Below are positions 1 to 64,000 of a DNA stretch of 64,000 nt, one piece after another. Below the pieces are notes generated by a model. The model saw nothing but the letters and a program-made list of their open reading frames with translations, did no database searches and was not told the DNA's origin. Origin of the DNA: Gemella haemolysans. Lineage in GTDB: Bacteria; Bacillota; Bacilli; Staphylococcales; Gemellaceae. Numbering within the stretch: position 1 is the stretch's first letter; each line of letters opens with the position of its first letter. The stretch is from assembly GCF_032567735.1 (NCBI RefSeq), contig NZ_JAWHCX010000011.1; one strand, 5' to 3'. A program made the position numbers and the translations under genes.

Positions 1-336
1 TCTCAGATCCAACTTTCGCTGCGTTAACTCCGCTTATTAATTCCGGAGCTTTAGCTTGCATAGCAGCAAGTCCGTTAGAAAGTTTCTCAGATCCAACTTT
101 CGCAGCGTTAACGCCATTGATTAATTCCGGAGCTTTAGCTTGCATAGCAGCTAAACCATTAGAAAGTTTTTCAGACCCCTCTTTTGCAGCGTTAACTCCA
201 TTGATTAATTCTGGAGCTTTAGCTTGCATAGCAGCAAGTCCGTTAGAAAGTTTTTCAGATCCAGCTTTAGCACTGTTAAGTCCGTTAAGTAGTTCTGGAG
301 CTTTAGCTTTCATATCTGTTAGTCCTTGATATAATT
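1..336 (-). repeat. 84-nt (28-codon) tandem coding repeats inside the YhgE/Pip gene; the array continues off-window
   Basis: Units start at 1, 85 and 169 and are about 90% identical (9 differences in 84 nt between the first two). They encode KLSNGLAAMQAKAPELINGVNAAK.GSE. A fourth unit (253-336) is diverged. Confidence 0.8.
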
Positions 337-3088
337 TTTTACCACCGTTATCAAGTTCTTTAATACCGATACTTAATTCAGGAAGTTTAGCTTGTAGTTT
401 GTTAAGTCCTGTATTGATTCTTGCATTTCCGTTAACTAAAGCATCGATTCCACCAGCTAACTCAGGAAGTTTCTCATGCATTATGCTGATACCACCACCT
501 AATTTATCGAATCCTGCTTGTAGTTCTGACCCTTTAGCTGCAAGTGTTCCAACACCCTGTGCTAGTTCACCTGTAGTCATTGATGTAGTAAGGGCACTCA
601 CAGCGTTAGTGTAATTTGTTACACCATCTTTAAGTTTTGGAGTTGCACTAGCAAGTTGGTTAAGTCCGTTTGCTAATTCGCCTGTTGTTAGAGAAGATAC
701 AGTAGCATCTACTCCACCTTTATATTGATTGAAACCTGCTATAAGGGTAGGAGTTTTTTCGTTCATTATTGTTAGTCCAGCTTTTAATTGACCACTACCA
801 GCAGAAAGTTTACCGACAGCGTCTTTGATGCTAGAAAAACCACTAATTGTTCCTTCAAGTTCAGAAGTAAGTGTATTTACATCAAATTTATCAAGTTGAG
901 TTTGGATATAATTTAATCTTCCTACACGATATTTCATACTTGAATATTTTGAGTTTGCGCTAGATACTGCTGAAGAAAGTTCAGCTTTAATCTGGCTATT
1001 GTTGTTACTGCTGCTATTTTGAACAGTAGTAGTTGGTTGAGCAGCAGGTGCTGGTGTAGCAGCAACATCGTTACGAGCGGCAGCAAGGATACTTGCTTTT
1101 TGCTCAGGTGTTAATTGCATTGATGATAATGTTTGCTCCAAGTTTGCAAAGTTAGTAGTTGCAGGAGTTGGAGCAGGCGCTGCTGTAGTTGTAGTAGTCG
1201 TAGTAGATTGTGTTTCTATACGATCTACAAGAGCTTTTATAGATTCTAATTGAGAACCTAATTCTGCAAAAGCACTGTTAAGTGGATTAAAATGAGTTCT
1301 ATAAGTAAGTTTTAATCCTTTAAGTTTATCTAATGTTGAATTTAGATTAGATTTCTTAGCTGCTAAAGCACTGTCGCTAGGTAAGTTAGCGTTTAATGCG
1401 TTTAATCCTGTGTTTAGCTTATCAGCTCCATCTACAAGTTTTGGAGTACTTTCAGAAAGTTTAGCTACTCCATCACCTAATGCAGCTCCACCTGCAGTAA
1501 GTCTATTAAGATCATCTTTTTTAGCTGCAAGTCCAGAGTTGATTTGTGAAATACCGTCTGATAATCTATCGATTCCATTGTTTAATGTAGCACTTCCGGC
1601 ATTTAGTTTTTCTAAATCTTCTTTTTTAGCTAGTAATTTTTCATTAAGTGTAAGAACACCGTTAGTATATTTTAAAAGTCCAGCTTGGAATTCTTTGCTT
1701 CCGTTATATAGAGAATTGAAACCAGAAGTAAGCATAATACTCTTAGCTTTGAATGTATCGAAACCGATAGTAAGTTTATTAGATCCTTCAGTTAGTTCAT
1801 TTACACCAGAGATTAACGCGTCTTTTTTATCGTTTAATGAACTTAGTCCATCTGATAATCTTCCAGCTCCACTTTGTAATTGAGATACTCCATCACCAAG
1901 TTTAGCTCCACCTTCACTAAGACGAGAAAGTCCGTCAGTTAGGTGTTTAGAACCATCGGAAAGTTCGTTAACTCCATTGTTAAGTCTTTGCCCACCTTCA
2001 CTAAGACGAGAAAGTCCGTCAGTCAGACGTTTAGAACCATTAGAAAGTTCGTTAATTCCATTTCCAAGTTTAGAACCGCCATCGCTAAGGCGAGAAAGTC
2101 CGTCGGTTAGACGTTTAGAACCATTAGCAAGTTCGTTAATCCCGTTACCAAGTTTAGCACCACCATCGTTAAGACGAGTTAGTCCGTCAGATAGACGTAT
2201 AGAACCATCAGCAAGTTGATTAATGCCGTTGCTTAGTTTTAGTCCACCATCGCTAAGACGATAAAGTCCGGCAGTCAGACGCCACGATCCTTCAGATAGT
2301 TGATAAATACCGCTGCCAAGTCTTTGCCCGCCATCGCTAAGACGAGTTAGCCCATCGGAAAGTCGACCAGAACCGTCAGCAAGTTGATTAATACCGCTGC
2401 TAAGTTTTTGCCCGCCATCGCTAAGGCGACCAAGTCCATTAGAAAGTCGACCAGAACCATCGGCAAGTTGGTTGATACCACTACCAAGTTTTTGTCCACC
2501 TTCACTAAGACGACCAAGTCCGTTGTTCAGTGTATTTGAAGCATCGGCTGCTTTGTGAAGAGATTCACCAATCTCAGAAAACTTGCTGTATAAAGTAGCT
2601 GTATAAGTTTTTACAACTTGATCTTTAACTGTGTTTGTTAGATTACTTGCTACAGTTTCCATGATTTTTTCACCGTTTTTACTTTTTGTAAAATTGGTAG
2701 TAAAGTCGATGTTCATTTTTTCTGGGTTATCGTTTGATAAAGATGTAGCATTTTTAGAAAAATTCTCCGGAATTGTAACTACCATATAGTAGTCTCCTTC
2801 ACGAAGTTCTTTATCGGCTGTATCTTTATCGACAAATTGCCAATTTACTTTTTTATTATCTTTTAGTTTATTGACCATTGAATTCCCGACTTCTAGGGTT
2901 TTTCCATTAAAATCTACTTTTTGGTCTAGATTAACAACCCCGACTTTCATGTTTCCGGTGTTGTCATATGGGTTCCAAACGGATTTTAGGAAGGTTCCTG
3001 AATATAAAACAGGAACTAGAAGAACGGTAGCCATGGTAGCTTTTAAACCTTTGCTCTTTAAAAGGCTACTAAATTCTTTTTTTATCAT
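1..3088 (-). CDS. YhgE/Pip-domain membrane protein (phage-infection-protein / EsaA-like), N-terminal 1029 codons; the 3' end lies beyond the left edge
   Basis: Absent from the ORF track because it has no stop in the window. The reverse strand is open from ATG 3088 (GGAGGA just upstream) to position 1. It begins MIKKEFSSLLKSKGLKATMATVLLVPVLYSGTFLKSVWNPYDNTGNMKVGVVNLDQ, which resembles the YhgE/Pip N-terminal domain, then continues with long Leu/Gly heptad-type repeats (..RLSEGGQKLGSGINQLADGSGRLS..). The + strand ORFs 117-2219 are its antisense shadows. Confidence 0.75.
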   Translation of the reverse strand, partial: MIKKEFSSLLKSKGLKATMATVLLVPVLYSGTFLKSVWNPYDNTGNMKVGVVNLDQKVDFNGKTLEVGNSMVNKLKDNKKVNWQFVDKDTADKELREGDYYMVVTIPENFSKNATSLSNDNPEKMNIDFTTNFTKSKNGEKIMETVASNLTNTVKDQVVKTYTATLYSKFSEIGESLHKAADASNTLNNGLGRLSEGGQKLGSGINQLADGSGRLSNGLGRLSDGGQKLSSGINQLADGSGRLSDGLTRLSDGGQRLGSGIYQLSEGSWRLTAGLYRLSDGGLKLSNGINQLADGSIRLSDGLTRLNDGGAKLGNGINELANGSKRLTDGLSRLSDGGSKLGNGINELSNGSKRLTDGLSRLSEGGQRLNNGVNELSDGSKHLTDGLSRLSEGGAKLGDGVSQLQSGAGRLSDGLSSLNDKKDALISGVNELTEGSNKLTIGFDTFKAKSIMLTSGFNSLYNGSKEFQAGLLKYTNGVLTLNEKLLAKKEDLEKLNAGSATLNNGIDRLSDGISQINSGLAAKKDDLNRLTAGGAALGDGVAKLSESTPKLVDGADKLNTGLNALNANLPSDSALAAKKSNLNSTLDKLKGLKLTYRTHFNPLNSAFAELGSQLESIKALVDRIETQSTTTTTTTAAPAPTPATTNFANLEQTLSSMQLTPEQKASILAAARNDVAATPAPAAQPTTTVQNSSSNNNSQIKAELSSAVSSANSKYSSMKYRVGRLNYIQTQLDKFDVNTLTSELEGTISGFSSIKDAVGKLSAGSGQLKAGLTIMNEKTPTLIAGFNQYKGGVDATVSSLTTGELANGLNQLASATPKLKDGVTNYTNAVSALTTSMTTGELAQGVGTLAAKGSELQAGFDKLGGGISIMHEKLPELAGGIDALVNGNARINTGLNKLQAKLPELSIGIKELDNGGKKLYQGLTDMKAKAPELLNGLNSAKAGSEKLSNGLAAMQAKAPELINGVNAAKEGSEKLSNGLAAMQAKAPELINGVNAAKVGSEKLSNGLAAMQAKAPELISGVNAAKVGSE
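1908..2535 (-). repeat. Second block of 84-nt tandem coding repeats (7 full units plus a partial eighth) in the YhgE/Pip gene
   Basis: New units begin CC(A/G)CC(T/A)TC(A/G)CTAAG at 1908, 1992, 2076, 2160, 2244, 2328, 2412 and 2496. They encode RLS(E/D)GG.(K/R)L..G(I/V)N(Q/E)L(A/S)(D/N)GS.RL(S/T)DGL. Confidence 0.8.
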
Positions 3089-3544
3089 AATTCCTCCTAA
3101 GAATTTCGTCGGCGAAATTCCGTTATATTGAATTTGATGATATGATTTCATACCACTTAAGATATTTTACAACCTTATTTACTAAAAGTCAAAATATTTT
3201 AAAGTAATAGTAAAATAATAATATTTAATATTGAAGTATATTAGATATAAAAGGGATAGAGATTATAACTGTTAAGTGAATATTATATTTGATAAATTGC
3301 ATTACTATTAGGTTTTATTAAGATGATGCGAATATTATGTAACCTTATAAAAAAATATATATTAATTAAAATAATTTAGTTAATATATATTGTAAAAATC
3401 CTGATTAACGAAAAAAATAGTTCACTATTTAAAAAGTAGTTTGAGATATTTTAATTTATAATGAAAATTATTATTTATAAAAGATATAAAAAAGATAGAT
3501 ATCCCTTTTATAGAGGATAACTACCTTTTGTTTTATATTAATGT

Positions 3545-4099
3545 TTATACAGTTGCATGAGTTATTTTGTGTTCTAATAAATTTTTAAAACAAATTTGTG
3601 CGTCTTCTAGGTCTTTTAAGTTCGGATGTTTTTTAGATTCTTTAACCATGTCAACAAGATCCGGTGTAACTTTATGAATAAAGTTTGGGTCATGCCAAGC
3701 AAGAATTTTGAAAACTATCATAACCTTAGGATCCACTTTACCTTGGCAGACGAATGTTTCATGAATTTTGTTGTTTCTTTCTTCCATAAATGAAATATAG
3801 TTGTTTATTGAATCATCAGCATGATAATGTTCACGTGGAACACCACAAGTTAAAAATAGAGCTACGTCTTTTCCATGTATTTCTTGTTGATCAACAAAAC
3901 GTTGCATATTTTTATTTGCATTAGTTTTATCTGTCCATGCACCTAGAATATAGAAATCATATTCTTTCTCTATTCTTTTTCGTTGTTTTTTTATGTCGAG
4001 TAAATCTACCTCGGCTTGGTCTTTTATTTGCTCATAAATAGCTTCAGCTACCTTTTTTGTATTTTTTGTTTTGCTAGAATAAGCAAGTAAAATTTTCAT
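3545..4099 (-). CDS. Flavodoxin-family protein
   Basis: 184 aa. The N-terminus MKILLAYSSKTKNTKKVAEAIYEQI matches a flavodoxin-type FMN phosphate-binding loop (S-x-T-x-N-T). GGAGG lies 7 nt upstream of the ATG. Confidence 0.6.
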   Translation of the reverse strand: MKILLAYSSKTKNTKKVAEAIYEQIKDQAEVDLLDIKKQRKRIEKEYDFYILGAWTDKTNANKNMQRFVDQQEIHGKDVALFLTCGVPREHYHADDSINNYISFMEERNNKIHETFVCQGKVDPKVMIVFKILAWHDPNFIHKVTPDLVDMVKESKKHPNLKDLEDAQICFKNLLEHKITHATV

Positions 4100-4377
4100 A
4101 ATTTAGCCTCCTAATAGAGTTTAGATTATTCACAAACTGTAGTGGTTTTATAGTTTGTGATATTTTAAGTACAATTTATATAAATATTATATCAAAAAAA
4201 TTAAACGTTTTAAATAGCTAATTGAAAATCACAATCAATTATGATTTAATTCTTCAAAAAATTTAAAAAAATTGAAAATATAACCTTATAGAATAATATT
4301 TGTATCATAAAAATAAGAAAAAATATATTGTTTATGATAAAATACTAAATAAGAATAGATAGTGAGGATGAGTAGTA

Positions 4378-5376
4378 ATGGATAGATTGTTTGAAGTGTC
4401 AAGTTATGCATCTTTTATTGTGTATCATATAGAAGCAATGGACAAAATCAAACTTCCTAAAAGGATGATACAAGAATATGTTAATCTTCAAAAAACGGTA
4501 GGTAGTTTTCCTGGAGAGTTAGAGTATGTAGCTAGTTTTTATGATGAAAAAACAGGAAGTAGTGGCACATTATTTGAAAATACTGTTGAAGAAAATTATA
4601 TTTTAGCTTATACAGGAACAAATTTTTATTTTGATAGACAAAAAGATATGTATGCTGATGTAGTTGGTATATGTTTGGGTCAAGGAGAGCATCTAACTTC
4701 GTGTTATAGATTTTATACACGTATGAAGAAAAAATATGGGGATAATATTATTTTAACAGGTCATTCTTTAGGTGGAAGTATTGCCCAACGTGTAGCGATA
4801 GAGTATGATGTAAAAGAGAGTATAGTTTTTAATGCTGCACCGATATATTTGATAGGCGGAATAGATATTTTTATGGACAAAGAGACTGATGGAGAACTAT
4901 ATATTACTCGTATGAAAAAGTATCTTAGGAATATGAAAAAAATTGCTATTAAGAAAGCTTCTTTTACAGGTTCTGTTAAGAGGATTGTTTCGGAGTATGA
5001 TATATTTACTCGTATATCTGAGTTGCTTTCTATTGGATATTATGTGGGTGATGAAATTATAGTTAAAGAAGCTGGAATGCATGGTATTAAGAGTTTTTTA
5101 GATATATATAAGAAATCATTTGGAAGTTCTTTTGAAGGGGAAGAAAATCAAGATGAGTATTTATCTTCAGAATATAAAGATTTTGGTTTGGCAGAGGTAG
5201 GAATATTAAGTAATTTCTCTGAGAAGCGTATAGTGGAGTTAGAAAAACAATTAAATGGAGTTCTTGCTAGTGATACTGTAATATCTAATTTGAATAAGAA
5301 TCCATATAATGTTAACTTCGAATTTTTCATAAAAGCTATATTAAAAAATATAGAGAAAGATAAAGAAAAACAATAA
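4378..5376 (+). CDS. Alpha/beta-hydrolase, lipase class-3-like (DUF2974-like) protein
   Basis: 332 aa with the nucleophile-elbow motif ILTGHSLGGSIAQ. GAGGA lies upstream of the ATG. Family placement is from motif and length only. Confidence 0.55.
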   Translation: MDRLFEVSSYASFIVYHIEAMDKIKLPKRMIQEYVNLQKTVGSFPGELEYVASFYDEKTGSSGTLFENTVEENYILAYTGTNFYFDRQKDMYADVVGICLGQGEHLTSCYRFYTRMKKKYGDNIILTGHSLGGSIAQRVAIEYDVKESIVFNAAPIYLIGGIDIFMDKETDGELYITRMKKYLRNMKKIAIKKASFTGSVKRIVSEYDIFTRISELLSIGYYVGDEIIVKEAGMHGIKSFLDIYKKSFGSSFEGEENQDEYLSSEYKDFGLAEVGILSNFSEKRIVELEKQLNGVLASDTVISNLNKNPYNVNFEFFIKAILKNIEKDKEKQ

Positions 5377-5382
5377 TAGATT

Positions 5383-5418
5383 CCTTGTCTGACGTTTTTG
5401 TCAGATGAGGAGTTTTTT
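5383..5418 (+). terminator. Rho-independent terminator after the lipase-like gene
   Basis: 11-bp stem CCTTGTCTGAC/GTCAGATGAGG (two G-U pairs), loop GTTTTT, followed by AGTTTTTTG. Confidence 0.6.
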
Positions 5419-5619
5419 GTATGTGTATAGTGGCAGGTTCATATGTTTTATAGATTGTTATAAAAACTTTGTGTTTTCTCGTAAGTGATAGAGTGTTAAT
5501 CGCTTGCTTAAAGTTGTAACTTATTAAAGAAAAATGATATAATATAGATAGCTATATGCATTCTTGTAAATTAGTAAGAATATATAATAAAACTTAGTAT
5601 AAATCTAAGGAGGAAGAAA

Positions 5620-6324
5620 ATGGCAGAATATAAAATACTAGTAGTCGATGATGAAGAGCCGATTGCTAACATATTAGATTTTAATTTAAAAAAGGAAGGC
5701 TATGATGTAATAGTTGCTAATGATGGAGAGAAAGCAGTAGAGCTTGCTTTTAATGAAAATCCTGATTTAATTTTACTAGATTTAATGTTACCAAAAAAAG
5801 ATGGAATGGAAGTATGTAGAGAAGTACGTGCTAAAAAAAATATTCCAATTATTATGCTAACGGCAAAAAATAGTGAGATAGATAAGGTTTTAGGTTTAGA
5901 ATTTGGAGCTGACGATTACGTAACTAAACCATTCTCAACACGTGAGCTTATGGCGAGGGTTAAAGTAAATCTTCGACGCGTGACTAAGCAACAAGAAGAG
6001 ATTGTAGAAGAGAAAAATGGTAATGATCTTGTGATTAAAGATATTGTTATTTACCCAGAGGCTTATGTTATTAAGAAAAATGGTGAGGAAATCGATCTTA
6101 CACGTAGAGAATTTGATTTATTCTATTATCTTGCTCAACACCGCGGACAAGTTTTAACACGTGAGAACTTACTTCAAACAGTATGGGGTTATGATTACTT
6201 TGGTGATGTGAGAACAGTCGATGTAACTGTGAGAAGATTACGTGAAAAAGTAGAAGATGATTCATCACAACCTGAATATATAATGACACGTCGTGGTGTA
6301 GGTTACTTTATAGGTGAAGAGTAA
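5620..6324 (+). CDS. walR: Essential OmpR-family response regulator WalR (YycF)
   Basis: 234 aa. It aligns by eye along its length with B. subtilis YycF ([20 protein letters not shown]...[40 protein letters not shown]). It is followed by walK-yycH-yycI. Confidence 0.9.
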
Positions 6325-8252
6325 TGAGTTTTTTCGGTAAGAAATTTAAGAAAAGATTCTTTTCATCAATCCGAACTAAGTTCGTAATAGTTTATGTATT
6401 AGTTAACATAATATCGTTACAATTAATCGGATTGTTCTTTACAACACAATTAAGAAACAGTAATGTAAATACATTTGAACAAAATATTATCGAACAAGAA
6501 AAAATCCTTAATTACCATGTTCGAGAAGAAATCGATAAAATTAACGGAAAGAATGCAGAAGACTCGAAGGTTTTAGAGAATAATGCTGATCAAAATGATA
6601 CTGCTAATAGTAGTCGTGATTCAAAAAGTGGAATTGCAAAATTGGTCAGTGAATTTAATATTCAAAAACTATTGTTAGTTAATGTTATAGATAATGATTC
6701 GAAAATTTTGGCGAGCTCTTCAAAAAATGGAAATGATGAGTATCTTGCTAAGAGATCATTTGATCCACTTGTAAGCCAAGTTATAAAAACGGGAGAAAGT
6801 ACGAAACAGATTCAAAATAATGCCGATAGTAATAAGCGTGTTTGGATTTATGTGAGTCCTGTAAAAAAAGATAATGAGGTTGTGGGTGTAATCTCACTTA
6901 TGGCGGATATAGAAAGTGTCTATCAAGAGGTAAATAGTATTTCGAGAATCTTTATAGTAGGAACTATATTATCGATATTGATTACTACTGTTATAGGATT
7001 TGTTGCTTCAAAAACTGTAACGAGTTCCATTGAAAAAATGAGTTCGCAGGTTAAGAAGATGGCATTAGGGAATTATGGAACGGTAGTTGGTATAGATACA
7101 GATGATGAAATCGGTGATCTTGCCAAAGTATTTAATCAGATTTCTAAGAGAATTGAAGAAGAACAGGCTGTAACTGAGATAGAGCGTAGGAAACTAGCGA
7201 CTATTATCGAAAGTATGATGGACGGGATTATTACAACTGATAATAACGGAAGGATAATTCTGATAAATACCAGTGCAGAGGATATGCTAGGTGGACGTGA
7301 TGATGAAATCTTTATAGGAAAAGATGTTCTGAAGATCCTTAATATCACGGAATATGAAAGTATAGAGGAGATACTAGAAGCCGAAGATAGTCTTCTTGTT
7401 AGTACTTCAAAAACTGATGACGAGCTGCTTTTACGAGCAGAAATTTCTAAGATTGAAAAAGAAGATACAGAAGATTTAACGCAAATGTCTACGGAATTAG
7501 AAGGGTACATTATAGTACTTTATGATGTAACAGATCAGGAACGTCAAGAAAAAGAACGTCGTGAGTTTGTATCGACTGTATCTCATGAACTTCGTACACC
7601 TTTAACGACTATGAATAGTTATATTGAAGCGTTAGAAGAAGGTGTGTTGGAAGACAAGGAGCTTGCTCCTCAGTTTATAGATACTATTCATAAAGAAACT
7701 ACGCGTATGATAAGAATGGTAAACGAACTAATGCAGCTTGGGAAAATGGATATCAAAGAAGAGCATTATGAAAAAGAATTTATTGACATAAATAAAATGC
7801 TTGAACAAATTACAGATAGGTTTGCATTAACACATCCAGAGAAGAACTTTATAAAACATATTTCTAAAACACCGATATTTGTTGAAGGAGACCAGGACAA
7901 ACTTACGCAAGTGTTTGATAATATCGTTAATAATGCGATAAAATATTCTCCAAACGGTAAGAATATTACAATAAGAGTTAGACAGAATTATCATCATAAT
8001 AGGGTGAGTATATCTATAAAAGATGAAGGGGTAGGAATACCTTTAGTGCATATTGATAAAATCTTCAATAGATTTTATAGAGTTGATAAGAGTAGACAAA
8101 GAAGTATGGGTGGAACAGGTTTAGGATTAGCTTTAGCTAAAACTATTGTAGAAGCTCATAAAGGCCGTATTTGGGCACAAAGTAGAGAAGGTTATGGAAG
8201 TATAATATTTGTAACACTACCTTGTGAACAAATAGATGATGAATGGTTATAG
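6324..8252 (+). CDS. walK: Sensor histidine kinase WalK (YycG)
   Basis: 642 aa with an N-terminal TM, extracellular loop, second TM, HAMP/PAS region, H-box STVSHELRTPLTT and a C-terminal HATPase (GGTGLGLA). Its start overlaps the walR stop. Confidence 0.9.
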   Translation: MSFFGKKFKKRFFSSIRTKFVIVYVLVNIISLQLIGLFFTTQLRNSNVNTFEQNIIEQEKILNYHVREEIDKINGKNAEDSKVLENNADQNDTANSSRDSKSGIAKLVSEFNIQKLLLVNVIDNDSKILASSSKNGNDEYLAKRSFDPLVSQVIKTGESTKQIQNNADSNKRVWIYVSPVKKDNEVVGVISLMADIESVYQEVNSISRIFIVGTILSILITTVIGFVASKTVTSSIEKMSSQVKKMALGNYGTVVGIDTDDEIGDLAKVFNQISKRIEEEQAVTEIERRKLATIIESMMDGIITTDNNGRIILINTSAEDMLGGRDDEIFIGKDVLKILNITEYESIEEILEAEDSLLVSTSKTDDELLLRAEISKIEKEDTEDLTQMSTELEGYIIVLYDVTDQERQEKERREFVSTVSHELRTPLTTMNSYIEALEEGVLEDKELAPQFIDTIHKETTRMIRMVNELMQLGKMDIKEEHYEKEFIDINKMLEQITDRFALTHPEKNFIKHISKTPIFVEGDQDKLTQVFDNIVNNAIKYSPNGKNITIRVRQNYHHNRVSISIKDEGVGIPLVHIDKIFNRFYRVDKSRQRSMGGTGLGLALAKTIVEAHKGRIWAQSREGYGSIIFVTLPCEQIDDEWL

Positions 8253-8263
8253 AGGTGAGTAGT

Positions 8264-9577
8264 ATGAGAAGTAGAAAAAAGGAAACTGTAAAATCAGTAA
8301 TTTTAGGAATACTTGTTTTACTAAGTTTAACTTTATCTTATCTTATCATTACTTATCAACCAGATTATGAAATTTTCACAAAAAGATCTACTCAAAAATC
8401 AGTTGATTCAAATAAAAATGACCTTTTAAACTTCCTTATACCCGATAGTGTAGTGAAGAATCAGGAAGGAACAAGGGAAGAAACTATAATTCAAAATACA
8501 ATAACAAAAGTGGCGAGTGTAGAAGCTGTAAAAAATAAAAAAGTACTAAAAGAGCTACTGTTACTACTTTCGAATAGTGAGAGCACGGAATCTAGGGTTA
8601 GAAACCGTAATATAGAAGATATTACATCAAACAATGTTGAAAAAATATTGATAAATTATCAAGTTACCTTAGACTCAGCGCTACTTAAACCATTATTATT
8701 TTCTGAAGATAATTCAAATGTGAGTTTAGAATTTGATACTATAGTTTTATTAAAAAATAGACCTAATATGATTTATCTATATAAAAAAGATGATAAAAAC
8801 TATCTTCAGATTACCTTAAAACAAGATATATATGAAAAAATAAATAGTAAGTTCAATGAGAAAAAGCAAAATTATGCGAAATATAGTTTGAATAATAAAT
8901 TCATATATTTAAAAGAAGATGATGAGGATAATGTTATTGATGAATATAGTGCTGAAGATGTTAATTTAAATAGGTTGGCAAAAGATGTTTTTGAGAAAAA
9001 AGATAATCTTAGAATTAGTAATGAAGATGAAGTGACCGATGGATATGGAATATTAAGAGTTATGAACAATAGATTAGTATATACAAATCCTTCTAATGAA
9101 GGTGGTCGTGAGGTAGGTGCTACTATCGCTATTAATAATACTATTAGCTTTTTAGAGTTAGGTTATATTGGGGACACTAATTATCAACTGACAACTGCTT
9201 TAGAAGGAATTAGCATTTTCCAAGAAGCATATAAAGATTCTATAGCTTTTAGTAAAGATGGTCATGCTGATATTATTTCAGAAGATAATAGTAGTGGGAT
9301 ATATAAGTTAACTTCTCCGAAGAAGTTGACTAAGACTTATCTTTCATCGAAAGAAGCGGAATTGTATTCTGTAGAAAAAACGGAGTATGTAATAAATTAT
9401 CTTTATGAGAGAGTTAATTTGAAAGAAATAAGTGATATAGTTTTAGGGTATGATAAAACATACAACAAAGATAGAAACAGTTTTAGTTATACTCCTACGT
9501 GGTATGTGAAGTATAATGACAGATATGTAAGTTTCAAAAAACTAAAAGAAATGATAGACAAGGGAGAGAGACTATGA
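8264..9577 (+). CDS. walH: WalK activity regulator YycH (WalH)
   Basis: Position directly after walK, an N-terminal membrane anchor (VILGILVLLSLTLSYLIITYQPDYE) and the expected size. I prefer ATG 8264 (GAGGTGA upstream) to the track start at 8243. Confidence 0.75.
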   Translation: MRSRKKETVKSVILGILVLLSLTLSYLIITYQPDYEIFTKRSTQKSVDSNKNDLLNFLIPDSVVKNQEGTREETIIQNTITKVASVEAVKNKKVLKELLLLLSNSESTESRVRNRNIEDITSNNVEKILINYQVTLDSALLKPLLFSEDNSNVSLEFDTIVLLKNRPNMIYLYKKDDKNYLQITLKQDIYEKINSKFNEKKQNYAKYSLNNKFIYLKEDDEDNVIDEYSAEDVNLNRLAKDVFEKKDNLRISNEDEVTDGYGILRVMNNRLVYTNPSNEGGREVGATIAINNTISFLELGYIGDTNYQLTTALEGISIFQEAYKDSIAFSKDGHADIISEDNSSGIYKLTSPKKLTKTYLSSKEAELYSVEKTEYVINYLYERVNLKEISDIVLGYDKTYNKDRNSFSYTPTWYVKYNDRYVSFKKLKEMIDKGERL

Positions 9578-10374
9578 ATTGGGGTAAGATGAAAACATTA
9601 TTTATTTACCTATTTGTTGCTTTAAATGCGGTCTTATTAACTTTTTATGTCTATACAGTTCAGAAAAATAAAACTGAGATTGTCCAAGAAAAAGAAATCA
9701 TAGAGCGTTCTATGAAAAATGATAATATAACTGTTGAAGAGAATACAACAAAACGTGATAATCTTGGTTATGTTAATGTAACTATTTCTGACTTGAAAGA
9801 TTTTAAAAGAGAAGAGAGTGGGTTGAAATTTGAAGTTGAGAATGTAGATAAAACATCAACTCTAAAGGTTAGTTCAGAAAATGTAATAACCAATGTTAAC
9901 AAGAGTAGTTATAGAGCTGAACTAGACTCGTTTTTACTTGAAAAAATGAAACTTAGCTCAAACTATGTCTTTTCTAGCTATAATTCTATTAAGAATGAAA
10001 TTGCATATGAACAACAAATTGACAGTTTTAGAGTATTTTCAAACAAAAATGCTAGGATAGTCTTTAATGTTGAGAGTAATGGGGATATAAAACATTTTAC
10101 ATTAACGGGAGTTTCTAATATAAGAAAAGATAAAAATGAAACTCTAGTTGCCTCTAATCAAGCTATAAATAGGCTATATCATGAAGATTTAATTCCCAAA
10201 AATTGTAGAGTTCGTGCTACATTAGGATATTATACTTATATTTCACAAACAGAAAACCAAGTATTAATACCAACTTGGAATGTAGAAATAAGTGAAAAAG
10301 ATGGTCAGGTGAGCAACTATTACGTAGATGCTATAAACTTGAATATTTTAAATAGGAAAGGACAGAGCTCATAG
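9574..10374 (+). CDS. walI: WalK activity regulator YycI (WalI)
   Basis: 266 aa. N-terminus MNWGKMKTLFIYLFVALNAVLLTFYVY is typical of YycI. There is a 4-nt overlap with yycH. Confidence 0.7.
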   Translation: MNWGKMKTLFIYLFVALNAVLLTFYVYTVQKNKTEIVQEKEIIERSMKNDNITVEENTTKRDNLGYVNVTISDLKDFKREESGLKFEVENVDKTSTLKVSSENVITNVNKSSYRAELDSFLLEKMKLSSNYVFSSYNSIKNEIAYEQQIDSFRVFSNKNARIVFNVESNGDIKHFTLTGVSNIRKDKNETLVASNQAINRLYHEDLIPKNCRVRATLGYYTYISQTENQVLIPTWNVEISEKDGQVSNYYVDAINLNILNRKGQSS

Positions 10375-10386
10375 ATATAGGTATAA

Positions 10387-10424
10387 AAAAGCTATCCATC
10401 ACAATAAAGTGGTGGATAGCTTTC
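10387..10424. terminator. Bidirectional terminator between walI and dps
   Basis: 13-bp stem AGCTATCCATCAC/GTGGTGGATAGCT, with an A-run before it and a T-run after it. Confidence 0.7.
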
Positions 10425-10438
10425 TTTTTGATATGTTA

Positions 10439-10873
10439 TTAGTCTGCTAAGTAAGAACGTAACATCCAAACATTTTTTTCTAATTGAGTTTTTAGGCCTA
10501 ATGCTAAGTCAGAAGTACCTTGATCTCCTTCTTCTTCAGCTACACTCATAAGGTGAGTTAAGTCGTTGATTAGTAATTCGAAATCATGGAATACAGCTGC
10601 AACCATTTCTTTAGTTGTTTCTTTTTCAGTTGCTTCTTTGATTGTTGCGATTTCTAAAGCACCTTTAAGTGTAGAAACTGGGCGACCTCCGATTGCTAAT
10701 AATCTTTCGGCAACTTCATCTAAAGATTCAGTTGTATAGTTGTAATAGTTTTCAAATACTTCGTGTAGTGTGTAAAAGCTACTTCCAGTTACATACCAGT
10801 GGAAGCTGTGTAATTTTGTGTATAATACTGTTAAGTTTGCTACAAGTTTGTTTAATTCTGTTGTACGTGTCAT
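10439..10873 (-). CDS. dps: Dps-family DNA-protection / ferritin-like protein
   Basis: 144 aa. LNKLVANLTVLYTKLHSFHWYVTGSSFYTLHEVFE.YY is the Dps ferroxidase-region signature. Confidence 0.85.
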   Translation of the reverse strand: MTRTTELNKLVANLTVLYTKLHSFHWYVTGSSFYTLHEVFENYYNYTTESLDEVAERLLAIGGRPVSTLKGALEIATIKEATEKETTKEMVAAVFHDFELLINDLTHLMSVAEEEGDQGTSDLALGLKTQLEKNVWMLRSYLAD

Positions 10874-10910
10874 TATAAATTCTCTCCTTTAGTTTGTATT
10901 TTATGCTTAA

Positions 10911-10939
10911 ATTATAGCACTATGAATACGTAATGTAAA
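10911..10939 (-). promoter_or_regulatory. Candidate sigma-A promoter of dps
   Basis: Minus strand reads TTTACA, a 17-nt spacer, then TATAAT, about 35 nt upstream of the dps ATG. Confidence 0.5.
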
Positions 10940-10962
10940 GTTTGTAGTCTTATAATAGTTAT

Positions 10963-10977
10963 TGAGAATTATTATCT
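10963..10977. promoter_or_regulatory. Fur/PerR-family box (two mismatches)
   Basis: TGAGAATTATTATCT compared with the 7-1-7 consensus TGATAATNATTATCA. It lies just upstream of the dps -35. Confidence 0.45.
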
Positions 10978-11025
10978 AAAACAAAGGTTGATATGACAAT
11001 GTTTTCCAAGGTGAAAAATTATAAA

Positions 11026-11040
11026 TGATAATCATTATCA
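11026..11040. promoter_or_regulatory. Perfect Fur-type 7-1-7 box
   Basis: TGATAATCATTATCA equals the consensus TGATAATNATTATCA. It sits in the dps / yidD divergent intergenic region. Confidence 0.6.
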
Positions 11041-11122
11041 AAAGCTATTGTTGTATTTAAGGAGTAATAAGTTGAAATTAATCTAGTGAATTGTTAAAAT
11101 AAATCAGAAAGGAGTGCTTTTA

Positions 11123-11374
11123 ATGGCGAAGATTTGTATATTTTTAATAAAATTATATAGAAAGTATATATCACGTTATACAAGACCTACATGTAGATTT
11201 TCACCGACATGTTCTAGTTATGCAATGGAAAGTTATAAAAGATTCGGTTTTTTCCTGGGGACTTACTTAACTGTAAAAAGACTTTTAAAGTGTCATCCTT
11301 TCTACAAGGGAGAGTATTTTGATAATGTTCCTTTATTTAAGAGAGAAATATTTAAGTTTAATAGAAAAAAATAA
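11123..11374 (+). CDS. yidD: Membrane protein insertion efficiency factor YidD
   Basis: YRKYISRYTRPTCRFSPTCSSYAMESYKRFGFFLGTYLTVKRLLKCHPF carries the YidD signature. ATG 11123 follows AAAGGAG and is preferred to the GTG at 11114. Confidence 0.85.
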   Translation: MAKICIFLIKLYRKYISRYTRPTCRFSPTCSSYAMESYKRFGFFLGTYLTVKRLLKCHPFYKGEYFDNVPLFKREIFKFNRKK

Positions 11375-11405
11375 AGAGGCAGCTGAAATCAGCTGCCTCT
11401 TTATT
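11373..11405 (+). terminator. Rho-independent terminator of yidD
   Basis: AAAGAGGCAGCTG-AAAT-CAGCTGCCTCTTT: a perfect 13-bp stem, then a weak U-tract (TA TT). Confidence 0.8.
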
Positions 11406-11604
11406 GGGCGAAATTGTTGTATTTGGATAAAAATTTGAAATGTTGATTGATTTGTTGAAAAGATAATAAGGGGTTGTTTCAACAATATAACTATTTTTTA
11501 TTAATGTATTTATAAGTAAATCCTCATAATTACCTATAAACAGTGATTTTTATTGCAAAAGTGAGGTAAATCCTCATAATTATCCACATATGCAAGAGCT
11601 AATG

Positions 11605-12072
11605 TTATTTATCAATGTTATTTCCAGCATCTAACCATGCGGCAATTCCGCCCGGAAATCTATAGACATTTTTATATCCAGCTTCTTTTGCTAATACTGC
11701 TCCGACGTGGCTTCTTTCACAAGCAACAAATCCACAGTAGATAACAATTTTTTTATCTTTATCAGTACCTAAAGTTTTTAAGAATGCTTCTTTTTCTTCT
11801 GGTTTTAAATCTTTCATTTCTTTAGGTAAACCAGCATTTACAGCACCTTTGATTTTTGTTTTTTCGAAGCGATCAGAAGGAATGGTGTTGATTAAAATCA
11901 TATCTTCTTTGTTATCGATAGATTTTTTCAATTCATCTGCACTTATTAAATTATAATCTCCAGTTTTTGTAGCTTTAACAAGTTTGATGGATGCTTTTTC
12001 CACTTCGTTTTCTTTTCCATCTTTTGCAGAGCGGTTAAGCCCATCACCACTACTACAACCAACTAAAGACAC
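11605..12072 (-). CDS. Rhodanese-domain (sulfurtransferase) protein; the lipoprotein signal peptide is encoded out of frame upstream
   Basis: The C-terminal region KIVIYCGFVACERSHVGAVLAKEAGYKNVYRFPGGIAAWLDAG is a rhodanese fold with a catalytic Cys loop. The ORF as written starts at GTG inside a lipobox (..SLVGC). The ATG at 12121 and its RBS are one frame off across an A9 run (see findings). Confidence 0.7.
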   Translation of the reverse strand: MSLVGCSSGDGLNRSAKDGKENEVEKASIKLVKATKTGDYNLISADELKKSIDNKEDMILINTIPSDRFEKTKIKGAVNAGLPKEMKDLKPEEKEAFLKTLGTDKDKKIVIYCGFVACERSHVGAVLAKEAGYKNVYRFPGGIAAWLDAGNNIDK

Positions 12073-12357
12073 AGAAAGTAGTATACTAGATAAAGCTAAA
12101 GTTATTTTATTTTTTTTTCATAAATAGAATCCCCCTTTAATTTTCACTTTTATTATAACATAAAAAACGTTTAGTATAAACAAATTATATAATAAAATTT
12201 AATTATATTAAGATAAGTGATAACTATTATTTCAGTGTTATTTATATGTAAACTAAAAAATATAAAACAGAATATATGAAAATTAATAAAAAATTAATAT
12301 ACTTATTAATTTTTATTATTTAAAAGTAATAGTCGGAAGAATTGCAGTTTTTGTATA

Positions 12358-12392
12358 ATAAAAAACACTACTACTAGTAGATAGTAGCAGTG
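12358..12392 (-). terminator. Rho-independent terminator of the ferrochelatase gene
   Basis: The minus strand reads CACTGCTACTA-TCTAC-TAGTAGTAGTG followed by TTTTTTATT. Confidence 0.65.
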
Positions 12393-12423
12393 CAATATTT
12401 TTTTAGTATTAATTTATAAAATA

Positions 12424-13527
12424 TTATTTTTTACTAAATATACTTTTAACGAAATTTAAAATTTTTGCTTTACGACTTGTTTCTTTATTGGCTAGCATTT
12501 TTTTAACGAAGTCAGGCATTTCAGGTTTTTCACCGTCTTTTTTATTAGCCAGCATTTTTTTAACGAAGTCGGGCATTTCGGCTTTTTCTTTATCCATTTC
12601 GTTAAATGTTGTTTGTTCTGGATTATGATAGATAAAAGGATTATCTTTGTTACCATTAACTGCAGAAACTAGAGCTTCTATTAAACGAGCGTCATAGTTT
12701 GGCATTGGTGGTCTATGATATGCTACTCCAAATTCTTCGCAAAGTTCACGACATTCAACATCATTATCAAAAAGAACTTCAATGTGTTCACTTATAAAAC
12801 TAAGAGGTACAAATATATAGTGTTTAGGATGTTCTTTTTGGTCTCTTAAATATTCTAGTACATCAGGTTTAATCCATGGCATACCAATATCACTTTCACT
12901 TTGCCATGTGTTTGTATAGTTATCTTTATCGAGTCCTATTTTCTCCACTATAATCTTAGTCATATCAAAGATTTGATCAACATAAGGGTCGTTATATTTC
13001 AAAGCAATTTCAGGCACGCTATGTGCAGAAAAAATTACTTTGTAGCTATCATCTTTAATCTCTGTATTAATAATTTTTTTGATTTCATCAGCCCAAAATT
13101 CAATTAATTTTTCTTCTTTATACCAAGATTTTATTATATTAAATTTGATTTTATCACTCTTAATAAATCTTTCATATCCCATAATAGAATAGAATGAATA
13201 ATGAGGTTCTAAAATTAAGCAAATACATTCTTCTATATTGTCTTCTTCCATTTTTGAAATTACATCAGGGATATATGGAGAAGAGAACTTATTTGCGAAG
13301 TATACTTGATATTCATCTCGGACAGCTTCTTTTAGCAGATCAACTTCTTTAAGTGTGATTTCTTGAAGGGGAGAACCATCTATGCGAAGATAGTTTTTTA
13401 ATAAATGGTTGATTTCATCATCGTTAGGACGAACTCCTCTTCTAATATTCGTGAAAAATTGAGCTATACCTTCAAATGTATACTCTTCAGGTGTTCCATA
13501 TGTCATAACTAGAATGGATTTTTTCAT
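12424..13527 (-). CDS. hemH: Ferrochelatase (coproporphyrin ferrochelatase type) with a ~55-aa repeat-containing C-terminal extension
   Basis: 367 aa. The N-terminus ([30 protein letters not shown]....L..Y..I.G.SPL.EIT) parallels B. subtilis HemH. The tail contains [13 protein letters not shown] twice. Confidence 0.85.
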
Positions 13528-13851
13528 TGTTTAACCTCTCATAATTGTATAGTTATATATGATTATACCACTTTTTGTACTAAAACACACGTATTATCGT
13601 ATTATTACAGAAAATTATTATTGATTGCGATTCCACATTGATTAAACTTAGTTAATTTAGTCTGTTATATTTAAGAAGTAATTATGGCGAGTTAACTAAA
13701 AGTAAATAAGTATTATAAAGTATAAGAAAACATTAAAAAACTATTGCAAAAAACACGGAAAAGTTATAATATATAAGATAACTAAAAAGTGCACTAATAA
13801 GAGAGTTTTAAAATCTCCAATTGGTAGTTGTATAAAGGAGGATGTGTTTAA

Positions 13852-14208
13852 GTGAGAAAGAAAATATTGGGAGCAATAACATTTATGGCTGCTGTAGGTG
13901 GAGTTATTTATATGAAAAATAATCCTAAGTATAAAGAAATAGTTAGAGTCGTAAAAACTGCAGATGCACGTGGTTTTTATGAAAAAATAATTTTAGAAAA
14001 AGATAAACTTGCATTCACAGCAAAAGCAAAAATTAAAGATTACAAGATTGATTATGAGAGTATAAGAAATGTTGGAGAGAAGATTTACGCACGTCTAATA
14101 GTGAATAATGATGAGAAGTTAAATATTGATACGGTGATAAGTGAGAAAGATACGAATGTAGAAGAAGTATCACATTCAGAAAAATTGGATGAATTGTTGA
14201 ATAAGTAA
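13852..14208 (+). CDS. Hypothetical membrane-anchored protein
   Basis: 118 aa, GTG start 10 nt after AAGGAGG, N-terminal hydrophobic segment ILGAITFMAAVGGVIY. I recognise no family. Confidence 0.4.
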   Translation: MRKKILGAITFMAAVGGVIYMKNNPKYKEIVRVVKTADARGFYEKIILEKDKLAFTAKAKIKDYKIDYESIRNVGEKIYARLIVNNDEKLNIDTVISEKDTNVEEVSHSEKLDELLNK

Positions 14209-14254
14209 CAGAATAGAGTTTAAAAAGAATTTCCTAGGAAATTTAAAAAAAAGG

Positions 14255-14295
14255 AATCCTCCATTACAGTAAGGTGATGTAATGGAGGATTTTTC
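14255..14295. terminator. Bidirectional terminator between the convergent genes 13852-14208 and ribU
   Basis: AATCCTCCATTAC-11 nt-GTAATGGAGGATT, with an A8 run upstream and TTTT downstream. Confidence 0.75.
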
Positions 14296-14324
14296 ATGGT
14301 TAAATTAATTAGTATCTAATATTA

Positions 14325-14885
14325 TTATGCGAAACGGCTACGAATACTAGTTGGTATTGATTTGTAAACACTCTTAGTAATGAAGAATAAGAATGTTACT
14401 AAAGCACCTTTAAGTAGGTTGAATGGTATAATACCAGCCGTTACGATTGTTTTTATGTTAGTCACGATATCAGCTAAGTTCATGATATATCCATACGCTG
14501 GAAGTAACACGAAGTAGTTAAGTAGTGACATGAATAATGTAATTGCTAGTGTTCCTAAAATACCACCGATAATAGTTTTAGCAGTACCTTTTTTGTAGAA
14601 AAGTACGATAATACTAATGAAAGTAAATTCAACTACGATATTGGCAATTGATCCGATTGGTTCATGTGATAATAATGCGAAGTGTAGGAAGTTTTTTAAG
14701 AATGACACTAAAAGAGCATCTTTATAACCTAATAATAACAACGCCATGAACAGCGGGATAAACGTGAAATCAAATTTTAGAAATGGTGGCAAGAATGGCA
14801 CAGCAAAACTAAAAAAAGATAGAAGTAGAGCAATAACTGCAAGCATTCCACTTAAAACAAGTGAATGAACATTTTTTTTGTACAT
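14325..14885 (-). CDS. ribU: ECF-transporter S component, riboflavin-specific (RibU-like)
   Basis: 186 aa polytopic membrane protein similar by eye to B. subtilis RibU/FmnP (..FP.LP.FLK.DF...P......LG...). It lies directly downstream of an FMN riboswitch. Confidence 0.75.
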   Translation of the reverse strand: MYKKNVHSLVLSGMLAVIALLLSFFSFAVPFLPPFLKFDFTFIPLFMALLLLGYKDALLVSFLKNFLHFALLSHEPIGSIANIVVEFTFISIIVLFYKKGTAKTIIGGILGTLAITLFMSLLNYFVLLPAYGYIMNLADIVTNIKTIVTAGIIPFNLLKGALVTFLFFITKSVYKSIPTSIRSRFA

Positions 14886-15094
14886 ATTAAATCCTCTTTC
14901 CTATCTTCATAGGCAAAAAATAACCGCAATATAATTTTTAAAAAGGTGTCTTAAAAATCTATATTAGATATTAAAAACACCACTTTAAAAATTTTAAAGC
15001 GGGACTGAAAGGTATGAAAAATAAGCGTTGCACAATACATTGTATGACAAATATACATATGTAGTAAGGTTATATGTGCAAGTTTATTAATTCT

Positions 15095-15205
15095 ATATCT
15101 TCTATCATCCAGACTGTACTGTCGGTTTTGGAATTTCACCAAATCAGCTTACGCTCGCGGACTTTAACCGCCGGTCGGGAATTTCACCCTGCCCCGAAGA
15201 TAATT
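15095..15205 (-). promoter_or_regulatory. FMN riboswitch (RFN element) controlling ribU
   Basis: The minus strand reads CUUCGGGGCAGGGUGAAAUUCCCGACCGGCGGUUAAAGUCCGCGAGCGUAAGCUGAUUUGGUGAAAUUCCAAAACCGACAGUACAGUCUGGAUGAUAGAAG. All conserved RFN blocks are present. Confidence 0.9.
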
Positions 15206-15327
15206 TAATTATTTATTATAGGTTTATTATAAACCGAAGATTTTAGTTTGTAAAGAGAAAAGGCTTAACTTTTTTAATAGATAAAAGTAGCTCAGAAATT
15301 AATTTTCCGAGCTACTTAAATTATTTA

Positions 15328-17130
15328 TTATTCTACTGTTACTGATTTAGCTAAGTTACGTGGTTTATCCACATCTAAACCTTTAGTGTAAGCTGCATAG
15401 TATGCGAATAATTGTGTAACAACGATACTTGCGATTGGAGCAAGATCTTCGTTTACGTTAGGAATCGCATAGTCACCTTCACGTGCTAATTTTTCTAATG
15501 TAATGATTAGAGTATTAGCTCCACGGCTAGCTACTTCACTTACGTTACTACGTGTATTTAAGTCTAGTTTTGCACTTGTGATAAGAGCTACAACTGGTGT
15601 TCTTTCTTCGATAAGAGCGATTGTACCGTGTTTTAATTCTCCTCCGGCAAATCCTTCTGTTTGAATATAAGAAACTTCTTTAAGTTTTAAAGCTGCTTCA
15701 CATGCACTATAGTAGTCGATTCCACGCCCAATATAGAATGCATTACGTTCAGTGAATAAGTTTTTAGCTAAGTCTTTGATAGTTTTTGTATCATCTAAGA
15801 TTGATTCTATTGCTGAAGTAATTACTGATAATTCTTGCTCGATATCGAATTTAGGTTGTCTTGAAAGTTGTTTTGCTACTTCGTAAGCTAGTATACTTAA
15901 TGTTGCGATTTGAGCAGTATATGCTTTAGTAGATGCAACTGCGATTTCAACACCTGCATGAAGTAATAATGTATAGTCACATTCACGAGATAGAGTTGAA
16001 GCATCAACGTTAGTAAGTACTAAGAATTTATAATCTTCATTTACACTACGTAATTTCGTTAGTACTGCACGAAGGTCAGCTGTTTCTCCTGATTGAGAAA
16101 GGAAGATGAACATTGGTTTTTTCGATAATAATGGTACATTGTAAGCAAATTCTGATGCTAAGTGTACTTCTGTTGGGATACCAGCCCATTTTTCGAAGTA
16201 GTTTCTTCCTACTAAACCAGCGTTATAACTTGTACCACATCCGATAATGTATAATCTATCAGCATCTTTTACATTGTTAATAATGTCGCTATTAATATTA
16301 ACATCGTGTCCATCGAAGTAGTGAGAGATGATGTTACGCATAGCTCCTACTTGCTCATGAATTTCTTTAATCATGTAATGTTCGTGGATACCTTTATCGA
16401 TTTCTCCAGCATTTAAGTTAGTAGAGAAACTTTCGCGCTCTATGACATTACCTTCTTTATCTTCTATAGTTACACTATCTTTTTTCACGATAACAAATTC
16501 ACCATCGTTAATTTCTAAGAAGTTGTTAGTGTACTTAATCATTGCTAAAGCATCACTACCAACATAGTTTTTGTTTTCTTCTCCTAGTCCGATAAGTAGA
16601 GGACTCTTATTTTTTGCTACATATAATGTATCTTTATCTTCTGTGTCGATTAAACAAAGTGCATAAGATCCTTGTAATTTAGATACAGCTTTTTTGAAAG
16701 CTTCTTTAGTGTCAAGACCACGATCGCTATAAACTTGTACTAATTGAACGATAACTTCAGTGTCAGTTTCAGAAACAAGTTCTACACCTTTGAAAAATCT
16801 TTCTTTAAGTTCTTGGAAGTTTTCGATAACTCCGTTATGAACTAAAATAAAACGTTTGTTGAAGCTTTGGTGAGGGTGAGAGTTAGTTGTGTTAACTCCA
16901 CCGTGAGTAGCCCAACGTGTATGACCAATACCTAATTCTAGGTGAAGACCTTCAGGTATTAAGGCTTCTAAATTTTTAATACGACCTACAGACTTAGTAA
17001 CACTAGCCTCTCCGTTAACAACACCAGCAATACCAGCTGAGTCGTATCCTCGGTACTCAAGACTACTTAGTCCATCAATTAAAAATTTAACTCCATTTGC
17101 TTCTCCAACAAATCCTACAATTCCACACAT
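15328..17130 (-). CDS. glmS: Glutamine--fructose-6-phosphate aminotransferase
   Basis: 600 aa. N-terminal MCGIVG nucleophile, two SIS domains and a C-terminal ..KPRNLAKSVTVE. Confidence 0.95.
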   Translation of the reverse strand: MCGIVGFVGEANGVKFLIDGLSSLEYRGYDSAGIAGVVNGEASVTKSVGRIKNLEALIPEGLHLELGIGHTRWATHGGVNTTNSHPHQSFNKRFILVHNGVIENFQELKERFFKGVELVSETDTEVIVQLVQVYSDRGLDTKEAFKKAVSKLQGSYALCLIDTEDKDTLYVAKNKSPLLIGLGEENKNYVGSDALAMIKYTNNFLEINDGEFVIVKKDSVTIEDKEGNVIERESFSTNLNAGEIDKGIHEHYMIKEIHEQVGAMRNIISHYFDGHDVNINSDIINNVKDADRLYIIGCGTSYNAGLVGRNYFEKWAGIPTEVHLASEFAYNVPLLSKKPMFIFLSQSGETADLRAVLTKLRSVNEDYKFLVLTNVDASTLSRECDYTLLLHAGVEIAVASTKAYTAQIATLSILAYEVAKQLSRQPKFDIEQELSVITSAIESILDDTKTIKDLAKNLFTERNAFYIGRGIDYYSACEAALKLKEVSYIQTEGFAGGELKHGTIALIEERTPVVALITSAKLDLNTRSNVSEVASRGANTLIITLEKLAREGDYAIPNVNEDLAPIASIVVTQLFAYYAAYTKGLDVDKPRNLAKSVTVE

Positions 17131-17382
17131 ATAAAAAATTCCTCGCTTTTTTCTTTATTTAATTTAATTGTCGTCTCATAGAAAGTACTATGAAAATTAT
17201 ATTCACTCAAAATTATTATACTTCATAAAGTTTATGTAAACTTTAAAGGAAGCATTATGAGTCTAATAGAGAGAGGATAATGATTTTAAGGGTTCTTATA
17301 TCTAATACTGCACTCCTCCGCTGTAGCTATGAGTTACTCAAAATATAAGGAATGTAATGATGAAATATTTTGTTAGTAGCCA

Positions 17383-17668
17383 CTGTAAGTATCTTGTCGT
17401 CACTGTGTTCCTAAAGATACTAAGGTACACCCCAGCAGTGGCAACTAAAGTTTTTTACGTCATTATTCCTAAAAACTAAGTTGCTGTTGCATACGCTATA
17501 TCTAAATATTTCGTCGTCTCTTCGTTCCTAGAAATATTAAGATCTACCCCAGCAGTGGCAACTAAAGTTTTTCGCGTCATTCTTCCTTAAAAACTAAGTT
17601 GCTGTTGCATACGCTGTACCTAAGTATCTTGTCGTCACTGTGTTCCTAAAGATACTAAGGTACATCCC
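17383..17668 (-). repeat. 2.5 tandem copies of a ~115-nt two-hairpin module in the glmS leader
   Basis: The units are 17383-17495, 17496-17613 and a partial third at 17614-17668. Each is built from hairpin A (15-bp stem, loop UAGGAAC-N6-GACGAC in the glmS sense) and hairpin B (flanks CGUAUGCAACA / ACUGCUGGGG). Confidence 0.85.
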
Positions 17669-17788
17669 ATTGTACATTATCTAACGAAACTCTCTGGTTC
17701 CGAAAAAGCATCCGCCGAATTTTCGATAACTTTTTTCCTCGTCAACTAAGCTCAATTTAACCTTTAGAACTTAGTTCGGGCGCTATAA
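17660..17788 (-). promoter_or_regulatory. glmS ribozyme / GlcN6P riboswitch (core; the 3' peripheral domain may extend into the repeat)
   Basis: The minus strand reads UAUAGCGCCCGAACUAAGUUCUAAAGGUUAAAUUGAGCUUAGUUGACGAGGAAAAAAGUUAUCGAAAAUUCGGCGGAUGCUUUUUCGG. This matches the conserved glmS ribozyme core, including the A/GCGCC cleavage site. Confidence 0.85.
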
Positions 17789-17832
17789 TTATAAATTCAA
17801 ATTACCTCCTAATATTTTTGATCGTACATACT

Positions 17833-17861
17833 ATTATACTAGATGAAAAGGGCGTTGTAAA
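17833..17861 (-). promoter_or_regulatory. Candidate sigma-A promoter of the glmS leader
   Basis: Minus strand reads TTTACA, a 17-nt spacer, then TATAAT. The -10 ends about 45 nt upstream of the ribozyme cleavage site. Confidence 0.55.
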
Positions 17862-17956
17862 CTGAAAGGATATATTTACATAAGCTCAAATATTAAAATA
17901 AAGAATCTGAAAATTTAACCCTAATTTTTAGAATGAAAGAAATATAAGGCTCACTA

Positions 17957-17992
17957 ATAAAAAAACCTACTTACTTTTACAGTAAGTAGGTT
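17957..17992 (-). terminator. Terminator of the lipoprotein gene 18002-18802
   Basis: AACCTACTTACT-5 nt-AGTAAGTAGGTT, followed on the minus strand by TTTTTTTATT. Confidence 0.75.
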
Positions 17993-18001
17993 TTAATGTT
18001 A

Positions 18002-26327: not shown

Positions 26328-26356
26328 ATTATACACATTATTTTTTAGGAATACAA
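26328..26356 (-). promoter_or_regulatory. Candidate promoter of the trpB leader
   Basis: Minus strand reads TTGTAT, a 17-nt spacer, then TATAAT. Confidence 0.5.
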
Positions 26357-26380
26357 GCTTTTTTTTGAATAAATTTTTAA

Positions 26381-26395
26381 ATTTTTCTGACAATT
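26381..26395. promoter_or_regulatory. Weak CodY-box-like site upstream of the trpB leader promoter
   Basis: ATTTTTCTGACAATT compared with AATTTTCWGAAAATT (2 mismatches). Confidence 0.35.
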
Positions 26396-26540
26396 AAATA
26401 AATAACTCTTTCTTGTTAAGGTTTTCTAGAGTTGTTTATTATGAAATTTTTTAATTAAAACCAGTATAGTGGTTCTTTCTACCTAAACTATTGTAAAAGT
26501 GATATAATAGAAAAGTGAAAAATTGGTATGGAGGTGCAAC

Positions 26541-27359
26541 TTGAAATTATCGGTATTAGCCAGCAGTAGTAGTGGAAATAGTATCTATATAGAGCATAAT
26601 AATTTTAGATGTTTAGTAGATGCAGGATTGACTGGAAAAAAAGTAGTAGAGAACTTGGCACAAATAGAGCGTGATATTAAGGACATAAATGCGATTTTTG
26701 TAACACATGAACATATTGACCATATTAAAGGAGTGGGTGTTCTAGCAAGGAAGTATAACATTCCAGTTTATGCTAATAAACTTACTTGGCAAAATATGAC
26801 TAAATGTGGTGAAATCAGCACGGATCTTAAATTTCATTTTGAAAAAGAAGAAAGTAAGATTTTTGATGATGTAGTAGTTAATAGTTTTGGAGTTAGTCAT
26901 GATGCGATTAATCCACAGTTTTACACTTTTGAGTGTGATGGAAAAAGGGTGAGTATTCTTACGGATACGGGTTATGTTTCTGATAAGATGATAGATTATG
27001 TGAAAGACTCTCATACTATTGTCTATGAGAGTAATCATGAGGAGAATGTTTTGCTGAGTGGACCTTATCCATGGACGACTAAACAACGTATATTATCAGA
27101 CATGGGTCACTTATCGAATACAGATTCTGCTAATTATTTAACGAAAATAGTAGGAGATAATACAAAAAATGTCTTTTTAGCCCACTTAAGTGAGCAAAAC
27201 AATACGAAAGAACTCGCTCGCATGGCTGCGGATATGACGCTTAAAAATAAAGATATAGACTGTATATTAGAAACAGATAAAAAAACTATCGATTGTAATG
27301 ATAAAATAGTTATTATGGATACTGATCCAGTGGTTCCAACTAAGATAATAGAAATATAA
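26541..27359 (+). CDS. walJ: MBL-fold metallo-hydrolase WalJ (YycJ/VicX-like)
   Basis: LKLSVLASSSSGNSIYIE....LVDAGL.GK........I....I.AIFVTHEHIDHIKGVGVLARKY.IPVYAN parallels B. subtilis YycJ. I prefer TTG 26541 (6 nt after GGAGG) to the upstream TTG at 26523. Confidence 0.75.
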   Translation: MKLSVLASSSSGNSIYIEHNNFRCLVDAGLTGKKVVENLAQIERDIKDINAIFVTHEHIDHIKGVGVLARKYNIPVYANKLTWQNMTKCGEISTDLKFHFEKEESKIFDDVVVNSFGVSHDAINPQFYTFECDGKRVSILTDTGYVSDKMIDYVKDSHTIVYESNHEENVLLSGPYPWTTKQRILSDMGHLSNTDSANYLTKIVGDNTKNVFLAHLSEQNNTKELARMAADMTLKNKDIDCILETDKKTIDCNDKIVIMDTDPVVPTKIIEI

Positions 27360-27373
27360 AAAATAATAATAAG

Positions 27374-27429
27374 AACAACTCGATAAAATCAGATTTTAAA
27401 GAAATTATGATTTTTGAGTTGTTTTTTTT
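27374..27429 (+). terminator. Rho-independent terminator of walJ
   Basis: AACAACTCGATAAAATCA ... TGATTTTTGAGTTGTT long imperfect stem, followed by a T-run. Confidence 0.7.
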
Positions 27430-27476
27430 GTTATCTAATGTGGAGAATTTCAGTAGAGGAATAAAGTATTTGATTA

Positions 27477-27491
27477 AATATTCAGAAAATT
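27477..27491. promoter_or_regulatory. CodY box upstream of oppD
   Basis: AATATTCAGAAAATT compared with the consensus AATTTTCWGAAAATT (1 mismatch). Confidence 0.5.
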
Positions 27492-27699
27492 CTAGTTTTT
27501 CATCTATAAATTTTTTCTTTTTTATTGCTTTTTTTCTAAAAATTTTATAATATAGTATTATGCTGTTTTTATTTAAGGTTATGATTTATATAATAATCAG
27601 ATTAAAAATAAAACAATATTAATTGAAAATGTAAAAAGAAATAAAGTTTAATTTATATTAATTATTGATGCAAGTTATTTTTTGGAAGGAGATAGGTAA

Positions 27700-28704
27700 A
27701 TGGAGAAACTATTAGAGATTAAAAATCTAGAAACAGCTTTTAGAATTAAAGATGATTACTTTAACGCTGTTGATAAAGTTAGTTTAGACCTATATAAAAA
27801 CGAAGTATTAGCTATCGTTGGAGAGAGTGGTTGTGGTAAGTCGACATTAGCGACTACTATTATGCGTCTTCATAATGAAAATCTTACTAAGTCTACTGGA
27901 GAAATTATTTTCAATGGAAAAAACATACTAGACTTAACAGAAGATGAAATGAATAAAATTAGAACAAAAGATATTGGAATGATTTTCCAAGATCCTCTTT
28001 CTTCATTGAATCCATTACACAGAATTGGAAAACAAATAGAAGAAGCCTTAATTTACCACACAGAATTAAGTGCAGAAGAGAGACAAAAGAGAGTTATCGA
28101 GTTATTAACTCAGGTTGGTATTCCAAATCCTGAGCGTTGTGCAAAACAATATCCACATGAACTATCAGGTGGTATGCGTCAACGTGTTATGATAGCTATG
28201 GCAATGAGCTGTAAACCAAGTGTTCTTATCGCAGATGAACCTACAACAGCTCTAGATGTTACAATTCAAGCGCAAATATTAGACCTTATTAAAGGACTTC
28301 AAGAAGAAATGCATGCAGGAATTATCCTAATTACGCACGACCTTGGGGTAGTTGCTGAGATGGCTGATAGAGTGGCTGTATTATATGCCGGTGAAGTAGT
28401 AGAAATCGGAACTGCGGAGCAAATCTTTAAAAATCCTAAGCATCCGTACACTCGTAGTTTATTACGTAGTATTCCTCAACTTGATGATGAAGATGCTAGT
28501 GATGATCTTTACGTTATTCAAGGGATGGTTCCATCTTTAAAAACTTTAGATAGACAAGGATGTCGTTTTGCTGATCGTATTCCTTGGGTTAAAGAAGAGG
28601 ATCACGAACACAATCCGACTCTACATGAAGTAGAAGAAGGACATCATGTACGTTGTACATGTTACAGAAACTTTGAATTTGAAGGGGAGGAGAACAATGC
28701 TTAA
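27700..28704 (+). CDS. oppD: Oligopeptide ABC transporter ATP-binding protein OppD
   Basis: 334 aa. Walker A GESGCGKST, signature LSGGMRQR and the C-terminal oligopeptide-type extension with Cys residues (C..C.C). Confidence 0.9.
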   Translation: MEKLLEIKNLETAFRIKDDYFNAVDKVSLDLYKNEVLAIVGESGCGKSTLATTIMRLHNENLTKSTGEIIFNGKNILDLTEDEMNKIRTKDIGMIFQDPLSSLNPLHRIGKQIEEALIYHTELSAEERQKRVIELLTQVGIPNPERCAKQYPHELSGGMRQRVMIAMAMSCKPSVLIADEPTTALDVTIQAQILDLIKGLQEEMHAGIILITHDLGVVAEMADRVAVLYAGEVVEIGTAEQIFKNPKHPYTRSLLRSIPQLDDEDASDDLYVIQGMVPSLKTLDRQGCRFADRIPWVKEEDHEHNPTLHEVEEGHHVRCTCYRNFEFEGEENNA

Positions 28705-29629
28705 AGTAGAAAATCTAAAAGTGCATTATCCTATTCGTGGCGGATTTTTCAATACAATTAAAGATCATGTCTACGCAGTAGATGGGGTTGATATTGAAAT
28801 CGAAGCTGGGAAAACTTATGGGCTAATCGGAGAAAGTGGTAGTGGAAAAACTACTGTTGGTAAAGTAGTCCTAGGTTTAGAAAAAGCAACTGATGGACAA
28901 ATTATTTACAAAGATGAAGATATTACTAAAAAAGCAGCTCGTAAAAAACTAAAATATAATCGTGATGTTCAGATGATTTTCCAAGATGCAATGTCTAGTT
29001 TAAATCCTAAGAAACGTATTATAGATATTATTGCGGAGCCTATTAGTAATTTTGAAAACTTATCTGAAGAAGATACTAAAAAACGTGTTTTAGAGCTTTT
29101 AAATATCGTTGGTATGGGTGAAGAAGCTATGTACAAATATCCATTTGAATTTTCAGGTGGACAACGTCAACGTATTGGAGTTGCGCGTGCTATTGCATGT
29201 AATCCTCGTTTAATCGTAGCCGATGAGCCAGTATCTGCCCTTGACCTTTCAGTTCAAGCTCAGGTATTAAACTTCATGAAAAAAATCCAAAGAGATTTTA
29301 ATATAAGTTATTTATTTATCTCTCATGACCTTGGAGTTGTTAAACACATGTGTGATTACATCTATATCATGTATCGTGGTCGTATCGTAGAACGTGGAAC
29401 TCGTGAAGATATTTACAATAATCCACAACATATTTATACAAAACGTCTTATTGCGGCTATTCCAAGTACTAACTTAGATAAAGCTAAAGAAGTAAAAGAA
29501 ATTAGACAAGCTGTTGAAGAAGAGTATCAAAAACATTACAATGATTATTTCGACAAAGATGGAAGAGTATATCCACTTAAAAAATTAACAGATACACACT
29601 ATGTAGCTATGAAAGGAGGAGAAGTATAA
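28697..29629 (+). CDS. oppF: Oligopeptide ABC transporter ATP-binding protein OppF
   Basis: Walker A GESGSGKTT and signature FSGGQRQR. ATG 28697 follows GGAGG and gives an 8-nt overlap with oppD. Confidence 0.9.
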   Translation: MLKVENLKVHYPIRGGFFNTIKDHVYAVDGVDIEIEAGKTYGLIGESGSGKTTVGKVVLGLEKATDGQIIYKDEDITKKAARKKLKYNRDVQMIFQDAMSSLNPKKRIIDIIAEPISNFENLSEEDTKKRVLELLNIVGMGEEAMYKYPFEFSGGQRQRIGVARAIACNPRLIVADEPVSALDLSVQAQVLNFMKKIQRDFNISYLFISHDLGVVKHMCDYIYIMYRGRIVERGTREDIYNNPQHIYTKRLIAAIPSTNLDKAKEVKEIRQAVEEEYQKHYNDYFDKDGRVYPLKKLTDTHYVAMKGGEV

Positions 29630-30594
29630 TGTGGAAAGTAGTTTTAAAACGTTTTTTAGTAATGATACCACAACTATTCATCCTTAGTATACTAGTGTTT
29701 GGTCTAGCTAAACTTATGCCTGGGGATCCATTTAGTGGTTTAGCAGAAAATCCAAAAATATCTCAAGAACAAATTGAGGCGATTCGTCAAGCGAGTGGGT
29801 TCTATGAACCTTGGTATCAACAGTACCTATATTGGTTGAATAACTTTATCCATGGAGACTTTGGATTAAGTTATACTACTGGTAAATCAGTTGGAACACT
29901 TTTAGGAGAAAGAATTTTCAATACATTCAACCTGTCATTATTTACAGCGGTAATTATGTATGCAATTGCTATTCCTATGGGGATGTATGCGGGGCGTTAT
30001 AATGGTTCTAAATTCGATAAATTCGTTAACTTCTATAACTTCTTCTTCCTAGCGATTCCATCATTCGTATTATACTTATTCATGATTGCATTATTTGGTT
30101 TCGGTTTAGGATGGTTCCCAACAAGTGGATCAGTAGATGTTAACCTTGATCCAGGGACATTCTCATATTATATTAATAAACTGCAACACTTAGTTTTACC
30201 AGGTATCTGTTTAGCGTTATTATCAACAGTATCAACTGTTCAATATCTGCGTAATGAAGTTATCGATGCGAAACAAAGTGATTATGTTAAAACAGCACGT
30301 TCTAAAGGTGTGCCAGTTAAAAAAGTTTATTCGGGACACATTTTTAGAAACTCTATCTTACCAATCGCAGCATTCTTCGGATTCTCTATTACTGGATTAT
30401 TCAGTGGTGGTATCTTCGTAGAAACAATCTTTGGTTACCCTGGAATGGGACAATTATTCTACCAAAGTATTCAAGATAGAGACTACAGTGTTGTTACAAC
30501 ACTAATGTTATTCTCAGGATTCTTAACATTGCTTGGTAGTACTTTAAGTGATATTATCATGGCGATTGTAGACCCACGAATTAAACTAGACTAG
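29629..30594 (+). CDS. oppB: Oligopeptide ABC transporter permease OppB
   Basis: 321 aa, 6 TMs, BPD-transporter EAA-like loop (DYVKTARSKGV). Confidence 0.9.
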   Translation: MWKVVLKRFLVMIPQLFILSILVFGLAKLMPGDPFSGLAENPKISQEQIEAIRQASGFYEPWYQQYLYWLNNFIHGDFGLSYTTGKSVGTLLGERIFNTFNLSLFTAVIMYAIAIPMGMYAGRYNGSKFDKFVNFYNFFFLAIPSFVLYLFMIALFGFGLGWFPTSGSVDVNLDPGTFSYYINKLQHLVLPGICLALLSTVSTVQYLRNEVIDAKQSDYVKTARSKGVPVKKVYSGHIFRNSILPIAAFFGFSITGLFSGGIFVETIFGYPGMGQLFYQSIQDRDYSVVTTLMLFSGFLTLLGSTLSDIIMAIVDPRIKLD

Positions 30595-30608
30595 GAGGAA
30601 GTTGAACA

Positions 30609-31514
30609 ATGACAAAAGCAAAAGAAGAAAAAGTTATAACTAAAACTCCTTCTGGGTTTTCAGTTGTGGCTCGTGAATTTAAAAAGGATAAAGGTGCGTT
30701 TGCAGCTTTAATCACATTAAGTGCAATTTTAATTTTTGTAGTACTTTTCAATATTTACATTCGTGTGAGTGGAGTGTATAGTACTTACTTTGATGTAGAT
30801 TTATTAAATATATTCTTAAAACCTGGTGAGGATGGATTCTTATTAGGTACTGACGTAGGTGGTCACTCAGTTTTTGGATGGCTAATGATGGGGATGCTTA
30901 ACTCAATTCTTATCGCAGTTGCAGTAACAGCTTTAACAATTGGGTTTGGTACTGCAGTAGGTTTAGTTATTGCATACTACGGTGGACGTGTTGACAACAT
31001 TGTGATGCGTTTTGTAGACTTTATGGTAATTATCCCAACACTTATGGTAATCATCGTATTCGTAAGTATTAAACGTGATTACGGGCTTGTACTATTCATT
31101 CTGATTTTATCAGCATTTGCATGGATGGGATCAACTCGTCTAGTACGTAGTAAAGCATTATCAGAATCACGTCGTGATTATGTCCTTGCTTCAAAAACTA
31201 TGGGAACACCTGATTGGAAAATCATGTTGCAAGGAATCTTACCAAACATCAGTTCTATCATTATCGTAGAAGCTACATTATCGTTAGCTGCTAATATGGG
31301 GATTGAGGTAGGTTTAACATACCTTGGATTCGGTCTTCCAGCGGGAACTCCAAGTATTGGAACTATGTTATCTTATGCAAAAGATGCAGACGTTCTTATT
31401 AACAAAATGTACATTTGGCTACCAGCAGCCCTTGCAATCTTAGTTATCGTACTATGTATCAACTCTATCGGTGGTGCATTAAGACGTAGTCTAGATGCTA
31501 GACAAAGATTATAA
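30609..31514 (+). CDS. oppC: Oligopeptide ABC transporter permease OppC
   Basis: 301 aa, OppC-type N-terminus and an EAA loop (DYVLASKTMGT). Confidence 0.9.
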   Translation: MTKAKEEKVITKTPSGFSVVAREFKKDKGAFAALITLSAILIFVVLFNIYIRVSGVYSTYFDVDLLNIFLKPGEDGFLLGTDVGGHSVFGWLMMGMLNSILIAVAVTALTIGFGTAVGLVIAYYGGRVDNIVMRFVDFMVIIPTLMVIIVFVSIKRDYGLVLFILILSAFAWMGSTRLVRSKALSESRRDYVLASKTMGTPDWKIMLQGILPNISSIIIVEATLSLAANMGIEVGLTYLGFGLPAGTPSIGTMLSYAKDADVLINKMYIWLPAALAILVIVLCINSIGGALRRSLDARQRL

Positions 31515-31518
31515 TTTA

Positions 31519-31556
31519 GAAAGTCATGTAGAAAGATTTCTACATGACTTTTTTGT
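31519..31556 (+). terminator. Rho-independent terminator of oppDFBC
   Basis: AAGTCATGTAGAAA / TTTCTACATGACTT perfect stem, followed by TTTTG. Confidence 0.8.
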
Positions 31557-31821
31557 ATAAAATTTCTAAAAGGATTGTGCAGAGATTAGAAATTAGAAAG
31601 AATTTGAAACTTGATTGAGACAGATTAAAATGTATAAAAAGTATCTATAATTACATATAATTCATTGCTCTTTAAGTAGTTTAAAATAAGAATTAAGTCG
31701 TTCATAAATTTTATAGATAAAACAGATTTAGTTTTAAGATTGATACAGAAAATTAAGATTGTTTATACAAATTGAAAGTTAATATCAACCAATATAACTG
31801 ACAAATAAAAAAATAAAGTAA

Positions 31822-31836
31822 AATTTTCTGACAATT
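31822..31836. promoter_or_regulatory. CodY box abutting the oppA1 promoter
   Basis: AATTTTCTGACAATT (1 mismatch to the consensus), 2 nt upstream of the -35. Confidence 0.5.
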
Positions 31837-31838
31837 AC

Positions 31839-31867
31839 TTGACTAGAGTAAATTTCTTTGATATAAT
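31839..31867 (+). promoter_or_regulatory. Candidate sigma-A promoter of oppA1
   Basis: TTGACT, a 17-nt spacer, then TATAAT. Confidence 0.6.
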
Positions 31868-31923
31868 TGCTAAATACAATATTAAAGAAAGGCTGTATAC
31901 AATACAGCATGGAGGATAAGATA

Positions 31924-33726
31924 ATGGAAAAGAAAAAAATGTTAAAGGTAGTTAGTTCAGCTATGGCTCTCACAATGTTACTTGCAGGATGTTCAAGCGC
32001 AAGTAACAATTCTAAGGGAACAAAGGCAGCTGTAGAGTTTAAGACAGCCGTGGACAATGGTGGAAATGCGCTTAGTGGTCAACAACTTAAAGTTGGTATT
32101 ACTTCAGCAGATCCATTAACAGGGATGTTTAACCCAGTATTTTATTTACAATCTACAGATAATGATGTAATGAAATACACAATGGCAGGAGCTTTCCCAC
32201 TTGACGATGCAAACCGTCTAAAACAAGATGACAAAGATGCACCAGTTATGTTCCACGTTGATCGCGATAAAAAAGAAGTTACATTAACTATTCATAAAGA
32301 TCTTAAATGGAGTAACGGAGAAGACGTAAAAGCGGATGATATCGTTGCGACTTATGAACTTATGGGTAATCCTAAGTACACTGAAAACGTTCGTTACAGT
32401 GATGAGTACGAAGTAATCGAAGGTATGAAGGACTATCACGAAGGGAAAGCAAAAAATATCTCTGGAGTAGTTAAAAAAGATGATAAAACTGTAGTACTTA
32501 AGTATACAGAAATTAAACCAGCATTATTATGGGGTAATGGATTCATCGGAGAATTCTTAAACAAAGCTCAAGTAGAAGCCGCATCAAAAGACTTCACTAA
32601 ATTTGTGGAAGCAGACTTAAACAAAAAACCATTATCTTATGGACCATATTACTTAGATAAAGTAGTAAACGGGGAAAGTGTATTAGCGAAAGCTAACCCT
32701 TACTTCTACAAAAAATCTGATGTTAAAATTCCAGAAATCCAATTTAAAGTAGTATCACCAGCTCAAGCGAGTGCTGTTCTTAAAAACGGTGATGTAGACT
32801 TAATGGACAGTTTAACTACAGGTATCTGGGATGGTACTAAAGACGCTAAAAATGGAACAATCTTAGGAGAATCTGACTATTATGTATCATATGTAGGATT
32901 TAAATTAGGTAAATTCAATAAAGAAAAAGGTGAAGTAGAAGTAGATCCAAACGCAAAAGCTGCGGATAAACGTGTACGTCAAGCATTCGGTTATGCAGTA
33001 GACTGGGATCAAATCAATGAAAAAGTTTATAAAGGATTACGTTTCACACCAACAGGATCTGGATTCTATCCGCCAATCGTTAAAATGTTCCACAACAAAG
33101 ACGGTGAAAAATATACTAAGAACGTAGAAAAAGCGAAAAAACTTCTTGATGAAGCAGGACTTAAAGATACAGATGGAGACGGATTAAGAGAAGATAAAAA
33201 TGGTAAGAAATTATCATTCAACTTCGCTATCCGTAACACAGGTCAAGACTTCGACCAAACATTAGCGGATACATTCGTTAAATCTTGGAAAGAAGTAGGG
33301 TTAGATGTTAAATTAGTAGATGGAAAACTTATGGCGCCTAAAGATTGGTCACAACGTACTCAAGCAGATGATCCAGGAATCGACATCTTCCAAGGAGCTT
33401 GGGGATTAGGAAGTGATCCTAACGTAGCTTCATTAGTTGGAAAAACATCTCCACTTAACTTACAACGTTACACAACAGAAGAATTAGAAAAATCATTAAC
33501 TGCAATGGGAAGCAGTGACATGTTTGATGATGCTAAACTTAAAGATGCATATCAAAAATTCGACAAACAATTCAGAGAAGAAGCTGCATGGTTACCATTC
33601 AGCTGGCAACAATCAATGACATGGGTTAACAAACGTGTTAAATCATTCGACTTGGCGAAACTAAAAACTGGTGAACAAAAAGTTTACGGTTTAGAGTTAA
33701 CTGCTGATGCACCAGCAAAAAATTAA
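31924..33726 (+). CDS. oppA: Oligopeptide-binding lipoprotein OppA (paralogue 1)
   Basis: Family-5 solute-binding protein with a signal peptide and lipobox LLAGCSS. ATG 31924 lies 7 nt after GGAGG and is preferred to the upstream TTG at 31867. Confidence 0.85.
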   Translation: MEKKKMLKVVSSAMALTMLLAGCSSASNNSKGTKAAVEFKTAVDNGGNALSGQQLKVGITSADPLTGMFNPVFYLQSTDNDVMKYTMAGAFPLDDANRLKQDDKDAPVMFHVDRDKKEVTLTIHKDLKWSNGEDVKADDIVATYELMGNPKYTENVRYSDEYEVIEGMKDYHEGKAKNISGVVKKDDKTVVLKYTEIKPALLWGNGFIGEFLNKAQVEAASKDFTKFVEADLNKKPLSYGPYYLDKVVNGESVLAKANPYFYKKSDVKIPEIQFKVVSPAQASAVLKNGDVDLMDSLTTGIWDGTKDAKNGTILGESDYYVSYVGFKLGKFNKEKGEVEVDPNAKAADKRVRQAFGYAVDWDQINEKVYKGLRFTPTGSGFYPPIVKMFHNKDGEKYTKNVEKAKKLLDEAGLKDTDGDGLREDKNGKKLSFNFAIRNTGQDFDQTLADTFVKSWKEVGLDVKLVDGKLMAPKDWSQRTQADDPGIDIFQGAWGLGSDPNVASLVGKTSPLNLQRYTTEELEKSLTAMGSSDMFDDAKLKDAYQKFDKQFREEAAWLPFSWQQSMTWVNKRVKSFDLAKLKTGEQKVYGLELTADAPAKN

Positions 33727-33900
33727 TTTAGCTTAGGATTGAGATTTAGCTAAGGACACTTAGTTGAATTTCCCCCTAATAAACTTATATTTCATTTTAT
33801 TTTCAATTAATTTTTAGGGGGTGCGTGGCACCCCCACATTGAAAATAGATATTAAAAATAATAAGAAATGTTATAATAAAGTTAGAGACAATTATAAAGT

Positions 33901-33942
33901 AGAGTGTAATTCTATATATGATAGATTTACACTCTTTTTTTA
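33901..33942 (+). terminator. Rho-independent terminator after oppA1
   Basis: AGAGTGTAA...TTACACTCT with an inner TCTAT/ATAGA stem, followed by TTTTTTTAT. Confidence 0.7.
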
Positions 33943-34049
33943 TTTAGACTTTAGGGTACGAACCAATCTAAAGTGAATGTATAATCAAATGGAATAAAAA
34001 AATTTAACAAGAAGTGAAATTTAAGAAGAGAATTTTGTTATTTTTATAT

Positions 34050-34064
34050 TATTTTCTGAAAATT
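34050..34064. promoter_or_regulatory. CodY box abutting the oppA2 promoter
   Basis: TATTTTCTGAAAATT (1 mismatch), 3 nt upstream of the -35. Confidence 0.5.
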
Positions 34065-34067
34065 CTA

Positions 34068-34096
34068 TTGACTTATCGTTAAAATGATGTTAGAAT
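34068..34096 (+). promoter_or_regulatory. Candidate sigma-A promoter of oppA2
   Basis: TTGACT, a 17-nt spacer, then TAGAAT. Confidence 0.55.
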
Positions 34097-34147
34097 TATT
34101 TCATAAATAATTGAAAATAAGTTTTTATATATTATGGAGGAAATAAA

Positions 34148-35953
34148 ATGAAAAAGAATAAGTTTCTAAAAGTATTTAGTTCAGCGATGGCTCTTTCAGT
34201 AATTTTAGCCGGATGTTCAACATCAAGTAATTCTGGAAGCAAAAACGCTCCTAAAGCAAAAGTAGAATTTAAAACAAGCTTTGATAACGGTGGTTCAGCT
34301 GTAGATGGTGCTACATTAAAATATGGTATCTTATCAGCACAACCATTAACAGGTCTTTGGAACCCTGTATTCTCAGATAAAGCAGAAGACCAATACGTAA
34401 ACCAAGCTGTTATGGGTGGAACATTCTCTACTGACGAAGAAGGTCGTGTTCTTCAAGATAATGCAAACGATGCAGTTAAATTCCACTTAGATCGTGATAA
34501 AAAAGAAGTTACATTAACTATTCACGACGGCGCTAAATGGAGCAACGGTGAAGCATTCACAACAAAAGATATCGTAGCTACATACGAACTTATGGGTAAC
34601 CCTAAATTCACTACAAACACTCGTTACAACGAATCATTTGAATATATCGAAGGTATGAAAGAATACCATACTGGAAAAGCGAAAAATATTTCTGGTATCC
34701 AAGTTAAAGATGATAAAACAGTAGTACTTAAATACACTGATGTTCGTCCATCATTACTATGGGGTGAAGGTTTAGTTACTGACTTCCTAAATGCTAAACA
34801 AGTAGAAGAAGCTTCTAAAGACTTCGCTAAATTTGCTGAAGCAGACTTAAACAAAAAACCATTATCATATGGTCCTTATTACATCACTAAAGTAGTAAAC
34901 GGAGAAAGTGTTCTTGCTGAACAAAACCCTCACTACTTCAACAAAGATAAGATGAAACTTAAAAAAATCGAGTTCAAAACAGTAGCTCCAGCTCAAGCTA
35001 GCCAAGTAATCAAAAATGGAGAAGTTGACTATATCGATAGCGTTACTCCAAGTGTTTACGAAGGAGCAAAAGATATCAAGAACGGAACATTCTTAGGAGA
35101 TTCATCTCGTTACATGTCATATGTTGGATTCAAACTAGGTAAATTCGACAAAGCTAAAGGTGAAAACGTAGTTGATGCTAACTCTAAACTAGCTGATAAA
35201 AACTTACGTCAAGCATTCCTATATGCAGTTGACCGTGACCAAATCAACGAAAAAATCTTCAAAGGATTACGTTACACTCCAACAGGATCTGGTATGTACC
35301 CAGCAGCTGTAGGTAAATTAGTAAACGAAAATGCTACTGCAGCTAAAAAAGATGTAGAAAAAGCTAAAAAATTATTAGATGATGCAGGATTTAAAGATAA
35401 AGATGGAGATGGACTACGTGAAGACAAAAACGGAAACAAACTTTCATTCAACTTCGCAATCCGTAACACTGGTGCAGAATATGACCAAGCATTAGCTGAT
35501 GTATTCCTAAAATCTTGGAAAGAAGTAGGATTAGATGTTAAATTAGTAGACGGAAAACTTATGTCTCCAAAAGACTTCTCTCAACGTGTACAAGCAGATG
35601 ATCCATCAATCGATATCTTCCAAGGTGCATGGCAATATGGAACAAACCCTAACCGTCAAGAGTTATTAGGTAAAAAAGCTCCATTAAACTTATACCGTTA
35701 CACTACTGAAGCATTCGAAAACAGCTTCAAAGCTCAAGGATCAGCAGATATGTTTGATGATGCTAAATTAAAAGCAGCTTACAACAAATTTGATGGTGAA
35801 GTAGCTGAAGAATTACCATTCTTCCCATTAAGCTGGGATACAAGTATCACGTTCTTCAACAAACGTGTTAAAGCTTACGACTTAGCTAAAGCTAAGAAAA
35901 ACCAATTCAAACTTTATGAACTTGAATTAACAGCTAACGAAGGTGCTAAATAA
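34148..35953 (+). CDS. oppA: Oligopeptide-binding lipoprotein OppA (paralogue 2)
   Basis: 601 aa with lipobox ILAGCST. Colinear with paralogue 1 along its whole length (e.g. KEVTLTIH...KWSNGE, KKPLSYGPYY). Confidence 0.85.
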   Translation: MKKNKFLKVFSSAMALSVILAGCSTSSNSGSKNAPKAKVEFKTSFDNGGSAVDGATLKYGILSAQPLTGLWNPVFSDKAEDQYVNQAVMGGTFSTDEEGRVLQDNANDAVKFHLDRDKKEVTLTIHDGAKWSNGEAFTTKDIVATYELMGNPKFTTNTRYNESFEYIEGMKEYHTGKAKNISGIQVKDDKTVVLKYTDVRPSLLWGEGLVTDFLNAKQVEEASKDFAKFAEADLNKKPLSYGPYYITKVVNGESVLAEQNPHYFNKDKMKLKKIEFKTVAPAQASQVIKNGEVDYIDSVTPSVYEGAKDIKNGTFLGDSSRYMSYVGFKLGKFDKAKGENVVDANSKLADKNLRQAFLYAVDRDQINEKIFKGLRYTPTGSGMYPAAVGKLVNENATAAKKDVEKAKKLLDDAGFKDKDGDGLREDKNGNKLSFNFAIRNTGAEYDQALADVFLKSWKEVGLDVKLVDGKLMSPKDFSQRVQADDPSIDIFQGAWQYGTNPNRQELLGKKAPLNLYRYTTEAFENSFKAQGSADMFDDAKLKAAYNKFDGEVAEELPFFPLSWDTSITFFNKRVKAYDLAKAKKNQFKLYELELTANEGAK

Positions 35954-35966
35954 TAAAAATTAACTT

Positions 35967-36008
35967 ACGACATAGATGACTTCGGTTGTCTATGTCGTTT
36001 ATTTTTTT
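35967..36008 (+). terminator. Rho-independent terminator of oppA2
   Basis: ACGACATAGATGAC-TTCG-GTTGTCTATGTCGT, followed by TTATTTTTTT. Confidence 0.7.
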
Positions 36009-36191
36009 ATATTTCCTAGGAAATAGTGATTGAGATTATATAGGCATGATAATAAGTGGTATTAGAATGCTAACAGTTGAATTTTTTGTAAATAACGTAT
36101 AAAATTATAAAAGTATAATGTATTTATTGCTATGATAGTGAATACTTTTAGAATTTTAAAATTCATAAAAAATTATAGGAAAGGTGTATTA

Positions 36192-37088
36192 ATGAGAAAA
36201 TTTATTTCAGAGTTATTATTAATAATTGTTACAATTATTTGGGGTCTTGCTTTTATTTGGCAAAATATAGCAAGTAAAGTTCTAGGACCATTAACAGTTG
36301 TAGGTATAAGATCGATAATTGCAGTAGTCTTTCTTATTGTTGTTGCATTGCTAGTACCGAGTTTGTATAAGAGTCAAGCTCCAAAAGTGTTAGCTGAGCC
36401 TATAACAAAAAATAAAAGTTGGGTGCTTGGTGGTATTTGTGGAATTGTACTATTTTTTGCGATGTATATTTCGCAAATTGGTATTGGTATGACAACTGCA
36501 GGTAAAGCTGGATTTATTACAGTTTTGTATATTTGTATAGTACCATTTATAGGTGTCTTTTTAGGAAATAAACTTAATAAATTCTTTATTATAGGATTGA
36601 TTTTATCTGTAATTGGGTTTTATTTCTTATCTGTAAAAGAAGAATTTTCTTTAGAGATGGGAGATATTATCGTTTTAATCAGTGCGGTTCTATTCGGGAT
36701 TCATATTATTGTTATTGATTATTCGGCTGCTAGAGTTAATTCAATGTTCTTATCTATCGTTCAATTAGTCGTAGTATCTGTATTGAGCTTAGTATTAGCT
36801 GTTTTCAAGGAAACAATCGTCTTTGCGGATATAATGAGTGTTATTTGGCCGTTACTAGCGATAGGTGTACTTTCAAGTGGAGTAGGTTATACTTTACAGA
36901 TTGTAGGTCAAAAAGATGTTCCGCCACACACAGCATCTCTAATATTAAGTTTAGAGTCTGTTGTAGCTGCAATAGGTGGAGTGCTTATCCTTGGTGAACA
37001 CATTGGAATAAGAGAAGGAATCGGTATGCTTATCGTTTTCGTGGGAATTATCGTTTCACAATTACCGGATAAGAAGAAAGATAAATAG
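36192..37088 (+). CDS. EamA/DMT-family transporter
   Basis: Ten predicted TMs in two EamA-like halves. ATG 36192 is preferred to the upstream ATG at 36132. Confidence 0.75.
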   Translation: MRKFISELLLIIVTIIWGLAFIWQNIASKVLGPLTVVGIRSIIAVVFLIVVALLVPSLYKSQAPKVLAEPITKNKSWVLGGICGIVLFFAMYISQIGIGMTTAGKAGFITVLYICIVPFIGVFLGNKLNKFFIIGLILSVIGFYFLSVKEEFSLEMGDIIVLISAVLFGIHIIVIDYSAARVNSMFLSIVQLVVVSVLSLVLAVFKETIVFADIMSVIWPLLAIGVLSSGVGYTLQIVGQKDVPPHTASLILSLESVVAAIGGVLILGEHIGIREGIGMLIVFVGIIVSQLPDKKKDK

Positions 37089-37107
37089 TTTATAATGAAA
37101 AGCATTA

Positions 37108-37150
37108 GGGAGTGACTCGAAAATTGTGATTTTATCGAGTCCCCTTTTTT
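37108..37150 (+). terminator. Terminator of the EamA gene, built from the terminal hairpin module of the ~170-nt repeat family
   Basis: GGGAGTGACTCGAAAAT-TGTG-ATTTTATCGAGTCCCC followed by TTTTTT. The same GGGAGTGACTC..AAAAT module starts the repeats at 45319, 55229 (reverse complement) and 58673 (reverse complement). Confidence 0.7.
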
Positions 37151-38227
37151 ATGAGGTTAATGATGAAAAAAATATTAAAAATAATTGTTAGTTTAGTATT
37201 AGTAGCAGCTTTAGGTTTTGCAGGATTAGTTGGTTACCTATGGGCGACAGAATACAGTCCTAATGGTGTAGAGAGCCTGCAGGTTACTAAGCAAGGTAAT
37301 TCAGAAATAGCAAAAGTAGGAACAGAATATAGTGCCCTTAACTGGAATATAGGTTATGCAGGACTTGATAAAGATGAAGATTTCTTTATGGATGGTGGAA
37401 AGATGGTGTTACCTCTTGATAAAGCCCATGTAGAAGAAAATTTAAAAAATATTACAGAAATAGTTAAAAATGAGAAAGCTAATGTCAACTTTATTCAAGA
37501 AATTGATGAAGATTCAAAACGTAGTTATAATATAAATCAAGTTAGAGCATTTGATGAAGCGCTTGGTTTAAATAGTATATTAGCTTATAACTTCAAGGTT
37601 AGATATATACCATATCCATTGCCACCACTAGGAAAGGTGAAAAGTGGTGTATATACTGCGACTGATTTTAAAATAGAAAATGCAAGAAGATTCCAAATGG
37701 CAATTCCATTTACTTTCCCTGAAAGACTGGCTAATTTAAAACGTGGATTTTCTGTTATTTATACAAAAGTAGAAAATAGTGATAAACACCTTGTATTAAT
37801 CAATGCGCATCTTGATGCTTATGACAAAGGTAATTCTGGTAAAAAGGCTCAGATGAAGCAACTGCTTGAGTTTATCGATTATGAGTATAAGAAAGGTAAT
37901 TATGTATTGGTTGGGGCAGATTTTAATCAGTCGTTAAAAACTTTAACGCAAGATGAGATTAACGTTGTTCCAAAAGAATTATGGCGTGCTGAGAATTTAG
38001 ATAAAAGTTTGTTACCAGCAGGATTTAAGTTAGTTTATGATGAAAGTAGAAATTCAGCTAGACTTAACAATAAACCTTATGTGAAAGATAGCGAAGGGAC
38101 ATATGGTTTCATTATCGATGGGTATATCGCGAGTGACAATATTGAAGTACTTGGTGTAGAAACGTTAAATCAAGAGTATAGATATAGTGATCATAACCCG
38201 GTAAAATTGAGATATGAACTTAAATAG
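37151..38227 (+). CDS. Endonuclease/exonuclease/phosphatase (EEP)-family protein with an N-terminal membrane anchor
   Basis: 358 aa with a C-terminal SDHNPV motif and internal NAHLDAY / GADFN blocks typical of the EEP fold. The start could be one of the nearby downstream ATGs. Confidence 0.65.
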   Translation: MRLMMKKILKIIVSLVLVAALGFAGLVGYLWATEYSPNGVESLQVTKQGNSEIAKVGTEYSALNWNIGYAGLDKDEDFFMDGGKMVLPLDKAHVEENLKNITEIVKNEKANVNFIQEIDEDSKRSYNINQVRAFDEALGLNSILAYNFKVRYIPYPLPPLGKVKSGVYTATDFKIENARRFQMAIPFTFPERLANLKRGFSVIYTKVENSDKHLVLINAHLDAYDKGNSGKKAQMKQLLEFIDYEYKKGNYVLVGADFNQSLKTLTQDEINVVPKELWRAENLDKSLLPAGFKLVYDESRNSARLNNKPYVKDSEGTYGFIIDGYIASDNIEVLGVETLNQEYRYSDHNPVKLRYELK

Positions 38228-38345
38228 AATAAAAGAAGTGGCTTGGAGATTAGGTCAAGGAGCTGCTTTTTTATAAACTAAATTTTTGGAAACTTGTTCT
38301 TTTGATTGTGAAGCGAGACGTCTTCAACCAACATTTTTTCAACAA

Positions 38346-38386
38346 TGAAAAATCCCACAAACTTATGTTTGTGGGATAATTTTTTA
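38346..38386. terminator. Bidirectional terminator between the EEP gene and the symporter
   Basis: ATCCCACAAAC-TTAT-GTTTGTGGGAT perfect 11-bp stem, with an A-run before and a T-run after. Confidence 0.8.
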
Positions 38387-39583
38387 TGCTTTTTGTTCTT
38401 CGTCCTTTTTGAAGAATATTCTATTTAATCTATCAACAATTGCTGATAAAGCTCCATCTCCAGAGATGTTACATGCAGTTCCAAAGCTATCTTGAGTGAT
38501 GTATAATGCAATCATTAGAGATAACATGATTTCATTGAATCCAAGAACTGATTGCAATAATCCAAGAGCAGCCATAACTGCACCACCTGGAACACCAGGG
38601 GCAGCTACCATTGTTACTCCAAGAAGAAGAATGAATTTAACCATTACTGCAGCTGATGGGAATGCAGCACCGTGTTGTAACCAGAATACTGCAGATGCAC
38701 ATGTAGTTAATGTAATTGTACTTCCTGATAAGTGGATAGTAGCAAATAATGGAATTGTGAAGTTTGCGATGTTTTTATCAACACCCATTTTTTTAGTACT
38801 TCTTAGTGTTACTGGGATAGTAGCGGCTGAAGATTGAGTACCAATCGCTGTCATGTAAGCAGGTAAGATGTTAACAAGCATCTTGAATGGATTTTTTTTG
38901 TTAATTGCACCTGCAAAAGTATATTGAGCAAGGATAATAATGAAGTGTAAGATAATAATTAGAACGAATACCATAGCGAAGATTTTTAAGATTTTAAATA
39001 CTTCACCAGAAGCGGTAATGTTCATGAATACACCTAGGATGTAGAAAGGAAGAAGTGGAATAATTACTGTAGCAAGTAATTTTTCGATGATTTCTCCGAA
39101 GTCTGCGAATCCTTGTTTTAATCCTTCTGATTGTGTTGCAGAAATCCCGATTCCTAAGATGAATGAGATAATTAATGCAGTAGTAACATCAAAAATTGGA
39201 GTCATTTTAAACTCGATAAATGGTTTTAACATTAAGTCCTCTGGATTTTTGAATGTTTGTAATGTGGCATTAGCTAAAATGTTTGGTAATACAGCTTTAG
39301 CTGTTAAGAATGCAAATGTTCCTGCGATAATTGTAGAAATATATGCAACTCCTGTTGATAATCCAAGTAATTTACCAGCGTTATTAGAAACTTGGCTAAT
39401 ACCTGGTACGATAAATCCAACGATAATAAGTGGGATTGTGAATCCTAAGAATGAGCTGAAAATTGATGAAAAAGTAACGAAAACTCTAATAATAGACGTT
39501 GATAGAGTACTTCCTAAAACTATCCCTAATGTTACAGCGATAATAAGTTTTACTATTAATGGAATTCTTTTATATAAACTCAT
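38384..39583 (-). CDS. Dicarboxylate/amino-acid:cation symporter (DAACS family)
   Basis: Polytopic protein with the GTQSSAATIPVT and ISGDGALS motifs characteristic of the family. ATG 39583 follows AGGAG and is preferred to the upstream ATG at 39637. Confidence 0.75.
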   Translation of the reverse strand: MSLYKRIPLIVKLIIAVTLGIVLGSTLSTSIIRVFVTFSSIFSSFLGFTIPLIIVGFIVPGISQVSNNAGKLLGLSTGVAYISTIIAGTFAFLTAKAVLPNILANATLQTFKNPEDLMLKPFIEFKMTPIFDVTTALIISFILGIGISATQSEGLKQGFADFGEIIEKLLATVIIPLLPFYILGVFMNITASGEVFKILKIFAMVFVLIIILHFIIILAQYTFAGAINKKNPFKMLVNILPAYMTAIGTQSSAATIPVTLRSTKKMGVDKNIANFTIPLFATIHLSGSTITLTTCASAVFWLQHGAAFPSAAVMVKFILLLGVTMVAAPGVPGGAVMAALGLLQSVLGFNEIMLSLMIALYITQDSFGTACNISGDGALSAIVDRLNRIFFKKDEEQKA

Positions 39584-39742
39584 TGTTCGATCTCCTTTTT
39601 TTATTTTATTGTATTTTTTAAAAAGACATGTGTACATTATACAAGAAAACTATTGATTTGTAAAGGGATTGTGGCATATTTTTTCAATTATTTGAAAATT
39701 TTATATATTTATATAGAAGAAGTTCTAATAAAATAAATAAAA

Positions 39743-39783
39743 AAAGCTTAAAACCTCAAATGATTATTGAGATTTTAAGCTTT
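39743..39783. terminator. Hairpin terminator downstream of the oxidoreductase gene
   Basis: AAGCTTAAAACCTCAA ... TTGAGATTTTAAGCTT. Confidence 0.65.
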
Positions 39784-39792
39784 ATGCAGTTA

Positions 39793-41118
39793 TTAGATTA
39801 ATTTGAATACATCATTTAAGTTTTCAGCCATTGTTGGGTGAGTGAAGATTTGATCTCTGATGTAAGTGTAAGGAATTTTGTTATCAATTGCCATTTTAAT
39901 TAGGTTGATAATTTCTTCTGAGTTTTTACCTAATAGAGTAGCTCCAAGAATTAAGTTAGTGTCTTTGTCTACAGTTACACGGAATAATCCACGTGGATCT
40001 TGGTTAACAGCTCCTCTAGGCATGTTAGCAACAGGTAATGATGCTACTGCAACGTTAGGGTAAGCTGCCTCAGCTTCTTCTTTGTGTAATCCAACGTGAG
40101 ATAATGCTGGAGAGATGAATGTTGAGTAAGGTACGTTTTTACGATCAGCAGTTGTGTATTCTTTGTTACCGTGTAAGTATCCGTTAACTACTCTGAAGTC
40201 GTCTAATGATACGTAAGTGAATTGTAATCCACCGTTAACATCACCGACTGCGAATACATTTTCTACAGCTGTTTGACAGAATTCGTCTACTACGATTGTT
40301 CCGTTTGGACGTAATTCGATGTCAGTGTTTTCTAATCCTAATCCTTCAGTGTTAGCACGGCGTCCAGTTGCGTGTAATACTGCTTCGAATTCTAGTGGAC
40401 CATATTTTTCTGTATCAACTACAACAAGTTCTCCGTTGTTGCGGATCTCTTTTGTTGCAGTTCCTAATTTGAACTCGATTCCTGCTTCTTCTAAGTATCC
40501 TTGAGCAAGTTCAGCGATATCTTTGTCTTCTCTTCCTAAGATTCCAGGAGCGAAGTCGATTACTGTAACTTTAACTCCAAGACGAGCGTAAAGGTTAGCG
40601 AATTCTAATCCGATGTTACCTCCACCGATAATCCCTAGAGTTTTAGGAGCTTTTTCTAATTTTTGGAATTCAGTGCTATCGTAAACATTTTTAGATGTTG
40701 TTAATCCTGGAATTGGTAATACATTGTTTTTAGCTCCAGTGTTAATTACTACGATTTCACCTTCAAGTTGTTTAGTTTCTCCGTTAGCAGAAATTTCTAC
40801 TACTTTGTTAGAAACGAATTTAGCGTGAGCTGTGTAAACATCAACGTTTGGACTATTGTCTAACATAGCGAAGTTTTTAGCGTTAAGTTTAGACACAACA
40901 GCGTCTCTTGTAGCTTTAGCTTCTGCGAAGTCTTTTTTGTTATCTGCAGCTACGATTAAAGTTTTAGTTGGAATACATCCGATGTTAATACAAGTACCAC
41001 CGTACATTGCACTGCTTTCTTCAACTACTGCTACTTTTTTTCCTTCTTTAGCGAATGTTGCTGCTAAAGTTTTTCCGGCTTTACCGAATCCTACTACTAA
41101 TAAATCATATTTAACCAT
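39793..41118 (-). CDS. FAD-dependent pyridine nucleotide-disulfide oxidoreductase, RclA (YkgC)-like
   Basis: 441 aa. GFGKAGKTLA...AMYGGTCINIGCIPTK (redox-active CxxxxC) and the C-terminal QIFTHPTM.E.LNDLF resemble E. coli RclA as I recall it. Not verified by alignment. Confidence 0.7.
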   Translation of the reverse strand: MVKYDLLVVGFGKAGKTLAATFAKEGKKVAVVEESSAMYGGTCINIGCIPTKTLIVAADNKKDFAEAKATRDAVVSKLNAKNFAMLDNSPNVDVYTAHAKFVSNKVVEISANGETKQLEGEIVVINTGAKNNVLPIPGLTTSKNVYDSTEFQKLEKAPKTLGIIGGGNIGLEFANLYARLGVKVTVIDFAPGILGREDKDIAELAQGYLEEAGIEFKLGTATKEIRNNGELVVVDTEKYGPLEFEAVLHATGRRANTEGLGLENTDIELRPNGTIVVDEFCQTAVENVFAVGDVNGGLQFTYVSLDDFRVVNGYLHGNKEYTTADRKNVPYSTFISPALSHVGLHKEEAEAAYPNVAVASLPVANMPRGAVNQDPRGLFRVTVDKDTNLILGATLLGKNSEEIINLIKMAIDNKIPYTYIRDQIFTHPTMAENLNDVFKLI

Positions 41119-41412
41119 AATTTGATTCCTCTTTTGCTTTAAATTTTATTGTTTATATTTTATATTTTTTAAATAAATATAAGATGAAAACTCTTTAGTT
41201 CATATTTTACTCCTACTTTTTCAAAATTTCAAGTACTTTGCCTACAAAAGTAGACGATTTTTGAAAAAATTTTTTTGAAGAAGATAAAATATGATTGAAA
41301 TCGTTATAATACCAACGTTTTCAGGAAAATAATTTTTGATATTATTTTGATATTGCTTCTCATTATGGTATAATATCCTTTGTACAAATATGAAATTTTA
41401 TGGAGGAAAACA

Positions 41413-41748
41413 ATGACATTACCTAATTGTCCAGAATGTAAAAGTGAATATACTTATGAAGATGGAAATATGCTAGTATGTCCTATGTGTGCTCATGAAT
41501 GGTCACCAGAAGATACTAGTGGAGCAGAAGAGGAAAAAGTTTACCGCGATGCCAACGGTAACGTACTTCAAGATGGAGATACAGTTTCTGTAATTAAAGA
41601 TTTAAAAGTTAAAGGTAGTTCTTCTACATTAAAACAAGGAACTCGCGTTAAAAATATTAGATTAGTTGATGGAGATCATAACATCGATTGTAAAATTGAT
41701 GGTTTCGGTGCTATGAAACTAAAATCTGAATTTGTTAAAAAAATATAA
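41413..41748 (+). CDS. yjdM: Zinc-ribbon protein YjdM (PhnA-like)
   Basis: [28 protein letters not shown] ... [50 protein letters not shown] closely resembles E. coli YjdM. ATG 41413 follows GGAGG. Confidence 0.85.
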
Positions 41749-41753
41749 TACAA

Positions 41754-41816
41754 AAAGAGCTGACTCAATAGTAATTTCAATGAAATAATTAAGAGTACAG
41801 CTCTTTTAATTTTTTT
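41754..41816 (+). terminator. Terminator of yjdM (long hairpin)
   Basis: AAAGAGCTGACTC ... GAGTACAGCTCTTT followed by TAATTTTTTT. Confidence 0.6.
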
Positions 41817-41817
41817 C

Positions 41818-41959
41818 CTACTGTTTTAGAGTAGCTGAAGTAAAATACTTTAGTGTTTTACTAGGGAAATTCGAGATTACAAGCTCGAATTTTAACTGGA
41901 AAATCCTTTTGTGATAACAAAAGATTTGGAAGTGTCCTAAGCTACCTTAAAAACAGTAG
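41818..41959. other. 142-nt cloverleaf-like element: a 19/20-nt terminal inverted repeat enclosing three hairpins (structured sRNA or MITE candidate)
   Basis: Outer stem CTACTGTTTTAGAGTAGCT / AGCTACCTTAAAAACAGTAG. Inner hairpins at 41840-41861, 41867-41892 and 41900-41927. Confidence 0.45.
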
Positions 41960-41962
41960 ATT

Positions 41963-42006
41963 AAAACAAGTCTGTAAACCATAGTGATTTACAGACTTGT
42001 TTTTTA
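41963..42006. terminator. Bidirectional terminator (fem gene, and possibly the element at 41818)
   Basis: ACAAGTCTGTAAA-9 nt-TTTACAGACTTGT perfect 13-bp stem, flanked by AAAA and TTTTTT. Confidence 0.8.
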
Positions 42007-43221
42007 TCTTTTAATTAGTTTTAATATTTTTCTTCTTAATGGTAATCCGTAGTTGTACATTAAATTGAATACATGAGAGATTACTAAATCGAACTCTCCG
42101 TAGTATTCTACGATATTTGGTGCAAATTTTGATTTAAATCCAAGTAGACTATCGTTTAGATTTCCTTCGATTCCACCCATAGACACTTCTTTAACACCCA
42201 TTTCTTGAGCTTTTTTCATCGTATCAGAAAATACCTTATATTGTGCAGGAAGTTTCGCGAAGGCTTCATTCATACCAGCGTAAATAATTTCTGCATGGTT
42301 ACCATAAGCGATAGTAATCGCAGCACTTATTACCTGATCTTTGCTCTTATCTTCAATCTCTAAGCTATCAAATAGAATGATTAGCTTTTCAATTCCAGCT
42401 ACTTGTTCAAGAAGAGTACGTTTTTTCTTCGGAGATTTTTCTCCAAGAGCTTCAATTTCATTCTCAAGGGCTTCTTTTCTAGAATGGCATTCTTTTACAG
42501 CTTTTTCTACGTTTATATATGAAATGTATAATAAAGCATTGTCTCTAAAAGTATCTAGTAAGTTCTCGAAATAATCACGCCCACGAAGAGAAATATTTTT
42601 TCTCTTTTCAGTACAAGCTAGGGCAAAAAGAAAGTCATCAAGATTTTCTTTGCCGCATCGTCTAACTTCAACGAATTTCTTCTCTGCATCACGAATTAAG
42701 CGACGTGTATCTTTCGGGAAAAGATCAGGAACTTCTTGTTCAAGTTTTGTAACTGTGTTAAAACGTGGTTGAATAGTACTGCTCATATCAAGGCTGAAAC
42801 CTTTGTGTTTATAGCCATTATCCTTGAACACTTTAATAAGAGTGTTATTCTCTCTATCTACTTCAATATCCTTAAATACTGCTAACTTCTCATCTTTTAT
42901 TGCAGTAGGGATATCTAATTTAACCATTTTAGCACCTTTGTCTTTGGCGAATTTCTTAAGGTTAGTTAAAAAGAAATTAAGTAGCTCAGTATTAGTATAA
43001 TCAAGAATTGGACCACGTGGAGCATACCATAACCCTTGACGAGTTAGAATCTGCACAGCAGCTATAATATTGTCATTTTCGTCTGCGACAGCTACTCTTA
43101 CAGCACCCCAAGTATTTTTAATGTGAGACCACTCGATAGCTTGCATCATATTACCATGTTTGTGATTTTTTATAAATTCAGTATATTTTTCATCGTTAAT
43201 ATTTGTTAAAAATTTCATCAT
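42004..43221 (-). CDS. FemAB-family peptidoglycan interpeptide-bridge aminoacyltransferase
   Basis: 405 aa. N-terminal ..F...H..GN.MQ...W...K..WG pattern plus a central coiled-coil insertion (KECHSRKEALENEIEALGEK), as in FemX/FemA/MurM. Confidence 0.8.
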   Translation of the reverse strand: MMKFLTNINDEKYTEFIKNHKHGNMMQAIEWSHIKNTWGAVRVAVADENDNIIAAVQILTRQGLWYAPRGPILDYTNTELLNFFLTNLKKFAKDKGAKMVKLDIPTAIKDEKLAVFKDIEVDRENNTLIKVFKDNGYKHKGFSLDMSSTIQPRFNTVTKLEQEVPDLFPKDTRRLIRDAEKKFVEVRRCGKENLDDFLFALACTEKRKNISLRGRDYFENLLDTFRDNALLYISYINVEKAVKECHSRKEALENEIEALGEKSPKKKRTLLEQVAGIEKLIILFDSLEIEDKSKDQVISAAITIAYGNHAEIIYAGMNEAFAKLPAQYKVFSDTMKKAQEMGVKEVSMGGIEGNLNDSLLGFKSKFAPNIVEYYGEFDLVISHVFNLMYNYGLPLRRKILKLIKR

Positions 43222-43383
43222 TCAATAATCCTTTAACTAAAGTACACTTAATCATAACAAATTATAGTAAAAAAATCAATTTTCAGGGGAAAATATATGA
43301 TAAATAAGTAAATTAAAATGTTTACAATCGCATACAAAACTTATATAATTAATGTATAAAATAATTTAAAGGAAGTAATTGCG

Positions 43384-43656
43384 ATGAACATGAATACATT
43401 GTACATCATGCTTGGATTTATATTTGTCTACGCGATGATTGCTAACGCAAGAGACAAGATAAAAAAGCGTGATGAAAAGAGTAAAGAAGCATTTGAAAGA
43501 CTCCAAAGTGCGTCTTATAAAAAGGAATTAGAAAAGGTTATAAACTTAAGTCAAGATGATGCATTTAACATTGCAGCATTAAGAAAAGCATACTTTTTAA
43601 ATGGAAAAGATGCAAAAAAACTAATAGAAATTGTAAAAAAGAGTAAAGGAATTTAA
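43384..43656 (+). CDS. Small membrane-anchored protein with one L7/L12-C-terminal-like motif
   Basis: 90 aa. An N-terminal TM followed by DDAFNIAALRKAYFLNGKDAKKLIEIV. Confidence 0.45.
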   Translation: MNMNTLYIMLGFIFVYAMIANARDKIKKRDEKSKEAFERLQSASYKKELEKVINLSQDDAFNIAALRKAYFLNGKDAKKLIEIVKKSKGI

Positions 43657-43658
43657 TT

Positions 43659-44114
43659 ATGAAGATAGCATTAATTATTATTTTAGCAATAGCGATTTTT
43701 ATGTTCTTTTCAACTAGGAACAGTAAGTCAAAAGAAGAATGGGCAGAAAAACAAAAAGTTAGTAAAGAAAAATTTAATGAACTTGTGAAAGATAGCAATA
43801 GAGAAGAAGTACTTTCAGTAGTCGATGCTTCTAAAGGAGATATTCACAATGTTAAGATGATAAGAGATAGATATACAGATCTAGTACTTTATGATGCAAA
43901 AGCATTATGGGAAGCTGTAAAAGAAGATGCTTTAAACAGACATACATTACAAGTTAAAGAGTTAATTGCTAGCGATTATACTGATATAAAAGAAGTTGTT
44001 AATCCAGATGTTGGTGATATTGCAAATATTAAAATTATTAGAGAGCACTATGGTTTAGATTTAGTACAAGCAAAAGAACTATGGGATAGCATCAGAGATG
44101 AGGTTAAACAATAA
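43659..44114 (+). CDS. Small membrane-anchored protein with two L7/L12-C-terminal-like motifs
   Basis: 151 aa. An N-terminal TM, then GDIHNVKMIRDRYTDLVLYDAKALWEAV and GDIANIKIIREHYGLDLVQAKELWDSI. Confidence 0.45.
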   Translation: MKIALIIILAIAIFMFFSTRNSKSKEEWAEKQKVSKEKFNELVKDSNREEVLSVVDASKGDIHNVKMIRDRYTDLVLYDAKALWEAVKEDALNRHTLQVKELIASDYTDIKEVVNPDVGDIANIKIIREHYGLDLVQAKELWDSIRDEVKQ

Positions 44115-44140
44115 TATTTCAAGATATGAATAAAATTCAA

Positions 44141-44181
44141 CCCCAAGAGTTAGAATATACTAACTTTTGGGGTATTTTTTA
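44141..44181. terminator. Bidirectional terminator between 43659-44114 and the phosphoesterase gene
   Basis: CCCCAAGAGTTA-8 nt-TAACTTTTGGGG followed by TATTTTTT. Confidence 0.7.
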
Positions 44182-44185
44182 TATT

Positions 44186-45280
44186 TTATTTTCCTTCAAT
44201 AGTAATCAGCCATACTTCACTACGAGCTGAAGTTTTGAATGGTGGTCCCCAGAAACCATAACCTGCAGAAGTGAAGAAATGTTTACCATTAATCTTCGCG
44301 TAGCCATGATCTAGGGTATAAACTACATCTGTGATGAAGTTTAACGGCCATAGTTGTCCGCGGTGAGTATGCCCAGAAAGCTGAATATCTATAGGTAAGG
44401 TAGCGTGATAATCGACAGCGTCTGGCTGATGATCGACAAGAACGATAGTCTTATTTAAATCAACGTTCTTAAGCAGGTCAGAGGTATCCAGTCTATCGCG
44501 ACTGACACTCTTATCTTTACGACCAACTAGAGTTATATCGTTATTAAGTGTGATGCTTTCATCAAATAGTGGGATTATCCCTGTCTTCTTAACCTCGTTT
44601 ACTATTTCTAGTGCGTCACGGTCGTGATTTCCCATTGTAGTATAAACACCTAGTGGAGCTTTTAGCTTACTTAGATTTTCTTGCATGTTGCGTTTTTTGT
44701 ACATAACCATATCATCGTCCATAAGGTCTCCTGCGATAACTATAGCATCTGGCTTCTCTTCATCAACAATCTTATTCAGTTTCTCAAGTTGAGGATTTGA
44801 GAAAAATGTTCCAAGATGAAGATCGGATACCATGGCGATTTTAATAGGTTTTTCAATGTGTTTATCTACCTTGATAGTCTTATTAATAACAGTGGGTGAG
44901 TACGCCCAAAATAATCCTAGAGCAGTCATGCCTAATAAATATAGAGTAGTTATACTTAAACTAATTCCTTGTGAAAGATTTAATTTAAAGATTTTTAGTA
45001 ATAACTTAGCAACTAATAAGATAACACCTATGACAGCACCGTTTAGGAAGTAGAAGTACCAGATGTTTCCATAATTTACCCACGGTGCGCCTAATCTTAA
45101 CATATAAGCTATAATAGAAAAGTTAGCAGCTATAAATAGTACGACACCAATAGCCAATTTAACCTTAGGGGGAACAAAAGGTGAAATCATCCATTTTAGA
45201 CCTAGCCACATCAGGAATACAAGTATTTCATATACTGCGAATACCCCGATGAAACCAGCGATAAATTTCCAATTATTCAA
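44186..45280 (-). CDS. Membrane-bound metallophosphoesterase
   Basis: 364 aa (TTG start). Four N-terminal TMs followed by the calcineurin-like motifs MVSDLHLG, GDLMDD, GNHD and GHTHRGQ. Confidence 0.75.
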   Translation of the reverse strand: MNNWKFIAGFIGVFAVYEILVFLMWLGLKWMISPFVPPKVKLAIGVVLFIAANFSIIAYMLRLGAPWVNYGNIWYFYFLNGAVIGVILLVAKLLLKIFKLNLSQGISLSITTLYLLGMTALGLFWAYSPTVINKTIKVDKHIEKPIKIAMVSDLHLGTFFSNPQLEKLNKIVDEEKPDAIVIAGDLMDDDMVMYKKRNMQENLSKLKAPLGVYTTMGNHDRDALEIVNEVKKTGIIPLFDESITLNNDITLVGRKDKSVSRDRLDTSDLLKNVDLNKTIVLVDHQPDAVDYHATLPIDIQLSGHTHRGQLWPLNFITDVVYTLDHGYAKINGKHFFTSAGYGFWGPPFKTSARSEVWLITIEGK

Positions 45281-45316
45281 TATTAATTCTCCTTTAATCT
45301 ATTTAATAACAAATGT

Positions 45317-45492
45317 AAGGGAGTGACTCAAAAATCATGATTTCGGAGAAATAAGATTTTGTAGAGTTACCCCCGCACAGTTTATTAGATATCTAAAAAG
45401 CTTTTATAAAGTGAATTTAGATATCAATAAACCACTGCGTCTATGAATTATCATATACACTTTTTTAAAATTTAGGACTTTTGGGTCAGCCC
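45317..45492 (+). repeat. ~170-nt multi-hairpin MITE-like intergenic repeat, copy A
   Basis: GGGAGTGACTCAAAAATC...CCCCCGCACAGTTTATTAGATATC...GATATCAATAAACCACTGCGTCTATGAA...GGACTTTTGGGTCAGCCC. It aligns by eye with the reverse complements of copies B and C. Confidence 0.8.
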
Positions 45493-45571
45493 TAACAGAG
45501 TGCTTTTCATTATACATTATGTAGCTTAAATTGTCATTAAATTAGGTTGGTAAGGAGATGAGATAAATTAA

Positions 45572-45610
45572 AAGAAAAAAAACAAAAAGCCGTCATTGCG
45601 ACAGCTTTTT
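45572..45610 (-). terminator. Rho-independent terminator of sodA
   Basis: The minus strand reads AAAAGCTGTC-GCAAT-GACGGCTTTT followed by TGTTTTTTTT. Confidence 0.7.
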
Positions 45611-45624
45611 GCTTATCTATGTAA

Positions 45625-46251
45625 TTATTTACCTAATTTTTCTAAGTGTTTAGCTAGGCGTTCGTTAACGAAATCCCAGTTTACAACACGGAAGAATTCT
45701 TTAATGTAGTCTGGACGACGGTTTTGGTAGTTTAAGTAGTAAGCGTGTTCCCAAACGTCTAGTCCAAGGATTGGAGTAAGACCTGTTAAGTATGGAGAGT
45801 CTTGGTTAGCTGTAGAAGTAACAACTAATTTACCTTCTTTATCTAAAGCTAGCCATGCCCAACCACTACCGAATCTTGTAGCAGCTGCAGCTGAGAAACT
45901 CTTAACGAATTCCTCGTATCCACCAAGTTCAGCTTCAACTTTTTCTTTTACTAATCCAGCGAATTCAGAAGAATCTGCTTTAGTTAGAGATTTCCAGAAT
46001 AGGCTGTGGTTGTGGTGTCCACCACCGTTGTTGATAACAGCTTGACGGATGTCAGCAGGTACGTTATCGATGTTTTTTAATAAACCGCAGATGCAGTTAG
46101 CTTCGAATTCTGGGTGTTTTTCTAAAGCTGCGTTTAAGTTGTTAACGTAAGCAGCGTGATGTTTGTCGTGGTGAATTTCCATAGTTTTAGCGTCGATAAC
46201 TGGTTCTAAGAAATCGAATCCATAAGGTAATTCAGGTAATTTAAATGTCAT
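45625..46251 (-). CDS. sodA: Mn/Fe superoxide dismutase
   Basis: 208 aa. LPELPY....LEP.ID..TMEIHHDKHH..YV.NLN and the C-terminal D.WEHAYYL.YQNRRPDY. Confidence 0.95.
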   Translation of the reverse strand: MTFKLPELPYGFDFLEPVIDAKTMEIHHDKHHAAYVNNLNAALEKHPEFEANCICGLLKNIDNVPADIRQAVINNGGGHHNHSLFWKSLTKADSSEFAGLVKEKVEAELGGYEEFVKSFSAAAATRFGSGWAWLALDKEGKLVVTSTANQDSPYLTGLTPILGLDVWEHAYYLNYQNRRPDYIKEFFRVVNWDFVNERLAKHLEKLGK

Positions 46252-46672
46252 AGTAATAATCCTCCTGGGGTTTTTATAAATATATAATAATTATAAGAAA
46301 AATATTAAAAATAAACAACAAAAATGCTTACAAAAAATTTTTTTCCCAAGTAAAAACTATTTTAGTAGAAGTTATAACAACTAATTTAAATTAACTAAAC
46401 ACTGAAAATAATGGATTTCGAATAAGATATGGTGAGTCTATAGTATTATTTAAATTTTTATAATATACACTCCTAAGTTTTATAATTTTTAATAGCTATC
46501 TATGGACTAATTCATGAAAATTTTATACAATAGTATTTGCATGAATTATTTTAATCATGATAGGAAATATATGTCTGTTAGACTTTAATTTTTAATAGTT
46601 TAATAGTATAATTATAGTTGGAAAAAATTGTATAGATGAATGATTCGAATTTTAATCGAAAGGAATTTTATA

Positions 46673-47842
46673 ATGAAAATAGGAATAGATAAAATTGGTT
46701 TTGCAATGCCAAATTATTATTTAGATATTCGAGATTTAGCTGAAGCGCGTGGAATAGAACCAGATAAATTTACAAAAGGTTTATTACAACTTGAAATGAG
46801 TATTCCTCTGGTATCTCAAGATATCGTAACTCTTGGGGCACAAGCTGCATATGAAATATTAGATAAAGATGATTTAGAAAAAATTGACATGATTATCGTA
46901 GGAACTGAGTCTGGAATCGACCAAAGTAAGGCTTCTGCGGTATTTATTCACGGTCTTTTAGATATTCAACCATTTGTACGTGCTATTGAAGTAAAAGAAG
47001 CATGTTACGGGGCAACAGCAGCATTAGATTTTGCAAAAAATCATGTAATGAATAATCCAGAATCAAAAGTACTAGTTATAGCTAGTGATATAGCGAAGTA
47101 TGGAGTTAAATCATCTGGTGAATCGACACAAGGTGCAGGAAGTTGTGCGATGTTAGTTAGCAGCAACCCTAGAATATTAGAGCTTAACAACGATAACGTT
47201 TGTTTAACTCGTGATGTTATGGACTTTTGGCGTCCTAATTACTCGCACTATGCTTTTGTAGAAGGAAGATTCTCAACAGAACAATACCTTGATTGTTTAA
47301 CAACTACATGGGGAAGATTCTCTGAAAAGTCGAAACAGAATCTTAATGATTTTTCTGCAGTATGTCTACACTTACCATATCCTAAATTAGGATTAAAAGG
47401 TCTAAGTTTATTATTAGAACAAGCTAAAGAAGATAAAAAAGAAGAATTACTTGCTCGTTTTAATGAGTCTATTTTATATAGTCAACGTGTAGGTAACATT
47501 TATACAGGATCACTATTCTTGGGACTGTTATCTTTACTTGAGAACAATACTACTTTAGAAGCGGGTAATAAGATTGCATTATATAGCTACGGAAGTGGTG
47601 CTGTTGCGGAAGTATTTAGTATGACTTTAGTTGATGGTTATAGAGAACAACTAAGAAATAATCGTTTTGACGATTTTGACAGTAGAACACGTATTTCAAT
47701 TGATGAATATGAGAAAATGTTCTTTAGAGATACTACAGTTGATGAAGAAGGAAACCTAGATATTTCTGATATTCAAGATGGAAGCAGATTTGTTTTAGAA
47801 AAAATTGAAAATCACAAGAGAGTTTATAAAAAACAATTTTAA
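46673..47842 (+). CDS. mvaS: Hydroxymethylglutaryl-CoA synthase
   Basis: MKIGIDKIGFAMPNYYLD...; catalytic region EACYGATAAL; C-terminal YSYGSGAVAE. ATG 46673 is preferred to the upstream ATG at 46640. Confidence 0.9.
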   Translation: MKIGIDKIGFAMPNYYLDIRDLAEARGIEPDKFTKGLLQLEMSIPLVSQDIVTLGAQAAYEILDKDDLEKIDMIIVGTESGIDQSKASAVFIHGLLDIQPFVRAIEVKEACYGATAALDFAKNHVMNNPESKVLVIASDIAKYGVKSSGESTQGAGSCAMLVSSNPRILELNNDNVCLTRDVMDFWRPNYSHYAFVEGRFSTEQYLDCLTTTWGRFSEKSKQNLNDFSAVCLHLPYPKLGLKGLSLLLEQAKEDKKEELLARFNESILYSQRVGNIYTGSLFLGLLSLLENNTTLEAGNKIALYSYGSGAVAEVFSMTLVDGYREQLRNNRFDDFDSRTRISIDEYEKMFFRDTTVDEEGNLDISDIQDGSRFVLEKIENHKRVYKKQF

Positions 47843-47853
47843 TAGAGGGAACT

Positions 47854-49122
47854 ATGGAAAAAATTTGGAGTGGATTTTATAAGAAAAATATTGATGAACG
47901 CTTAGAAGTTATTGAACAAGCTGATATTTTAAGTAAGGAGCATTTTGAACTTCTTAAAAATAATGAAGTTTTAAACTTTGATACGGCTAATAACATGGTA
48001 GAGAATGTAATAGGAACTTTCTCATTACCTTTTAGCGTTGTGCCAAATTTTACTGTTGATGGAAAACAGTATGTAGTACCATTTGTTACAGAAGAACCAT
48101 CGGTAGTTGCTGCTTGTAGTAATGCTGGGAAGATAGTAGCGAAATCGGGTGGTTTCAAAACAGAAATCCTTGATAGAAAAATGATTGGTCATGTTGCGTT
48201 ATACGATATAGCAGATACTAGCTTAGCTGTGGAAAGTATATTACAGAGTAAAGAACTTCTTTTAAAAACGGCTAACGAAGCATATCCATCTATCGTAGCT
48301 CGTGGTGGTGGAGCTTGTGATATTGAGGTCAAAGTTCTATCAGAAGAAGGTGTAGATTTCGTAGTTGTTTACCTTATCGTCGATACTTTAGAGGCGATGG
48401 GAGCCAATATGCTTAACACAATGCTAGAAGCTCTTAAAGTTTCGTTAGAATCATTAACTGAGGGTGTGGCTCTTATGGCGATTTTATCAAATTATGCGAC
48501 ACGTTCACTAGTTACAGCAAAATGTTCTATTCCATTTGGAAATTTAGGAGAAAATGGAGAGTATCTTGCGAAAAGAATCGAACTGGCTAGTAGATTTGCT
48601 AAAGCTGATGTTTATCGAGCAGCTACTCACAACAAGGGTATCTTCAATGGTATCGATAGTGTCGTAATAGCTAGTGGAAATGACTGGCGAGCTATAGAAG
48701 CGGCATGTCAAAGCTACGCAGCTAAAGACGGTAAGTACCAAGGACTTTCTACTTGGCGTTGTGATGAAGAGGCTAAGGTGCTTTTAGGAGAAATTACATT
48801 ACCAATGCCGGTTGCTAGCGTAGGTGGCTCTATTGGAATTAATCCAACTGTAAAAGTAGCCAGAGGATTATTAGAAAATCCAGACGCGAAAACATTAGCG
48901 AGTATACTTGTTTCTGTCGGGTTAGCTCAAAACTTAGCGGCATTAAAAGCGTTGGTAGGAGACGGAATTCAAAAAGGTCATATGAAGTTACATGCTAAAT
49001 CTCTAGCGATTTTAGCAGGGGCTACTAATGAAAATATTGAATCAGTTGTAGAAGAGTTAAGAAAAGAAAAACATATGAATTTAGCTAGTGCTAAAAAAAT
49101 AGTAGAGAAATACAATAAATAA
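47854..49122 (+). CDS. mvaA: Class II hydroxymethylglutaryl-CoA reductase
   Basis: 422 aa with the blocks EEPSVVAA, DAMGANM.NT and GIQKGHMKLHA. Confidence 0.9.
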   Translation: MEKIWSGFYKKNIDERLEVIEQADILSKEHFELLKNNEVLNFDTANNMVENVIGTFSLPFSVVPNFTVDGKQYVVPFVTEEPSVVAACSNAGKIVAKSGGFKTEILDRKMIGHVALYDIADTSLAVESILQSKELLLKTANEAYPSIVARGGGACDIEVKVLSEEGVDFVVVYLIVDTLEAMGANMLNTMLEALKVSLESLTEGVALMAILSNYATRSLVTAKCSIPFGNLGENGEYLAKRIELASRFAKADVYRAATHNKGIFNGIDSVVIASGNDWRAIEAACQSYAAKDGKYQGLSTWRCDEEAKVLLGEITLPMPVASVGGSIGINPTVKVARGLLENPDAKTLASILVSVGLAQNLAALKALVGDGIQKGHMKLHAKSLAILAGATNENIESVVEELRKEKHMNLASAKKIVEKYNK

Positions 49123-49551
49123 CGTTTAAGAGAGATTAGGATTTCTAGTCTCTCTTAATTTAATAACTTGAGTATAATGTATAGTTTTTATAGATGAGTC
49201 TAAAAAAGATTAATAAATTTAAATCATAAAAACTGTTTGAAAAGACTAGGGAAATCTATTTATAGTAGAAATATTTAAATAACAAATAGAAATTACTGTT
49301 GTTATAATATTTTTTATTGTTGTACAAACGTAGTGGGAATACTGTTTCTATCAACTTTTAACTCTGTTTCATGATAAATAATAAAATTTTTTTTAAATTT
49401 GTGAGCAGTTACTTTGATTAATAATTAAAAATGATATATTATATAAAATATAGAAATTAACAAATTAATATCTATGAAAAATATTTAAAGAAAAGTATAT
49501 TTAATTTCGATTTATAGAAAAATTGATAGGTAATATACAGGAGGCAAAATT

Positions 49552-49743
49552 ATGTCATTAGAAAACAAATTCGAAGAAATCAAAGGATCAGTTAAAGAAG
49601 GTTTAGGAAAATTAACTGGAGATAAATCATTAGAAGGTGAAGGTTTAGCAGAACAAGTAGTTTCTAAAGTAAAAGAAGCTGCAGAAGGTGCTAAAGATGC
49701 AGTAGAAGGCGCTATCGACAGCGTTAAAGACAAATTAAAATAA
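49552..49743 (+). CDS. CsbD-family general stress protein
   Basis: 63 aa. [30 protein letters not shown] fits the CsbD pattern. AGGAGG lies upstream. Confidence 0.8.
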
Positions 49744-49819
49744 GACGAATGTTTATTGAATTCTTTTGTTAGGATATAAATAAATTCAAGTAGAATAAAA
49801 TTTAGTATTCTTATAGTAA

Positions 49820-49863
49820 AGGCAACTGACTAAAGTAGAACTTAAGTCGGTTGCCTGTTTTTA
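49820..49863 (+). terminator. Rho-independent terminator of the csbD-like gene
   Basis: AGGCAACTGACT-13 nt-AGTCGGTTGCCT followed by GTTTTTAT. Confidence 0.75.
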
Positions 49864-49956
49864 TATTATTTTAATAAAGTGGCTCCGCTGGATATTGATT
49901 TTAGCTTAACGCCAAAAAAACATCGCCATGTGAAATGACGATGTTCTTATGTTCTT

Positions 49957-50838
49957 TTAATATAATTCGAATTTTTCTACGTAGTACATTGTTCTATTAG
50001 CTCCGCTAGTATAATTTTTATTGTTCAAGCGAAGTGTCATCATACCTACAGGTTTTCTTGTAGCAACATTTACGTATGGGATAAGAACTCTATCACCTTT
50101 AATATCCCATTTTTCTACTGGCATAAAGATTGCATCAGTAGCACCACCGTAGCCAATATCACTTTTTGCTAGGAATACTTGATCTTTTGCGAAGTATACT
50201 ACTTTATTTTTGTGATTCATTAATTTTTCTAAGTTTTCTTTATTGTAATCAGCAACATGGTTGTTTAATTGTACAAATTCAATTTCTTTATCGTTTTGTA
50301 ATCTTTGTAATACATCTTGTTTTTGGAATGTTTGAGCATTATATGTATTTAGTAAATCCAATACTTTAGTTAAGTTTATTTGTTTTACTACATTGTCGCT
50401 ACCATCATTACTAGCGATGTATCTTACAACATTTGCAGTGCTACTTCCTTGTAAGTTTAACATTCCATAAGCCATAGGTTGTAAAATTTCTCCTGCTTTG
50501 GCTAAATCATGTTTATAAGCTTGAGTATTACTGTTTTGAATATTTTGTTTAGAAGGAGTAGTTACTTTTGTTGTAACTTTTTTATTTATACCATTATTAG
50601 TATTGTTATTATCTTTAATATTGTTGTTATTGTTGTTATTTTCAACTTGCGTAACACGTTCAACTTCTTTTTGCAAATTAGCTAAAGAAGTTGGGTTTTC
50701 TTCTGTTGTTTTCACTTCAGTAGTGATAGTATCATTAGTATCTACTTTTTTTGCTACTTTATCTGTACATCCTGTTAATAATCCAATTCCTAAAATAAAT
50801 ATACCTGTTGTTTTTAGAAGTTTGTTCATGTTATTCAC
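49957..50838 (-). CDS. Lipoprotein of unknown function with an Asn-rich linker
   Basis: 293 aa. Lipobox LLTGC and a low-complexity NNNNNNNIKDNNNTNN tract. I recognise no domain. Confidence 0.5.
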   Translation of the reverse strand: MNNMNKLLKTTGIFILGIGLLTGCTDKVAKKVDTNDTITTEVKTTEENPTSLANLQKEVERVTQVENNNNNNNIKDNNNTNNGINKKVTTKVTTPSKQNIQNSNTQAYKHDLAKAGEILQPMAYGMLNLQGSSTANVVRYIASNDGSDNVVKQINLTKVLDLLNTYNAQTFQKQDVLQRLQNDKEIEFVQLNNHVADYNKENLEKLMNHKNKVVYFAKDQVFLAKSDIGYGGATDAIFMPVEKWDIKGDRVLIPYVNVATRKPVGMMTLRLNNKNYTSGANRTMYYVEKFELY

Positions 50839-51056
50839 CTTCTTTTTTGTATAACTTCTTTATATTTATATTATACATTTAAAAATTACAAAAATCAATC
50901 TTTTGTTACAAAAATATTACATTTATATTACGAATAAATTTAAGAAGTGTTACAAAAGTGGAATTTTAATAAATATAATCTTGTGTAGACAATATTTGAA
51001 TAACGTTAGTTTTTATAGTAAAATATACTAGAAAATTAAAATAGGAGAAAAAATAC

Positions 51057-52235
51057 ATGAATAGAGTTGCTATTGTAAGTGCAAAAAGAACTGCTATAGG
51101 AAGTTTTGGAGGGAGTTTAAAAGATATTTCTGCTGCGAAAATCGGTGGAGAGCTTGTGAAACAATCATTAGAAGGTATAAATCTTGATCCAAATCTAGTT
51201 GATGAAATAATATTTGGTAATGTTTTGCAGACTGGTTTAGGACAAAATGTAGCACGTCAAATCGCAGTTAATGCAGGTATTCCAAAAGAAAAAAGCGCCT
51301 TTGTTGTAAATAAAGTTTGTGGATCAGGACTGAAAAGTGTTGTTCTTGGGGTACAATCAATATTATTAGGGGATAATGATGTAGTAGTTTGTGGTGGTGT
51401 TGAGAACATGAGTGCAGCACCGCATTATACAAAGAATGCTCGTTTTGGACAAAAATTAGGTAGTTTTGAATTAGAAGATACTATAATAAACGATGGACTT
51501 ACAGATGCTTTTGAAAACTATCATATGGGTATTACTGCCGAAAATATTGCAGAACAATACAATATAACAAGAGAAGAGCAAGATGAATTTGCTCTTTCAA
51601 GTCAGGAAAAAGCAGCGACAGCTATTGAAAACAATCAGTTTACTAACGAAATAGCCCCGATAGTTATTAAAACTAGACGAGAAGAAATTATTTTTGACAC
51701 AGATGAATTTGTTCGTCCGAATACAACATTAGAAAGTTTAGCTAAATTACGACCAGCTTTCAAAAAAGATGGAACTGTAACAGCAGGAAATGCATCAGGG
51801 ATTAACGATGGTGCAGCATGTGTTATTTTAATGAGTGAAGCTCGTGCAAAAGAACTAGGATTAGAAGCTCTTGCTTATATTGATGGTTATGCTTCGGCAG
51901 GATTAGATAATAAGGTGATGGGCTTAGGTCCAGTTCCAGCAACGCAAAAAGTACTAGAAAAATTAAGTTTAAACATAGAAGATATAGATTTATTTGAAAT
52001 GAATGAAGCTTTTGCTGCTCAATCTATAGCTGTAACTCGTCTACTAAATCTAGATCAAAACAAAGTAAATACGCGTGGAGGAGCTATTTCGCTAGGACAT
52101 CCAATCGGAGCTAGTGGATGCCGAATTTTAGTTACTTTAGTTCATGCATTAATCAATGATAATAAGAAAAAAGGTGTCTGTTCCCTTTGTATAGGAGGAG
52201 GACAAGGGATAGCTATGGTGATTTCTAGAAACTAA
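51057..52235 (+). CDS. Acetyl-CoA C-acetyltransferase (thiolase II)
   Basis: 392 aa. Active-site blocks VNKVCGSGLK, NEAFAAQ and GGAISLGHPIGASGCRI, plus C-terminal CIGGGQGIA. Confidence 0.9.
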   Translation: MNRVAIVSAKRTAIGSFGGSLKDISAAKIGGELVKQSLEGINLDPNLVDEIIFGNVLQTGLGQNVARQIAVNAGIPKEKSAFVVNKVCGSGLKSVVLGVQSILLGDNDVVVCGGVENMSAAPHYTKNARFGQKLGSFELEDTIINDGLTDAFENYHMGITAENIAEQYNITREEQDEFALSSQEKAATAIENNQFTNEIAPIVIKTRREEIIFDTDEFVRPNTTLESLAKLRPAFKKDGTVTAGNASGINDGAACVILMSEARAKELGLEALAYIDGYASAGLDNKVMGLGPVPATQKVLEKLSLNIEDIDLFEMNEAFAAQSIAVTRLLNLDQNKVNTRGGAISLGHPIGASGCRILVTLVHALINDNKKKGVCSLCIGGGQGIAMVISRN

Positions 52236-52372
52236 TTATATGATTTATATAAATATATATTTATAAGAAAAGCTGAATATCTTATTAAAATTAAAGTTAT
52301 TTATAAAAATAATTGTTTATTAGTGAAGAAAGTGTTAAAATAGATAAGTGATTATTTTTAAGGAGAAATATT

Positions 52373-53005
52373 GTGAATAAATTCATAAAAGAACATGGAC
52401 AAGTTATTTTGTGGTTTATATTTCTAGTGTTTATGATAATATCACTTAGTATGGTTTTTACACATGGCATTAGATATGCAGTAATAGTATTTGTACTAAG
52501 TTTTATATTATTATGTCCACCTATTGTAAAATTAATTCAACGTAAAACACGATTGAAAAAAGTAGTGTTAGGTGTTGTAAGTGCACTTGTAATGATGCTA
52601 ACTATGTTAATGACGAATCATTTCAGTGAAGCTAGAAAAGAAGAACAAAGAAAAACTTTCCAAGAGAAAAAAGAAGAACGTGATAAAAAATTAGAAGAAC
52701 AGTCTTCAGAAGAGAAGAAAGAAGACAACTCTGATGAAAACAAAGAACAACAACAAATTCTTTCGTCTCCTGCATCTAAGAAAAAAATTGATGAACAGGA
52801 TGGAACGAAAAATGAGACTGTTCAATTAGCTCAAACTCACCAAAATCAACAACAACCGAAAAAAGTAGTTGTAAGAGCTAGTAAAAAGAGTGGATATTAT
52901 TATACACCGACACATCCTTCTTATAACAACGTTGCGGCAAGAAATCTATTAGTCTTCAATTCAGAAGAAGCTGCTCAAAGAGCAGGATATAGAAGAGCTG
53001 CATAA
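52373..53005 (+). CDS. Hypothetical membrane protein with a Lys/Glu-rich linker and a short conserved-looking C-terminal motif
   Basis: 210 aa, GTG start 8 nt after AAGGAG, three N-terminal TMs. The tail SGYYYTPTHPSYNNVAARNLLVFNSEEAAQRAGYRRA resembles Cys-less Ada-like / sunset-type tails. This comes from memory and is weak. Confidence 0.4.
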   Translation: MNKFIKEHGQVILWFIFLVFMIISLSMVFTHGIRYAVIVFVLSFILLCPPIVKLIQRKTRLKKVVLGVVSALVMMLTMLMTNHFSEARKEEQRKTFQEKKEERDKKLEEQSSEEKKEDNSDENKEQQQILSSPASKKKIDEQDGTKNETVQLAQTHQNQQQPKKVVVRASKKSGYYYTPTHPSYNNVAARNLLVFNSEEAAQRAGYRRAA

Positions 53006-53007
53006 AA

Positions 53008-53039
53008 AAATCTCAGACATTTATTGTCTGGGATTTTTT
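53008..53039 (+). terminator. Rho-independent terminator of 52373-53005
   Basis: AAATCTCAGACA-5 nt-TGTCTGGGATTT followed by TTTG. Confidence 0.7.
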
Positions 53040-53417
53040 GTTTAAACATAGAAATAATATAAAATAAAAAAACGTGTTTGGGGAACACGTTTTTTTAGTG
53101 AACTAAATTAAGTTCTAAGCAATTTCTTGCTTGTTTATATCTAATCTTATATACAAATAACAAAAGAGTCTCTCAACTCTTTAAAGGGAGAATGGCTTGC
53201 CTAGGGAGCGACAAGCCACATTATGAAAAAAATTAAAAAGTTTTATTATCTGTTAATATCATAAAGAATTAACCGAAATATTGGTTTAAACAAAAATAAT
53301 TTCAAACTTAAAAGGGAGAAACGACAAGTGTCGTTAAGAATGAAATATTATTACTTTTGTTTAGGTAATTATTATATACCCGCTACTTAAAATATACTTA
53401 AAATTTTATAAGTTTTT

Positions 53418-54104
53418 CTAAAAAAATGAAATTTGTTCACTTGTTTTCATTTTTAATTCAAAATTTATAGTTTCTCTACCATTTTCAGCTAAATAACTAT
53501 TAATTTGAGAGAAGACTTTGCTTCCAAAAAAGCCACGGTATGCGGATAGTGGACTCGGATGAGCTGATTCAATAATTTTGTGTTTTGAAGGATCAATTAG
53601 TTTATTTTTGTTTCTTGCATAAGCTCCCCATAAAACAAAAACTACATTTTCATTTTTTTCTGAAATATTTTCAATTATGTAATCCGTAAAATTTTCCCAG
53701 CCCAGTTTACTATGACTTGCTGGAGAATTTTTTTCTACTGTTAGAACAGCATTTAGTAAAAATACACCTTGATTGAACCAAGATTCTAGGTTTCCTGTTT
53801 TTGCTGGTTTAATACCTAGGTCATCGTGTAGTTCTTTATAGATATTTATTAAACTTTTAGGTAGTGGAACATCATCGTTTACCGAAAAACTTAAACCACA
53901 GGCTTGATCAGGATTGTGATAAGGGTCTTGTCCTAATATTACGACTTTAATATCTTCTAATGGTAGATCAAAAACTCTAAAAACTTGTTCCTTTGGTGGA
54001 TAGATAGTTTTAGTAAGACGTTGTTCATCAATTTCTTTTATCATGTTATTTAATTCATCTATTTTTGGATAATTATTGAATATTTCTTCCCAACTGCTGT
54101 GCAT
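53418..54104 (-). CDS. ung: Uracil-DNA glycosylase
   Basis: 228 aa with the motifs VVILGQDPYH, GVFLLN and HPSPLSA. Confidence 0.9.
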   Translation of the reverse strand: MHSSWEEIFNNYPKIDELNNMIKEIDEQRLTKTIYPPKEQVFRVFDLPLEDIKVVILGQDPYHNPDQACGLSFSVNDDVPLPKSLINIYKELHDDLGIKPAKTGNLESWFNQGVFLLNAVLTVEKNSPASHSKLGWENFTDYIIENISEKNENVVFVLWGAYARNKNKLIDPSKHKIIESAHPSPLSAYRGFFGSKVFSQINSYLAENGRETINFELKMKTSEQISFF

Positions 54105-54247
54105 ATAAAACTCCTTTGAATAACTACTTGTTATAAAAGTATAACATAGTTAAATTGTTATTAAAATAGTTCTGATTGAACTTGTCTAGGACATAAGTGT
54201 TTTGAGTATGATATAATGTTATTAACAAATACTCAGGAGGAATATGT

Positions 54248-55039
54248 ATGAAATTAGGTTTTATAGGTGTAGGAAATATGGGAAAAGCTATCTTAGAAGG
54301 ACTACTTCGAAGTGGTAAAGTTAGTAGTACTGATGTTTTTGTGAGAAATTCTTCGGATAAAAGTACTAGAAATGTTGCTGAAGAAATAGGCGCTGTATTC
54401 TGTAAGAGTCTAGAACAAGTCATAGAAAACAGTGATATTGTATTTTTAGGGGTGAAGCCATATTTAGTAGGGGCAGTGCTGGATCAAGTGAGCCTTAGTT
54501 TGAAGAATAAGATTGTTATTTCAATGGCAGCAGCTGTTGAAATAAATGATTTAGAAAAGAAACTTCCGGGGACTAAAATAGTTAGAATTATGCCGAATAC
54601 ACCCGTAAAAATAGGGAGTGGTGTAGTAGGTGTTGTATTTAATTCTTTAGTAAATGCTGAAGAAAAAACATTAGTATTAGACCTATTAAATAATTTAGGT
54701 ATTTCCGAGGAAATATTGGAAAAAGACATGGCAGCTTTAACAGCTTTAAGTGGTTCAGGTCCTGCGTATGGATATTTATTTATAGAAGCATTAGCTGATG
54801 GTGCTGTACTAAATGGATTAAAGCGTGATGTAGCTTATAGACTAGCTGCAAATACAGTTTTAGGTGCTGCGAAGATGGTTTTAAAGACTAAAGAACACCC
54901 AGGTAAGTTAAAAGATGATGTATGTTCACCAAGTGGAAGTACTATCGAAGCTGTGAGAGTTTTAGAAGAAAAGAATTTCCGCAGCGCAGTTATAGAATGT
55001 GAAAAAGCCTGTTTCGATAAATTAGATAGAATGAAATAG
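54248..55039 (+). CDS. proC: Pyrroline-5-carboxylate reductase
   Basis: 263 aa. MKLGFIGVGNMGKAI Rossmann N-terminus, with RIMPNTP and CSPSGSTIE blocks. Confidence 0.9.
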   Translation: MKLGFIGVGNMGKAILEGLLRSGKVSSTDVFVRNSSDKSTRNVAEEIGAVFCKSLEQVIENSDIVFLGVKPYLVGAVLDQVSLSLKNKIVISMAAAVEINDLEKKLPGTKIVRIMPNTPVKIGSGVVGVVFNSLVNAEEKTLVLDLLNNLGISEEILEKDMAALTALSGSGPAYGYLFIEALADGAVLNGLKRDVAYRLAANTVLGAAKMVLKTKEHPGKLKDDVCSPSGSTIEAVRVLEEKNFRSAVIECEKACFDKLDRMK

Positions 55040-55059
55040 AATATAAGAGTATGATTAAA

Positions 55060-55229
55060 GGCTGAGCAAAAAAGTCCTAAAATTTAACAAAGTTTGTATT
55101 AGAATTCATAGACGCAGTGGTTTATTGACATCCAAATTCGCTTTAAAAGCTTTTTGGATGTCTAATAAACTGTGCGAGGGTGACTCGACAAAATCGATTT
55201 CTACGAAATAACGATTTTTGAGTCACTCC
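55060..55229 (-). repeat. MITE-like repeat, copy B (inverted relative to copy A), abutting the pepF stop codon
   Basis: The reverse complement reads GGAGTGACTCAAAAATCG...CCCTCGCACAGTTTATTAGACATCC...GGATGTCAATAAACCACTGCGTCTATGAATTC...GGACTTTTTTGCTCAGCC. Confidence 0.8.
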
Positions 55230-57038
55230 TTATTTATTTAATTCATCTGTTAAGTTGTAAAGTTCATCTACTAGGTGACCAACATAAGCGATAGCTTCTT
55301 TAAGTGGTTCATCAGTACTTACATCACAACCTGCAAGTTTAGAAAGATCTAGCGCTGACATGCTGCTTCCTTTAGAAAGTACATTTAACCAAGTGCCAGC
55401 ATAAGAACTGTCATTATCGATCTTATTAGCGATAGCTGTACCGATTGTTAATCCTGCAGAGTAAGTGTAAGGGTATAGTCCCATGTAGTAGTGAGGTTGT
55501 CTCATCCAAGTAAGTTCCGCACCTTCATTAACAACTAAACTATCTCCGAAGAACTCTTCCATAATATCGCGTTTAACTTTAGAAAGAACATCAGCGTTAA
55601 GCATTTCGTTGTTATCAACCATTTTGTAGATTCTATCTTGATAAACAGCTTCTAAGTAGTGTGTTACCATATTGTGGAAGTATGTTCTACTAATCATGTT
55701 GCTGATAACCCAACGTTTGAAACGAGCATCAGTGTTAGTTTTTAGTAGGTAGTTAGATACGATAACCTCGTTACAAGTTGACGGAGCTTCAACGAAGTAA
55801 AGTGGGCAATCGTTGTTTAACATTGTTTGGTGTTTACCTGTACTCATAAAGTGATATGCATGTCCAAGCTCGTGAGCAAGAACGAAAACTTCATTCATTT
55901 TTCCAGTCCAAGAAAGTAGGATAAACCCTGCTACATTAGGAACTGTTGCGCAGAATCCACCAGTGCTTTTCCCGATATTTTGAGGGAAGTCAGTCCAACG
56001 CTTGTCATAACTTTCATCGATCATTTTAACGTAGTCTTCACCAAGAACACCAAGTGCTTTTTTAAGGTAAGAACGAGATTCGTCGATAGTCATATCAACT
56101 TCGAAATCTGGATCAAGGTTAATTTTACAGTCTGCAAACTGCATATCTTCAATTTTGTGCTCGCGCGCTAGAAGTTTGATGTAACGGCGAATATGAGGTG
56201 CTAAATCTGTCATAAGAGTACGGATTTGACGGTCATATAATTCACGGTTACCATCTTGAGCAGCTAGTAGGTAGTCGATAACACTATCATAACCACGCAT
56301 TGTAGCAAGCATTTTTTCTTTTTTGATTTGTGAAATATATTCATTAGCTGAAGTGTTTTTATAAGTATTTAATGTTTTATAGAAACTTTTCGCAGCATTA
56401 CGGCGTACTTCAGTATCGTTATCCATCTCGTGTAAGTTTTCATATAAAACAAAACTATTTTCGAAAGTTTTTCCATTTGCTTCGAAGCTGTCGAATTGCA
56501 TATCTTCGTGCTTAGTTACCTCGTATAGATTGTAGTAACCAGGAAGACTCTCGTAGTTTGCGATTACTTGTTCAGCTTCTTTTGATAATGTATGTTTTTT
56601 CTCCTGAACGATTTTTTCGAAGTAGTATTCTAAATCAGGACGATAGTTTTTCACGAAATCTTTAATGAATTGTTCATCTAATCCTACAAGTTCAGTATCG
56701 AAGAAACTTAAATTTCCCGCCCATAAAGTAGAAACATCCTCAAATAGTGTTACATTTTTCACTACATTGTCATTAAATCTATCAACCGCCATTGGTAATT
56801 CAGCGTAGTGAGCTAGTTTATAATATTCTTCATCTAGTTCTTCATATTTTTTAACGGCAGTATCTAAAGTCGCGTAATCCGCTAATTTTCCTTCGTAAGC
56901 AGCCTTGAAATCTAAGATTTCCTTTTTAATATTCTCAAGGCTCGCTTTAAAATCTTCATCAGTTTTGTATAAAAGAGTCATATCCCAAGTATATTTCTCT
57001 TCGACTTCATTTCTTGGTATTAATTTCATTTCAGTCAT
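55230..57038 (-). CDS. pepF: Oligoendopeptidase F (M3B family)
   Basis: 602 aa. Zinc motif HELGHAYH and overall PepF length and organisation. Confidence 0.9.
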   Translation of the reverse strand: MTEMKLIPRNEVEEKYTWDMTLLYKTDEDFKASLENIKKEILDFKAAYEGKLADYATLDTAVKKYEELDEEYYKLAHYAELPMAVDRFNDNVVKNVTLFEDVSTLWAGNLSFFDTELVGLDEQFIKDFVKNYRPDLEYYFEKIVQEKKHTLSKEAEQVIANYESLPGYYNLYEVTKHEDMQFDSFEANGKTFENSFVLYENLHEMDNDTEVRRNAAKSFYKTLNTYKNTSANEYISQIKKEKMLATMRGYDSVIDYLLAAQDGNRELYDRQIRTLMTDLAPHIRRYIKLLAREHKIEDMQFADCKINLDPDFEVDMTIDESRSYLKKALGVLGEDYVKMIDESYDKRWTDFPQNIGKSTGGFCATVPNVAGFILLSWTGKMNEVFVLAHELGHAYHFMSTGKHQTMLNNDCPLYFVEAPSTCNEVIVSNYLLKTNTDARFKRWVISNMISRTYFHNMVTHYLEAVYQDRIYKMVDNNEMLNADVLSKVKRDIMEEFFGDSLVVNEGAELTWMRQPHYYMGLYPYTYSAGLTIGTAIANKIDNDSSYAGTWLNVLSKGSSMSALDLSKLAGCDVSTDEPLKEAIAYVGHLVDELYNLTDELNK

Positions 57039-57281
57039 AGTTTACCTCCTGTAAATAATAATTTTAAAGTCATTGGACTTAAGTAATATTATAATATGAT
57101 ATGAACTATAAGTCTATAAGATATTGATAACCAGAAAGAGTGCAGTGTGATTTTATAGGAATTAGAGAAATTTTAATTATAAATTGTCTTAGAAAAATTT
57201 GATTGAAGTTAAAGTTTACTCTATAAATTTTTTGAGTTATAATTTTAATTAGTAGATTTATTAAAAAAAGCGAGGTATCTT

Positions 57282-58382
57282 ATGAAAATAGCAGTAGTAG
57301 GTGGGGGAATAGTAGGAGCTACATGTGCTTATTATTTGTCAAAAGAACAACAAAATGAAATAGTAGTTTTTGATTATGGTGTAGGTCAAGCCACGAAAGC
57401 ATCGGCTGGGATTATAAGTCCGTGGTTTTCTAAAAGACGTAATAAACCTTGGTATAAGATGGCGAGACTTGGTGCGGATTTTTATTTGAAATTAGTTAAA
57501 GACTTAGAAGTTGATGGTTATAATACTGATTTTTATTCACAATGTGGAGTGTATTTATTGAAAAAAAATGAAGATAAGCTACCTGAGTTAAAAGAACTTG
57601 CTGAAAGTCGTAAAGAATTATCACCAATGATAGGGGATTTAGAGATAATCTCAAAAGAAGAAGTTCAAAAAATCATTCCTAGCTTCGATAACAATGGAGA
57701 CGTACTGTATGCGAGTGGCGGTGGACGAGTAGAAGGAGAGCGATTCGTTAATACTTTACTTACTGCTTCGAAAGCTAATGTCGTTAGAGAAAAAGTTAGT
57801 CTTGAGTTTGTGAGAGATAAGTACGAGATTAATGGACAGGTTTTTGATGTAGTCGTACTTGCGACTGGTGCGTGGTTAAAAGACATACTAGAGCCTCTTG
57901 GATTTGATGTTGATGTTCGTCCGCAAAAAGGTCAACTAAGGGATTATAAAGTTTCTGATGAAAATACAGGATCTTATTCAGTTATTATGCCTGAGGGTGA
58001 ATTGGATATTATTCCATTTGAAAAAGGTGTTGTTAGTGTTGGAGCGACACATGAGAATGATATGGGCTTTGATTTAACAGTTGATAAACAGCAACTTGAT
58101 GCTTTTGGTGAAGAAGCGGAGAACTTCTTAGGTGAATTAAAAAATGCACAGATAATAAATGAACGCGTTGGGATTAGGGCTTATACTAGTGATTATTCTC
58201 CATTCTTTGGAGAGGTTCCAACACTGAAAAATGTTTATGCGATTAGTGGTCTTGGTTCTTCAGGGTTAACTACAGGTCCGATAATTGGCTATAGTGTAGC
58301 GAATATAATTTTAGGAAATGATATAGAATTAGACCCACAAGACTATAACATTACAAACTATATTAAAATAAAAAATAGTTAG
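57282..58382 (+). CDS. FAD-dependent oxidoreductase (DAO / glycine-oxidase-like family)
   Basis: 366 aa. N-terminal dinucleotide fold MKIAVVGGGIVGATCAYYL and C-terminal GLGSSGLTTGP. Confidence 0.7.
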   Translation: MKIAVVGGGIVGATCAYYLSKEQQNEIVVFDYGVGQATKASAGIISPWFSKRRNKPWYKMARLGADFYLKLVKDLEVDGYNTDFYSQCGVYLLKKNEDKLPELKELAESRKELSPMIGDLEIISKEEVQKIIPSFDNNGDVLYASGGGRVEGERFVNTLLTASKANVVREKVSLEFVRDKYEINGQVFDVVVLATGAWLKDILEPLGFDVDVRPQKGQLRDYKVSDENTGSYSVIMPEGELDIIPFEKGVVSVGATHENDMGFDLTVDKQQLDAFGEEAENFLGELKNAQIINERVGIRAYTSDYSPFFGEVPTLKNVYAISGLGSSGLTTGPIIGYSVANIILGNDIELDPQDYNITNYIKIKNS

Positions 58383-58497
58383 AGCATCTTTTAGTAGTAT
58401 ATTATGATTTCTATAAAATTTGTAAATCGAATATAAGATGTTTTAAAATAACGATATTTTAATTTTGATATAAATAAAATAATAATTCTAAAAGTTT

Positions 58498-58673
58498 GAA
58501 GCAGATTCAAAAGTTCTAAATTTTAACAAAGTGTATATGGAAACTCATAGACGCAGTGGTTTATAGATATCTAAAATCGCTTTAGAAAAGCTTTTTAGAT
58601 ATCTAATAAACTGTGCGGGGGTGACTCGACAAAATCTTGTTTTTTAAGAAATCACGATTTTTGAGTCACTCCC
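58498..58673 (-). repeat. MITE-like repeat, copy C (same orientation as B), ~125 nt upstream of cdaA
   Basis: ...CATAGACGCAGTGGTTTATAGATATCTAAAATCGCTTTAGAAAAGCTTTTTAGATATCTAATAAACTGTGCGGGGGTGACTCGACAAAATC...GATTTTTGAGTCACTCCC. Confidence 0.8.
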
Positions 58674-58800
58674 TTTTCTTTTATAAAAAAAATAGCACAA
58701 TGGTTGCATTTTATGATATAATTAAGAGTGGACTGTTGTACGCATTAGATGTTGTTTTTGCGTGCTAACAATATTATTAATCAAAGGAAGGAGATTATTT

Positions 58801-59607
58801 ATGATAGCTGAATACTTATCAGGAGTAAGTACTCTAACACTAATTATTCATTTATTGGATATATTATTAGTTTGGTTCTTAGTTTATAAATTGCTAAGTT
58901 TATTAAAAGGTACTCGTGGTATGCAACTTGTTAAAGGTATATTAATCGTTATTGGATTGAAAATATTCTTTAACTTTATTGGATTCAAAACGATGACATA
59001 TATATTCGAACAAGTAGTTACTTGGGGAGTTCTAGGAATAATGATTATATTCCAACCAGAATTAAGACGCGCTCTTGAATACATAGGAAGGGTACAGCTA
59101 TCGAATATCTTCAATATTAATTATAAAGATGTACGGAAAAAATCTACTGAACATATAATCAAAGCTGTTGTTGATTCATCAAGACATATGGCACGACGAA
59201 GAATAGGTGCACTTATAGTTTTAGAAAATAACACCGGACTTGATGAATATGTGGAAAGTGGTATTACAGTTAATGCTGAGGTTACAAATGAACTGATAAT
59301 TAATATTTTCATTCCTAATACGCCTTTACATGATGGTGCAATGATAATCGATGAAAATAAAATTCGTGCTGCAAGTTGTGTGCTTCCTCTATCGGATAAT
59401 AGATCTATAGCTAGTAGCTATGGAACAAGGCACCGTGCAGCTCTAGGGTTATCTGAAGTGACAGATGCTATAGTAATTGCTGTATCAGAAGAAACAGGAA
59501 AAATTAGTGTATGTCAAAATGGTGTTTTAACTTCAGATTTTTCGACAGAAGATTTAGCGAAATATTTAGCTAAAAACTGGAAACAGCAAGATAAAATAAT
59601 TAAATAA
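58801..59607 (+). CDS. cdaA: Diadenylate cyclase CdaA (DacA)
   Basis: Three N-terminal TMs plus a DAC domain with DGAMII and GTRHRAALG. ATG 58801 follows GGAG and is preferred to the upstream GTG at 58762. Confidence 0.9.
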   Translation: MIAEYLSGVSTLTLIIHLLDILLVWFLVYKLLSLLKGTRGMQLVKGILIVIGLKIFFNFIGFKTMTYIFEQVVTWGVLGIMIIFQPELRRALEYIGRVQLSNIFNINYKDVRKKSTEHIIKAVVDSSRHMARRRIGALIVLENNTGLDEYVESGITVNAEVTNELIINIFIPNTPLHDGAMIIDENKIRAASCVLPLSDNRSIASSYGTRHRAALGLSEVTDAIVIAVSEETGKISVCQNGVLTSDFSTEDLAKYLAKNWKQQDKIIK

Positions 59608-59618
59608 GAGGTGATATT

Positions 59619-60581
59619 ATGCAACTAAAAGAAAATAATAAGTTAAAGTTAATATCATTTTTAATAGCGATACTATTGTTCCTTTCGGTTAATGAGAATT
59701 TTAAGAATTTCTCAGTTCTTGGAGGAAGTACAAGTGACAATGCTACCGCGTGGGTCAGTGATATTCCACTTGAAGTTGATTATGATAGAGATAAATTATA
59801 TGTGGTAGGTATTCCTAATACTGTTTCTGTGAAATTAACCGGAGCACAGACAAAAGTTCAAAAAGAAACTGTCGCTAAAAATTTTAAAGCGAAGTTGAAT
59901 CTTAGAAATGCTCAAATAGGTGATGATCAAAAAGTTAAAATTGAAATAAATGGACTTGAAAAAGGTGTAGATGGGACTGCAGAACCTTCTACAATAACTA
60001 TATCTATTAGGGAAAAAGCAACTAGAGAGTTTAGAGTTACGCCGATAGTTAAAAAAGAGCGACTATTGATTGGTTATGAAGTAGATAAACTTAGCGTTAC
60101 GAATGAAACTGTTAAGATTTCTGGAGCAATCGAAAGCCTTAATAGAATAAATGAAGTTCGAGCTGAGAGTGATACTCGTACGAAAATTAATAGAAACACT
60201 AGAGAAGAGGCTAAATTAGTAGCTTACGATAGTGATTATAATAAAATAGAGGATATTCAAATAGAGCCGAACTCAACTCTTATGAGTATTGAATTAAAAA
60301 ACATTGAAAAAGAAGTGCCATTAGAAGTAAATACTATAGGTAGCCTACCTTCAGGATATGAGTTAGTTAGTGCTACTGCCGATGTTTCTAAGGTAACTAT
60401 TAGGGCGGAAGACGCTAATGATTTGGTGAGAATAAATGAGATGTTCGTTGATGTTGACTTGAGCGATGTTAAAGAAGAAACAGAAGAGCGTAGTAATCTA
60501 AAAATATATCCAAAAGAAAATATAAGGATAGCGACAGATACGCCGATTGTTAAAGTAACGATCAAGATAAGGAAAAAATAA
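59619..60581 (+). CDS. cdaR: CdaA regulator CdaR (YbbR-domain protein)
   Basis: 320 aa. An N-terminal TM, repeated YbbR-like beta domains, and a position immediately after cdaA. Confidence 0.8.
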   Translation: MQLKENNKLKLISFLIAILLFLSVNENFKNFSVLGGSTSDNATAWVSDIPLEVDYDRDKLYVVGIPNTVSVKLTGAQTKVQKETVAKNFKAKLNLRNAQIGDDQKVKIEINGLEKGVDGTAEPSTITISIREKATREFRVTPIVKKERLLIGYEVDKLSVTNETVKISGAIESLNRINEVRAESDTRTKINRNTREEAKLVAYDSDYNKIEDIQIEPNSTLMSIELKNIEKEVPLEVNTIGSLPSGYELVSATADVSKVTIRAEDANDLVRINEMFVDVDLSDVKEETEERSNLKIYPKENIRIATDTPIVKVTIKIRKK

Positions 60582-60583
60582 AG

Positions 60584-60835
60584 ATGACAGATAAAAAATT
60601 GATGTTTTTAGCTATTAATATGCTTATAACGGTTTTCAGTTTAGCTATAATAATAGGAACCATGTTTATAGAAAACCAAAGCGTCAAAAAAACAGCTATT
60701 TTTGTGGCGATAACGATATTAATAGTTCAGAAGTTAGTAGAGATAAAAGTAATTGAAGAAACTCGAAAAGTCAGTATTGTTATATTACTTATAATTATTG
60801 CAGCTGCAGGGTACTTTGGTTATAGATTATATTAA
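60584..60835 (+). CDS. Small three-TM membrane protein occupying the position usually taken by glmM
   Basis: 83 aa and hydrophobic. It starts 3 nt after the cdaR stop. Confidence 0.4.
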   Translation: MTDKKLMFLAINMLITVFSLAIIIGTMFIENQSVKKTAIFVAITILIVQKLVEIKVIEETRKVSIVILLIIIAAAGYFGYRLY

Positions 60836-60849
60836 AATATAAAGAGCTT

Positions 60850-61007
60850 GGGGGAAGATTTGGAAACCTGATTAGAATTCGCGTTTTCAAATCACCCCCG
60901 CAAAGTTTATTAGATAAGTAAAAGCTATTACTTCGTAGTGTATTTATTTGTAAACTATTGCGACATAGTATGTAGTTAAGTTTTATCTTGATTATATAAA
61001 TTAACCC
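60850..61007 (+). repeat. Diverged member (copy D) of the MITE-like repeat family
   Basis: GGGGAAGATTTGGAAA...TTTTCAAATCACCCCCGCAAAGTTTATTAGATAAG...TTTGTAAACTATTGCGACATAG...AACCCC. It has the same module order as copy A. Confidence 0.55.
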
Positions 61008-61040
61008 CTTTGCTCATTTAAAGAATTAGTAGGAGATGTT

Positions 61041-62912
61041 ATGGATAAATTATTTTCATCAAAAATATATATAAATCATAGATTTAAGCTAATTATGGTA
61101 TTGGATTTATTGACGGTAATATTTGGAGTAGTAGCATCTATATTTTTAGGTAAGGCTTCGGATCCATTTTCTATGTTGAATGACCATCACGTAGAAATAG
61201 CCGAATTTTTAGTGATTTCACTTGTGGTTTATACAATTAGTTTTTATTTATTTGGTACTAATAAATCACTATGGTCTTACTTAGGTGTAAATGAAATAGT
61301 AAATATCTGTTTCTCAGTAGTGCTAGGGGATTTAATCACTAGTATTTTATACCAATATATGCTACCTGATACATTTTCAAATGTTAGGTTTGCGATTTTT
61401 TCACCGTTATTAATAATCGCAGGAATGATGTTTATAAGAATGCTTTACCGTGCTTTACGAGAAAGAGAATCGGGTAAATATGGTGCTAATTCTTATAAGA
61501 ACACATTCATAATAGGTGCAGGAGATGCTGGGTATATCTTGTTAAAAGAATTATCTAAAAATAATATTTTCCGTGCCAATGTAGTTGGGCTTATCGATGA
61601 TAACAGAAAAAACTCTGTAATTAGTGGAGTTACTGTTGTCGGAACAACATATGATATGCTGAAACTTATTCCAAAATACGAAGTAGAACAAGTATTTTTA
61701 GCTATTCCTTCAATTGGAGCATATGACAAAAATAGAATATTAAACGTATTAAAAGAAGCAAATGTTACTGTTAAAGTAATGAGCTCAGGTATTGCTGTAG
61801 AGGATGGAGAAAGTATTTCTAAACACTTAAAAGACGTGTCTATTGAAGATTTATTAGGGCGTGGTGAAGTGAAACTGTCTCAAGGTGAGATTCGTTCATA
61901 TATTAAAGGGAAAAGTATTCTTGTTACTGGTGCTGGTGGTTCAATCGGAAGCCAAATTGTTCGAGAAATATTTAAATTCAAACCTAGTCAACTCGTTCTA
62001 GTTGATGTTAATGAAAATGCTCTGTATATGCTGGAGCGTGATTTAGATTTTGAAAAATCACATAGTAAAGAATATAACGATATACAATATATTTCTGAAA
62101 TAGTAAGTATTCGTGAGAAAGCTGCTTTAGCTGAGGTGTTTGATAAGTATAAACCTGATGTAGTGTTCCACGCAGCAGCACACAAACACGTGCCTTTAAT
62201 GGAACGCCGTCCACAAGAAGCTATAAAAAATAATGTTTTTGGAACGAAAAATGTTATGGATGTGGCGATTGAAAAAGAAGTAGAAAGATTTATTATGATT
62301 TCTACTGACAAGGCGGTAAATCCTACGAATGCGATGGGAGCTTCGAAACGTTTAACAGAGATTATCTTACAATCAAAAGGTAATAAGTACAAAACAAAAT
62401 TTGCTGCGGTTAGATTTGGTAATGTACTGGGTTCTAATGGTTCTGTAATTCCTATCTTTAAAGAACAAATTAAAAAAGGTGGACCTATCACAATTACTCA
62501 TAGAAATATTATTCGTTACTTTATGACGATTCCAGAAGCGGCACAATTAGTACTACAAGCTGGGTATTACGCAAGTGAAGGGGAAATTTTCCTATTAGAT
62601 ATGGGAGAACCTGTAAAAATCATAGATCTTGCGACAAACCTAATTAAACTATCAGGATTAGAACCATATAAAGATATCGATATCGAAGAAATCGGACTAA
62701 GACCTGGTGAGAAGATGTATGAAGAGTTATCACTTGATTACGAAAGTAGTGAAAAGACTGATAACCAAATGATCTATAAAAATACAACTTTAGACATTGA
62801 TGTAGAAGAATTAGATAAAAAACTAAATGAATTAAAATCAATGCTAGGACATTCAACAAACGAAGAAATACGTAGCAAGTTATTTGAAATAATAAATTGT
62901 TATAATGGATAA
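61041..62912 (+). CDS. Membrane-bound polysaccharide biosynthesis protein, CapD/EpsC-type NDP-sugar 4,6-dehydratase
   Basis: 623 aa. Four N-terminal TMs, two Rossmann motifs (IIGAGDAG and VTGAGGSIGS) and an STDKAVNPTN.MGASKR catalytic block. Confidence 0.85.
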   Translation: MDKLFSSKIYINHRFKLIMVLDLLTVIFGVVASIFLGKASDPFSMLNDHHVEIAEFLVISLVVYTISFYLFGTNKSLWSYLGVNEIVNICFSVVLGDLITSILYQYMLPDTFSNVRFAIFSPLLIIAGMMFIRMLYRALRERESGKYGANSYKNTFIIGAGDAGYILLKELSKNNIFRANVVGLIDDNRKNSVISGVTVVGTTYDMLKLIPKYEVEQVFLAIPSIGAYDKNRILNVLKEANVTVKVMSSGIAVEDGESISKHLKDVSIEDLLGRGEVKLSQGEIRSYIKGKSILVTGAGGSIGSQIVREIFKFKPSQLVLVDVNENALYMLERDLDFEKSHSKEYNDIQYISEIVSIREKAALAEVFDKYKPDVVFHAAAHKHVPLMERRPQEAIKNNVFGTKNVMDVAIEKEVERFIMISTDKAVNPTNAMGASKRLTEIILQSKGNKYKTKFAAVRFGNVLGSNGSVIPIFKEQIKKGGPITITHRNIIRYFMTIPEAAQLVLQAGYYASEGEIFLLDMGEPVKIIDLATNLIKLSGLEPYKDIDIEEIGLRPGEKMYEELSLDYESSEKTDNQMIYKNTTLDIDVEELDKKLNELKSMLGHSTNEEIRSKLFEIINCYNG

Positions 62913-62954
62913 AAAAAGGAGAGCGATTCAAAAGTGATTTTGAATCGCTCTTTC
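62912..62954. terminator. Bidirectional terminator after the capD-like gene
   Basis: AGAGCGATTCAAAA-GTGA-TTTTGAATCGCTCT perfect 14-bp stem, with an A7 run upstream. Confidence 0.75.
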
Positions 62955-63005
62955 TAGCCATATAAGGTAGTTTGTAGTATAGCTAGTGGTAGAGAGTGTC
63001 TTATT

Positions 63006-63236
63006 TTATTTTTCTACATTTTTAGTATTTTTATTTATATAGTTATTTAGAACCAAAGCTAAAACTATAGGTAAATCGAAATAAACAACTTCAAGCACAA
63101 ATAATAAGATTTTGTATTGTCGTGTAAAATCTGGACTAACCACGCTATCAGACAAGAAAAATACTGCGGTACCAATTAAAACATAGAATACTAGAAATAT
63201 AAAATATCTTTTTTTAATTTTTTTTGCGTTTAACAT
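63006..63236 (-). CDS. Small two-TM membrane protein
   Basis: 76 aa from ATG 63236 (GGGAGG 5 nt upstream). The track's longer version (63326) lacks an RBS. Confidence 0.35.
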   Translation of the reverse strand: MLNAKKIKKRYFIFLVFYVLIGTAVFFLSDSVVSPDFTRQYKILLFVLEVVYFDLPIVLALVLNNYINKNTKNVEK

Positions 63237-63659
63237 AGTAACCTCCCTGGAATCGCGTATTGTGTATTTACTATAGATTAGATATGATATGAAACATATA
63301 CCTTTGGTATCTTTAACATAACACAAAATATTAAAAAATAAAAGACTGATAAAATCATTGTTTTTATGGTATAATAAAATTTAGTAGTGTTTTTTACTAA
63401 AGATAGTTAACATAACATTATTTTAGAAGAAGATTTAATAATTGAGCGCTGATTTCAGGAAGAATAACTTTTTGAAGTTGGTGTTTTTTAGTTATCGGGA
63501 TTAGGTTGTTGGTATATTATTACATCGGATTGTCTTTGATATTTCAATAGATGAATATAGTATGGTATAATAATTAAGTGAAACAAATAGGAATGATTTA
63601 AGAGGTTTGAACTATTGAGATTATATAGTTTATATCTAAATTGATAGTGAGGTGATTGA

Positions 63660-64000
63660 ATGAGTAAAGTTTCAGGTAAGGTAACAAAGGTTGAAAGTAA
63701 AGGTCTGTACATAAAACTAGAAAATGGTAAAGATGCATTTTTACCAAAAGAAAATATGTTTATAGGTAAAAAGAAAAAGTTAGAGGAGATTTTTTCTGTC
63801 GGTTTTGTTATTAAAGCTGAGGAGAAAAGTACAAAGGATTCTCTAGTGATCTTAACACAAAAAGAGCTAAAACAAGTCGAAGGTGAGAAGAAAAAAGTAG
63901 AGAAAAACTCAAAAGAAAAACAGAATAAAAAGAAAAATAAATCAAAGCCACCGATCAAAAAAGAAGTTAAAGAACAACCAGAGGTTCTGAAAAAACAAGA
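63660..64000 (+). CDS. S1-like RNA-binding-domain protein with a Lys-rich tail (5' part; runs off the right edge)
   Basis: ATG 63660 lies 4 nt after GAGGTGA. MSKVSGKVTKVESKGLYIKLENGKDAFLPKENM... has an S1/OB-like pattern and the frame is open to the window end. The minus ORF 63488-63958 is its shadow. Confidence 0.45.
   Translation, partial: MSKVSGKVTKVESKGLYIKLENGKDAFLPKENMFIGKKKKLEEIFSVGFVIKAEEKSTKDSLVILTQKELKQVEGEKKKVEKNSKEKQNKKKNKSKPPIKKEVKEQPEVLKKQ

Follow-up and report, generated by a model that had tools for sequence, protein, structure and literature searches.

A tandem hairpin array very probably lies within helix P4.1 of the glmS ribozyme in the Gemella haemolysans group

The glmS leader of Gemella haemolysans raises the question of where its ribozyme ends. 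The window, that is, the whole stretch of DNA analysed here, comprises 64,000 nt of Gemella haemolysans (assembly GCF_032567735.1, contig NZ_JAWHCX010000011.1) and contains, on the minus strand, a glmS ORF encoding a glutamine–fructose-6-phosphate transaminase of 600 aa (17130-15328; TIGR01135, 697 bits), with the ATG confirmed at 17130. The encoded GlmS is 99% identical to that of G. haemolysans loci, and the source is accordingly a Gemella of the haemolysans group. A ribozyme is found 5′ of this ORF on the same (minus) strand, which is the 5′ UTR placement expected of glmS ribozymes. The first-pass annotation had described a gap of ~530 nt between the catalytic core and the gene, and the gap is indeed non-coding and repeat-rich, measuring about 515-545 nt from core to ATG. 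It had also regarded the stretch as a spacer separate from the ribozyme, and it is this second point that is addressed below.

Transcription of the leader is expected from a sigma-70-type promoter, TTTACA-17-TATAAT, which had been annotated at 17861-17833 (minus) and is present there with 11/12 positions matching; it is kept in the leaders of the G. haemolysans group and predicts a transcription start near 17826. Self-cleavage is predicted to remove a 5′ leader fragment (17785..17826, minus). Inside this fragment lies a Shine–Dalgarno (SD)-like AGGAGG (17810-17805, minus), followed by a mini-frame UUG-AAU-UUA-UAA at 17800-17789 (minus). Other Gemella species and the outgroups likewise have SD-like runs 5′ of their cleavage sites.

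The ribozyme itself is readily recognized by the Rfam covariance model RF00234, which matches 17795-17646 (minus) with 82.8 bits (E 1.6e-17), and the earlier assignment of a glmS ribozyme with its core from 17784 is borne out by this score against the threshold (gathering score) of 37. In the Rfam alignment, the core (17685..17784, minus) contains P1, P2 and P3, and the motif A|GCGCC begins at 17784 with the cleavage site at A17784|G17783. Across Gemella, P1 (17776-17744, minus) covaries, with 3 pairs changed on both sides among 15 sequences, and P2 and P3 (17702-17685, minus) are invariant, as are, in the same 15 sequences, the positions of A|GCGCC, of the core element GACGAGGA (17743-17736, minus) and of UCGGCGGAUG. 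The match is called complete (model positions 1-167) and ends at 17646. The P4 that Rfam draws in the window, UAAUGUA...UACCUUA, is a weak local hairpin with one non-standard pair and low posterior probability, and we regard it as a low-confidence surrogate for the true P4. RF00234 scores of inserted Gemella ribozymes are 75-83 bits, whereas those with a short P4.1 score 93-100 bits.

In the usual glmS ribozyme, P4.1/L4 forms a short helix whose GNRA tetraloop cap docks on P1 (PMC11602151, also the source throughout for the roles assigned to IL4, P3.1 and L4). The RNA 3′ of P3 in short-leader Gemella species reads GUAACA-UACAA-[6-26 nt]-ACAAAAU-UGUUAC-UAUCUCUU, and the Rfam alignment of one such leader, L025, assigns these segments, in order, to P4, IL4, P4.1, IL4, P4 and the 3′ tail. 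The window contains two halves of the same arrangement, GAUAAUG-UACAA-UGGG at 17681-17666 and CCC-UUAAAAU-CAUUAUC-C-CUCUCU at 17292-17268 (minus), with the repeats between them. The upstream half comprises the P4 5′ strand GAUAAUG (17681-17675) and the IL4 5′ half UACAA (17674-17670), which are homologous to the Rfam P4 and IL4 of L025, respectively. Downstream of the repeats are the IL4 3′ half UAAAAU (within 17289-17283), the P4 3′ strand CAUUAUC (17282-17276), which pairs with 17681-17675, and the 3′ tail CUCUCU (17273-17268), which pairs with the P3 loop AGAGAG (17695-17690) to give the P3.1 pseudoknot (all minus). An unconstrained minimum free energy (MFE) fold of 17703-17262 recovers P4, the GGG/CCC helix that closes the repeats, the first hairpin of the array (A1) and the AGAGAG/CUCUCU pairing.

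For covariation, the sequence between the IL4 halves was excised and 15 distinct Gemella sequences were aligned. All 7 pairs of P4 are retained (100% paired), and 6/7 are changed on both sides, a signal that consists of the contrast with other Gemella species, P4 and GGG/CCC being invariant within the haemolysans group; the haplotypes are AUAAUG/CAUUAU, GUAACA/UGUUAC, GCGACA/UGUUGC and AUGCUG/CAGUAU. The 6 pairs of P3.1 are 91% paired in the same 15 sequences with 4/6 compensatory, the variants including AGAGAG/CUCUCU (window), UUAAGAG/CUCUUAA (Gemella sp. L018) and GGAA/UUCC (G. bergeri). Sliding the 3′ partners by 1-3 columns lowers the pairing of the whole structure from 98.5% to 37-54%, and the observed covariation score was reached by 0/500 shuffles. 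IL4 (UACAA / CAAAAU) is kept across the alignment with its halves flanking the insertion. A 3′ anchor of the CAAAAU-CAUUAU type is found downstream of the insertion in every Gemella leader and is unique in each except L026, which has two matches and was represented by the last; the pattern was written post hoc from the sequences and itself imposes no pairing. The 3′ parts of P4 and IL4, together with the P3.1 tail, follow the array in 25/25 Gemella genome leaders and in the 32 metagenome leaders that allowed placement of both anchors.

These comparisons provide strong evidence that the ribozyme begins at 17784 and ends at about 17268 (minus), a length of ~517 nt, and we hold with considerable confidence that it is intact and carries an insertion inside P4.1. 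Because the P4 3′ strand and the P3.1 tail lie past the repeats, 381 nt are assigned to an insertion at the P4.1 tip, and, given the P4/P3.1 covariation, the separate ~530-nt spacer of the first-pass annotation is not upheld: ~381 nt of that stretch belong to the inside of the ribozyme. The proposal to fix the ribozyme boundaries with RF00234 likewise held for the match at 17795-17646 and failed for the 3′ boundary, as the P4 3′ strand and tail lie beyond the repeats. Judged from the alignments, the ribozyme elements of insertion-bearing lineages are complete and stay under both purifying and compensatory selection.

The insertion (17669..17289, 381 nt, minus) is a tandem hairpin array at the P4.1 tip, distal to IL4, and its closing helix is the 3-bp GGG (17668-17666)/CCC (17292-17290) of the MFE fold. 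It reads, on the minus strand, UGGG-AU followed by hairpins A1 (17663-17616), B1 (17615-17546), A2 (17545-17498), B2 (17497-17429), a truncated A3 (17428-17385) and C (17384-17311), then a linker (17310-17293) and CCC; the array scores as a tandem repeat with a 117-nt unit in 2.4 copies at 17386-17669. Mosaic orders with extra hairpins (C, D, E) are seen in other strains. The stem of hairpin A is 14-15 bp long, and its loop of 18 nt reads UAGGAAC-NN-AG-N-GACG-NN. In hairpin B the stem is longer and bulged, and the loop reads U-AAGGAAG-AAU-GACG-NN-A, with an A-type loop, AGGAAU-NAAGUGACG, in some of its variants. Two different stems thus present a common loop motif, AGGAA-N(2-7)-GACG. The inner stem of hairpin A stays paired through substitutions, with G-C, A-U or C-G at one pair, U-A or C-G at a second and C-G or U-A at a third, and its G-U pairs are possible on the glmS-sense strand only. 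R1, a covariance model built from hairpin A, detects hairpin A three times in the window, each time on the minus strand, and scores 66-75 bits in sense versus 22 bits in antisense. In an MFE fold of the spacer alone, arms from different repeat copies pair with each other, which we treat as a probable artefact of modelling repeated sequence, although such pairing is physically possible.

Since the first set of copies had been chosen by the loop motif and was biased to loop conservation, hairpins were re-detected by their stems alone. Among the 59 A and 52 B copies so found in 44 leaders, AGGAA and GACG are near-invariant (the A copies include three exceptions for AGGAA and one for GACG), and the loop positions between and after these two segments are hypervariable; the stems also vary freely. 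We think that the AGGAA...GACG loop is under selection, its sequence pattern being the ground for this view, while recent duplication and gene conversion could partly account for its invariance. The likeliest readings of the loop are that a protein or RNA partner docks on it or that it adopts a defined tertiary structure. GGA is present in all five loops of the window. A CsrA-type sponge RNA would be expected to display GGA in the loops of many hairpins and to go with a CsrA protein in the same organism; the conserved GACG of the loops is not known to belong to a CsrA site. The array also takes the place of the short P4.1 hairpin with a tetraloop, which is absent from the window; the A loops contain GUGA or GAGA without a standard closing pair, and short-leader Gemella species are likewise without an obvious GNRA loop. 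Because the canonical L4 GNRA tetraloop for P1 docking is not evident, the function of the peripheral domain may be altered or weakened.

Other readings of the array were considered and rejected. ORFs in the array on the minus strand reach only ≤34 aa and have no usable RBS spacing, in keeping with the earlier remark that the stretch holds no RBS-preceded ORF, and they are not conserved between strains because the array itself differs. The B-loop AUG lies 1 nt past AAGGAAG; in B2 its frame stops at the third codon, and variation in the two nucleotides that follow GACG does not resemble synonymous change. In a sub-threshold Rfam scan of 17100-17900, the modules match no family, with chance-level hits to MIR6217, OxyS and Xist only. 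A kink-turn requires a 3-nt bulge and tandem G.A/A.G pairs, with the GA of the non-bulged strand adjoining the C stem; by inspection, the loop consensus places its 3′ GA four nucleotides (CGNN) from the stem, which rejects a kink-turn or K-loop. The invariant positions fit, by inspection, neither a sarcin-ricin nor a GNRA loop. None of the modules is followed by a U-tract, and the leader shows no terminator-like site, which disfavours a terminator or attenuator. GGGG tracts, which had suggested a G-quadruplex, are inconsistent in number between strains.

The length of the leader was compared across 28 Gemella/Gemelliphila glmS loci and outgroups, each scanned with Rfam. Counted from the end of the Rfam match, the ATG lies 35-84 nt away in the outgroups and 90-172 nt away in five Gemella/Gemelliphila lineages with short leaders; G. 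sanguinis, G. cuniculi, G. bergeri and Gemella sp. L018 have 243-388 nt, the G. haemolysans group 290-878 nt and the window 515 nt. Measured in this way, the distance is unusually long, in line with the first-pass annotation, but the true ribozyme-to-ATG distance of ~131 nt is ordinary. The insertion measures 6-26 nt in six other Gemella lineages and 111-732 nt in 49 module-bearing leaders of the G. haemolysans group (genomes and metagenomes), and the post-ribozyme leader of these 49 is steady at 119-202 nt. G. cuniculi and G. sanguinis have, at the same site, unrelated AT-rich insertions of 111 nt and 132 nt, respectively. Ribozymes that are identical once the insertion is excised carry insertions of 290, 172 and 350 nt in one set, 435, 732 and 166 nt in another and 616 and 352 nt in a third, and it follows from such identical ribozymes with different arrays that array turnover is much faster than point substitution. 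The k-mer depth over the array rises 3-7-fold. Short-read isolate assemblies break at the array, so that copy numbers in draft assemblies may be collapsed; long-read metagenome contigs have insertions of 111 to 706 nt, the same range.

The post-ribozyme leader (17131..17267, minus) is 137 nt as bounded, or about 131 nt by the tail offset, which is within the range of 86-168 nt for the ribozyme-to-ATG leader of short-leader Gemella, with G. bergeri an outlier at 318 nt. It contains a palindrome AAAGTTTACATAAACTTT (17244-17227), a hairpin (17194-17175) and, 5′ of glmS, the RBS GAGGAA (within 17146-17139), as well as a promoter-like TTTACA-17-AATAAT at 17240-17212 (all minus). The array is also present in Logan contigs from runs presumed to be RNA, one 929-nt contig joining the array, the post-ribozyme leader and the ORF; these contigs are strandless and 5′-end-less, and depth over repeats is inflated by copy number.

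Several other explanations of this leader have to be weighed against an intact ribozyme with an insertion in P4.1. A compact ribozyme of ~150 nt (17795-17646), followed by an independent structured spacer of 515-530 nt that alters decay or adds control, would agree with an RF00234 match that is called complete (1-167) and ends at 17646, and with repeats that are strongly structured. Such an arrangement would however rely on the weak Rfam P4, with its non-standard pair and low posterior probability, and this surrogate P4 would be missing from strains with a different stem in the first A hairpin. It would also leave the 3′ parts of P4 and IL4 and the P3.1 tail conserved past the array and covarying, and inserted ribozymes score ~15 bits below short ones; we consider it very unlikely. 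Still less credible is a relic ribozyme, with glmS transcribed from the internal site at 17240-17212 and the RNA upstream irrelevant. The internal TTTACA-17-AATAAT does match at 10/12 positions and is kept in the haemolysans group, but it has no extended -10 element, is missing in Gemella sp. L018 and offers a choice between a TATAAT -10 only 14 nt from the -35 and, at 17-nt spacing, the weaker AATAAT. The core residues are moreover invariant, P1, P4 and P3.1 show compensatory changes in insertion-bearing lineages, and the 929-nt contig from a run presumed to be RNA joins the array to the ORF. A secondary promoter at 17240-17212 working beside a functional ribozyme is unlikely too, if less so. 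An assembly artefact is contradicted by the recurrence of the array in dozens of independent assemblies, long-read ones included. Like pneumococcal BOX, the array consists of modules, forms hairpins and varies in copy number, and it might in principle be a dispersed mobile or intergenic repeat (BOX, MITE or REP-like) that landed in the glmS leader. Its modules have no other copy within the 64-kb window, and an R1 scan of 359 kb, almost all Gemella and mostly glmS-flanking, gave nothing above chance elsewhere. When 241 million metagenome records were scanned for exact matches to the consensus pattern of hairpin A, 42 contigs came back, 42/42 of which carry it in glmS leaders, an exclusivity that applies to hairpin A as the only hairpin scanned for; in those contigs that also bear the core, the first module lies at a fixed offset from the P4 5′ strand. 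Copies at many unrelated loci, the mark of a dispersed repeat, are thus found neither in the window nor among the 42 metagenome matches, and landing of such an element is hardly to be entertained.

The structural claim being accepted, the array could nevertheless be neutral junk at a permissive site, with a loop that has no partner and with avoidance of ribozyme misfolding as its sole constraint. Its length of 111 to 732 nt without obvious optimum, the presence in G. cuniculi (111 nt) and G. sanguinis (132 nt) of AT-rich insertions that are unrelated to it but occupy the same site, and the observation that P4/P4.1 mismatches in B. subtilis are not deleterious (PMC11602151) are all in agreement with neutrality, whereas AGGAA and GACG are near-invariant in the 111 stem-detected copies while the adjoining loop positions and the stems vary, and one loop motif sits on the two different stems A and B. 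We regard neutrality as plausible though short of probable. As a tentative and rather doubtful proposal, the modules may form a platform, built into the ribozyme, on which a trans-acting protein or RNA docks, or the 30S subunit through the SD-like AGGA, and which would bring a second signal into glmS control. If so, this second signal could govern the timing of P4/P3.1 closure or the decay rate of the cleaved mRNA, and the set-point would be adjusted from strain to strain by the number of copies.

For a ribozyme with its insertion inside P4.1, a working order may be proposed. Transcription from 17861-17833 would make the catalytic core (P1-P2-P3) first, and the polymerase would have to pass through all of A1-B1-A2-B2-A3-C before it reached the P4 3′ strand and the P3.1 tail. 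Because these are made 381 nt after their partners, closure of the P3/P4 support domain would come late, and only then would IL4 (UACAA / UAAAAU) be brought against the core. In other strains the delay would be up to 732 nt, and the modules would have to fold locally, sparing the core from traps. IL4 and P3.1 would stabilize the core as in the Bacillus/Thermoanaerobacter glmS ribozymes, and the array would be tolerated because the P4.1 tip points away from the core. In Bacillus, RNase J1 degrades the 5′-OH glmS mRNA after cleavage. GlcN6P-dependent cleavage at A17784|G17783 would here likewise leave a 5′-OH mRNA open to decay by RNase J1, switching off GlmS synthesis; for this locus we infer the cleavage and the decay, by analogy with Bacillus, as well as the folding delay and any role of the loop. 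The array itself would grow, shrink and reshuffle by recombination or slippage between the 117-nt units, which would give close strains with identical cores and insertions of 166 to 732 nt.

The locus has some bearing beyond Gemella. Core-supporting strands that are split by up to about 730 nt constitute a natural experiment on co-transcriptional folding, and the Gemella arrays bear on the tolerance of ribozymes to insertion and on the acquisition of extra regulatory modules. Covariance-model boundaries can err when a large insertion sits in a helix, and a 'long spacer' after a riboswitch match is worth checking for a missing 3′ strand.

A literature search returned no paper linking Gemella with the glmS ribozyme, and a search for the glmS ribozyme with a P4.1 insertion returned no description of a large one. 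The glmS ribozymes are regarded as strikingly uniform and are studied as antibacterial targets and as models of the support that peripheral domains give to a catalytic core. The regulator described here is an ordinary glmS ribozyme; its size, its modular insertion and its variability between strains are what is unusual. It shares with the RF00234 ribozymes of the Bacillus/Thermoanaerobacter type the location in the glmS 5′ UTR, A|GCGCC, GACGAGGA, P1, P2, P3, P3.1, P4 and an adenine-rich IL4, but differs from the Bacillus type in that the 3-bp GGG/CCC closes a 381-nt multi-hairpin array at P4.1, so that the ribozyme measures ~517 nt, and varies between strains, as compared with roughly 170-200 nt for the usual glmS ribozyme. 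Rare glmS variants of Deinococcus-Thermus, described in a 2011 census, reportedly add stems within the core; they would resemble the Gemella ribozymes as rare, lineage-specific changes in substructures that support the core, whereas a strain-variable tandem array in P4.1 is not known to be among them. Insertions are tolerated at solvent-exposed helix tips in rRNA expansion segments, in P12 of RNase P and in the periphery of group I introns. As in these RNAs, length varies between lineages over a conserved core, but the Gemella insertion differs in its tandem 117-nt modules, its conserved loop motif and its turnover within one species group. Pneumococcal BOX elements, finally, consist of modular hairpin units of variable internal number that are untranslated and dispersed over >100 loci; the Gemella array has the same modular hairpin units, variable number and untranslated location, whereas its hairpin A, the module scanned for, was found only inside the glmS ribozyme.

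The leader between the 3′ end of the glmS ribozyme and the glmS start codon (17267–17131, minus strand) carries a promoter-like TTTACA-17-AATAAT sequence, alternatively read as TTTACA-14-TATAAT, that overlaps an 18-bp perfect palindrome, AAAGTTTACATAAACTTT (17244–17212, minus strand). In the leader comparison, this site is kept across the haemolysans group and is missing from Gemella sp. L018; it could serve as a secondary promoter or an operator. The same leader contains the pyrimidine tract CUUCCUUUAAA (17256–17244, minus strand), which is complementary to the purine loops (UAAGGAA) of the B modules in the hairpin array inserted at the P4.1 tip, as is the UUCCUUA tract in the loop of hairpin C, the last hairpin of that array (within 17360–17340, minus strand). 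On base complementarity, pairing of the B loops with either the hairpin C loop or the leader tract is possible, but these matches may be chance occurrences in an AT-rich sequence. In G. bergeri (L019, about 1830–2150), P4.1 is short (16 nt) and the post-ribozyme leader is unusually long (318 nt), with GC-richer hairpins that bear no relation to the A/B modules. A glmS locus 99% identical to that of Gemella, Gemella-type ribozyme array included, is also found in PNGU01000003.1 (L006), titled Streptococcus sp. UMB1385, which is probably a mislabelled or mixed record.

Immediately downstream of glmS lies an FMN riboswitch (15205–15093, minus strand; 121.9 bits) that precedes a 186-aa membrane ORF (14885–14325, minus strand), and this gene order is kept in all haemolysans-group loci compared. 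The ORF scores 46.6 bits against an ECF-transporter permease family, a weak match that falls short of the curated cutoff of 80, and its product is probably a riboflavin transporter. Upstream, a 14-bp hairpin resembling a bidirectional terminator (17994–17962, both strands) separates the glmS promoter from a 266-aa lipoprotein-like ORF (18802–18002). Elsewhere in the window, a match to the trpB ncRNA motif (Rfam RF04312; 26226–26116, minus strand; 68.9 bits) ends in a terminator-like hairpin.

A Shine–Dalgarno (SD)-like AGGAGG, followed by a four-codon frame, UUG-AAU-UUA-UAA (17810–17789, minus strand), lies after the predicted start of transcription and ahead of the site of ribozyme cleavage. 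This segment could act as a 5′ stabiliser that is removed by ribozyme cleavage. SD-like purine runs likewise precede the cleavage site in other Gemella species, as well as in Jeotgalibaca and Thermosediminibacter-type glmS leaders.

Follow-up and report, generated by a model that had tools for sequence, protein, structure and literature searches.

The tandem repeat in the leader of the Gemella haemolysans glmS gene is nested in the glmS ribozyme, occupies a single locus, varies in copy number, contains hairpin A stems that are constrained, and is flanked by strands under strong purifying selection. Comparison of sequences makes it probable that the repeat is a recombination-driven, structure-constrained expansion segment, variable in unit number, of the ribozyme's peripheral domain in the G. 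haemolysans group. Riboswitches and small ribozymes are usually regarded as nearly invariant within a species, and the glmS ribozyme, a self-cleaving RNA switch of a gene for cell-wall precursors, is an antibiotic target; a conserved, well-studied ribozyme hosting a fast-evolving tandem repeat within its folded architecture is unusual. A literature search returned no account of glmS together with Gemella or with an insertion or repeat in P4.1, although surveys of glmS diversity may contain an earlier mention.

The glmS locus and its leader

Positions are those of the window, the whole 64,000-nt stretch of DNA analysed. The glmS gene (15328-17130) and the Rfam ribozyme match are both on the minus strand, so the repeat is read on that strand, and features of the leader are given here in RNA sense:

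17833 to 17861, minus: promoter-like site TTTACA-17-TATAAT ahead of the ribozyme, agreeing with the consensus at 11 of 12 positions
17267 to 17795, minus: full glmS ribozyme as reassigned here (core, P3, P3.1, P4, IL4, and P4.1 with its insert), from the Rfam match, P4 and P3.1 covariation, and compact relatives
17783 to 17784, minus: putative self-cleavage site, between A and GCGCC (Rfam alignment position and sequence, by homology to characterised glmS ribozymes)
17685 to 17702, minus: P3 hairpin CGGAAC/GUUUCG (94% of cells paired), with the loop CAGAGA as 5' strand of the P3.1 pseudoknot
17675 to 17681, minus: P4 5' strand GAUAAUG, pairing with 17282-17276
17669 to 17674, minus: IL4 5' side UACAAU, aligned with the Rfam consensus 'uauAAAa' in compact relatives and near-invariant in about 40 leaders
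17664 to 17668, minus: P4.1 base 5' strand GGGAU (GGGGU in most strains), pairing with ACCCU 17293-17289 in unconstrained folds
17289 to 17293, minus: P4.1 base 3' strand ACCCU, single copy; (A)CCCUU is little changed in array-bearing leaders
17283 to 17288, minus: IL4 3' side UAAAAU (CAAAAU in most strains), homologous to the Rfam consensus 'gACAaAGu' and conserved in every lineage
17276 to 17282, minus: P4 3' strand CAUUAUC, supported by P4 covariation
17267 to 17272, minus: P3.1 pseudoknot 3' strand UCUCUA (79% of cells paired, three pairs changed on both sides)
15328 to 17130, minus: glmS coding sequence, 600 aa (ORF list; Pfam GATase and SIS domains)

In the genome scan, the window GlmS was 96-99% identical to GlmS of G. 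haemolysans isolates and of many uncultured Gemella MAGs; in a protein search the protein itself came solely from metagenome assemblies, with Gemelliphila palaticanis as the nearest named homologue (81% identity). The identities from the genome scan place the window in the G. haemolysans group. The glmS ORF begins 136 nt past the P3.1 tail on the minus strand, and the ribozyme is its same-strand 5' leader. A terminator-like hairpin at 17962-17994 closes the upstream gene, and the promoter-like site comes after it. Another promoter-like site is found at 17240-17212. Between 17130 and 17960 there is no intrinsic terminator or attenuator (a G+C-rich stem with a U run); the stems of hairpins A and B are A+U-rich, and are followed by GGGGU or AGCG, not by a U run. 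The only match to another Rfam family in the leader is a chance one to OxyS (E up to 5). A small ORF starting from a GUG in the hairpin loop was considered and rejected, since it is not conserved and the GUG is missing in A2; a plus-strand ORF inside the repeat (17357-17479) has merely 40 aa.

An array nested inside the ribozyme

The ribozyme matches Rfam RF00234 at 17646-17795 on the minus strand with 82.8 bits (E 1.6e-17; gathering threshold 37 bits), within the range of 78-95 bits seen in relatives. Aligned to the model consensus, it has AGCGCC at the cleavage site, GACGAGGA, CGAA..UCGGCGGAUG, and helices P1, P2 and P3, and from the cleavage site through P4 the sequence is nearly identical among array-bearing leaders. 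The match stops at 17646, inside the first hairpin of the array (A3), only because a poor local P4, two of its pairs non-canonical, is imposed there by the model. The ribozyme does not end at this local mis-pairing; annotation by covariance model under-calls the element, the match ending about 380 nt before the true 3' end.

The missing 3' strands of P4.1, P4 and P3.1 (17293-17267) lie about 400 nt beyond their 5' partners, and every Gemella relative compared shows the two sets of strands paired, with covariation. P4 is paired in 100% of cells over 15 distinct sequences, with two-sided change at five of its seven pairs across Gemella and Gemelliphila (GUAACA/UGUUAC and GUAGCA/UGCUAC, for example). 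In P3.1 the P3 loop AGAGA pairs with the tail UCUCU, replaced in one leader (L019) by UUAAGAG/CUCUUAA. No shuffle reached the covariation score of P4 or P3.1, and slid partners paired in 18-72% of cells. At the P4.1 base, another leader (L018) has GGAGUA/UACUCU in the same place as GGGGU/ACCCU. Unconstrained folds of 17268-17690, and of a simpler allele (L033), close P4 and GGG/CCC around the entire insert while keeping the local hairpins.

Both borders of the insert are shared. Just ahead of the first hairpin A, the block GUUAGAUAAUGUACAAUGGGGU has single-base variants only in all leaders, and after the last module the block (A)CCCUUCAAAAUCAUUAUC..CUCUCU is common to all; over about 40 distinct leaders these strands hardly change, around a hypervariable interior. 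Compact relatives, namely Gemelliphila palaticanis, Gemella sp. zg-570, one further Gemella isolate and one metagenome lineage, have a conventional P4/IL4/P4.1/IL4/P4/tail order that the Rfam model aligns residue by residue, with strands homologous to both flanking blocks of the array leaders. Their P4.1 has no GNRA loop and is 0 (L077), 4 (L075 and L076) or 7 bp long (L024).

Pairing of P4 and P3.1 across the insert, together with this homology, sets the extent of the ribozyme at about 17795-17267. A sequence-only reading of the window had described the array as a module in the glmS leader abutting the ribozyme core; since the 3' strands of P4.1, P4 and P3.1 come after it, the array is nested inside the ribozyme. 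The same reading fared better in proposing that the partial third unit is the ribozyme's own 3' peripheral domain: a hairpin A stands exactly at the P4.1 position of the compact relatives. The array and a non-repeated 92-nt piece replace the P4.1 tip. P4, an A-rich IL4 and P3.1 are all found, and by sequence, position and peripheral helices the element classes as a glmS ribozyme with an unusual P4.1: the base GGGAU/ACCCU is present, and in place of a short, tetraloop-capped tip docking on P1 there is a 375-nt insert. The short capped P4.1 is itself variable within the glmS family, and is not needed for membership.

Units of the array

Tandem Repeats Finder reports a repeat at 17386-17669 (period 117, 2.4 copies, 81% matches, score 426), and a repeat search of the window found three copies at intervals of 117 and 118 nt. 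Within the 64 kb the loop pattern GTCGTCNCTNNGTTCCTA (three times) and a hairpin B 26-mer (twice) are seen in this array alone, counts that were not equalled in any of 100 shuffles. Together these bear out the two-hairpin tandem array proposed from sequence. Its units run head to tail and differ in number among strains, as in a variable-number tandem repeat, and a hairpin A covariance model run over the whole window with filters off had matches solely at 17385-17663. In RNA sense the order is A3-B2-A2-B1-A1, with R1 denoting the covariance model:

17616 to 17663, minus: hairpin A3, complete and of stem type 1, opening the P4.1 insert (R1 73.3 bits)
17551 to 17615, minus: hairpin B2 (R1, built from A copies only, 22.7 bits, E 0.0075)
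17546 to 17550, minus: internal GGGGU linker, identical in sequence to the consensus P4.1 5' strand
17498 to 17545, minus: hairpin A2, stem type 2 (R1 72.2 bits; five two-sided changes against A1/A3)
17434 to 17497, minus: hairpin B1 (R1 29.5 bits, E 1.4e-4)
17429 to 17433, minus: second internal GGGGU linker (sequence)
17386 to 17428, minus: hairpin A1, of stem type 1, its 3' arm cut short after CUUA (R1 56.6 bits)
17294 to 17385, minus: module C, the non-repeated 92-nt rest of the P4.1 insert, found in some of the strains and in certain cases holding more inserts nested in it

Module A is 48 nt long and module B about 65 nt, and GGGGU precedes every A copy in every locus. Folded as single sequences, A3 reaches -17.0 kcal/mol (z -4.7) and A2 -7.5 (z -1.6), B2 -14.3 (z -1.0) and B1 -14.1 (z -1.6); A3 is the exception, the z-scores of A2, A1, B1 and B2 being unremarkable. 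Module C has no significant fold of its own (z 0.05).

Most details of the stems given in the sequence-only reading were confirmed. A1 and A3 have the stem GUACCUUAGUAUCUU/AAGAUACUUAGGUAC and A2 has AGAUCUUAAUAUUUC/GAAAUAUUUAGAUAU; the five changes said to affect both sides are transitions at pairs 1, 4, 9, 13 and 15, the single uncompensated change is at pair 2 (U-A to G.A), and the retained U-U mismatch is at pair 7. Two counts needed correction. The loop is indeed 18 nt long, with five rather than six variable positions in its spacer (UAGGAAC-N5-GACGAC), and A1 is indeed shortened at its base, by 5 nt of the 3' arm (GGUAC replaced by CAGUG) and not by four. The A1 junction, where CUUA meets CAGUGGCUAC, recurs in many strains.

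Covariation in hairpin A

Selection on the structure of hairpin A, proposed from the three copies in the window, is upheld by stem covariation in 53 distinct copies from 60 loci. In this alignment of the 15-pair stem, 84% of cells are paired, against 32-52% with slid partners, and changes on both sides are seen at six of the 15 pairs, with pair 9-40 found as AU, GC and CG. The covariation score was not reached by any of 500 shuffles, a control that ignores relatedness. RNAalifold also found the stem in 30 full-length copies (-8.1 kcal/mol, four covarying pairs); on all 53, truncated and chimeric copies included, it returned no consensus structure.

Stem variation consists of about four or five types common to several strains, so that the independent events are few (at least seven two-sided changes). 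These events are older than the array in the window. The difference between A1 and A2 did not originate here: it is one between two old stem types that are present in many strains and have been shuffled by recombination. Some hairpins are chimeric, joining the 5' arm of one type to the 3' arm of another, and since such hairpins with mismatched arms survive in some strains, selection for pairing in hairpin A is not absolute.

A different account of the paired arms is that the array is plain satellite DNA, arising by neutral duplication and kept complementary by hairpin-templated repair or conversion. The extreme variability of copy number and order between close strains is what would be expected of a satellite, as are the chimeric and truncated copies. 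When both strands were folded, as the sequence-only reading had suggested, they did so about equally well (z -3.5 and -4.3), and the excess of G.U over A.C cells in A stems is a small strand bias (22 against 13). Conversion of one arm by the other would, however, erase the U.U at pair 7, which is retained in 43 of 44 distinct A copies. The U.G pairs of type 3 stems would be C.A on the opposite strand, and the hairpin A model scores 57-73 bits on the RNA-sense strand against 21-25 bits on the other; these pairs, the G.U excess and the gap in score all favour the RNA-sense strand. The array is also transcribed as part of a ribozyme in which strong purifying selection acts on the strands to either side. 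On all these counts plain satellite DNA is very unlikely.

A function for the opposite strand was considered and rejected, on the same gap in score (21-25 against 57-73 bits) and on the weakness of the promoter-like matches inside the array (9 of 12).

The apical motif and hairpin B

The 18-nt loop of hairpin A is probably not open. In minimum-free-energy folds its cap is a short helix with a G-C pair, a 2x2 G.A/A.G loop, A-U and C-G pairs, and a triloop on top, so that the predicted structure would be a short helix with tandem sheared G.A/A.G pairs and a variable triloop cap. The apical AGGAAC...GACG motif is unchanged across A copies, and 13 of the 18 loop positions never vary, even between stem types that are unlike at as many as one third of stem positions; a motif fixed while the stems drift would follow from such a cap. 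Hairpin B has the same G-C, GA.AG, A-U arrangement, with AGGAA in every module, and in both A and B sequence variation is restricted to the tri- or tetraloop and the 3' linker. A and B are homologous, since a model made from A copies alone detects B (E 1e-4 and 7.5e-3).

Covariation could be assessed for hairpin A only, the stems of hairpin B being nearly invariant, too conserved for a test of pairing; B gives no evidence from covariation. A single B-like hairpin elsewhere in the window (24362-24445) has the B outer frame with two compensated pairs. A K-turn in the loop was rejected on inspection of sequence and MFE folds, since the tandem G.A lies between G-C and A-U pairs and no 3-nt bulge adjoins it. 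Also rejected was the idea that hairpin B with its preceding AUAGCG is a copy of the cleavage site and P1. The resemblance (AUAGCG..CAACUUAGUU..AAGG against AUAGCGCCCGAACUAAGUU..AAAGG) is by eye only: the local alignment scores 17 against 15.6 +/- 2.3 for shuffles, 564 of 2000 of which are equal or better. This likeness is not significant, and with it went the notion that the CUUAG arms might be decoys for the P1 5' strand.

That the loop motif and the whole of B are so strictly conserved could point to a function that depends on sequence, which a model of the array as purely a tolerated spacer leaves unexplained. One such function would be that of a binding platform, in which a protein or the 30S subunit would specifically recognise the apical AGGAA...UGACG of each hairpin (AGGA is Shine-Dalgarno-like). 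Tandem sites would then control ribozyme folding, or shield the 5'-OH product from RNase J1, with copy number as the dose. A platform would account more readily for the invariance of the cap and of B, drawing on the 13 fixed loop positions, on the occurrence of the same motif in B, and on the confinement of variation to the triloop and linker. An AGGAGG between promoter and cleavage site, retained in most relatives, would fit a leader with ribosome-dependent stability, a link between ribosome binding and stability that is inferred from the STAB-SD and RNase J1 literature. Several observations weigh on the other side, and make a platform decidedly unlikely. There is no candidate protein, and the apical motif matched no Rfam family, even below threshold. 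The bulge needed for a K-turn is lacking by inspection, and AGGAA is a weak Shine-Dalgarno sequence, predicted to be tied up in G.A pairs. Conservation of the loop could also stem in part from crossovers, which would homogenise this, the only long identical stretch.

Distribution and variability among strains

A degenerate hairpin A pattern, scanned over one genome per species (185,579 species), gave 20 stretches, all from Gemella except for one record labelled Streptococcus sp. UMB1385; a hairpin B pattern scanned over JGI metagenomes gave 30. All 50 matched loci lie between a ribozyme core and a glmS start codon, on the same strand. The search for a unit in relatives that the sequence-only reading had called for thus led solely to glmS leaders. 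The hairpin A model has 140 matches in 409 kb of Gemella loci, all at mapped glmS leader positions, and neither the 64-kb window nor these 409 kb contain any A or B copy elsewhere, the B-like frame at 24362-24445 excepted.

Comparison of copy number among strains, also called for there, showed it to be highly variable, which that reading had named as one part of a condition for plain satellite DNA, the other part being the lack of an effect on glmS expression. There are 49 distinct sequences among 60 leaders; the 45 that are distinct and complete comprise 43 array-bearing leaders and two compact relatives without an array. In the 43, the number of A copies is 1-5 and the length of the leader 396-1019 nt. 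The commonest layouts are A-B-A (12 leaders) and A-B-A-B-A (seven, the window among them). The variation includes G. haemolysans isolates. Terminal copies are truncated at recurrent junctions, and hairpins that join arms of different stem types point to recombination breakpoints in the conserved loops.

One leader (L003) equals the window minus exactly 235 nt, or two units. Some copy-number differences in short-read metagenome contigs, such as this one, could be assembly collapse. Arrays of 3-5 units are also found on contigs of 0.2-1.1 Mb (L045 and L063, for example), so the variation is not just a short-read artefact.

Other strains carry a further insert in the same P4.1 region: module D, a dispersed repeat of about 125-140 nt with at least three copies elsewhere in the window. 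Its insertion there makes P4.1 a permissive landing site, and raises the question of whether the array too is a mobile element or dispersed repeat, akin to a MITE, BOX or REP, and came to lie in the glmS leader by chance. The hairpin with a B outer frame at 24362-24445 could be read in the same way, and the modular layout of A and B, with a variable number of B, recalls pneumococcal BOX elements. Copies of A and B are not found at unrelated loci in one genome, however, as those of a dispersed repeat would be; the genome- and metagenome-wide scans gave glmS leaders only, with no other A or B copy in the window or in the 409 kb of Gemella loci. In addition, the first A is always directly behind the P4.1 5' strand, and no terminal inverted repeats or target-site duplication were seen. 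Chance landing of a mobile repeat is hardly to be credited on this evidence.

A model for the origin and maintenance of the array

How might an expansion segment of this kind have arisen, and why would it be tolerated? The GGGGU found ahead of every A copy is the P4.1 5' strand of the consensus, which suggests that the array originated by reiteration of the original P4.1 hairpin. It would then have grown, shrunk and been reshuffled by unequal homologous recombination, with breakpoints in the conserved loops, and this would produce differing copy numbers, chimeric hairpins and truncated terminal copies. Two features may make it tolerable. The P4.1 tip appears to be dispensable in the Gemellaceae, given P4.1 helices of 0, 4 or 7 bp in relatives, and the modules would fold by themselves, letting the distant strands of P4.1, P4 and P3.1 meet. 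A need for the modules to fold locally would account for the compensatory changes in their stems.

Seen as an expansion segment, the array is a natural experiment in the extent and kind of insertion that the peripheral domain of a ribozyme can tolerate. The parts that stay fixed are the strands of P4, IL4 and P3.1, and the apical motif of the modules.

We conjecture that extra units would delay or weaken assembly of the peripheral domain, setting ribozyme efficiency strain by strain, and that they might do so both by lengthening the distance between strands and by supplying internal GGGGU decoys that compete for the single ACCCU. Taken further, the array could be a heritable 'rheostat', in which copy number sets peripheral-domain assembly and hence the level of GlmS and the supply of cell-wall precursors in each strain. 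Each unit would add a GGGGU decoy for ACCCU and move the 3' strands of P4 and P3.1 farther from the core; high-frequency recombination would change the copy number, and the invariant tandem-G.A caps could recruit a protein as a second layer. This extension is, in our view, unlikely. If it were true, the array would be a contingency-type locus working through RNA folding, not through a promoter or reading frame, and if copy number alters cleavage efficiency, it would offer bacteria a new way to vary the expression of an essential gene heritably and reversibly. Since natural alleles of one to five units exist, an effect of copy number is directly testable.

Comparison with known systems

In its core, AGCGCC, P1, P2 to P2.2, P3, P3.1, P4 and A-rich IL4, the Gemella element is like the glmS ribozymes of Bacillus subtilis, B. 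anthracis and T. tengcongensis. In known glmS ribozymes P4.1 is normally a short hairpin; in that of B. subtilis, P1 is where the L4 tetraloop docks, and IL4 is packed against the core (PMC11602151). The Gemella P4.1 tip is instead a multi-hairpin insert of about 375 nt in the window, and of roughly 110-730 nt in other strains. This insert is tandemly repeated and varies from strain to strain, and the Rfam model cannot span it.

Insertion at a helix tip whose base still closes also recalls the expansion segments and intervening sequences of rRNA and the peripheral helices of RNase P RNA and group I introns. Inserts in these RNAs are tolerated since the core architecture is untouched, and are usually fixed within a species. 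The Gemella insert differs in being a variable-number tandem repeat, with dozens of architectures in one species group, and in having a small metabolite-dependent ribozyme as its host.

Modular hairpin units with variable middle modules, embedded in mRNA and evolved by recombination, are shared with the pneumococcal BOX, RUP and SPRITE elements. Pneumococcal BOX has A-B-C modules with a variable number of boxB, and elements of the BOX type are scattered, with copies numbering from tens to hundreds. The A and B modules of Gemella, by contrast, occupy a single locus; module D, a separate element, is alone in behaving like a dispersed repeat.

As a lead, the array is like decoy RNAs of the CsrB/RsmZ type in having tandem hairpins each with a conserved A(N)GGA in the apical region. 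It is unlike them in that it is not a separate sRNA, and in that its GGA is predicted to be paired in the tandem G.A motif.

P4.1 and its expansions in relatives

P4.1 is the peripheral helix of the glmS ribozyme whose tip, in the window, is replaced by the tandem array of hairpin modules A and B. At the glmS locus of one Gemella-related metagenome lineage (L077:1030-1180; GlmS identity 75%), the ribozyme lacks P4.1 entirely, with P4 closing a 16-nt A-rich loop, and still scores 95 bits despite this absence. At two further loci of relatives (L075 and L076) the P4.1 helices are 4-bp, and on these cases the P4.1 tip seems dispensable in Gemellaceae. Another relative (L018:1150-1270; GlmS identity 92%) has neither A nor B hairpins, and carries instead an A+U-rich insert of ~110 nt flanked by the P4.1 strands GGAGUA and UACUCU; expansion at the P4.1 site is thus not restricted to A/B modules.

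The glmS leader in PNGU01000003.1 (L029), deposited as "Streptococcus sp. UMB1385", is of Gemella type with an A-B-A array, and its GlmS is 99% identical to that of the window, so a wrong label or contamination of this record is likely. Two contigs of the MAG ERR9968951_bin.27 (L030 and L040) differ in their glmS leaders and arrays, suggesting that this bin merges two strains.

Signals flanking the ribozyme

17212-17240, minus strand: second promoter-like site, TTTACA-17-AATAAT (10/12 consensus matches)
17805-17810, minus strand: AGGAGG, strong Shine-Dalgarno-like sequence, ~20 nt before the point where the ribozyme cleaves

The promoter-like site lies between the ribozyme end and the glmS start codon, and its TTTACATAAAC portion is kept in other leaders; it could permit ribozyme-independent glmS transcription. 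The AGGAGG falls in the short 5' fragment that ribozyme cleavage takes off, and GGAGG or GGAGA occupies the same place in most relatives (L018, L024, L075, L077). It may stabilise the mRNA from its 5' end as long as cleavage has not occurred.

Other elements in the window

15093-15205, minus strand: FMN riboswitch (121.9 bits), upstream of an ECF-transporter gene (14325-14885)
26116-26226, minus strand: trpB ncRNA motif (68.9 bits), upstream of the ORF at 24848-26056
24362-24445, plus strand: long hairpin (-36.6 kcal/mol, z -8.5)
45319-45443 (minus), 55109-55229 (plus) and 58548-58673 (plus): dispersed repeat
60874-60915: dispersed repeat, partial copy

The first two are ordinary annotations. 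The long hairpin, within a 770-nt gap between convergent ORFs (22761-24074 and 24848-26056), has the outer frame of hairpin B (AGCGUAUGCAACA...ACUGCUGUGGCUAC), with two pairs compensated. Its apical stem, unlike that of B, is a perfect 16-bp helix with a U run after it, which makes the hairpin look terminator-like.

The dispersed repeat is ~125-140 nt long, with the layout CATAGACGCAGTGGTTTATTGATATC...CTGTGCGGGGGTGACTCGACAAAATCGATTTC...TTTTTGAGTCACTCCC and 82-85% identity among copies. In other Gemella strains (L010, L037, L039) it sits within the glmS P4.1 expansion, and it is also present at other loci, away from glmS leaders; in appearance it resembles a MITE- or BOX-type element.
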